Shown: piece by piece, positions 1 through 39,904 of the stretch
How the letters are laid out: every line of letters begins with the position of its first letter
Position numbering within the stretch: position 1 is the first letter of the stretch
Assembly (NCBI GenBank): GCA_050050035.1
Contig: JASFVB010000003.1
Coordinates: 1 to 39,904 of the forward strand
DNA length: 39,904 nt
DNA from: Acidimicrobiia bacterium
GTDB taxonomy: Bacteria > Actinomycetota > Acidimicrobiia > Spongiisociales > ZC4RG35
Direction: 5' to 3'
Translations under genes and position numbers: made by a program
Notes under the pieces: generated by a model
The model's database searches: none
Told to the model about the DNA's origin: nothing
What the model saw: the letters and a program-made list of their open reading frames with translations, nothing else

Positions 1-1
1 T

Positions 2-355
2 TTCGAGGACTTGCAGACGGGCAACGGCGCCAACGTCGTGCTCAAGGACGCGCTCACCATCACCATGGCCTCGGGACTGGTTCTCGACGCGGGGACGATC
101 GTCCCGGTGGCGACCTGGCCCACCACCGAGCGGGTCACCGCCGACATCTACGCAGACCTCAACCACGACATCACCGTCGACGCCAAGATGGAGCGCGGCG
201 ACTGTGCGGCGACGGCGTGTGGCGGGCACGGGGACTGCCTGTGCGCTCCCGAGTTCAACCTGGTCGTGCGGGGCAACGACGCCCGGCTCACCGTGGAGGG
301 CATCACCTACCGTTTGGTCCGACCTGCACCCGACGGGACCTGGGCACTGGCGTGA
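2..355 (+). CDS. Hypothetical protein, 5'-truncated by window edge; Cys cluster CAATACGGHGDCLC
   Basis: Open frame from base 2 (FEDLQTG...) to TGA at 353-355 with strong GC3 codon bias; no family recognised. Confidence 0.6.
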   Translation, partial: FEDLQTGNGANVVLKDALTITMASGLVLDAGTIVPVATWPTTERVTADIYADLNHDITVDAKMERGDCAATACGGHGDCLCAPEFNLVVRGNDARLTVEGITYRLVRPAPDGTWALA

Positions 356-410
356 GCTGACACGGGACAGGTGGGCGCCCCCGACCCGTCTCCCCGCTTC
401 GAGTCCTCCG

Positions 411-1904
411 CTACCGAGCCGGCAGCGCTTCGGTGAAGCCCGGCCACTCGGTGAGGACCTGCACTGCGTCACCCCCAACAGAGTGCCTCATCTCGAAGTC
501 ACATCCGGCGACGTCGATGGTGGCCTCGATCCAGGAGTCTCCGTGGCGCCAGGACATCTCGATCTCGTTGGTGGCCTCATTACCGACCGAGAAGCTCCCC
601 TCAAACGCCGGATGTGTGTTGCGGAACCGGATCATCGCAATCAGGTTTCGGACGACGTCTGTCTCCAGTCTTCGCTCGATCTGGTCGGGGTCGAAGTAAG
701 GGCGATTGATGTCCCGGCCGACCCCGGTTCGGGTTAGCAGGTCGACATCGTTCTCGGCCGCCAGTAGCCCCGCGTAATAGATCTGAGGGATTCCCGGGCT
801 GAGCAGCTGGATCAGTCGAGCCAGGAGGTACTTGTCGTCGTCGGAGCCGACGGCACTGAAGTAGGTGGTGTTGATCTGGTAGAGGTCGAGATTGGAGGCC
901 GCCCCCCCGGTGGCCAACCAGCTATCGCCTCCAGTGGCGTCGTGTATGCCCTCGACCAGGTCGTCGATCTGGCTCGCCGTCAAGAGACCCTCGCTCCCAG
1001 ACGCCGGCCCCACGTCCACAACCCCGATCCCGTCGTGCGTGTCGAGGACGGTCACCGCGTTGCGCGGGCTGATCGACAGCCATCGTCTCAGGGGGGACGC
1101 CGAGCCGGTCTGGAGGGCATGGAGCACCAGGGGTGGCAAGGCGAAGTCGTACACACGATCGACGGTGCTCGCCGCGGCGAGCTGGTGGGAGTAGTGAGAG
1201 TGGATCTCCAAAAGGGCCTCCATGCCGCGGGCACGTACGCCGTCGGCCAACTCGTCGACGAACTGATACGTCTCCGGTGTCATGAAGCACGACGTCCCGG
1301 CCCTCTTGATGACGTAGCCGATTGCGTCCAGCCTGATCAGGCCGACCCCGGCCCGGGACAGCCGTTCCAGGATCTCGTATAGGTAGGTCCTGGCCCGTGG
1401 ATGATTGACGTCGAGGTCGACCTGATGCGGGGTGAACGTCGTCCAGAGCAGGTGCTCGGTTCGGTCGGCCGCCGTGAATCTGGTGAAGGGAAGACCCGGG
1501 CGCGGGCGGTAGATCGTCAGTAGGTCGCCCTGTGTCGCCCCTGCTGGGAAGACCGTGTCGTACTCGAGGAACATCCCCGCGCTGTCCGCTTCGTCACCAT
1601 TTGCCAGGAACTCCTGGAACTCCGGCGACTCGTCGGACACGTGGTTGACGATCAGGTCGGCCACGACGTCGTGGGTCTCCGCGATCTTTCTGATGCTCTC
1701 CCAGTTGCCCAGCCTGGGGTCGACAGATTTGTGGTCGATCGGGTCGAACCCGGCGTCGGCGCGGTCGTAGGGGCGATAGAAGGGAAGGATGTGGACTCCT
1801 GTGAACACACCATCGAGTGGGCCGGTGAGGAGATGGTGCAGCGTGGAGAGATCTCCCCGGCCGAATCGGTCCGTGTATGTGATCAGTTGGGCACCGTTGC
1901 GCAC
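411..1904 (-). CDS. gtfA: Sucrose phosphorylase (GH13 subfamily 18)
   Basis: N-terminus (V)RNGAQLITYTDR, GVHILPFY, DAGFDPIDH, DLIVNH, IRLDAIGY (nucleophile Asp), EIHSHY, LDTHDGIG, and loops YRPRPGLPF and NLDLYQINTTY as in Bifidobacterium-type sucrose phosphorylase; start moved to GTG at 1904 by family N-terminus. Confidence 0.9.
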   Translation of the reverse strand: MRNGAQLITYTDRFGRGDLSTLHHLLTGPLDGVFTGVHILPFYRPYDRADAGFDPIDHKSVDPRLGNWESIRKIAETHDVVADLIVNHVSDESPEFQEFLANGDEADSAGMFLEYDTVFPAGATQGDLLTIYRPRPGLPFTRFTAADRTEHLLWTTFTPHQVDLDVNHPRARTYLYEILERLSRAGVGLIRLDAIGYVIKRAGTSCFMTPETYQFVDELADGVRARGMEALLEIHSHYSHQLAAASTVDRVYDFALPPLVLHALQTGSASPLRRWLSISPRNAVTVLDTHDGIGVVDVGPASGSEGLLTASQIDDLVEGIHDATGGDSWLATGGAASNLDLYQINTTYFSAVGSDDDKYLLARLIQLLSPGIPQIYYAGLLAAENDVDLLTRTGVGRDINRPYFDPDQIERRLETDVVRNLIAMIRFRNTHPAFEGSFSVGNEATNEIEMSWRHGDSWIEATIDVAGCDFEMRHSVGGDAVQVLTEWPGFTEALPAR

Positions 1905-1984
1905 CGGCCAAGTCTCGATCGGGTTTGGTCGACCCACAAGTCAACAGACCGCTACGTACTTGGGACCTACTCTTCCGGGTCACC

Positions 1985-2785
1985 GTGAACGGCTTCATCG
2001 ACTCCAGCGGAGAGCGCATCTACTACGAGTCCTGGGGTGACGGTGACGAGACTGTGGTCTTGGGCCACGGCATGGGTGGAAGCCACGCCGTCTGGTACCA
2101 ACAGGTCGCGTTTCTCTCGTCGTGGTATCGGGTGGTCACCTGGGATCAGCGCGGCTTTGGGAGGTCAACGAGCGCAAGCGGCGAGCTCGGCCCCGGAGCG
2201 GCCGTCGACGACATGGTTGCTCTCTTCGAGCAGCTCGAGTTGGACGAGGCGCACGTGGTCGGCCAGTCGATGGGAGGGTGGTCGGCGCTTGGATTCGCCA
2301 TCGAGCACCCCGAGAAGACCCGATCACTCGTCTTGGCCGACACCATCGGCGGCATCTTCACCCCCCGGATCCGTCAGACTCTCACCGAGTACGAGCAGCT
2401 GGTAGCGGCCAGCCCGCCACCCGACCGGCTGCCATTGGGGTATCACCCGGCCGTCGGGGCCCAACTACACGATGAGAATCTCGCCCACTCGTTTCTCTAC
2501 GGTCAGCTCGGGAGCCTCACCCAGCCACCACCACCTACGACCATCATGCCCCTGCTGTTGGCGACCGATCACACCGATCGTGCCGGAGACGTTGCGGCGC
2601 CGACGTTGTTCATCGTCGGTGAACACGACCCCATCTTCCCGCCGGAGCTGATCGAGGAGGCTGCCGCAGCAATCGAGGCCAGTCACGTGGCCGTGGTCGA
2701 GGACACCGGTCATTCGCCGTATTTCGAGCGTCCCGGCCGTTGGAACGGCATCGTTCTCGAGTTCCTGCGACACTCGACTCAATGA
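1985..2785 (+). CDS. Alpha/beta fold hydrolase
   Basis: HGMGG oxyanion motif, WDQRGFGRS, GQSMGG nucleophile elbow, GEHDP, GHSPYFE; likely GTG start at 1985. Confidence 0.88.
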   Translation: MNGFIDSSGERIYYESWGDGDETVVLGHGMGGSHAVWYQQVAFLSSWYRVVTWDQRGFGRSTSASGELGPGAAVDDMVALFEQLELDEAHVVGQSMGGWSALGFAIEHPEKTRSLVLADTIGGIFTPRIRQTLTEYEQLVAASPPPDRLPLGYHPAVGAQLHDENLAHSFLYGQLGSLTQPPPPTTIMPLLLATDHTDRAGDVAAPTLFIVGEHDPIFPPELIEEAAAAIEASHVAVVEDTGHSPYFERPGRWNGIVLEFLRHSTQ

Positions 2786-2798
2786 CCTGGAGCGTCGC

Positions 2799-3494
2799 GT
2801 GAGTGCCAAGGAAATCGTGTCGGGTCTCCACCAGTTCACCCACGGAGGTATCAATGCATTCCTCTTCGACGAGGGTGACGGCGGCTTGACCATGATCGAC
2901 GCGGGTCTCACCAAGCACGGAGAAGCCTTGGAGGCTGACATCCGCTCGATCGGTCGGGAACCAGCTGATCTCACCAGGATCCTGCTGACCCACGCCCATC
3001 CGGACCATCTGGGGAGCGCCAAACAGCTCTCCGGCGGGAAAGCCTCGATAGGTCTCCATGAGGCAGATGCCGACATCGCCAAGGCCGGCGTCATTCACCA
3101 AACGATGAAGGCCGGCCCCGGCCTTCTCAATGGCATCCTGTTCCGCGTGCTCATCGGGAGCAAGCCTGCCGAGTTCCCCGCATTCGAGCCGGACCGGGCT
3201 TTGCGTGACGGCGAGGTGCTCGACGTTGCCGGCGGCCTAGAGGTCATCCACACGCCCGGCCACACCGCAGGACATGTGTCGTTGCTGTGGAAACACGATC
3301 GTGGCCTGCTCGTCACCGGCGACGCTGCGGCCAACATGCTTGGCCTCAACTACATGCTCGGCTACGACGATGTCGAAACGGGGCGGGCGAGTCTGACCAG
3401 GCTGGCTCGCATGGACTTCGAAGCCGCCGTCTTTGGGCACGGGCGGCCGATCCTGTCGGGGGCCTCGGCCAAGTTCTCCAAGAAGTTCGGGTAG
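2799..3494 (+). CDS. MBL-fold metallo-hydrolase
   Basis: THAHPDHLG (HxHxDH), TPGHTAGH, TGDA, FGHG. Confidence 0.9.
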   Translation: MSAKEIVSGLHQFTHGGINAFLFDEGDGGLTMIDAGLTKHGEALEADIRSIGREPADLTRILLTHAHPDHLGSAKQLSGGKASIGLHEADADIAKAGVIHQTMKAGPGLLNGILFRVLIGSKPAEFPAFEPDRALRDGEVLDVAGGLEVIHTPGHTAGHVSLLWKHDRGLLVTGDAAANMLGLNYMLGYDDVETGRASLTRLARMDFEAAVFGHGRPILSGASAKFSKKFG

Positions 3495-3501
3495 GACGCA
3501 A

Positions 3502-3984
3502 GTGGGTCGAGTGGACGATCGCATCGGGGAGTTGGGTCTCGAGCTCCCGCCCGAGGTCCGAGTGCCGGAAGGGGTGGTGCTCCCGTTTGCTTTCGTCAAC
3601 GTGCGGGGTGAACGCGCCCTGGTCTCGGGCCACGGGCCCCAAATGGCGGACGGATCGGTGGCACCCCCGTTTGGCCAGCTCGGTGGGGAGGTGTCGCTGG
3701 AGGAGGGAATCGAGGCGGCCCGACTCACCGCACTGTCGATGCTCGGCTCTCTCCAGAGGGCTCTGGGCAGTCTCGATCGCGTCACCGGCTGGCTGCGAGT
3801 CTTCGGGATGGTCAACTCCGCCCCCGGATTTGACAGCCAGCCAACCGTGATCAACGGTTTCTCCGACCTGATCATCGAGGTGTTCGGCCCAGATGTGGGA
3901 CGACATTCACGGTCTGCGGTGGGGATGGCCGCCCTGCCTTTCGGAATCCCCGTGGAGATAGAGGCCGAAGTCACCGTCGACTAG
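3502..3984 (+). CDS. RidA/YjgF family protein
   Basis: VSGHGP, VINGFSDLIIEVFG, GRHSRSAVG, LPFGIPVEIEAEV; GTG start at 3502 just after the previous stop. Confidence 0.88.
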   Translation: MGRVDDRIGELGLELPPEVRVPEGVVLPFAFVNVRGERALVSGHGPQMADGSVAPPFGQLGGEVSLEEGIEAARLTALSMLGSLQRALGSLDRVTGWLRVFGMVNSAPGFDSQPTVINGFSDLIIEVFGPDVGRHSRSAVGMAALPFGIPVEIEAEVTVD

Positions 3985-4019
3985 ATCGCAACACCCATCT
4001 GTGCACATCCTGCTCAAGA

Positions 4020-4035
4020 GGTGACATCCGGCACT
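4020..4035 (+). promoter_or_regulatory. DosR/OsdR-like 16-bp box GGTGACATCCGGCACT
   Basis: Imperfect palindrome G(T/G)GAC-N4-GGCAC, matched by a second box at 7342-7357 before a paralogous gene. Confidence 0.5.
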
Positions 4036-4093
4036 GGAACGCGTCCGACCCTGGCTGTTTACTGAAAGAGGACTCCGCGAAAGGAGGTGTCTT

Positions 4094-4657
4094 GTGACCG
4101 CAAGACGTGGTGTGACCTCTGATCAGAGGGACACATCCGACGGCGTCGGCCCGGGATGGGGCTTCATGGAATGGCTATTCGGAATCGTCGGTGGGATAGC
4201 CGTCTTCCTGGGGATCTTCATACTCGCGGCCGGCGAGGACCAGTACGTGGGCATCGGTGGCGACCTGTCATGGCGTGTTGGTGACATCTCATCGGCATGG
4301 GCCTATGGGCTGCTCATCGGTGGAGGCGCTCTTTTCCTGATCGCTCTCGGCATGTTCATTGCCGCGAGTCGGTCTGAGAGGGCTGTCCGGACGTCCAACC
4401 GCGCACTCAGCGATCTGCTGATGCATGTTGGCGTGTTCGTGGTGGTCAACGCCTTCATCTGGATCCAGGACATCGCATTGGGCGAAGGGCTGGATTACGC
4501 CTACTGGGTCACCATCCCCTGGGGTCTGGGGCTCGCCGCTCACGCTACGACCTACTACTTCACACGCGGTGCCGAGCAGTCGGCCGCAGATGACATGGTG
4601 GGCAGAAAGCAAGGGGTGCCCGAGAAGGATGAGCCCAAGGAGCTGTCACCTCACTGA
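4094..4657 (+). CDS. Membrane protein with C-terminal 2TM domain
   Basis: AAGGAGG RBS at 4081-4087; four hydrophobic segments; C-terminal HVGVFVVVN...W.TIPWGLGLAAHA typical of the 2TM family. Confidence 0.8.
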   Translation: MTARRGVTSDQRDTSDGVGPGWGFMEWLFGIVGGIAVFLGIFILAAGEDQYVGIGGDLSWRVGDISSAWAYGLLIGGGALFLIALGMFIAASRSERAVRTSNRALSDLLMHVGVFVVVNAFIWIQDIALGEGLDYAYWVTIPWGLGLAAHATTYYFTRGAEQSAADDMVGRKQGVPEKDEPKELSPH

Positions 4658-4677
4658 CCCACAAGTACGTGACACCA

Positions 4678-4705
4678 AGACCGCCCGCCTCGAGGCGGGC
4701 GGTCT
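4678..4705. terminator. Hairpin, probable bidirectional terminator
   Basis: Perfect 28-bp palindrome AGACCGCCCGCCTCGAGGCGGGCGGTCT between convergent ORFs. Confidence 0.7.
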
Positions 4706-4769
4706 CTCGCCCGCAGCGTGGTGTGTGATCGCACGCAGTCACTGATCTCGACCGGGCCGGCGGACGAAT

Positions 4770-4940
4770 TCACTCGGGTGTCTCGTCAGCCTCTGCGATG
4801 GCCTGGGGCATCCAGAGACTCGAGTCGTCTTCCATTGCTTCGCGAGTGTGATCGACGCATAGGAGCCCGTGGGGTGTCTCGAACGCCGCAGGTTGCCCAC
4901 AGCGTTGACACGTCACGGGGGCGGTGACGCTGTTCGACAT
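4770..4940 (-). CDS. Small (56 aa) putative zinc-binding protein, CxxC...CxxH
   Basis: ATG at 4940 gives MSNSVTAPVTCQRCGQPAAFETPHGLLCVDHTREAMEDDSSLWMPQAIAEADETPE; fills an otherwise empty gap and ends before a hairpin. Confidence 0.55.
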   Translation of the reverse strand: MSNSVTAPVTCQRCGQPAAFETPHGLLCVDHTREAMEDDSSLWMPQAIAEADETPE

Positions 4941-5141
4941 ACCTACGTAGTCGGTGTCGGCACCAAATCGGGTATGGGTCGACCGACCTTTGTCGACGTG
5001 ATGATTCCCCCGGTCCACGTTCACCGAACGGCTGACATGGTGTGATCTAGGTCGGCATGGCCTTGGGTGTATGCCACTTCCATGCATGCCAGATGATCAA
5101 GGCGAGCCGAGGCGGAGGAGTTCGCCTTTACTCTCTGGCCG

Positions 5142-7160
5142 ATGTCTCATCCCAGATGGCTCACACGTGCCACCGGACGCACCCCGCGTCTCATGGTGCT
5201 TGCCGCCTTGGTGGGTGTCGGAGCCGGTCTGGGCGCTGTGGTACTGATCCGAGCCCTGGAATGGGTGGGCTCGGGCACCGAGTGGCTCATCGACAACATA
5301 TCGGTTGGTGAACTCACCCTCCTTGCGATCCTCCCTGTAGGGATATGGATCTCGTGGCGACTCGGCGCCTGGTTTGCACCCGAGGTTGCCGGTCACGGTG
5401 TTCCTCAGATCGTCGCCGCCGTCACGGTTCGAGGTGGCCGGATCAGGGCTCGGGTCATGGCGCTGAAGACGGTTGCCACGGCGCTCACGATCGGCAGCGG
5501 TGGATCGGCTGGTCGAGAAGGATCAATCGCCCAGATCGGTTCTTCCATCGGCTCGTGGCTGGCTCGGCTCGCCCGGCTGGCGGAGAACGACATGATCGTC
5601 CTCGTGGCCGCTGGGGCGGGGGCGGGCATCAGCGCGACCTTCAACGCACCCATCGCCGGGATGTTCTTCGCCATGGAGGTGATCCTCCGGCAATTCTCCC
5701 TTCGTCATTTGCACACGATCATCGTCGCCTCCGTCGCCGGAGCGGTGGTGGCCCACAGCGTCATTGGCGAGGCGCTGACCTTCAATGTCCCCCCTTATGC
5801 GTTGGACGACCCGAGACTTCTCATCCTCTATGGGGTGCTCGGGTTGGTCATAGTGCCCTTCGCCTGGTTCTTCCTCGTCTCCCTCGACTGGTTCGATATC
5901 CGAGGCGAGGGGATTCCGGTCTGGATCCGTCCCGTCGTCTTTGCCCTGTTCGTGGCGGTACTGGGTCTCGTCCGCGACGAGGTCCTGGGTACGGGGCAAG
6001 CCTTCGTGAATCAGGTGCTGAGGGGTGAGATCGGCTTCGCCTGGTACACCCTCGCCTTCCTGGCCGCGTTGAAGGCTCTGGCCACTGCGGCCACACTCGG
6101 CGGGCGGGGAGCCGGTGGCATCTTCATGCCCAGCCTCTTCATCGGTGCAACGGCCGGATCCGGTTTCGCCCGACTCGTGGCACCGGCGTGGGGTCTGTCC
6201 GCCGTTTCACCCGGGGCGTTCGGTCTCGTTGGTATGGCTGCCGCTTTCGCCGCCGTGGCCCGGGCTCCGCTGACATCGATCCTCATCGTCTTCGAGATCA
6301 CCGGCGATTACGGGCTTGTGCTGCCCCTCATGGTCGCCACCGCCATTAGCACCTCTCTCGCCGGCCGGGTGAAACCCGAGAGCGCATACAGCGCTCCCCT
6401 CGTCCGCATGGGCATCCATCCCACCCATGGAGCCATCACCGATCTCCTCGACACGGTGGTGGTCGGCGACACGATGCACCGCAACCCGGTCACCGTCGGC
6501 CCCGACTCCACCTTGGGCGAGGTTCAGGGCGTCATGCAGCGCAACCGGACCCATGGCCTGCCCGTTGTCGACAAGGGCCAGCTGATCGGTGTTGTCACCG
6601 AGACTGACATACTCAGAATTGGTGGACCTTCCGACCAGGTCACTGCCAGTGAGGCCATGAGCCCCAATCCAGTCACGGTGAGCCCGACCACACCGGTGTC
6701 CGATGCGTTGGAGCGCATGGCTGCGTTGGGTGTGGGGAGACTGCCGATAGTTGCCGAGGAGGACTCGAACCAGTTGGTGGGCATCTTCAAACGGGAGGAC
6801 GTGGTGAGGGCTTATCACCGCGCACTCGGGGTGAGTGCCCAGGCAGAGAGTCAGTCGGACCGGCTCAAGGCTCGAACCCGGGCAGCGGCCCTGGCCGGCT
6901 ACTCGGACCTGCAGATCCCCATAGGATCTGTCGCCGACGGTCGCCAGGTCAGCGAAATCCCCTGGCCCGAGGGCTGCCTCCTGGTCACGGTTCACCGCGG
7001 GTCGACGGCTCTCATACCCACCGGCAGGACTGTCATCATGGCAGGCGACACGATCACCGTGTTCGCGGGGGCCGACTCAAGAAAACGTCTCCTGGAGAGG
7101 CTTAGCCGGACAACCGACACCGAACAAGACGCCACAGAGAGCTCAGAGCCGGCAACCTAA
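5142..7160 (+). CDS. ClC family chloride channel/transporter with tandem CBS domains and C-terminal TrkA_C (RCK_C) domain
   Basis: GHGVP, GGSAGREGS, FNAPIAG, GGIFMPSLFIGA, APLTSILIVFEITGDY; CBS pair (HGLPVVD, GRLPIV); terminal IPTGRTVIMAGD. Confidence 0.92.
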   Translation: MSHPRWLTRATGRTPRLMVLAALVGVGAGLGAVVLIRALEWVGSGTEWLIDNISVGELTLLAILPVGIWISWRLGAWFAPEVAGHGVPQIVAAVTVRGGRIRARVMALKTVATALTIGSGGSAGREGSIAQIGSSIGSWLARLARLAENDMIVLVAAGAGAGISATFNAPIAGMFFAMEVILRQFSLRHLHTIIVASVAGAVVAHSVIGEALTFNVPPYALDDPRLLILYGVLGLVIVPFAWFFLVSLDWFDIRGEGIPVWIRPVVFALFVAVLGLVRDEVLGTGQAFVNQVLRGEIGFAWYTLAFLAALKALATAATLGGRGAGGIFMPSLFIGATAGSGFARLVAPAWGLSAVSPGAFGLVGMAAAFAAVARAPLTSILIVFEITGDYGLVLPLMVATAISTSLAGRVKPESAYSAPLVRMGIHPTHGAITDLLDTVVVGDTMHRNPVTVGPDSTLGEVQGVMQRNRTHGLPVVDKGQLIGVVTETDILRIGGPSDQVTASEAMSPNPVTVSPTTPVSDALERMAALGVGRLPIVAEEDSNQLVGIFKREDVVRAYHRALGVSAQAESQSDRLKARTRAAALAGYSDLQIPIGSVADGRQVSEIPWPEGCLLVTVHRGSTALIPTGRTVIMAGDTITVFAGADSRKRLLERLSRTTDTEQDATESSEPAT

Positions 7161-7205
7161 CCGGCCGGGTGCCGAACTTCCCGACAGAGCTTTCGTCGAG
7201 GGTTG

Positions 7206-7279
7206 TGGAGCTGAGGGGATTTGAACCCCTGACCCCTTGACTGCCAGTCAAGTGCTCTGCCGAACTGAGCTACAGCCCC
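7206..7279 (-). tRNA. tRNA-Ala (GGC)
   Basis: Reverse complement GGGGCTGTAGCTCAGTTCGGCAGAGCACTTGACT-GGC-AGTCAAGGGGTCAGGGGTTCAAATCCCCTCAGCTCCA; cloverleaf with G3:U70; CCA not encoded. Confidence 0.97.
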
Positions 7280-7341
7280 TTGTGGGGCACTCAGGTTAGA
7301 CCGGCCACGTCTGCACTGAGAACCACGTGCCTCCCCTCCAG

Positions 7342-7357
7342 AGGGACATTTGGCACT
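7342..7357 (+). promoter_or_regulatory. DosR/OsdR-like 16-bp box AGGGACATTTGGCACT
   Basis: Resembles the actinobacterial AGGGAC-N4-GNCCCT box; about 47 bp upstream of the 2TM gene start. Confidence 0.55.
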
Positions 7358-7404
7358 AGCCCGACGACCGCACCCATCGCATGCTGGGGCAGGAGGTGCA
7401 GCAA

Positions 7405-7701
7405 ATGACTTCGGATCCTCAGACAACGACTCCGAACACAGGTGACATACCGGCATGGGCTCGGGAGCGTGCCGAGATGCTCCAGGGTCTCTACATCCAC
7501 GTGCTGGTCTACATCCTGATGAACGCCGGAATCTTCTTCATCAACTGGGCGACCCGTGGTGACGACGGATCGTGGTGGGCCCTTTGGGTCACACTGGTGT
7601 GGGGTCTCGGTCTCCTGACACACATCCTGGTCACCGTTACTCCGGTATTCAGGGCCGACTGGGTGGAGAGACGGGCCGAGCGCATCGCCCGCCAACACTG
7701 A
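7405..7701 (+). CDS. 2TM domain-containing protein
   Basis: AGGAGG RBS at 7391 and ATG at 7405; ARERA...GLYIHVLVYILMN...WWALW..LVWGLGLLTH...DWVERR. Confidence 0.85.
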   Translation: MTSDPQTTTPNTGDIPAWARERAEMLQGLYIHVLVYILMNAGIFFINWATRGDDGSWWALWVTLVWGLGLLTHILVTVTPVFRADWVERRAERIARQH

Positions 7702-7713
7702 GAGGCTGACGTC

Positions 7714-8661
7714 TCAGGCATAGGTGGCGGCCAGCCGCCGACCCACGGCGGCGAGTTCGTCGCGTAGTTCGACCGGCTCGACCACTTCGAATTCGAAAGG
7801 CAGGCTGAGCAGATAGCGAGCCAGCCAGCCGATCTCGTCCGCACCGATGACGAGCCGAGACCTCGTCTTGCCTTGCGGCTCGACCGTGCCGACGTTGGCT
7901 GCGATATGGCGACGCGCGTCCTCCGGATCGGTTTTCAGGATCACCTCAGCGCGGTGCTGCCAGACTTCGACCGCTATCCCCCGCTGAACCAGCTCGACCG
8001 GGTCCGGGGCTTCCCGGCGAGTCGACCGAATCCCTGTCGCCGAGGCATCCGACACCCGATCGAGGCGGAAGGTCCTCCAGTCGTCGCGGTCGAGGTCGAA
8101 GGCGACCAGATACCACCGTCTTCCGGTGTGCACCAGCCGCAAGGGCTCGGTGTGCCGCTCCGACTGACGGCCCTTTGCGTCGACGTATGAGAAACGCATG
8201 CGCAGGCGGGAGCGGGTTGCCGCCGAGGCGGTGGCGAGCACCCCGTGCTCGATCGATGGCAGAGACGATCCAGGCACCGACACCGTGGCCTCAGTGACGT
8301 CCTCGAGCCGCGCCCGCAGGCGGGGAGGCAGCACGTGCTCCAGCTTCACCATCGCCGACAGCGAGGAATCTTCCAGCCCGCTCACCGCCGACGACACCGC
8401 CACCCGCAGCCCCAGCGCAACCGCCAGCGCTTCGTCGTCGTCGAGGAGCAGGGGTGGCAACTTGCCGCCGGCACCGAGCCGGTAGCCGCCACCGGGCCCG
8501 GCGACCGCCTCCACCGGATAGCCGAGTGCCCTGAGTCGGGTCACATCACGTCTGACGGTCCGAGTGGTCACTTCGAGACGTCGGGCAAGATCGGCGGCCG
8601 TCCAGTCGATACGACTCTCCAGAAGCCCGAGCAGCCTGAGCAGTCTCTCCGCGCTGTCCAT
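7714..8661 (-). CDS. YafY-family HTH-WYL transcriptional regulator
   Basis: RLLRLLGLL...LARRLEVTTRTVRRDVTRLRALGYPV HTH, GGGYRL, LPPLLLDDDEA, RRWYLVAFD..RDDWRTFRLDR; start at ATG 8661. Confidence 0.93.
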   Translation of the reverse strand: MDSAERLLRLLGLLESRIDWTAADLARRLEVTTRTVRRDVTRLRALGYPVEAVAGPGGGYRLGAGGKLPPLLLDDDEALAVALGLRVAVSSAVSGLEDSSLSAMVKLEHVLPPRLRARLEDVTEATVSVPGSSLPSIEHGVLATASAATRSRLRMRFSYVDAKGRQSERHTEPLRLVHTGRRWYLVAFDLDRDDWRTFRLDRVSDASATGIRSTRREAPDPVELVQRGIAVEVWQHRAEVILKTDPEDARRHIAANVGTVEPQGKTRSRLVIGADEIGWLARYLLSLPFEFEVVEPVELRDELAAVGRRLAATYA

Positions 8662-8684
8662 GCCGTTCCCAATGTCGACGATTA

Positions 8685-8705
8685 TGCGGACGGAACCTGT
8701 CCGCA
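8685..8705. promoter_or_regulatory. Palindromic operator TGCGGAC-N7-GTCCGCA, probable site for the adjacent WYL regulator
   Basis: Perfect 7-bp inverted repeat in the 89-bp divergent gap, followed by a TACGGT -10-like hexamer at 8714. Confidence 0.65.
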
Positions 8706-8750
8706 ATATCTCGTACGGTAGCAAAGCATCAGACCACGAGGGAATCAGAG

Positions 8751-8930
8751 ATGTTCGTGTACGACTACCGCCAGGTGAAGAAGATCGACCACCAGAGACG
8801 AAGACGGTCGATGTCTCGTTTCGAGATCTCGCGGAATCTTCAGCCGGCAACCCGGGCGGCACGTATGGGCGAGGTCGTCGAGGTGAGCTTCCCCGAGGAA
8901 TGCCGGCACACCGAGCCGATGGGGGCATGA
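8751..8930 (+). CDS. Small protein (59 aa), absent from the ORF track
   Basis: GAGGGA RBS at 8738 and ATG at 8751; MFVYDYRQVKKIDHQRRRRSMSRFEISRNLQPATRAARMGEVVEVSFPEECRHTEPMGA; followed by a hairpin. Confidence 0.6.
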   Translation: MFVYDYRQVKKIDHQRRRRSMSRFEISRNLQPATRAARMGEVVEVSFPEECRHTEPMGA

Positions 8931-8958
8931 CATCCGTGGGAGGGGCCGGGATGGAGAC

Positions 8959-8985
8959 GGGGCCGACGAGTCGTCTCGTCGCCCC
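8959..8985. terminator. GC-rich hairpin between convergent small ORF and rsfS
   Basis: GGGG-C-CGACGAG-tcgt-CTCGTCG-CCCC. Confidence 0.55.
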
Positions 8986-8997
8986 AGCGATCGTTTC

Positions 8998-9363
8998 CTA
9001 GGCCTCGGCGACTGCTTCGTCCGACGCCACCGGCTCCACCCACTCGATCCGATCCACGTCTCCCCAGAGACGCTCCAACGAGTAGTACTCCCTCGCCGGC
9101 TCCTGGAAGAGATGGACGATGATGTCGCCGTAGTCGACGAGCACCCACTCCCCCTCGGTGCGCCCTTCGACGCGAAGGGGCTTGATGCCAAGGACTTCGC
9201 CGATTCTCTCCTCGACATGATCAGCCAGGGCTTGGACGTTGATTCGCGACGAGCCCGTGGCGATGACGAAGACGTCGGAGAGGAAGAACGCCTCCTCAAC
9301 GTCGAGCAGAACTATGTCGGTCCCCTTCTTGGCGAAGATGGCATCCGCTGCCATCCGGGCCAT
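8998..9363 (-). CDS. rsfS: Ribosome silencing factor RsfS
   Basis: KKGTDIVLLDV, DVFVIATGSS, WVLVDYGDIIVHLF..AREYYSLERLW; directly downstream of nadD. Confidence 0.95.
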   Translation of the reverse strand: MARMAADAIFAKKGTDIVLLDVEEAFFLSDVFVIATGSSRINVQALADHVEERIGEVLGIKPLRVEGRTEGEWVLVDYGDIIVHLFQEPAREYYSLERLWGDVDRIEWVEPVASDEAVAEA

Positions 9364-9377
9364 TTCGACACTCTGCT

Positions 9378-9986
9378 CTACGACTGGTCCTCCAACTCGA
9401 TGACGCCTCCCACATTATCCGTCTCAAACGACTCTGTGTAGAGGCCGTGCGACGCGATGTACGCGCGGACGGGCTCGGTGACCAAATACCTATAGGGCCG
9501 TCCCGTCCGAATCCTCTCCCTTATCTCGGTGCCACTCACCTCCAGCAGACCCATCTCGATCGCTATCGAGCCCTCGATGTCGGGCATGGGGGTCCCGGGG
9601 CGAGGGGCGAGCGCGATGGTCGCTCGTTCGACCACGGTCTCCCAGCGATGCCAGGTGCGAAGCCCCGAGGCACTGTCGGCCCCCAGGATCAAGAACAGCT
9701 CTTCGTCGTTCGGGAAGGTGCCGAGAGTGTCAGCGGTGTAGGTCGGCCCGTCACGCTCAACCTCCCGTTCGTCGACCTGGATCTCCTCGACGCCGGTCAC
9801 GGCCGAACGGCACATCTCCAGCCGGTGACGCCCGGGGGTGACCCATCGCCCCGACTTCTGCCAGGGATCACCGGCCGGTATGACCAGGACCCGATCGAGG
9901 TCCAACTGATGTAGCGCGCACTCGGCGGTATGGAGGTGGGCGATGTGGATCGGATCGAAGGTCCCGCCGAGTATTCCGGTTCGCAC
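9378..9986 (-). CDS. nadD: Nicotinate-nucleotide adenylyltransferase
   Basis: GILGGTFDPIHIAHL, PWQK, TYTADTL, ILGADS, VSGTEIRER; GTG start at 9986. Confidence 0.93.
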   Translation of the reverse strand: MRTGILGGTFDPIHIAHLHTAECALHQLDLDRVLVIPAGDPWQKSGRWVTPGRHRLEMCRSAVTGVEEIQVDEREVERDGPTYTADTLGTFPNDEELFLILGADSASGLRTWHRWETVVERATIALAPRPGTPMPDIEGSIAIEMGLLEVSGTEIRERIRTGRPYRYLVTEPVRAYIASHGLYTESFETDNVGGVIELEDQS

Positions 9987-10437
9987 GGCGCCGAGGATAG
10001 GGCCGTGGCGGTGTGACCAAGCGGAGCGCCCTGGTGATGTCCGTCGACCGACAACCCGTCTGCGTCGCCGGGTCGGCGTAGCGTCCGTTGACACGCAGAG
10101 ACAAATGGACCCCTGGCACCCCGTGCGGCCTCCCGGCGTGACCGACCACATCGCCCCTTCTCACCTGCCGACCACCCGACACGTTCACATCCGACAAATA
10201 GGAGACGGAGACCTTCAGCCCCGGTGTCGGCTCTATCGTCACGGTCCTCATCCCCGCCACCGAGCCCGCGAACGTCACCATGCCGGAGGCCGGCGCCCTG
10301 ACAACGCTTCCCTCGGCCGCGGCGTAATCGACTCCCCAATGGCCCCCGTATTGGCCAACGGGCGCGTACGGGGACACGACCGGGCCTGGGACCGGCGGGC
10401 TGATACACACGGCGGCGATGGCAAGTGCTATGTACAT
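9868..10437 (-). CDS. M23 family peptidase domain protein
   Basis: GHWGVDY, VRAPASGMVTFAGSVAG, VRRGDVVG, VHLSLRVNGRYADP; 3' tail overlaps nadD by 119 nt. Confidence 0.8.
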   Translation of the reverse strand: MYIALAIAAVCISPPVPGPVVSPYAPVGQYGGHWGVDYAAAEGSVVRAPASGMVTFAGSVAGMRTVTIEPTPGLKVSVSYLSDVNVSGGRQVRRGDVVGHAGRPHGVPGVHLSLRVNGRYADPATQTGCRSTDITRALRLVTPPRPYPRRRANRNTRRDLRSDPHRPPPYRRVRATSVGPRSGPGHTGR

Positions 10438-10522
10438 CTCTCCCCTGGCCGCGAACATAGGGCCACGAAGTTTCGGAATCCAGGGGTTCGCGCCTAACTT
10501 CGCGACTGATCAAAGGAGACGT

Positions 10523-12558
<2,036 letters not shown>

Positions 12559-12579
12559 CCCCTCCGTTAGCCTCGAGGC

Positions 12580-13410
12580 ATGGAGGTCGAGCGGTTCGAC
12601 GAGGCGGCCGCGTTCCGAAGTCAGGCTCTCCCATACCTGCTCGAGAACGAAGCGGTCAACAACCTCATCCTCGGGGTCAGCAGGACGGCAACCGGCGACA
12701 CCGCCTATCACGAGGACTTTCGCGGCTACGTGGTGCGCCACCACGGCAGGCCGGTCGCGGCCGCGGTGCAGACGCCGCCGTACAACCTCATTCTCTCCGC
12801 AGCCGAGACACCCGAAGCCGTTGGGGCTCTCGCCGGTACGGTGGGATCGCTTCCCGGCGTCATCGGTGTGACCCCATGGGTGGACCACTTCGTGGCGGCT
12901 CGCCCGGAGAAGGCTCGGCGCACGATGCGTCAGGGCGTCTTCGCATTGGCCGAAGTGGTCGCAGTGAGACCCGGGGTGGGAGACTCGCGTCCCGCCTCGC
13001 CGTCTGAGCGGGACCTCCTCATCGCCTGGCAGATCGCCTTTCAAGAGGAGGCTATAGGCGAATCCACTCCCGAGACGGCCGAGCGCATCATCGACCATCG
13101 GCTCGAAGGGCCCGCCGATAGCTTCGGTCTATGGGTGCACGAGGTGGACGGGACCGTTGTGTCGATGAGTGGTCATACCGGTCCGACAGCACACGGGATT
13201 CGCATCGGCCCGGTCTACACGCCGCCCGAGCATCGTGGCAACGGTTACGCGTCGCGACTAGTAGCCGCCGAGTCCCAATGGCTGTTGGACGGCGGGCGTC
13301 GATTCTGTTTCCTCTACACCGACCTCTCCAACCTCACGTCGAACTCGATCTACAGACGGATCGGCTATCGCCAAGTGGCGGAGTCGGCCGAGTACTCGTT
13401 CCTCTCCTAG
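12580..13410 (+). CDS. GNAT family N-acetyltransferase
   Basis: RIGPVYTPPEHRGNGYAS, LYTDLSNLTSNSIYRRIGY. Confidence 0.9.
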   Translation: MEVERFDEAAAFRSQALPYLLENEAVNNLILGVSRTATGDTAYHEDFRGYVVRHHGRPVAAAVQTPPYNLILSAAETPEAVGALAGTVGSLPGVIGVTPWVDHFVAARPEKARRTMRQGVFALAEVVAVRPGVGDSRPASPSERDLLIAWQIAFQEEAIGESTPETAERIIDHRLEGPADSFGLWVHEVDGTVVSMSGHTGPTAHGIRIGPVYTPPEHRGNGYASRLVAAESQWLLDGGRRFCFLYTDLSNLTSNSIYRRIGYRQVAESAEYSFLS

Positions 13411-13491
13411 GTCCAACGGGGACTCCGTCGTCCCAACCGAACGACAATCTGGAGACGAATAGACTTGCCGCCCAGACGACGAGGCACCCGC

Positions 13492-14016
13492 ATGGACCAT
13501 AGAGGGCAGATTCAGACTGGTGGGACGGAATCGGGAGAGCCGTGGGTGGATGGCTGGTGTCGGCTGAGCGAAGACCGCGTCGTCTTCTTCGTGAACGACA
13601 TCGAAGTCCTGGCGCTCACACGTGACACGGCCGCTATCAAGGAGGAGGCCGAGACCGTGTTCGGGGTCGGCGGCAGTGACGAGCCCTTCTTCTTCCACCC
13701 GGCCAACGCCGATGCCTTCCGAATCGACCTGTCGGGCGAGGCCGCCACAGCCGCCGCACGCGTCAGGCTGGCTGCCTCACAGACTCCGACACGCCCAGCC
13801 GTCGCCGGGACTGCCGCCAAGTCCAAGGTTGCCGCTGGGTTGTTGGGCATCCTCCTCGGGGGAATCGGCGCACACAAGTTCTATCTCGGTGACATCGGGC
13901 TCGGCATCCTCTATCTGCTCTTCGTGTGGACCGGGATCCCGTCGATCGTCGGGCTCATCGAAGGAATCATCTACCTCACGATGACTGACGAGGCGTTCGC
14001 CGCGAAGTACGGGTGA
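13492..14016 (+). CDS. TM2 domain-containing protein
   Basis: KSKVAAGLLGILLGGIGAHKFYLG...LYLLFVWTGIP..VGLIEGIIYL at the C-terminus; unrecognised N-terminal ~110 aa. Confidence 0.85.
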   Translation: MDHRGQIQTGGTESGEPWVDGWCRLSEDRVVFFVNDIEVLALTRDTAAIKEEAETVFGVGGSDEPFFFHPANADAFRIDLSGEAATAAARVRLAASQTPTRPAVAGTAAKSKVAAGLLGILLGGIGAHKFYLGDIGLGILYLLFVWTGIPSIVGLIEGIIYLTMTDEAFAAKYG

Positions 14017-14017
14017 T

Positions 14018-15184
14018 TCAGTCGTCACTCCTGACCACCAGCGCAGCAAGGAAGACCACGCCGGCACTCACCGCCACGGGTAGCGCGCGGGAGCCGGTGA
14101 TGTCGGCGAACGTCGCCGTGACCAACGGGCCCGCAGCGCTGGCCAGCAGGAACACCAGGGTGACCAGACCCATCGCCGTGCCCATGCTCGTCTCCCCGAA
14201 GACGTTCTTCGAGTGCATCCCGATCAGCGGTGACACGGCTCCGATGCCAAACCCGGCTGCGATGGCGTAGGTCGCCGCGAGCAGCGGATTGCTGGCAAAT
14301 GCCAATGCCAGCGACCCGATCGCTATCGCCGTGTAGGCGATCCTCAACGTGGTGGCCACCCCGACCCGGCTGACGATCGGCATCAGGGGGAGACGCCCGC
14401 CCAACTGGGCGAAACCACGGAAACCGGCCCAGAACGATGCGGCCCCGAGAGCGAGCCCGGCCGATGTCATCGCAGGCACCTGGTAAACGAGGATCGTCCC
14501 GACTCCGATCCCGGCCAGGCCCTGGCTGATCAGCAACCGGCGCGCTCTCGCCGACCGCAGCGACTGCCCGACGTGACCGACGATGGAGGGACGATGGGCG
14601 TCCTCGCGTCGTCGGGTGTCGATCATGACCGCTCCGACGAGGAGTGCGAGCGTGGTGGACACGGCGAGCAGCCGAAGCGTCGTGCGCCAGTCCAACTGGG
14701 TGACGAGCCACGCACTCAACGGGATGTAGATCGGGCTGGCGAAAGCGCCCCAGATGGTCAGGATGGCGATCGCCCGATCCTCCGAGCGCGGGCTGACCCG
14801 GACTGCCACTGTCTGGGTCACGTGATAGAAGCCAAGGGACGCCAGGACTCCCCCACCAACGGCTCCGGCGACGGCGAACACCCCCGCACTCTCCGCACTC
14901 GCCGACACCAGAAGCGCACCCCCACCCAAGAGGGCCGCCACCGTGAACACGAGTCGGCTGCCCCATCGATCGAGAACCCACCCTCCTACGAGTGCCCCGA
15001 ATCCGGCTACGACGGTCGAGGAGCTGAACACCGCGGCCACGGCCGGCTCGCTCCAACCGGTGTCCACGATGATCGGGTCGAGGAGCACTCCGAAGCTGTA
15101 GAACCACGACCCGTACACGGCGATCGTGATGAGCCCGAGGACGGCGATCCTGCCATGTGGCACCGTCTTGGCCTCAGTCGTCAT
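14018..15184 (-). CDS. MFS transporter
   Basis: About 12 hydrophobic segments, GWVLDRWGSR motif A. Confidence 0.88.
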   Translation of the reverse strand: MTTEAKTVPHGRIAVLGLITIAVYGSWFYSFGVLLDPIIVDTGWSEPAVAAVFSSSTVVAGFGALVGGWVLDRWGSRLVFTVAALLGGGALLVSASAESAGVFAVAGAVGGGVLASLGFYHVTQTVAVRVSPRSEDRAIAILTIWGAFASPIYIPLSAWLVTQLDWRTTLRLLAVSTTLALLVGAVMIDTRRREDAHRPSIVGHVGQSLRSARARRLLISQGLAGIGVGTILVYQVPAMTSAGLALGAASFWAGFRGFAQLGGRLPLMPIVSRVGVATTLRIAYTAIAIGSLALAFASNPLLAATYAIAAGFGIGAVSPLIGMHSKNVFGETSMGTAMGLVTLVFLLASAAGPLVTATFADITGSRALPVAVSAGVVFLAALVVRSDD

Positions 15185-15237
15185 CCAGGAACCCTAGACA
15201 GCCATATCGACGTCGGTCAATGCATGAGCCGTTCAAC

Positions 15238-15292
15238 ACCGTTCTGTGGAGGCTGAGCGCGCGTGACGCGCGCTCAGCCTCCACAGAACGGT
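15238..15292. repeat. Perfect 27-bp inverted repeat with 1-nt spacer (long hairpin/terminator)
   Basis: ACCGTTCTGTGGAGGCTGAGCGCGCGT-G-ACGCGCGCTCAGCCTCCACAGAACGGT, immediately after the molybdoenzyme stop. Confidence 0.9.
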
Positions 15293-15293
15293 C

Positions 15294-17588
15294 TCACGTC
15301 GTCTGAAGCACCCTCCAGATCTGCTCGGCTGTGACTGGAACCTGGACCTCGGCCCCGTCGAGGGCGTCGGAGATCGCATTGAGCACCGCCGGCGTCGAGC
15401 CGATTGCCCCGGCCTCGCCTATCCCCTTTGCGCCGAGGGGGTTCGTCGGGGTCGTGGTGACCGTTGCGTCCAGCCCGAACGACGGCAGAGAGCCGGCGGT
15501 GGGCATCAGGTAGTCCATGAAAGAGCTGGTGACGAGATTCCCGTCGTCGTCGTAGACGACCTTCTCCCACATCGCCTGACCCACGCCTTGGGCCAATCCA
15601 CCATGCCTCTGGCCGTTTGCCAGCATGGGGTTGATGATGTTCCCCGCGTCGTCAACAGCCCACATGCGGTCGAGACGAGGCGAGCCCGAGTCGTTGTCGA
15701 TCTCGACGACCGCGAGATGCATCCCAAACGGGTAGTTGCGGCCTCCCGACCTGAAATGCACCTCGTCGTCGAGCCCCGGGGTGTCTCCTTCGGGGACGTT
15801 TCCGGAGAGTGCAGCCGAGACGATTTCCTCCCAGGTGACGGAGACGTCGGTTCCCACCACCTTGGCCAGCCCATCCTCGAGGATGATGTCTGCATCGGAG
15901 GCCTCGAGCAGGTGCCCGGCGATGCGCGTCGCCTTCGCGGCCACCTCCGAGGCAACGGCGTGGCTGGCCGATCCCCCGTGTGCCACCGAACGTGAGCCGG
16001 ACGTTCCAAAGCCGTAGGGCGATGCCGACGTGTCGCCCTGCTCGATCCGCACCCGGGCGACGTCGAGGCCAAGCACCTGCGCGACGATCTGGGCGAAAGT
16101 GGTCCGGTGTCCCTGGCCCTGGTCGAGGGTCTCCACGTAACAGGTGACCGACCCGTCCGATGTCACCTGGATCCGCGCCGCACCCCAACTCTCGAAACCG
16201 CAAACCTCGACATATGCCGCAAGGCCGATGCCCAACAACCGCCCTTCCTCACGGGCGGCGGCCTGCTCGGTGCGCAAGCCCTGGTAATCGGCTACCTCGA
16301 GCAGCTTGTCAAGTGCGCGCTCGTACTCGCCGGTGTCGAACACGTAGCCACCCATCTCCTTGCCACCCGACGAGGCATAGGGGAACTGGTCGGGCCGGAT
16401 GAAGTTGCGCCGCCGGACCTCGGCCGGGTCGACCCCGGTCGCATGAGCGATGGCGTCGATGACTCGTTCGATGGTGAGGGTCGCTTCGGGACGGCCCGCC
16501 CCCCGGTATATCCCGCGGGGCGCCCGGTTGGTGAACACACCGCGCATTCTCCAGCCGTACACCGGCACCTGGTAGTTACCGGTCCCGATCCGCGGCGTCA
16601 ACTCCGTGAACGGTATGTAGCGGGCCCGACACCCCAGGTCGATGAGGCTGTCCAGCCAGAGAGCCTCGATCTTCCCGTCGGTGTCGGCGACTACCTCGTA
16701 GCGATGCCGCTGCGCCCGGCCGTGGCCGATGGTCAGCATGTGCTCACGCCGTGACTCGACCCACTTGACCGGCCGTCCGGTCTCTCTTGCCGCGTGAATC
16801 GTCAGGTACTCCTCCTCGGCAAGGTCGAACTTGGCCCCGAAGCCGCCACCGACAAACGGCGTGATGACCCGCACCTCAGATTGAGCCAGGCCGAAGTCCG
16901 AAGCGATTTGGTCCCGCATCAAATGCGGTGCTTGCGTGGCCAAGTGGACGGTGACGCCACCTTCTCGCCATTCCGCGAGGATCACCCGGCTCTCCATGGG
17001 TGCCGGGGCTACGCGGGGGTGATCCACGACCCCGCTCAAGCGGATCGGGCCGTCGACGGCCTCGAACGTCTCGCGGTCCCCCTTGGAGAGGTCGTAGGCC
17101 ACATTCGTCCCTGAGCCGAGCCCCTCATGGATCGGCGGAGCCTCGACTGCCTGCTCGACGTCACCGACCACGTCGAGCGGCTCGTAGTCGACGAAGACGA
17201 GATCGGCCGCATCGCGGGCCGCAGCCGGTGAGTCGGCGATGACCGCTGCCACCGGGTCACCCGGCATGAGCACTCTGCCTTGAACGAGAGGCCACCGGCG
17301 GGGGACGTTGCGGTCGGGTCGCGGAGTCGGGGGCATCACCGCCTCGGATACGTCCTCGGGTCTGATGACCCGCCAGACACCAGGTGATTCCTCCGCGGCC
17401 GACGTGTCGATCCCGGTCACATCGGCGTGTGGGAGCGGGGATCGGACGATGGCGAGATACAACGTCCCGGTCGGCGTCAGGTCTTCGACATAGGTGGCCG
17501 TCCCGGAGACGAGGGCGGGGTCCTCGCGGCGCTGTACGGGCGCACCGATGAACGAGGGAATGATCGATTCGGTAGTCACCGGCAGCAC
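15294..17588 (-). CDS. Xanthine dehydrogenase family molybdopterin-binding large subunit (CoxL form II-like)
   Basis: IGAPVQRRED, VGGGFGAK, IYRGAGRPEA, QGQGHRT, GTSGSRS, GGLAQGVGQA, GAKGIGEAG. Confidence 0.92.
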   Translation of the reverse strand: MLPVTTESIIPSFIGAPVQRREDPALVSGTATYVEDLTPTGTLYLAIVRSPLPHADVTGIDTSAAEESPGVWRVIRPEDVSEAVMPPTPRPDRNVPRRWPLVQGRVLMPGDPVAAVIADSPAAARDAADLVFVDYEPLDVVGDVEQAVEAPPIHEGLGSGTNVAYDLSKGDRETFEAVDGPIRLSGVVDHPRVAPAPMESRVILAEWREGGVTVHLATQAPHLMRDQIASDFGLAQSEVRVITPFVGGGFGAKFDLAEEEYLTIHAARETGRPVKWVESRREHMLTIGHGRAQRHRYEVVADTDGKIEALWLDSLIDLGCRARYIPFTELTPRIGTGNYQVPVYGWRMRGVFTNRAPRGIYRGAGRPEATLTIERVIDAIAHATGVDPAEVRRRNFIRPDQFPYASSGGKEMGGYVFDTGEYERALDKLLEVADYQGLRTEQAAAREEGRLLGIGLAAYVEVCGFESWGAARIQVTSDGSVTCYVETLDQGQGHRTTFAQIVAQVLGLDVARVRIEQGDTSASPYGFGTSGSRSVAHGGSASHAVASEVAAKATRIAGHLLEASDADIILEDGLAKVVGTDVSVTWEEIVSAALSGNVPEGDTPGLDDEVHFRSGGRNYPFGMHLAVVEIDNDSGSPRLDRMWAVDDAGNIINPMLANGQRHGGLAQGVGQAMWEKVVYDDDGNLVTSSFMDYLMPTAGSLPSFGLDATVTTTPTNPLGAKGIGEAGAIGSTPAVLNAISDALDGAEVQVPVTAEQIWRVLQTT

Positions 17589-17609
17589 ACTAACGAGTGC
17601 CGCGGTGAG

Positions 17610-17975
17610 CTATTCGAGCAACGAGAGAACCGTCGCCCTGAAGTCGTTTGGCTGGAAGGGTTTGGTGACGAAGGCATCAGCACCGCCCTCGTTGGCCCTC
17701 CGTCTGGACTCTTCCTCGGCGTGGGCGGTCAACACGACGACCGGGATGCTCTCGGTGGTCTGATCACGGCGGATCCGGTCGAGAACCTGCCAACCATCCA
17801 TGCCGGGCAAACCGATGTCGAGAACCACGAGGTCGGGGGATTCCGAGCTCACGGCTTGAAGACCGGTCTTTCCATCGTCACGGGTGATGATCTCGAGGTC
17901 TGCGGCGCGCAGGCAGACTTCGATCAAACGTCGGATTACGGCGCTGTCCTCGACAATCAGAATTCGTGAACCCAT
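17610..17975 (-). CDS. Single-domain response regulator (CheY-like receiver)
   Basis: ILIVEDS, DLVVLDIGLPGMDG, VLTA, FVTKPF. Confidence 0.93.
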   Translation of the reverse strand: MGSRILIVEDSAVIRRLIEVCLRAADLEIITRDDGKTGLQAVSSESPDLVVLDIGLPGMDGWQVLDRIRRDQTTESIPVVVLTAHAEEESRRRANEGGADAFVTKPFQPNDFRATVLSLLE

Positions 17976-18015
17976 TGATGTACCTCTTATCGCAGCCCTC
18001 TTGAGGCTCCCACCG

Positions 18016-18043
18016 GTATCGGCACTACACGACCCTGGGTTTA
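18016..18043 (-). promoter_or_regulatory. Putative sigma28/WhiG-type promoter TAAA-N16-GCCGATAC
   Basis: Minus strand reads TAAA cccagggtcgtgtagt GCCGATAC, 40 bp before the response regulator ATG. Confidence 0.5.
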
Positions 18044-19474
18044 GACATTCTGGAGGTTTCGACCAGACGGCAATGTCAGGGTCTCAACGAACTCCTCCAA
18101 CTGACGCAGTGTCCTGACCTCGTGCACCGAGGTGCAGTGTTTCGCATAGTGGGACATGGTCGAATCTCCCGTGTCCCAATACGCCATCGGCTCCGGATTG
18201 AGCCAGATGAGCCCTCTCGCGGCTTTCGCCACTTCGCCCAGCACGCCGTCCCGAGCCGGTCGGTAGTTGTTCCTGGCGTCCCCGGTGATGATCACTGTGG
18301 TGCGCGGGGTCAGCTGGCTGCCGTACCGGCTGTAGAACGTCTCCATCGAATTCCCGTAGTCGGAATGGCCGTCCAGCCATACCACCTCCGCTTCGGTCGT
18401 GATACGCGAGACGGCCGAGCCGAAGTCGATCCCGGGCCCAAAGAAGTCGGTCACTTCGTCGATCGTGTCGACAAAGGCAAAGGAGCGCAGCTTTGAGAAA
18501 TGAGTGGCCATGGCGTGTGTGAACTGGAGAGTGAATCGCGAGAAGGTGGCCATCGAACCGGAGATGTCACACAGAAGCCATACCTCGGGACGATGCGGCT
18601 TGGGGTGACGGAACTGTGGGTCTGCAGGCACACCGCCCGTTGCCAGCGACCGCCGCACCGTCCGACGGAAGTCGAGACGACCGGTACGCCGCTTGCGTCG
18701 GCGTGCCAGTCTCGCCGCCAGCTTTCGCGTCAGTGGACCGATTGCAGCTTCCATATCGGCCAGGTCCTTGGTTGTCGCATGCATGAGATCGATGTCCTCG
18801 ATGAGTGGTCTGCGGAGAGTCCGCGCCACGGCGTCACGGCCTCGGTCGGCTACGAGTCGTCGCCTGATCTCCTCCTGGATCTCGGTTCGGAGTTGTTCGA
18901 TCAAGGCCTCGACCTCCTCCTCGAGCAGCCGTTGCTCGAACTCCGACAACTCGGAGTCCCCGGTGAGCGCCTCCAGCAACTCGGTCTCCAACCGCTCCAT
19001 GTCGAGACGGCGCAACGTCCGATAGAGGTAGTACGTGCCGCCCACCGGCCGACCCGGCTCCATCCCGGCGAGACGGTCGACAGCGTTCCTGACCCCACGA
19101 CGCAGAGCCTCCGGGTCCATGTCGGCCAGAGCGTTCAGCAACGCGTCGAACAGCGCTTCTTCGTCGACCTCCCCACCTGCTCCGCCTCCTCCTCCTTCCG
19201 TCGACTCCCCCGGCGCCGGCCCGTCCTCGATGGTCGGCTCGTTCTCGTCGCCGGGCTGTGGCACCAGCGCGAAATAGATGTCGAATGCCGTGTCGAAGGC
19301 GCGCTCATGCCGAAGATTCTTGACCAGGGTGGCCCGCAACGTCTCACGCAGTGCCACACGCTCGCCGATGTCGATGCTCTCGATCGCACGCATGGCGTCG
19401 ATGGCCTCGACCATCGAGACGGGCACTCCCGCATCGCGGAGCTCGTCGACAAATCCGGTGATGACCGGAAGCAT
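18041..19474 (-). CDS. VWA domain protein, CoxE-like
   Basis: FVDELRDAGVPVS, GRLDFRRTVRRSL, LCDISGSM (MIDAS), GHSDYG, ITGDARNNY, WLNPEP. Confidence 0.9.
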   Translation of the reverse strand: MLPVITGFVDELRDAGVPVSMVEAIDAMRAIESIDIGERVALRETLRATLVKNLRHERAFDTAFDIYFALVPQPGDENEPTIEDGPAPGESTEGGGGGAGGEVDEEALFDALLNALADMDPEALRRGVRNAVDRLAGMEPGRPVGGTYYLYRTLRRLDMERLETELLEALTGDSELSEFEQRLLEEEVEALIEQLRTEIQEEIRRRLVADRGRDAVARTLRRPLIEDIDLMHATTKDLADMEAAIGPLTRKLAARLARRRKRRTGRLDFRRTVRRSLATGGVPADPQFRHPKPHRPEVWLLCDISGSMATFSRFTLQFTHAMATHFSKLRSFAFVDTIDEVTDFFGPGIDFGSAVSRITTEAEVVWLDGHSDYGNSMETFYSRYGSQLTPRTTVIITGDARNNYRPARDGVLGEVAKAARGLIWLNPEPMAYWDTGDSTMSHYAKHCTSVHEVRTLRQLEEFVETLTLPSGRNLQNV

Positions 19475-20337
19475 CAGCCCTGAGGAGAGGAGGTGAGCTC
19501 TTTGGCGGCCTTCTCGATGTCCGTCTGGTACTTCAACAGGACGTGAAGCGTGTCACCGAGCACCTCCTCGTCCACTTCGTTCACGGAAAGCGCGAGCAGG
19601 GTGCGTGCCCAGTCGATGGTCTCCGAGACCGAAGGCGCCTTCTTGAGGTCGAGACTGCGGATCGACCTAGCCACCTTCGCCACTTGACTCGCCAGGTGCT
19701 CCGACAGATTGGGCACACGCGCGCTGAGGATCCTCTGCTCCCGCTCGGCGTCCGGATAGTCGATGTGCAGGAAGAGACATCGGCGTTTGAGGGCCTCGCT
19801 CAGCTCGCGGGTGTTGTTCGACGTGAGGAACACGAGAGGATGTGTCGTGGCACTCATCGTCCCCAGCTCGGGGATGGACACCTGGAAATCGCTGAGGATC
19901 TCGAGCAGCAGCGCCTCAGTCTCCACTTCCACGCGATCCACCTCGTCGATGAGGAGGACCACCGGCTTGGCAGACCGAATTGCCTCGAGAAGCGGTCGGG
20001 TCAGCAGGAACTCCTCGGCGAAGATGTCGTGACTGATCTCGTCCCAGTCGTGGTCGACGTCGGACTGGATGCGCAGGAGCTGTTTCTTGTAGTTCCATTC
20101 GTACAGGGCCTTGGCCTCGTCGAGACCCTCGTAACACTGGAGCCTGATCAACTCCCGCCCCGTGGCGGCTGCTGTCGACTTGGCCAGCTCCGTCTTGCCC
20201 ACGCCCGCAGGGCCCTCGACCAAGACCGGCTTCTCCAGTGCGTCGGCGAGATACACGACTTGGGATATCCGTGAGTCGGCCAGGTAGTCGACCGCCGCGA
20301 GTGCGTCGACCACGGCTTGCGGGCTTTCGAGGCTCAT
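19474..20337 (-). CDS. MoxR family AAA+ ATPase, CoxD-like
   Basis: VEGPAGVGKTELAK Walker A, RLQCYEGLD, LLIDEVDR Walker B, TSNNTRELSEALKRRC; coupled to the VWA gene (TGATG). Confidence 0.93.
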   Translation of the reverse strand: MSLESPQAVVDALAAVDYLADSRISQVVYLADALEKPVLVEGPAGVGKTELAKSTAAATGRELIRLQCYEGLDEAKALYEWNYKKQLLRIQSDVDHDWDEISHDIFAEEFLLTRPLLEAIRSAKPVVLLIDEVDRVEVETEALLLEILSDFQVSIPELGTMSATTHPLVFLTSNNTRELSEALKRRCLFLHIDYPDAEREQRILSARVPNLSEHLASQVAKVARSIRSLDLKKAPSVSETIDWARTLLALSVNEVDEEVLGDTLHVLLKYQTDIEKAAKELTSSPQG

Positions 20338-20457
20338 CTGTCTCCCATGCTGAACCAACACAGTCTACGGGCCCGTCGAAATGACCCCCAGCCAACGTGA
20401 GATCACGACTCTGCGGAGTTAGCCTGGACTGTCCGTGCGCATGGAAACGGGACCACA

Positions 20458-21789
20458 GTGCGAATAATCATCGTGGGTGCCGGGGCGGTTGGGTCCTACC
20501 TCGCGGAACGTCTGTCGTCGGGTGGCGAAGACGTGGTCGTCATCGAGGACGACGAGAGGCGGGCAAGCGAGCTCCAGGAGTCCATCGACGCGCTCGTCCT
20601 CCATGGCAACGGCGCCAGCATCCACATGCTCGAAGAGGCGGGAGCCGCCGAGACCGATCTGCTCATCGGAGTCAGCGATTCCGACGGCGTGAACGTCCTG
20701 GCATGTCATACGGCGTCTCAGCTCGGAGCCAAGACGACCATCGCCCGCATCGAGGACGGTGAGCTGAGAGAGGGCGCCGACCGGCTCGGCGTCGACATGA
20801 TCATCGATCCGTCAGCAAACGCCGCCGAGGAGTTGGTCGGGATCGTTGGGCTCGGAGGAGCCAGCGAGCTCATCTACTTCGCCGAAGGGAAGCTCGTGAT
20901 GGTTGGCGGCCTCGTCGGGCCGAACAGCCCGATGACCCGGGGACCATTGCGTCATCTCAGGATGCGTGAGGCCGAGTGGGGCTGGGTCGTTGCCGCGCTC
21001 GTTCGTGACGGTCGGACCATTGTCGCCCACGGCGACACCGACGTCAGGCCCGGGGACCATGCACTGCTGATGACCACGTCGGATCACGCCGATGACGCAA
21101 CGCGTCTGATCGGTGTGAAGAGACGTCATCTGGACCGGGCGATAATCATCGGCGGCACGCGCTTCGCCCAGATCACAGCCGATGTGATGGCCGAAGCCGG
21201 GTTGTCCGTCGTTCTCGTCGACCAGGACGACGCCAAGTGCAACTATCTGGCCGCCCGTCATCCGGGGACTCTCGTCATCTGCGGTGATCCCACCGACCCC
21301 GAGGTTCTCACCGACCTCGATCTCGGCCCGAAGGACGTCGTCATGGGTCTGACGGGATGGGACGAAGTCAATCTCCTCGGCTGCCTCGTCGGCAAGGCGA
21401 GTGGCGCCGGAATGGCCATCTCCCGGTTCAACCGCATCGCCTATGTCGGTCTACTCGGCGGTCTCGGCGTCGACGCTGCGGTCTCCTCACGTCTGATGGC
21501 CGCCTCGGCGATCCTCCGCTTCGTCCGCCAAGGTGAGGTAGAGCAGGTTGCGACCTTCTCGGACACCGACGCCGAGGCGATAGAGATCGAGGTGGCGCCC
21601 GAATCGGAAGCTGTCGGCAAGTCGCTGCTCAACCTCGGGCTCCCAGTTGGAGTCATCATCGGCGGCATCTCCCGCAACGGCACGACCTTCGTCCCCGACG
21701 GGTCGACGGTGGTGCGCGCCGGGGATCACATCATTTTCTTTGCGCTGCCCCGCGATATCACGGAATCGTCAGCACTCTTCACGGCATGA
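20458..21789 (+). CDS. trkA: Trk system potassium uptake protein TrkA
   Basis: IIIVGAGAVG RCK_N, duplicated RCK_N/RCK_C architecture, 443 aa, upstream of trkH. Confidence 0.92.
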   Translation: MRIIIVGAGAVGSYLAERLSSGGEDVVVIEDDERRASELQESIDALVLHGNGASIHMLEEAGAAETDLLIGVSDSDGVNVLACHTASQLGAKTTIARIEDGELREGADRLGVDMIIDPSANAAEELVGIVGLGGASELIYFAEGKLVMVGGLVGPNSPMTRGPLRHLRMREAEWGWVVAALVRDGRTIVAHGDTDVRPGDHALLMTTSDHADDATRLIGVKRRHLDRAIIIGGTRFAQITADVMAEAGLSVVLVDQDDAKCNYLAARHPGTLVICGDPTDPEVLTDLDLGPKDVVMGLTGWDEVNLLGCLVGKASGAGMAISRFNRIAYVGLLGGLGVDAAVSSRLMAASAILRFVRQGEVEQVATFSDTDAEAIEIEVAPESEAVGKSLLNLGLPVGVIIGGISRNGTTFVPDGSTVVRAGDHIIFFALPRDITESSALFTA

Positions 21790-23279
21790 GCTCGAACGCC
21801 CTGCCGACGGGCGCTCCACCGGCCAGAAGCCTCCTCAAGACCGTCGCATTCGTCCTCGGCTCGATACTGCTGTTCCTGGCCCTGGCGATGTTGAGTGCGA
21901 CCGTGGTGGCTCTGCTCTACCAGGAGTACGACACCGCGCTGGCGATCTTCATCTCGGCCCTGATCACAGGAGTGGTCGGCTACACCTGGCGCAGATGGGT
22001 CCGGAGACCCTCCTCGATCACCGTCAAACAGGGCTTTGCCACGGTCGGCCTGGGCTGGTTCGTCTTCTCGCTATTCGGCGCACTCCCCTACCTGACCAGC
22101 GGGGCGATAGCCAATCTCACCGACGCCGTCTTCGAGACCGCCTCGGGCTTCACCACCACGGGCGCATCCATCCTCGTCGACCCCGGTGTATTGAGCCACG
22201 GTATCTCGTTTTGGCGCGGCCTCACGCAGTGGCTCGGTGGCATGGGTGTGATCGTCCTCGGCGTTGCCATCCTCCCCCTGCTGGGCACAGGTGGCATGCA
22301 GCTGGCTCGTGCCGAGTCGCCGGGCCACACACCCGACCGTCTCACCCCGAGGTTCCAAGAGACCGCAAAAAGGCTGTGGATCGTCTACGCGGGGATAACG
22401 GTCATCGAGGTCGTGATGCTGGCTGCCGGAGACATGACCGGGTTCCAGGCCATCATCCACTCCTTCACGACGATGTCGACGGGCGGGTTCGGGACGGAGG
22501 CCACTTCAATCGCCGGATTCAGCGTGTACACGCAGTGGGTGGTGACGGTCTTCATGTTCGTGGCCGGAGTGTCGTTCGCCCTTCACTACCGGGCCCTCAC
22601 CAGACCCCGTGAGTACCTGCGCAACTCTGAGTTCGGTCTCTACACACTCATAGCGCTCGTGGCGGTGGTGATTGTGGCCGGTGGTCTGCTTCAAGACCAT
22701 GAGCCGGCTCAGGCAATCCGCGATGCTGCCTTCAACGCGGTCTCCATCGCCACCACGACCGGCTATGCGTCTGCCGACTTCGGCACGTGGAGACCCGCCT
22801 TGCAGATCATGATGGTCGGGTTGATGTTCGTCGGTGGGATGGCCGGATCGACCGCCGGTGGCATCAAGACGTTCCGGATCGGCATCCTCAGCAAGGCTGC
22901 CTACGCCGATCTTCGCCGTCTTGTCCACCCCAGGGGAATCTTCGTCACGAGGTTCGGGGAGAACAGAGTCTCCGAGCCCGTCATCGAGGCGGTCCAATCG
23001 TTCTTCCTGTTCTACATGTTCCTGTTCATGACGTCGACGTTCATCCTCGCCTTCATCGACGCCAACCTCTCCGAGGGTCTCGACCTCGTCACCGCCACGT
23101 CGGCGGTGGCGGCGTCACTCGGGAACATCGGGCCGGGTCTCGGTCAGGTCGGCCCGGCCGCCAACTACGCGGCGCTGCCCGACCTCGCCAAGTGGCTGCT
23201 GTCCGGCCTGATGATCGTCGGACGGCTCGAGATCTTCCCCGTCCTCGTCTTGTTCACCAAAGACCTCTGGCGTCGCTGA
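21786..23279 (+). CDS. trkH: TrkH family potassium uptake membrane protein
   Basis: Pore loops FTTTGAS, STGGF, TTTGY, GNIGPG; QWLGGMG, GSTAGGIK, GRLEIF. Confidence 0.95.
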   Translation: MSSNALPTGAPPARSLLKTVAFVLGSILLFLALAMLSATVVALLYQEYDTALAIFISALITGVVGYTWRRWVRRPSSITVKQGFATVGLGWFVFSLFGALPYLTSGAIANLTDAVFETASGFTTTGASILVDPGVLSHGISFWRGLTQWLGGMGVIVLGVAILPLLGTGGMQLARAESPGHTPDRLTPRFQETAKRLWIVYAGITVIEVVMLAAGDMTGFQAIIHSFTTMSTGGFGTEATSIAGFSVYTQWVVTVFMFVAGVSFALHYRALTRPREYLRNSEFGLYTLIALVAVVIVAGGLLQDHEPAQAIRDAAFNAVSIATTTGYASADFGTWRPALQIMMVGLMFVGGMAGSTAGGIKTFRIGILSKAAYADLRRLVHPRGIFVTRFGENRVSEPVIEAVQSFFLFYMFLFMTSTFILAFIDANLSEGLDLVTATSAVAASLGNIGPGLGQVGPAANYAALPDLAKWLLSGLMIVGRLEIFPVLVLFTKDLWRR

Positions 23280-23299
23280 CACCCCACCCCGGGTTCGGC

Positions 23300-25189
23300 T
23301 CAGATCGGGACCTGGATGCCGACCTCCATGACACGGTCGTGCGGGAGACCGAAGAAACGGGCCGCGTTGGCGGCGTTGCGATGCATGAAGGCGAAGAGAT
23401 GCTCGCGCCACTTCGCCATCGAAGGGAGCTCGGTGACGAGGACGGACTCCTTGCCGATGAAATAGGTGGCCTCGGTGGGATCGAATCCGAATGCCGGGTT
23501 GACGATGTTCTCCAAGGCCGTGGGAACGTCGGGCTCCTGCATGAACCCGTAGGTCAACACGACTTGGACGAAACCCTCCCCGAGCTCGTGGATCGTCGCC
23601 CGCTTCGCCTGCGGCTCGCGTGGCCGCGTCGTGGTTCGGATACTCACCAGCGCGATCGTCTCGTGTAGAACCTCGTGATGCTTCAGGTTGGTCAGCAGCG
23701 TGGGGGGTGTCACCCCTGGCTCAGGGAACAAGTAGACACCAGTCCCGGCGACCCGGGTCTGTGGGTGCTCGACGATCGATTGGATGAACCGCTCGATGTG
23801 CAGCTGGGTCTTTCGGATCTTCCCGGACATGATCGTTCGTCCCCGTTCCCACGTGGTCATGATGGAGAAGCCAACCACGGCGATAGCGAGCGGGAACCAG
23901 CCGCCCGAGGGGACCTTGGTGATGTTGGCTCCGAAGAACGCCAAGTCGAGGATCAAGAACAACGTGGTGAGTGCGATCACGGGCGGCGCCCGCCATCGCC
24001 AGTGGCTTCGCATCACCCGATACAACAAGAGGGTCGTGATCACCATGTCCGTCGCCACCCCGACTCCGTAGGCCGCAGCCAGATTGCTCGACGAGCCGAA
24101 GCCAAACACGAGACCCACTGCTGCGATCATCAGCAGCCAGTTGATGCTGGGAACGTAGATCTGGCCGAACTGACGGGGAGAGGTGTGGTCGACCTGCTGT
24201 CTGGGCAGGAGACCCAACTGGATCGCCTGAGACGTCAGCGAGTAGGCGCCCGATATCAGGGCTTGGGAGGCGATCACCGTCGCCAACGTCGCCAACACCA
24301 CCAACGGCAGAACCGCCCAGTCGGGTGCCAGAAGATAGAAGGGGTTCTCGATCGCACCCGGGTCGTTGATCAGCAGGGCTCCCTGACCCATGTAGTTGAG
24401 GACGAGCGCCGGGAAGACGAACGTGACCCAGCCAAGTCTTATCGGGCGCTTCCCGAAGTGACCGATATCGGCGTAGAGAGCCTCGCTTCCGGTGACCACC
24501 AAAAAGACGCCACCGAGAGCGAGAAAGGCGAAGAGTGGGCGCTCGGCTATCAGACCCAAGCCACGGCTGGGGTTGATCGCGGTGAGGACGCCGGGCTCCT
24601 CGAGGATCTCCAGGAGCCCCAGCACCCCGAGCACACTGAACCAGAGCACCATGATCGGCCCGAAGAAGCTCCCCAAGGCGGACGTGCCACGGTGCTGCAC
24701 CATGAACAGCCCGACCAGTATGACCGCGGCGATCACGAGCACCCACGGTTGAAGCCCTGGAACGGCAACCTCCAGACCCTCCACTGCGGAGAGCACCGAG
24801 ATGGCGGGTGTGATCATCCCGTCGCCGTAGAGAAGGGCCGTGCCAAACAGACCGACACCCACGAGCACCAACCTGCCTGGCGACTTCTTCGTGTGACGGA
24901 TGATCAACGAGGTCAGGGCGAGAATCCCACCTTCTCCGTCGTTGTCGGCCCGCAGGACGAATGTCAGGTACTTGATCGAAACGACCAGGACGAGGGCCCA
25001 GAATATGAGGGAGAGGACACCGAGGACGCTTTGCTCCGTGACCTCCAGACTGGCTACCGCAAAGGACTCCCGAAGCGCGTAGAGAGGACTGGTCCCGATA
25101 TCCCCGTACACGACACCGAGCGCCCCCAACGTGAGCAACGCAAGGTATTTGGGATTGACTGCTTCTTTGTGGTCTTGGGCTTGCGACAC
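23300..25189 (-). CDS. kup: KUP/HAK/KT potassium transporter
   Basis: GVVYGDIGTSPLYA, ADNDGEGG, YGDGMITPAISVLSAVEGL, EALYADIGHFG, GQIYVP. Confidence 0.96.
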   Translation of the reverse strand: MSQAQDHKEAVNPKYLALLTLGALGVVYGDIGTSPLYALRESFAVASLEVTEQSVLGVLSLIFWALVLVVSIKYLTFVLRADNDGEGGILALTSLIIRHTKKSPGRLVLVGVGLFGTALLYGDGMITPAISVLSAVEGLEVAVPGLQPWVLVIAAVILVGLFMVQHRGTSALGSFFGPIMVLWFSVLGVLGLLEILEEPGVLTAINPSRGLGLIAERPLFAFLALGGVFLVVTGSEALYADIGHFGKRPIRLGWVTFVFPALVLNYMGQGALLINDPGAIENPFYLLAPDWAVLPLVVLATLATVIASQALISGAYSLTSQAIQLGLLPRQQVDHTSPRQFGQIYVPSINWLLMIAAVGLVFGFGSSSNLAAAYGVGVATDMVITTLLLYRVMRSHWRWRAPPVIALTTLFLILDLAFFGANITKVPSGGWFPLAIAVVGFSIMTTWERGRTIMSGKIRKTQLHIERFIQSIVEHPQTRVAGTGVYLFPEPGVTPPTLLTNLKHHEVLHETIALVSIRTTTRPREPQAKRATIHELGEGFVQVVLTYGFMQEPDVPTALENIVNPAFGFDPTEATYFIGKESVLVTELPSMAKWREHLFAFMHRNAANAARFFGLPHDRVMEVGIQVPI

Positions 25190-25229
25190 CTGAATCCGCC
25201 GTCCTGGTCGAGCGAGCCTAGACCTCCCG

Positions 25230-26480
25230 CTACTCCTCCTCGTAGATGTCCGGGGTAAATTCGAACGTCAGGTCACCGATGCGAACCTCGTCACCCTCCA
25301 CGGCTCCAGCCGCGGCGAGGGCGTCGTCGACTCCGAGACGGGCAAGACGTTTGGAGGCGAGATCGGCCGCGTCCATGAGGGTGAGATCCGCAAATGACAC
25401 CGCGCGCTCGACCGCTCGCCCCCGGACCCGCCACGCCCCGTCTTCCTTGGTGAGTGTGAACGACCGCCCGAGCGGCCGGTGCAAGATGTAGCCGCGTCGC
25501 TCCGGGGCCTCCCTCTCCGCCGTCTCCACGAGGTCGGCGATCGCGTGCAGCGCCTCGGGCACACCGTCCCCGGTGACGGCGGACACGGACATGACACCCA
25601 TGCTCTCTGCAGTCTCGGAAGCACCGGCAAGGTCGTTCTTGTTGACGAGGACGATCCTCGGTCGCGTGGCGAGCTCGAGCGAGTAGTCCTCGATCTCTCG
25701 CATGAGGATCTCCAGTTGCGCCGTCGGTGGGCTCGGCTGTGTCTCCGATGGATCGAGGAGAATCACCAGGACACGGGCTCGTTCGGTGTGGCGGAGAAAC
25801 TCATGCCCGAGACCCTTTCCCTCGGCTGCACCCTCGATGAGGCCGGGTATGTCCGCCAGCACGAACTCCCTCCCGTCGAAGCTCACGACGCCGAGATTCG
25901 GCTCCAGAGTCGTGAAGGGGTAGTCCGCGATCTTGGGAGTGGCTGCCGACACGCTGGCGATGAAGGTCGACTTCCCCGCGTTCGGGAATCCGATCAGCGC
26001 GGCATCCGCCAAGAGCTTCATCTCCAGGGTGAACCACTCCTCACTCCCGTACTCGCCTTGCTCTGCCATCGCCGGTGCCCGGTTGGCCGGGCTGACGAAG
26101 GCTGCGTTCCCCAAGCCGCCCCTACCACCAACGACCACCGTGACCTCCTGGCCCTCGGTGACGAGGTCGGCGATGAGCGTGCCGGATTCGTCGCGAACCA
26201 CCGTCCCCAGTGGGACCGGCAGGACGAGATCGGCGCCGTTCCTGCCGTGCCGGAGGTCTCCTTCACCGTGCGTGCCGCTCTCGGCTGAATGATGAGGCTT
26301 TCGCTGGTACCTCAGCAGTGTGGCTACCGACGGGTCCGCTCTGAGGACCACCGAGCCCCCCGAGCCGCCGTTGCCACCGGTTGGCTTGCCCTTGGGTTTG
26401 CCTTTGGCGCGATGGAATGCCGCGACGCCTGCGCCACCGTCGCCGGCTCGGAGACTGACTCGGACCCGGTCAACGAACAT
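25230..26480 (-). CDS. obgE: GTPase ObgE/CgtA
   Basis: MFVDRV, Gly-rich Obg fold, GFPNAGKST, YPFTT, DIPG, NKND, C-terminal OCT domain. Confidence 0.97.
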   Translation of the reverse strand: MFVDRVRVSLRAGDGGAGVAAFHRAKGKPKGKPTGGNGGSGGSVVLRADPSVATLLRYQRKPHHSAESGTHGEGDLRHGRNGADLVLPVPLGTVVRDESGTLIADLVTEGQEVTVVVGGRGGLGNAAFVSPANRAPAMAEQGEYGSEEWFTLEMKLLADAALIGFPNAGKSTFIASVSAATPKIADYPFTTLEPNLGVVSFDGREFVLADIPGLIEGAAEGKGLGHEFLRHTERARVLVILLDPSETQPSPPTAQLEILMREIEDYSLELATRPRIVLVNKNDLAGASETAESMGVMSVSAVTGDGVPEALHAIADLVETAEREAPERRGYILHRPLGRSFTLTKEDGAWRVRGRAVERAVSFADLTLMDAADLASKRLARLGVDDALAAAGAVEGDEVRIGDLTFEFTPDIYEEE

Positions 26481-26517
26481 GACCGGTGGAGTTGATCCAC
26501 CTTCCCCGAAGGGAAGG

Positions 26518-26775
26518 TCAGATCGCCTCGTCTACGACCGAGACGAGGCGGCGATTGTTGCGTACGCCGTACTTGACGGTCCCAGCCGTCGTGGCGAAGA
26601 GGGTGTCGTCACCTCCCCGAGAGACGTTGTCGCCCGGGTGAATGCGGGTTCCGCGCTGACGAACCAGGATCGCGCCAGCATTGACGAACTCTCCGTCGAA
26701 CACCTTGGACCCGAGTCGCTTCGCATGCGACTCGCGACCGTTCTTCGATGAGCCGCCTGCCTTTGTCTTTGACAT
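26518..26775 (-). CDS. rpmA: 50S ribosomal protein L27
   Basis: [31 protein letters not shown]. Confidence 0.97.
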
Positions 26776-26778
26776 GGT

Positions 26779-27225
26779 CTACTCCTCTTCCTTGGCCGCG
26801 GTCTTCGTCTTCTCAGCTGCCGGCTTCTTCGCTGCCGGCTTCTTGGCGGCGGACTTCTTCGCTGCGGGTTTCTTCGCAGGCTCGTCCTTGGACGCCGTCT
26901 TCTTCTTGGCGGCCGCGGGGAGCTTGATGCCGGTGATCTCGATTCTGGTGTACTTCTGGCGGTGCCCTTGACGCCGGCGATACCCCGTCTTGGCCTTGTA
27001 CTTGAAGATGTCGATCTTCTCACCGGCGGTCTCCCCGAGCACCTTCGCCGTCACGGATGCCTTGGCGAGAGCAGCCTTGTCGGAAACGGCGTTGCCATCG
27101 TCGTCGACAACCAGTAGTGGCGAGAACGTCAGCTTCTCGTCACCGCTCTTGATGCGCTCGACTTCTATCACGTCACCTGACGTGACTTTGGCCTGTTTGC
27201 CACCGGCGCGGATGATGGCGTACAT
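26779..27225 (-). CDS. rplU: 50S ribosomal protein L21 with Lys/Ala-rich C-terminal tail
   Basis: MYAIIRAGGKQ, KYKAKTGYRRRQGHRQ. Confidence 0.97.
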   Translation of the reverse strand: MYAIIRAGGKQAKVTSGDVIEVERIKSGDEKLTFSPLLVVDDDGNAVSDKAALAKASVTAKVLGETAGEKIDIFKYKAKTGYRRRQGHRQKYTRIEITGIKLPAAAKKKTASKDEPAKKPAAKKSAAKKPAAKKPAAEKTKTAAKEEE

Positions 27226-27263
27226 GGGAAAACCTCTCCGGAGAAGGGGGAAGACCGCTCTGA

Positions 27264-27291
27264 ATGCTACCTACTCGAGGTGACTCGGCAA
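27264..27291 (-). promoter_or_regulatory. Putative sigma70 promoter for rplU-rpmA-obgE
   Basis: Minus strand TTGCCG-N16-TAGCAT upstream of rplU. Confidence 0.4.
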
Positions 27292-27300
27292 ACCCGTCAC

Positions 27301-28872
27301 TCAAGCCTCGATCTCTGCCGCTGCCGCCTCGGCAGGGTTGGGCGTGGGGCTGACCGTCTCGTCGATGATGACGCCGCGGCCCGCACAGTGCTCACACTTG
27401 TGGGAGAACTGCTCGAGCAACCCCGCAGACACGTTCTTCCTGGTCATCTCAACCAAGCCGAGGTGAGACACCTCGAAGACCTGAGTACGGGTCTTGTCCT
27501 TTGCCAGAGTCTCTTTGAGCCGTCGTAGCACTTTCTGTTGGTTCTCGACGCTCTCCATGTCGATGAAGTCGATCACGATGATTCCACCGATGTCACGCAG
27601 ACGAAGCTGCCGACCGATCTCCTCGGCGGCCTCGAGGTTGTTCTGGAGAACCGTCTCTTCGAGAGTGCTCGAGCCGACAAACCGCCCGGTGTTGACATCG
27701 ATGACGGTGAGCGCCTCGGTTCTGTCGATGACGAGATGGCCACCGGAAGGCAGAAAGACCTTTCGATCGAGCGCCTTCTTCAGCTGGTCGTCGACGTGAT
27801 AACGATCGAACAGAGCGATCTCGTCCTCATAGTGCTGCACCTTGCTCACCAAATCGGGAGCGGTTGCCTGGAGGTAGGAGATGACCGTGTCGAACGACCT
27901 CTTGTCGTCGATGAGGAGCTTGCGGAAATCTGCCGTGAAGTGCTCACGGATCACCTTGATCAACAGCTCCGGCTCCTCGTGGATGAGCCGAGGGGCAGCC
28001 CCTTCATCGGCCTGTTCCCTGATCGCAGCCCACTGCTTGGTGAGTCTCGAGATGTCGGCGGCGAGCTCCTCGGCTGACGCATGCAGAGCGGCCGTCCGGA
28101 CGATGACGCCAAACCCTTTGGGGCGGACTTCGTTGATCACATCGCGAAGACGGTTGCGGTCGGCGTCGGGGAGACGACGGCTGATGCCCACACTCTCCGA
28201 ATCGGGCACGAGCACCAGGTAGCGCCCTGGCAGTGACGGCATCCCGGTGAGACGAGCGCCTTTGGCGCCCATGGCGTCCTTGGTGACCTGGACGAGGACC
28301 TTGTCCCCCTCTTTGAGGACTTCCTCTATCCGCTTGCCGCCGCGCCCCCCGTTTCTGCGTGACCCGGGCGTGACATCGGAGGCGTAGAGAACGCCGTTCT
28401 TCGACGCTCCGAAGTCGAGAAAGGCGGCTTCCATGCCGGGCAGGACATTGCGCGCGATCGCCAGATAGATGTTCCCGGCAACCGAGTTTGTGTCGTCCTT
28501 TGCCACATAGTGCTCAACGAGGACCGGACCTTCGAGGATCACGATCTGGGTCTGAGATCTGTTGGCGCTGACCAGCATCTGTTTCCGAGCCGACTCGGTG
28601 GGGACGATTATCTCGTCGTCGACGGGGCGTCGTGACCTCGTGCGCGAGGTCGAGATGCCGCTCCTGTTCGGCGACGAGCCCTTCTTCGATTTCGAGCGCT
28701 TCTTGGAGCCGTTGCTCCCCTTTGCCTTTTTGCCTTTGTTGGGCGCCGGTGCCTCGACACGGCGCACCTCGACCCTCTGGCCTTTGACGAGCACGGTCTT
28801 GTGCTCCTCTACGGTGCCGCCCGCGGACGATTTGCGGACGATCTCTGGGCCCTTCCGGCGGAATAGAGCCAT
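27301..28872 (-). CDS. rne: Rne/Rng family ribonuclease
   Basis: GNIYLA, LPGMEAAFLD, VQVTKD...KGARLT, IDVNTG, LRDIGGIIVIDFIDM, CEHCAGRG Zn link; GAGGAG RBS. Confidence 0.95.
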   Translation of the reverse strand: MALFRRKGPEIVRKSSAGGTVEEHKTVLVKGQRVEVRRVEAPAPNKGKKAKGSNGSKKRSKSKKGSSPNRSGISTSRTRSRRPVDDEIIVPTESARKQMLVSANRSQTQIVILEGPVLVEHYVAKDDTNSVAGNIYLAIARNVLPGMEAAFLDFGASKNGVLYASDVTPGSRRNGGRGGKRIEEVLKEGDKVLVQVTKDAMGAKGARLTGMPSLPGRYLVLVPDSESVGISRRLPDADRNRLRDVINEVRPKGFGVIVRTAALHASAEELAADISRLTKQWAAIREQADEGAAPRLIHEEPELLIKVIREHFTADFRKLLIDDKRSFDTVISYLQATAPDLVSKVQHYEDEIALFDRYHVDDQLKKALDRKVFLPSGGHLVIDRTEALTVIDVNTGRFVGSSTLEETVLQNNLEAAEEIGRQLRLRDIGGIIVIDFIDMESVENQQKVLRRLKETLAKDKTRTQVFEVSHLGLVEMTRKNVSAGLLEQFSHKCEHCAGRGVIIDETVSPTPNPAEAAAAEIEA

Positions 28873-28989
28873 TTGTTCTCACTCCTCTGAAATGTCGTGG
28901 CGATCCCTGACCTGGAGGGACGCGACCAAAAAGAATCGAATGCGGGAGACGCAGCGAATGAGGAGCTCGGAACGTCTTCCGACCACATC

Positions 28990-28998
28990 AGGATAACA
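28990..28998 (-). promoter_or_regulatory. Putative extended -10 (TGnTATCCT) for rne
   Basis: Minus strand TGTTATCCT about 118 nt upstream of the rne ATG. Confidence 0.35.
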
Positions 28999-29051
28999 GA
29001 ATCGGGGCTCGACACGTAGGTCTGCCGTCGAATGAGACCGCGAAAACCGAA

Positions 29052-29636
29052 TCAGCTGAGGTTGAAGGCAGGCTGCTCCGGCTCGGCGGGGTGGTAGCAC
29101 ATGCGGCATCGTGCCTCGTAGGCGCCCTGGGCGCCCAGCACCACGAGATCCTCGGATCGCACGATTCGCTGCGTGTAGAGAGCCGGCCCCCCGCAACGAT
29201 GACACACCGCCAGCATCTTCGTCACGTACTCGGCACGGTCACACAACGAAGGGATCGGCTCGAACGGGCGTCGCAGGAAGTCCGTGTCGAGACCCGCGAC
29301 GATCACCTGCTTGCCGGTGGCGGCCAGGTTGTCCACGACGTCGACCAGACCGTCATCGAAGAACTGGCCCTCGTCGATGCCGATGACACGCGTCTGGTCG
29401 GATACTGCGCGCAGCATGTCGGTCGACGAGCCCACCGGCTGGGCGTCCACCTTCCAGTCGGAGTGTGACACGACCTCCCTGTCGGCGTAGCGATCGTCGA
29501 GCTCCGGCTTGAACACCTGCACCGGGATGCGTGCGATCTGGGAGCGGGTGACACGACGAATCAGTTCCTCGCTCTTGCCGCTGAACATGGGGCCACAGAT
29601 GACCTCGACCCATCCGTCCTGACTTCGCCGATACAT
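29052..29636 (-). CDS. tdk: Thymidine kinase
   Basis: CGPMFSGKSEELIRR, IDEGQF, AGLDTDF, C-x2-C and YEARCRMC zinc motif. Confidence 0.96.
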   Translation of the reverse strand: MYRRSQDGWVEVICGPMFSGKSEELIRRVTRSQIARIPVQVFKPELDDRYADREVVSHSDWKVDAQPVGSSTDMLRAVSDQTRVIGIDEGQFFDDGLVDVVDNLAATGKQVIVAGLDTDFLRRPFEPIPSLCDRAEYVTKMLAVCHRCGGPALYTQRIVRSEDLVVLGAQGAYEARCRMCYHPAEPEQPAFNLS

Positions 29637-29662
29637 CCCGGGCGAGAGTACATGGGTACGAA

Positions 29663-29779
29663 GTATCGGTCGCTTCGCCCCCTGGAGTATCGGGTACGCG
29701 GATTCTGTCCCCAGGGCGGCGCCAGCCGCCCGATACCCAATACTCAGTACTCCAGGGCGGCGCCAGCCGTCCGATACCC
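29663..29779. repeat. Cluster of three REP-like hairpin units (two direct, one inverted)
   Basis: CCAGGGCGGCGCCAGCCG(C/T)CCGATACCC at 29711-29738 and 29752-29779; related inverted copy at 29663-29689. Confidence 0.75.
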
Positions 29780-29789
29780 CGGAGCCGTG

Positions 29790-30962
29790 CTAGGTCAACT
29801 GGTTCTCACCCGGCACGGGTGTGCGCATGAGCCAAATCGAGTTGGCCACGCCCAGCGACAATGCCATGGCCATGTAGAACGACCCACCCTGGCTGAGGAA
29901 TGGGAGCGGCAAACCGGTCACGGGCATGATCCCGATGGTCATGCCGATGTTGACGAAGACGTGGAACACGATCATCGCCGCGATCCCGGCAGCGATCAGC
30001 GCCCCAAACCGATCTCTGGCATTGGCGGCAATGACCAGGAGACGCCAGACGATGACCGCGAAGGCGACAATGACGACCAGCCCACCGACGAGCCCGAGTT
30101 GCTCGGCGACGGCGGTGAATATGAAGTCGGTCTCCTGCTCCGGCACGTACTGAAAGCTCGTGAGAGAGTCCTCGGCGAGGAATCCTTTGCCGAACAACTG
30201 ACCGGAGCCGATGGCGTTCTTCGACTGTGTGATCTGATAGGCGATCCCTTGCGGATCGGCCTTGTCAGGGTCGAAGAGAACGTTGAGACGGTCGAGCTGG
30301 TATTCACTCAGCAACCTGTCCTTGTACTGCCACACGAGGAGCAGCCCACCACCGATGAATGTGGACAGTGCAGCCATCTGACGCCAGCCGGCACCACCGG
30401 CGAACAGCATCGTGACGAGGACGAATCCGAAGACGAGTGCGGTGCCGAGATCGGGCTCCCGGAGGATCAGATAGCCAGGTATGGCCACGATCAGAACCGC
30501 CTGAGCCATCTTCGTCCAGCTCAGAGTACGTGGCACCGTCAACTCGTCTCGAGACACCGGCGGTGCGAGAAACGAGGCGAGGACGACGATGACCACGACC
30601 TTGGCGAACTCGGCGGGCTGGAGGCTGAAGAACCCGAGCGGAATCCATCGATTCACGTTGTTCTCCGGAGGGAAGAGAAACACCGCGACCAGCAAGATGA
30701 GGACGATCAGCGAGGCCGCCGGGATGATGCCCCGATACTCCCGGTAGTCGATGTTGGACACGACCAGATAGATGATCAGACCGGCAGCGACGAACATCAT
30801 CTGGCGTTCCATCGAGAAGGTCCCGCTGTCCCGTGTCGCCGAGTAGATCATCAGCAGGCCGACTGCGGAGAGAGCCAACATGGTCCCGAACAGGATCCAA
30901 TCACTCCGGTTGTTGCGGCGAATGACACCGACTTCGCGGATGCGGGTGAGAACAGCCGTCAT
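29790..30962 (-). CDS. rodA: Rod shape-determining protein RodA (SEDS)
   Basis: LQPAEFAK, EPDLGT, AIGSG, VPEQETDFIF, GIMPVTGLPLPFLSQGGS. Confidence 0.96.
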   Translation of the reverse strand: MTAVLTRIREVGVIRRNNRSDWILFGTMLALSAVGLLMIYSATRDSGTFSMERQMMFVAAGLIIYLVVSNIDYREYRGIIPAASLIVLILLVAVFLFPPENNVNRWIPLGFFSLQPAEFAKVVVIVVLASFLAPPVSRDELTVPRTLSWTKMAQAVLIVAIPGYLILREPDLGTALVFGFVLVTMLFAGGAGWRQMAALSTFIGGGLLLVWQYKDRLLSEYQLDRLNVLFDPDKADPQGIAYQITQSKNAIGSGQLFGKGFLAEDSLTSFQYVPEQETDFIFTAVAEQLGLVGGLVVIVAFAVIVWRLLVIAANARDRFGALIAAGIAAMIVFHVFVNIGMTIGIMPVTGLPLPFLSQGGSFYMAMALSLGVANSIWLMRTPVPGENQLT

Positions 30963-32923
30963 CAGTCAGCCCTCTCGCCGGCGATTATCGGCGTCGGCTC
31001 GTTGCCCATCAGGTACTGGAGGATGTGACGGGCCACCGGTGCGGCGATTCCGCCGCCAGAGCCCCCCTCCTCGATGATCACTGCAACGACGAATTGCGGG
31101 TTGTCGACGGGCGCCACCCCCATGAACCAGGCGTGGTTGTCCTTGGTTGCCGAGGACTGACCTGTGCCGGTCTTGCCACCCACCAGCTCGAGCCCTGGAC
31201 CGAAGTCGCTGAACGCCGATCGCGCCGTTCCCGACGTGACCACCCGGTTGAGATCGGTGAGAAGATCCCTTCGAGTCGATTCGGAGATGTCCACCGTCCC
31301 GACCACCGGGGACTCGATGTCCTCGATGAGCTCACCGTCCGCTCCCACGATCCTGTCCACGACGCGCGGCTCCATCACCGTCCCACCGTTGGCGAGAACG
31401 GCGTAGGAGACTGCGGCCTGGAGCGGTGTCGCGGTGAACGCACCCTGCCCGATGGCGAAGTCCATGAGGTCACCACCGAAGAACGGGCTGACATACTCAG
31501 GGTTCAGACGCTCGGCGTCGAGCCGCGGCGGCTCGTCGGGGTGCTCCCGCTGATACTCGGCCCACTCCTCGAACAGCTCACGGGTGGGCACGATGCCCGC
31601 CGCCTCGCTGGCGAGGTCGATCCCGGTCTCGGAGCCGTAACCGAGGCTTTTCGCCCAGTCCTGGATGACGTTCTCGCCGACCTGGTCACGGTTGAGCCAG
31701 GCACCCAACCCGACTGACCAAAAAAACTTGTTGCACGAGTTCTGCAGCGCCCCGTGCAGATCCAGCCAGCCGAGATCCCGGGGGTAGTACCAGTCGAACT
31801 TTCGCTGAGCCGAGCCGTCCGAGAGGGCGAAGACCAGCTCGCCGTCGCAATCCACTTCACTGCCGTTGCGGACGAACTCTGCGTCGGGCAACGGCAGGTT
31901 TTCCTCGACGAATGCGGTGTAGGTGATTGCCTTGAACGTCGACGCCGGCGGGTAGAGACCGCTCACGGCCAGGTTGTTGAACGCAAACGACTCGTTCAGG
32001 TCGGAGAAGGTCCCGGAGTCGATGCCGGCCACGAACAACTGTGGGTCAAAATCGGGTACCGACGCGAGGGCCAGGACCTCGAAGGTCCTCGGGTCGAGGA
32101 CCACCGCAGCAGCCCGGGTGGTCTCGCTGAATACATCCTCACCGTTGGCTCGATCCACATCTTTCACCGAGTTGGAGAGAGCAATGCCCTCCTCCAAAGC
32201 CAACTCGACCACCGTTTGCAGCTCGGAGTCGATGGTGAGGACCAGAGACGCCCCAGGGATGGGCTCCACGGCCGGTCTCTGCTCGATGATCTCCCCCTGT
32301 CGCACCCGGTATTCGACCGAACCGGACGTGCCGCGGAGATGGTCGTCGTAGAACCTCTCCACGCCGAGCTTCCCTATGCGGACGCTGGGGTCGAGCTCGG
32401 GGCGCTCATCGAGATCTGCTTGATCGGGTAGACCGAGGTGACCGACGACGTGCGCCAGCGTGTTGCCGGACAGGTAGACGCGCTCGGGCACATCCACGAT
32501 CTCAACACCAGGCATCGTTCCGAGCTGCTCCTTGAGCTGATTCGCCAGGGTCGTGTTGACCGTCGCCACCTCGAAACGTCCGTTTATGCCCGCCTCGTCG
32601 TACATGCGCTCCAGCTCGTTCGGGTCGATCGCCAGGATCGCCGAGAGCCGGCGGAGCAGGTCGTCTCGTTCCTCAGGCTGGACGAACGTCCGGTCCACGT
32701 ACACGGCCGGAACCAGCCGACTGGTGACCAGTTGGTTCCCGTTGCGGTCGTATATGTCGCCACGTGACGCCGGGGCCGTCTTGGCCAGCCACGTCTGTTC
32801 CTCCGCTGCCTGGGCTATCGCCGGGCCCTCTGCGACCTGGACGAACCAGAGACGCAGGCCTATCACCGCGAACATCATCACGAAGACCGTGGCCATGACT
32901 GAGAGTCGAACTGCGAACTTCAT
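30962..32923 (-). CDS. mrdA: Penicillin-binding protein 2 (class B)
   Basis: RGDIYDRNG, GKLGVE, STFK (SxxK), SCN (SxN), KTGTG; ATG at 32923 overlaps the mreD stop. Confidence 0.93.
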   Translation of the reverse strand: MKFAVRLSVMATVFVMMFAVIGLRLWFVQVAEGPAIAQAAEEQTWLAKTAPASRGDIYDRNGNQLVTSRLVPAVYVDRTFVQPEERDDLLRRLSAILAIDPNELERMYDEAGINGRFEVATVNTTLANQLKEQLGTMPGVEIVDVPERVYLSGNTLAHVVGHLGLPDQADLDERPELDPSVRIGKLGVERFYDDHLRGTSGSVEYRVRQGEIIEQRPAVEPIPGASLVLTIDSELQTVVELALEEGIALSNSVKDVDRANGEDVFSETTRAAAVVLDPRTFEVLALASVPDFDPQLFVAGIDSGTFSDLNESFAFNNLAVSGLYPPASTFKAITYTAFVEENLPLPDAEFVRNGSEVDCDGELVFALSDGSAQRKFDWYYPRDLGWLDLHGALQNSCNKFFWSVGLGAWLNRDQVGENVIQDWAKSLGYGSETGIDLASEAAGIVPTRELFEEWAEYQREHPDEPPRLDAERLNPEYVSPFFGGDLMDFAIGQGAFTATPLQAAVSYAVLANGGTVMEPRVVDRIVGADGELIEDIESPVVGTVDISESTRRDLLTDLNRVVTSGTARSAFSDFGPGLELVGGKTGTGQSSATKDNHAWFMGVAPVDNPQFVVAVIIEEGGSGGGIAAPVARHILQYLMGNEPTPIIAGERAD

Positions 32924-33423
32924 GCGTACCTGAAAGCTGTCGTGTCTCGATCGATGAGCCTCACGATCATCGGAGCGAACAGCCAGGCCAGGATGGCGTT
33001 GGAGATCGGGACCGCGAGCAGAAGACCCAACACCCCGTTCCCGAGCAAGATTCTCTGGCCGAAGAGTGTCCCAACCAGATAGAGCAGGACCGCACCGGCG
33101 AAGGTGAGCGCACCTGCCCAGAGCCCGGTGATGAAACGCCCGATGTCGGCTCTCTCCCTGGTTCGCAGCGCAAGATAGGCAACGACCGTGAACACCATCG
33201 CCCGCAAACCAAGCAGCGCAGACCCGAGGAGGTCGACCACGAGCCCTGCGAGAAACGCAGTCCCGAGAACCAACTCCGGACGCACCCGTGTCAGCGCCAG
33301 GAGAATGACCGCCAACATCACCAGGTCGGGCACGAACAACTCGGTCTGGCTGAACAACGTGGTCTGAAGGACGACGCTGACCAGCAGCAACCCGGCAATG
33401 ACCAGCACCGGTCGGAGACGCAT
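32920..33423 (-). CDS. mreD: Rod shape-determining protein MreD
   Basis: Hydrophobic 167 aa, PDLV, GLVVDLL, between mreC and PBP2. Confidence 0.9.
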   Translation of the reverse strand: MRLRPVLVIAGLLLVSVVLQTTLFSQTELFVPDLVMLAVILLALTRVRPELVLGTAFLAGLVVDLLGSALLGLRAMVFTVVAYLALRTRERADIGRFITGLWAGALTFAGAVLLYLVGTLFGQRILLGNGVLGLLLAVPISNAILAWLFAPMIVRLIDRDTTAFRYA

Positions 33424-34331
33424 CAGCCGTCACCCGCGGTCGTGGTCGTCGTCGACCCGGGTGTCGTGGTCGTGGTTGTCGTCGTGGTGACGGTGATGGC
33501 TGCTATCGGGTCAGGGGGCCAGGCGAGGACGACGACAACTCTCAGAGTGTCCGGATCGGCGAACGGTCGGACGGTCGTCGTCAACGCGTCGTCGACCGAA
33601 GGTGCCGCGTCAGCGGTCACCTCACCCACCGGGTACCCGGCCGGGAATCGAACCGATGTCGACGAGGTGACCACCTTGTCGCCGGCGAGGACCGGAGCTC
33701 GTGCCGGGTTGATGTCGAGCCGCATCTCGTCGGTCGCCACCTGGGGTGTGACAGCCCCTATCTGCTCCCCCACCAGTACTGTGACGGCGTTGGATCCTGC
33801 CGTGATCGGGACGACGATCGCCGTCCCCTCGGTCACCTGTTGAATCGAGCCGACAACGAATCCACTGGTGTCGATCACCGGCTGGCCGACAGCGATGCCC
33901 GACGACGTCCCCTTGTCGATGTAGAGCGCGTTGTCGAACGCGTTGGGCTGGCCGATGACGTTGGCCGGCGTCGTGCCGACTCCGATGCCAGTCGACTCGA
34001 GATCGAGAAGCTCCTCGTAGAGCGCCAAGCGTGCCCGGTCGTCCTCGAAGGCGATCAAGGCCGCCTCCGCTTCGGCCAGCTGACGCTGGAGCTCGAGATT
34101 GGTCTCGCGAAGGGTCGCCACGCTGGACAGTGAGTCGATGAGATCGACCACAGGGTTGACGACGAACGCGGTCGCCTTCTGGAGTGGTGCCACGATCGTC
34201 TGCGTACCGGAACGAAGCACACCCGTGACACCACCACCTTCGGATCGCACGTCGAATGTCATGAGCAGCAACCCGATGACCAGGAGAGTCACCAGAGTGG
34301 GGAGTGTTCGGTCTCGAGGTTGGTTCAGCAT
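33423..34331 (-). CDS. mreC: Rod shape-determining protein MreC
   Basis: N-terminal TM, coiled coil, IDKGTSSGI, GDKVVTS...FPAGYPVG; Thr-rich tail; ATG at 34331. Confidence 0.92.
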   Translation of the reverse strand: MLNQPRDRTLPTLVTLLVIGLLLMTFDVRSEGGGVTGVLRSGTQTIVAPLQKATAFVVNPVVDLIDSLSSVATLRETNLELQRQLAEAEAALIAFEDDRARLALYEELLDLESTGIGVGTTPANVIGQPNAFDNALYIDKGTSSGIAVGQPVIDTSGFVVGSIQQVTEGTAIVVPITAGSNAVTVLVGEQIGAVTPQVATDEMRLDINPARAPVLAGDKVVTSSTSVRFPAGYPVGEVTADAAPSVDDALTTTVRPFADPDTLRVVVVLAWPPDPIAAITVTTTTTTTTTPGSTTTTTAGDG

Positions 34332-34353
34332 CGGAGCGAGCTGGAGCGGGATA

Positions 34354-35385
34354 TCACGGCCTGGCCGATGACACCAGCACGTTGTGGAGGATGTCGAAAT
34401 CCTCCAGACACTTGCCCGATCCGAGCACCACCGATTGGAGCGGCTGTGCAGCCGTGACGATGGGCATTCCCGTCTCGTGGGCAAGACGATGATCCAGACC
34501 TACCAGCAAGGCTCCCCCGCCAGTGAGAACGATCCCACGCTCGACTACGTCGGCCGCAAGCTCGGGAGGGGTCTTGTCCAGCGTGAACTTGACCGCATCG
34601 ACGATGGCCTGGGTCGGCTCCTCGATCGCCTCCCTCACCTCTTGGCTGGACAAGAGGATCGTCTTGGGCAGACCGGTGACCAGGTCGCGGCCCCTCACCT
34701 CTGCCGAGGGCTCTTCGGAGTATGGCCATGCCGAGCCCACGGCGATCTTGAGCTGCTCTGCGGTGCGCTCGCCCACGAGCACGTTGTGTTCCTTCTTGAC
34801 CCAATCGATGATCGCCGAGTCGAGCTCGTCTCCACCCACGCGAATCGAGCGTGAGACGACGATTCCGCCCAGGGAGATGACGGCCACCTCGGTTGTGCCG
34901 CCCCCGATGTCGACCACCATCGAGCCGGAGGGCTCGGCAATGGGCAGACCGGAGCCGATTGCGGCGGCCATCGGCTCTTCGATGGTGTACGCCCGCCGTG
35001 CCCCGGCGTGGTAGGCCGCCTCCTCGACGGCCCGGCGCTCGACCGGGGTGATTCCTGACGGCACACACACGACGATGCGTGGCCGCGCCCATTTGCGCTT
35101 GTGCACCTTCTGGATGAAATACCGGAGCATCTTCTCGGTGATGTCGAAGTCGGCGATGACACCGTCACGCAGCGGCCGGATGGCGGTGATGTTGGCCGGT
35201 GTGCGCCCGATCATGCGCTTTGCCTCCATACCCACTGCCAGCGCACGGTTGTTTTGCGAGTTGATTGCCACCACCGACGGCTCGTTGAGCACGATGCCAC
35301 CCCCACGCACGTAAACGAGCGTGTTCGCAGTGCCGAGGTCGATGGCCATGTCCTGGCCGGCAAATGAAAGAAGGGTTTCAGCCAT
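34354..35385 (-). CDS. mreB: Rod shape-determining protein MreB
   Basis: AIDLGTANTL, RPLRDGVIAD, EEPMAAAIG, DIGGGTTE, LTGGGALL. Confidence 0.97.
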   Translation of the reverse strand: MAETLLSFAGQDMAIDLGTANTLVYVRGGGIVLNEPSVVAINSQNNRALAVGMEAKRMIGRTPANITAIRPLRDGVIADFDITEKMLRYFIQKVHKRKWARPRIVVCVPSGITPVERRAVEEAAYHAGARRAYTIEEPMAAAIGSGLPIAEPSGSMVVDIGGGTTEVAVISLGGIVVSRSIRVGGDELDSAIIDWVKKEHNVLVGERTAEQLKIAVGSAWPYSEEPSAEVRGRDLVTGLPKTILLSSQEVREAIEEPTQAIVDAVKFTLDKTPPELAADVVERGIVLTGGGALLVGLDHRLAHETGMPIVTAAQPLQSVVLGSGKCLEDFDILHNVLVSSARP

Positions 35386-35482
35386 TGCTGGGAGCACTCC
35401 CGCGCGGACCCCCGGAAGTGTAGGTGCCTACCCCACCTTCTGCCATAGGCGCCGGGTGGTGGCTCCTCCGGCCCGGGTGTGG

Positions 35483-35890
35483 TCAGTCGCCGAAGAAGAT
35501 GGACAGCTCACGTGAAGCGCTCTCGGGCCCGTCGGAGCCGTGAACTATGTTCTCGGTGACGGCGAGCCCGAAATCACCACGGATCGTGCCCGGTGATGCC
35601 TGTTTGGGGTCGGTCGCACCCATGAGGTCCCGGCACACGCCGATGGCCTCTTCGCCGGACCACTCCATCGCCACGACAGGACCAGAGGTGATGAACTCGA
35701 GCAGATCACCGAAGAACGGCTTCTCGACGTGCTCTGCGTAGTGTGTGCGCGCCAGGTCCTCGTCGATGCTGAGCCCCCGAATCCGCTCCAAGGTCAGGCC
35801 CTTGCGCTCGAATCGGGTGATGACGTCACCGACCAGCCCCCGGGCCACACCGTCCGGCTTGACCATTATGAATGTGTGTTCCACTGCCAT
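35483..35890 (-). CDS. ndk: Nucleoside-diphosphate kinase
   Basis: [30 protein letters not shown]. Confidence 0.97.
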
Positions 35891-35931
35891 GCGGCGTCAC
35901 ACGGTATCGGTTGAGTGACGACAGGGCGAAG

Positions 35932-37218
35932 TCAACCGAGGAGCGTTCGCACCTCTCCAACCAGGTACAACGAGCCGGTCACGAGCACCGCTCCTTCCGG
36001 CCCGGCCTCGGCGCGAGCCATGTCGAGGCCGGTTTCCACCGACTCCGCAGCGAGAACCGGGACGTCGGACAGTGTTTCGGCAGCCCGGTCGGCCAACTCC
36101 ACGGGCGACGTGGACCGCTCGGACGAGACAGCCGTGGTGATCAAGCCGCTGGTCACCGGTGCCAGACGCTCGACTATCAGATCCACGTTCTTGTCGCCCA
36201 TCAACCCGAGGAGAACGTGCCATTTCGTGGTCGGGTATTCCTCCTGGAGAGACTCGACGAGAGTGGCCATCCCGTCGGCATTGTGCGCTCCGTCGACCAT
36301 CACGAATGGGGAAGAGGCCAGCGGCTCCATACGTCCGGGGGCTGTCGCGACCTCGGCCGCATCCTTGACTGCATCGGTGTCGAGCTTCCGACCGATCAAG
36401 GCCTCGGTTGCCGCGACGGCTATTGCCAGGTTGGTCAGCTGATAGTGACCGTGAAGAGGGAGGAACACGTCCTCGTATGTGGCTTCGGCTCCTGCGATCG
36501 TCGCCAACCATCCCCCGACACCTCGCTCGTACTCTTCCACTCCGTAGTCCGTGCCGTAGCGACGGTGCTGTATCCCGAGCTCGCGTCCCCGCGCCCCGGC
36601 AACCTCCGATGCATCCCCGGGGAGCGGCCCGGTGACGAGAATCGATCCTGGACCGGCGATGGCCAGTTTCTCCCCGGCGATTCCTGCCAGGTCCTCACCG
36701 AGGTGCTCGGTGTGATCCCGGCCAATCGAGGTGACGACACAAACATCGGCATCAACGACGTTTGTCGCGTCGAGACGCCCACCGAGGCCAACCTCGATGA
36801 CGGCTGCGTTGACCGCTTGATCGGCAAAGAACGCGAAACCCGCCGCGGTCGTCAGCTCGAAGTAGGTGTTTGGGTCGTCACCGGCGTCTTCGCGCAGATC
36901 GGCGAACGCGGCTACATCGGAGACTGCGAGGGCGAATTCCTCACTCGTCGACTCCCGCCCGTTGACCGCGAGCCTCTCTTCGATCCGCTGAAGGTGAGGT
37001 GACGTCAGAGTCCCGGTAGTCAGCCCGTGTGCAACCAGCAGCAATGTCGCCAATCTCGACGTTGACGTCTTGCCGTTCGTGCCGCCCACGTGGATGATCG
37101 GATAGCCATCCTCGGGCCGGCCCATGAGGTCGAGGAGGTCACGCATCCTGCCCAGACCCGGCCGCCCGCCGAGCCCGATGTGACGCTCGACGTATGCAAC
37201 GGCCTGGTCGTAGTTCAT
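35932..37218 (-). CDS. folC: Folylpolyglutamate synthase/dihydrofolate synthase
   Basis: HVGGTNGKTST, TSPHL, EVGLGGRLDATNV, PGRME, DGAHN, VTGSLYLVG. Confidence 0.96.
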   Translation of the reverse strand: MNYDQAVAYVERHIGLGGRPGLGRMRDLLDLMGRPEDGYPIIHVGGTNGKTSTSRLATLLLVAHGLTTGTLTSPHLQRIEERLAVNGRESTSEEFALAVSDVAAFADLREDAGDDPNTYFELTTAAGFAFFADQAVNAAVIEVGLGGRLDATNVVDADVCVVTSIGRDHTEHLGEDLAGIAGEKLAIAGPGSILVTGPLPGDASEVAGARGRELGIQHRRYGTDYGVEEYERGVGGWLATIAGAEATYEDVFLPLHGHYQLTNLAIAVAATEALIGRKLDTDAVKDAAEVATAPGRMEPLASSPFVMVDGAHNADGMATLVESLQEEYPTTKWHVLLGLMGDKNVDLIVERLAPVTSGLITTAVSSERSTSPVELADRAAETLSDVPVLAAESVETGLDMARAEAGPEGAVLVTGSLYLVGEVRTLLG

Positions 37219-37221
37219 GAG

Positions 37222-37253
37222 CAGAGCCCCGGGAGGTTAGCCCCGGGGCTCTG
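37222..37253 (-). terminator. Hairpin after the surface protein gene
   Basis: CAGAGCCCCGGG-N8-CCCGGGGCTCTG, 12-bp perfect stem. Confidence 0.65.
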
Positions 37254-37280
37254 TATGCCCACTCTGTGGTTAGTGGAGAT

Positions 37281-39200
37281 CTAGGCCTCTTCGTTCCATC
37301 CGAAGAGGTATGTGCTTCCGGTCACGATGACGACACCCGCAGCCAGGAGCATGAACCCGAGCTTCACCAGCGGGTCGCTCTCGATGCCGGTGAACGGCAG
37401 GGTGTCCGGCGTGGAGCAGGTCTCGATCGTCACCGAGCCCGTCGTATCGAAACCGGCCGGGAACTCGAAACCCTCACTCGGCGTCGCCGACCAGTTGTAG
37501 ACGGCTCCCTCTGGGACGGTCACAGACCCATCATCGGAGAACGTGCCGACTATGTCGCCGTCGGAATCGGTGACAACCACCGTGGCACCGCCGGCGACGG
37601 ACACCGTCACCGAGATGACGCCCTCGCCGTCGTCGCCGTCAACCACGCATGTGCCTCCGACCGTCACGACGATCGCAGCGCCTACAACGTCTTCGATCTG
37701 GTTGGTGAACGTGCAAGTCACGACCTCGTCGGCCGAGACATCGATGTTCGCCGGGTCTGAGCCGTCATCGCACACCGCACTGACCAGGGTCCATCCGGTC
37801 GGGACCGTCTCACTCACCGAGTAGCCGTCGCCGACCGCCACGGCACCCGACGAGCTCGACTGGCCGTGCGCCAACGTGTTGTCCCCGAGTGTGAATCCGG
37901 TCGTGTTGAACGTGAACTCGAAGACCTGACTCCCCTCCCCGAGGACGATCTTCTCGACGATGATCTCACCCGACTCCTCAGGCGGGGTGCAGTCCTCGAT
38001 ATCGATGTCACCAGACGTGGTGCCCGACAGTATGAAACCGTCCGAAGCGGTCGCCTCCCACGAGTAGGAGGCGTTCTGGGGCACGTTGACGGAGCCGTCC
38101 TGAGTGAAGGTCGCAATGACGCCATCGGCGTCGGAGACATCCACAGTCGCGGCATCGTCAACTGAGATCTGCACTGAGATCTCGCCAACGCCCACGTCTT
38201 GCTGGACCACGCAGACACCGGCGACACTCACCGTCACGTCGCACGGATCGATCGTGAACTGCCCTTCGTCGGGCTCGGCGTTGTCGAACCCGTCAGCAGC
38301 CTCGGCATCCCAGTAGTACGTCCCTGGAGCGAGTGAGAAGGAGCCTCCGCTGCTGGTCGACAGGACGTCGTCGGTCATTGCCGCATCCGAGTAGATCGTG
38401 ACCGTTGCGCCCGAGGTCGGATCGACAGTCACCTGGACCGTGCCGGCGGGCACACCCTGATCATCGACCGCGCAGACTCCCGCATCGACTGTGACGGTCG
38501 TCGTGCAGTCGTCGATCGTGACCGAACCGCTGCCAGGGCCATCCAGTTGGTAGCCATCCGCCGGTGTGGCCGTCCAGTAGTACGTGCCCGGGGAGAGGTC
38601 GTCGAGTGTCGTCGAAGACGAAGTCGACCCGACCAGATTGGACATGCCTGCATCGCTGTAGACGTCCACCGTTGCGCCCGAGCCCGGGACAATGGTGATA
38701 TCGATCGAGCCGGTCGGCGCCCCGGCGTCGTTCACGTCGCACGAGCTACCGACGAGTGTGACCGCCACATCCTGTGGTGGCTGGGTGCATGCATCCTGGG
38801 TCGCGTTCACCGTGAACGACCACTCACCCTGCTGCCAGTTCGGTGAGAACGAGCCGTCCGACCCGAGGTCATGCACCGGCTGGGCGTTGTCGTCGTAGGC
38901 GTCGACCACCACCTGGAGGGTGTGCGATTGGCTGTCGTCCCACGAGCCGGAGTTGCTGTAGGACGTCCAGTTCGTGTCATTGTCGACGACCTGGCCGTCA
39001 ACGGTGACCGTTATGTCGGCGCCCTGGAAATACGCGGTCAGATTGACCGACCATCCGTCACAACCCCATGAGACGGTTCCTTGGTGCGCCCAAGCCGGAG
39101 CGGCGACGATTGCCATGAATGACAGCAGCATCGCCACTGCGGAGATCAACGCGAGTGCGCGTCGTGAGACCTCACCGCGAATAGTCGTGGCGAAGCTCAT
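37281..39200 (-). CDS. Secreted acidic surface protein with Ig-like repeats, one SpaA/CnaB-like domain and an LPXTG-type (LPFTG) sorting signal
   Basis: Signal peptide ending APAWA, four ~85-aa Cys-bracketed repeats, GEIIVEK...YSVSE...CTFTN domain, LPFTG followed by a TM helix. Confidence 0.85.
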   Translation of the reverse strand: MSFATTIRGEVSRRALALISAVAMLLSFMAIVAAPAWAHQGTVSWGCDGWSVNLTAYFQGADITVTVDGQVVDNDTNWTSYSNSGSWDDSQSHTLQVVVDAYDDNAQPVHDLGSDGSFSPNWQQGEWSFTVNATQDACTQPPQDVAVTLVGSSCDVNDAGAPTGSIDITIVPGSGATVDVYSDAGMSNLVGSTSSSTTLDDLSPGTYYWTATPADGYQLDGPGSGSVTIDDCTTTVTVDAGVCAVDDQGVPAGTVQVTVDPTSGATVTIYSDAAMTDDVLSTSSGGSFSLAPGTYYWDAEAADGFDNAEPDEGQFTIDPCDVTVSVAGVCVVQQDVGVGEISVQISVDDAATVDVSDADGVIATFTQDGSVNVPQNASYSWEATASDGFILSGTTSGDIDIEDCTPPEESGEIIVEKIVLGEGSQVFEFTFNTTGFTLGDNTLAHGQSSSSGAVAVGDGYSVSETVPTGWTLVSAVCDDGSDPANIDVSADEVVTCTFTNQIEDVVGAAIVVTVGGTCVVDGDDGEGVISVTVSVAGGATVVVTDSDGDIVGTFSDDGSVTVPEGAVYNWSATPSEGFEFPAGFDTTGSVTIETCSTPDTLPFTGIESDPLVKLGFMLLAAGVVIVTGSTYLFGWNEEA

Positions 39201-39303
39201 GCTTCACCCCCCAGAGCCTTGGCGAACCGTGATGCCCACCGCAGCACGGCGCCTGAACGCCAGTCCAGCCTCTTCATTTGGCCTATCCCTTCAATCGTTG
39301 GGA

Positions 39304-39375
39304 CAGGTCGGTCTCACCACTGGCTCAACCGGACCGAGGTGACCGTTTTGCAGGTCCGGTTTCCTTGCCTCCCTA
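39304..39375 (-). ncRNA. c-di-GMP-II-like riboswitch aptamer (GAG variant)
   Basis: Minus strand UAGGGAGGCAAGGAAACCGGACCUGCAAAACGGUCACCUCGGUCCGGUUGAGCCAGUGGUGAGACCGACCUG: closing stem UAGG/CCUG, GGC/GCC, kink-turn-like loop, ACCGGACC/GGUCCGGU stem, pseudoknot GGUCACC with GGUGA(G)ACC. Confidence 0.8.
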
Positions 39376-39422
39376 TTTCCCCATGGATGGGTTAACCACC
39401 CACTGTGGTTCCTTGCCACACA

Positions 39423-39450
39423 GTGTTACCACGGTGTGGCCCGGTGTCAA
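39423..39450 (-). promoter_or_regulatory. Putative sigma70 promoter for the riboswitch leader
   Basis: Perfect TTGACA at 39450-39445 followed after 16 nt by an imperfect TAACAC. Confidence 0.4.
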
Positions 39451-39531
39451 TCAAATCGTCGACGGCGCGAAGCTACAACAAACCAGTCGGCGATGTAGTG
39501 CAGAATGGTGGGTCAGACGACCCAAATGAGA

Positions 39532-39904
39532 TCAGGCCGACCTCTCGGTGGGCTCTTCGATGGGCTCGTTGGGCACCAGGGTCGGGTTGACCTTCTTCTC
39601 CACGACGTCCCTGTCGATCATGACCCTCTCGACGTCGTCCCGGCCGGGGAGGTCGTACATCGTGTTGAGAAGGACCTCTTCCATGATGGCCCGCAATCCC
39701 CTGGCTCCCGTCGAACGCTTGATCGCCTGTTCGGCGATTGCCTCGAGCGAGTCCGGCGTGAAGATGAGCTCTACGTCGTCCATCTCGAACATCCGTGCGT
39801 ACTGCTTGGTCAGAGCGTTCTTCGGCTCGGTGAGAATCCGGATCAGTGCGTCCTGGTCGAGGTCCTCGACGGTGGCAGTCACCGGCAGACGTCCTATGAA
39901 CTCG
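39532..39904 (-). CDS. clpX: ATP-dependent Clp protease ATP-binding subunit ClpX (C-terminal part, truncated by window edge)
   Basis: [37 protein letters not shown]. Confidence 0.96.

Follow-up and report, generated by a model that had tools for sequence, protein, structure and literature searches.

The window analyzed here, i.e., the whole stretch of 39,904 nucleotides from the genome of an Acidimicrobiia bacterium, carries near its end a gene for a surface protein, which is preceded by a riboswitch and a short leader ORF. The features of this locus, in the order of predicted transcription, are as follows.

39422-39450, minus strand: predicted promoter, judged from sequence (TTGACA at 39450-39445, 17-nt spacer, AACACT at 39427-39422; start predicted near 39415)
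39395-39409, minus strand: short 5' hairpin, ACCAC/GUGGU (pattern in 63 of 109 copies)
39300-39381, minus strand: c-di-GMP-II-GAG aptamer with P1, P2, a kink-turn-like bulge, P3 and a pseudoknot (Rfam RF03169; RF01786 consensus; pocket spacing from PMC13715770)
39282-39307, minus strand: expression-platform hairpin between the P1 3' strand, CCUGUCCC, and GGGAUAGG, the ribosome-binding site (SD1) of the leader ORF (fold energies; own-versus-swapped test in relatives)
39197-39277, minus strand: 26-codon leader ORF, MKRLDW...GGEA (frame relation shared by 31 of 33 close homologues)
39189-39212, minus strand: second ribosome-binding site (SD2), GGGGGGUGA, at 39212-39204, and predicted junction hairpin GGUGAAGC-AUGA-GCUUCGCC at 39208-39189 with the stop/start in its loop (fold energy; swap and synonymous nulls)
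37281-39200, minus strand: surface protein of 639 aa with a signal peptide, repeated beta-rich domains, SpaA_4 at residues 413-501, LPFTG and a hydrophobic tail (sequence and domain search)

The surface gene sits between the 3' end of clpX and folC, names that were inferred from Pfam domains and neighbors, and a clpX-like C-terminal motif was found upstream in 67 of 85 loci holding a copy of the switch. The minus-strand run at 27301-37218 presumably consists of folC, ndk, mreB, mreC, mreD, pbp2, rodA, thymidine kinase and an RNase E/G-like gene; the Mur ligase domains of folC were confirmed by domain search. Between the surface-gene stop and the folC-like AUG lies a strong G+C hairpin without a U-tract (37222-37251, minus strand), which ends just short of the AUG, and a tRNA gene is found at 7206-7279 of the same strand (RF00005, 68.9 bits).

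The signal peptide of the surface protein was judged from its sequence, and an NCBIfam search with the 639-aa protein returned no match. The protein ends in ...FGWNEEA and lacks a positively charged C-terminal tail, which is Arg-rich in most homologues. The genome encodes two sortases or sortase domains, and an LPxTG-type signal was present in 64 of 69 complete targets of related switches, so that the listing of downstream genes agrees with the proposal of an earlier, sequence-only reading that the switch precedes a surface-protein gene, as do the signal peptide, SpaA_4 and LPFTG of the window protein. From these features the surface protein is likely sortase-anchored, and a role in adhesion may be read from its domain and anchor.

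A covariance-model scan of the window showed that 39381-39300 of the minus strand matches RF03169, c-di-GMP-II-GAG (clan CL00127), with 68.0 bits against a gathering threshold of 40 (E 1.2e-11), which bears out the proposal of a c-di-GMP-II-like riboswitch of the GAG variant. RF03169 was the top match of its clan, and two weaker clan matches were discarded; canonical c-di-GMP-II (RF01786) passed narrowly at the same site (55.4 bits, gathering 53.5) and scored below RF03169. The aptamer lies in cis in the 5' leader, sense to the gene and with its expression platform attached, and is thus a genuine member of a known Rfam family in its usual setting. An Rfam scan of 39100-39600 for a second, degenerate aptamer upstream gave chance-level matches only. 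A genome-wide copy count, which the sequence-only reading had proposed, found one copy in the host genome (150 of 2641 first-look candidates scored; genome 92.8% complete).

Among 61 related genomes, 31 carried RF03169, the host's included, with 45 matches, 34 of which lay inside fetched loci. A pattern scan of GTDB (75 loci) found matching copies mainly in records titled Acidimicrobiia; a viral pattern scan gave one locus, which was left out of the analysis. Clusters of three copies within ~4-8 kb were seen in three genomes (G017:C37, G040:C159 and G126:C1), and wherever a fetched locus held two or three copies, every one of them stood ahead of its own secreted-protein gene. One unpublished genome (G050) supplies one copy (L003) to both the 33-copy and the 111-copy sets used below, counts as one member of each 61-genome tally and adds three regions to one comparison; its removal affects no conclusion.

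Upstream of the aptamer, a loose promoter-like pattern, counted without a computed null, was present in 71 of 109 copies, and a strict sigma-70 scan did not list the window candidate. The element GGCAAGGAA does occur twice, at 39417-39409 and 39369-39361, as had been noted from the sequence, with the predicted start of transcription falling inside the first of the two. The suggestion that it offers alternative pairing was not borne out: it is a direct repeat, and among the 109 copies with enough upstream sequence a comparable 9-mer repeat was found in just 2, the window copy included, indicating that GGCAAGGAA is not a conserved feature. We therefore rejected it as an alternative-pairing element.

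Pseudoknot and ligand pocket of the GAG aptamer

Both strands of the pseudoknot were located where the sequence-only reading had claimed them, i.e., in loop GGUCACC (39344-39338) and in the 3' segment AGUGGUGAGACCG. UCACC pairs with GGUGA (39318-39314), and GG pairs with CC (39311-39310). The canonical RF01786 consensus has loop GGGCAC and 3' side AGUgGUGCAACCG. The same reading had described a change from GGUGCAACC to GGUGAGACC with a matching change in the loop. This holds for the first of two changes, but the second is unmatched. The GAG positions 67-69 correspond to G67, A68 and G69 at 39315-39313; the loop U faces A68, and the pseudoknot is kept. A U-A pair at position 68 was found in 29 of 33 copies and G-C in 4 of 33, showing that C68A is compensated by a G-to-U change in the loop, although the core letters at this pair formed part of the pattern by which copies were selected.

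In class II structures, the pocket follows the spacing 0, +8, +9 and +12 for the ceiling, the upper-base reader, the intercalated base and the lower-base reader, respectively (A61 by offset; A69, A70 and G73 in 3Q3Z numbering) (PMC13715770). Mapped on the window, these positions are A61 at 39321, G69 at 39313, A70 at 39312 and G73 at 39309. The canonical pocket residues A13, A61, A70 and G73 are all kept, and the canonical adenine A69 is replaced by G. Thus, C68A affects the pseudoknot and is compensated, whereas A69G replaces the reader of the upper nucleobase without compensation, a distinction that the earlier reading of the variant had overlooked. All 34 matches within fetched loci, as printed, have G69. 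Elsewhere in the phylum A68 occurs together with A69, indicating that the two variant changes are separable. Two copies from two genera of one family (L027 and L030) are of a GCG type (loop GGGCAC, GUGCGACC), with G69 and without C68A. A G14-C60 pair was considered as a variant-specific feature by comparison with the A9G/U55C mutant (PMC13715770) and was rejected, the canonical consensus being likewise G-C.

Expression platform and leader ORF

The sequence-only reading had also described a stem that uses the 3' strand of the closing helix and therefore excludes it. This stem forms in the free fold: CCUGUCCC (39307-39300), the 3' strand of P1, and GGGAUAGG (39289-39282) make an 8-bp hairpin of -12.9 kcal/mol. 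What had been overlooked is that it hides the ribosome-binding site of the leader ORF, whose AUG at 39277 comes 4 bases after the 3' arm. Calculated without pseudoknot or ligand energy, the core with P1 reached -22.7 kcal/mol and the core with the SD hairpin -29.6 kcal/mol, which suggests that OFF is the default state. In the free fold SD1 had an unpaired probability of 0.00, which rose to 0.54 once the aptamer was enforced. That SD1 is only 54% unpaired even then, and that the P1 register is poorly conserved below the two pocket-proximal pairs, count against the switch model.

To assess the pairing in relatives, we compared the P1 3' arm of each copy with its own and with swapped ribosome-binding regions in 32 parsed copies of the 33 that were chosen with the Rfam model, whose coverage does not go beyond P1 and leaves out the platform (one copy was unparsed and one parsed at a wrong AUG). 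The mean was -13.2 kcal/mol with the own region, -10.6 when swapped and -7.5 when shuffled; 0 of 5000 permutations were as low, a figure that is inflated by kinship among the genomes. Pairing of -5 kcal/mol or lower was found in 31 of 32 copies, and in relatives the P1 arm and its partner strand co-vary, the former differing between families and the latter changing along with it. A terminator was rejected as the platform, since a search of window positions 37000-39904 for terminator-like sites found none. The pattern of competing stems predicts a translational ON switch.

The AUG gated by SD1 begins the leader ORF and not the surface gene. In the sequence AUGA, the stop codon of the leader, UGA (39199-39197), overlaps with the surface-gene AUG (39200-39198). 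Among 111 distinct copies of the switch, 72 open a long, mostly signal-peptide-bearing ORF directly after the hairpin, and 31 open a short ORF ending N-UGA over the gene start. The latter number results from 32 copies called coupled after a one-codon parser artefact (L064) was dropped, and the rest comprises four unparsed copies and three other short ORFs, namely one that is seemingly frameshifted (L029), one parser miss (L053) and one with a longer same-frame overlap with the gene (L090). All 31 coupled copies have kept the SD hairpin intact.

When a profile of the N-termini of coupled genes was run over three frames of all 111 copies, 33 copies scored at least 60 bits, of which 31 were in the overlap frame, 2 were fused in frame and none were in the third frame. 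Three weaker paralogues carry an in-frame, leader-like N-terminal extension. The two copies in which the leader is fused in frame with the surface gene (the first copy of L081, and L083) share a one-base insertion at the same site. Together, the fused copies and the extended paralogues indicate that coupling is not obligatory. Leaders of eight lengths were found (9, 12, 19, 26, 27, 28, 29 and 30 codons), which implies at least 7 frame-keeping changes of length versus 1-2 that broke the frame; we calculate a chance of ~0.008 that at least 7 of 9 changes would keep the frame at one-in-three odds. Stop codons in the three frames of the leaders numbered 0, 34 and 16 over 812 codons. All of these counts overstate independence, given that the genomes are kin, that the profile was built on coupled genes and that the 78 extra copies were picked by a pattern which includes the P1 3' arm. 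The family membership, the ORF geometry and both possible pairings, together with their conservation, are what the analysis shows.

Single-base codon differences among the 29-codon leaders were 125 synonymous and 155 non-synonymous, and among the 27-codon leaders 22 and 38, as compared with 480 and 92 in signal peptides. These counts do not support a conserved functional leader peptide. Substitutions in the leader look near neutral for the peptide, suggesting that the frame weighs more, and the peptide itself is likely of little importance. A tree of the target proteins required 14 label changes for 10 groups and was noisy, with long-branch warnings, because the mature regions differ. Within the longer leaders two further hairpins are kept (pairing in 94% of cells, a value reached by 0 of 500 shuffles), to which the window's own leader aligns poorly.

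At the junction, an 8-bp hairpin of -13.3 kcal/mol with the loop AUGA is predicted, and it overlaps SD2. Pairing with the anti-SD, from the 16S tail located in the genome, gave -15.2 kcal/mol for SD2 versus -6.2 for SD1. In the 31 coupled copies, the junction averaged -17.2 kcal/mol with the own gene start and -15.5 with swapped starts (1 of 5000), and it was more stable than synonymous recodings in 25 of 31 (mean z -0.9). The window junction itself exceeds neither null (swap, -14.6 vs -14.4; synonymous, z +0.5). Occlusion of SD2 by structure in the leader body was rejected, there being no clear difference in accessibility on shuffling (0.24 vs 0.27). The junction signal is thus modest, and the conserved hairpins fit coupling by unwinding with moderate support.

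Candidate ligands

GAG-type variants were reportedly flagged as possible binders of another ligand by Weinberg et al. (2017, PNAS). In the available parts of PMC5737381, PMC9481103, PMC7583470, PMC5473149, PMC10043782, PMC6205966 and PMC7266159, we found no ligand data for the GAG variant. We slightly favor c-di-GMP over all other ligands combined; 3',3'-cGAMP is a possible but clearly less likely ligand, and the remaining candidates together are unlikely.

If the ligand is c-di-GMP, it would come from the only GGDEF-like protein of the genome, a REC protein with GHIGGDDF that is its sole, partial GGDEF match. This protein (L107:1111-2040; G000:C210) lies between rpe-like and ribD-like genes, and its domain is 87-96% identical across the genus. 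DxDxFKxxND and RGD are invariant in 30 of 30 fetched orthologues, and GGDDF was printed in 29, the pattern having caught another stretch in L165. The retained GD motif, besides DxDxFKxxND, would speak for synthesis of c-di-GMP, as would Asp in place of Ser at the Hypr site and the canonical cyclases of all six distant genomes with G69 copies would speak for c-di-GMP as the ligand. According to the available text of PMC8835794, a GGDDF domain can be active, as in GSU1937, whereas no cyclase activity was detected for the GGDDF/EAL protein PA3258, which counts against it. A full-length canonical GGDEF cyclase was found in 0 of 22 genomes of the genus, some of which are 98-99% complete, and 20 of 31 riboswitch-bearing genomes had no canonical cyclase match. 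The only EAL match in the genome is a fragment at a contig end. Furthermore, the genome encodes a stand-alone HD-GYP protein of 202 aa (G000:C1:1225-1830, minus strand; L202) with LHDVGK, HHERFDGAGYP and RAYQ, the last of which conforms to Rxx(Q/N). A second, membrane-bound HD-GYP-like protein (G000:C193:4161-4673) has RSYR and a GYG variant, and similar matches occur in most genomes of the genus. RSYR is a c-di-GMP-type RxxR motif and favors c-di-GMP; the HD-GYP with the intact motif carries the cGAMP-type RxxQ and disfavors it. In a 28-genome set from the phylum, 5 of 5 genomes with an RxYQ pattern match also carried a GGDDF homologue.

The same switch and relay could instead respond to 3',3'-cGAMP as the ligand of this lineage, with the REC-GGDDF protein as its synthase and the RxxQ HD-GYP as the enzyme that removes it, a possibility that we consider real but well short of even. 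It draws on the pocket, since in class II structures the adenine of 3',3'-cGAMP occupies the position that is read by A64 (A69 in 3Q3Z numbering), a base that is G69 in the window, and the variant in that study binds 3',3'-cGAMP at 11.1 nM (PMC13715770). It also draws on the lack of canonical cyclase matches described above and on RxYQ, which was present in 30 of 30 orthologues fetched from the host's family; in the available text of bioRxiv 10.1101/600031, cGAMP-selective HD-GYPs are distinguished by RxxQ/N, a rare motif (4.69% of homologues), and the excerpt of bioRxiv 10.1101/2021.11.05.467447 likewise gives RxxQ as a cGAMP signature. Against it, the site of the Hypr serine, Ser348 (a criterion from the available part of PMC8835794), is Asp in the GGDDF protein, with RGD in 30 of 30 fetched orthologues, and the genome also has the RxxR HD-GYP-like protein. 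In a sample of 121 genomes from the phylum, moreover, six distant genomes with G69 copies all had canonical cyclases and no RxYQ pattern match, the readable HD-GYP matches of five of them being RxYR or RxYH (1 of 9 loci had no motif), while four genomes with A69 in the fetched copy did match RxYQ. More remote is c-di-AMP or an unrecognized nucleotide, an improbable ligand that would be consistent with the DAC-domain protein in the genome and with the uncompensated A69G, and that is at odds with the unchanged reader of the lower guanine, G73, and with gene associations like those of canonical class II switches.

Co-occurrence added little to this comparison. RxYQ was matched in 28 of 31 riboswitch-positive versus 14 of 30 negative genomes, an association that we rejected: the genomes are kin, it fails at the phylum level, and it is weak at the order level because genuine RxYQ proteins of riboswitch-negative genomes escaped the strict pattern. 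Co-occurrence with the GGDDF protein is uninformative since this protein is present in 59 of 61 genomes. Neither an SMODS cyclase nor a c-di-AMP riboswitch was found in the search of the host genome, and a c-di-GMP-I search gave no match, its controls likewise being without a match. In one distant family, four genomes (G135, G091, G177 and G120) encode second GGDDF paralogues (L248-L251) that read AGSEV, the Hypr residue being Ser. These genomes also have RxYQ HD-GYPs, and terminator-like U-tracts follow their class II switches, which are of the A68-A69 (GAA) type.

With just one GGDEF-like protein in the genus, and one cGAMP-type and one c-di-GMP-type HD-GYP in the genome, the ligand looks directly testable, and so compact a signaling network bears both on the ligand of GAG switches and on the activity of a non-Hypr GGDDF enzyme. 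Tentatively, and as the most speculative form of the cGAMP proposal, the A69G class II aptamer might be a natural 3',3'-cGAMP riboswitch in these Acidimicrobiia, with a non-Hypr REC-GGDDF synthase and an RxxQ phosphodiesterase forming a circuit that acts on the wall-anchored protein via the leader-ORF relay. If so, the class II scaffold would be a natural cGAMP sensor and the output of a minimal circuit.

Relay model and comparison with known systems

We propose, with a probability of roughly 0.68, that the locus is a translational ON switch whose effect is relayed to a likely sortase-anchored protein through a leader ORF with an AUGA overlap, c-di-GMP being the most likely ligand. Ligand binding, switching, reinitiation and adhesion are what we infer from the features described. 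Without ligand, the SD1 hairpin would outcompete P1 and the leader ORF would stay untranslated, while the strong SD and the AUG of the surface gene would be held in the junction hairpin. A bound cyclic dinucleotide would stabilize P1 and the pseudoknot and so release SD1; a ribosome translating the leader would then melt the junction hairpin, stop at UGA and reinitiate at the overlapping AUG.

Two other accounts of the platform were weighed against this proposal. The locus might be a plain SD-sequestering ON switch, in which the leader ORF is a leftover of the 5' end of a paralogous gene and translation of the surface gene starts at its own SD in any case. The far better anti-SD match of SD2, the three paralogues with leader-like extensions, the two fused copies and the poor conservation of the leader peptide would all suit such an arrangement. 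An independent SD2, however, would escape a switch that acts on SD1 only, yet the SD hairpin is intact in every coupled copy, and the overlap frame is kept across eight leader lengths with no premature stops. We consider this account unlikely. Somewhat less likely still is that an untranslated leader leads to Rho-dependent termination or decay, with an output mainly at the RNA level. The lack of an intrinsic terminator in 37000-39904 and the two hairpins kept inside the longer leaders are compatible with it, and in the available text of PMC11260477 the authors of the ppe2 study considered this route. The requirement for a stop/start overlap would remain unexplained by it, leaders of 9 and 12 codons offer little room, and in ppe2 the loss of expression was not accounted for in this way, according to the same text.

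With respect to its own Rfam family, RF03169, the window copy is full-length and has the consensus GAG core, pseudoknot strands and pocket bases; the model ends at P1, and the SD hairpin and leader ORF fall outside its description. The proteins of the putative signaling circuit also have known counterparts. The host shares a GGDDF protein with the organism of GSU1937 (PMC8835794, in part), its own putative enzyme being REC-fused with Asp at the Hypr site. It also encodes an RxxQ HD-GYP, a putative counterpart of the PmxA-type RxxQ cGAMP phosphodiesterases described in the available part of bioRxiv 10.1101/600031.

Canonical class II switches of Clostridioides difficile are ON switches that precede CD2831, CD3246 and a pilin operon, i.e., adhesin and pilin genes (PMC11477304, available text). 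The window switch resembles these RF01786 switches in its fold, its predicted ON logic and its position before a gene for a likely wall-anchored surface protein. It differs from them by the pocket change A69G and by C68A, which is compensated, by a predicted output through translational SD sequestration instead of a terminator or ribozyme, by its leader-ORF relay and by a host without a canonical cyclase.

The closest parallel to the relay is the ppe2 B12 riboswitch of Mycobacterium tuberculosis, in which the uORF uPPE2 has an AUGA overlap that is needed for downstream expression by termination-reinitiation (PMC11260477, available text). Within the texts covered by our literature search, we found no relay of an SD hairpin and a leader ORF for a c-di-GMP switch, and ppe2 alone was comparable. 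Both systems have a riboswitch-controlled uORF, an AUGA overlap and delivery of ribosomes to the main gene, which was demonstrated experimentally for ppe2 and is suggested by conservation here. In the window the switch hairpin covers the ribosome-binding site of the uORF, as indicated by the predicted fold and the swap test, and the N-UGA overlap is found in 31 of 33 copies. The aptamers belong to different classes and the signs are opposite, ppe2 being an OFF switch and the window switch a predicted ON switch. Furthermore, PPE2 has no SD, as far as the available text describes it, whereas the surface gene of the window has a strong one within the predicted hairpin. What this locus would add to the known systems is a conserved two-step relay, composed of an SD hairpin, a leader ORF, an AUGA overlap and a second SD that is probably occluded.
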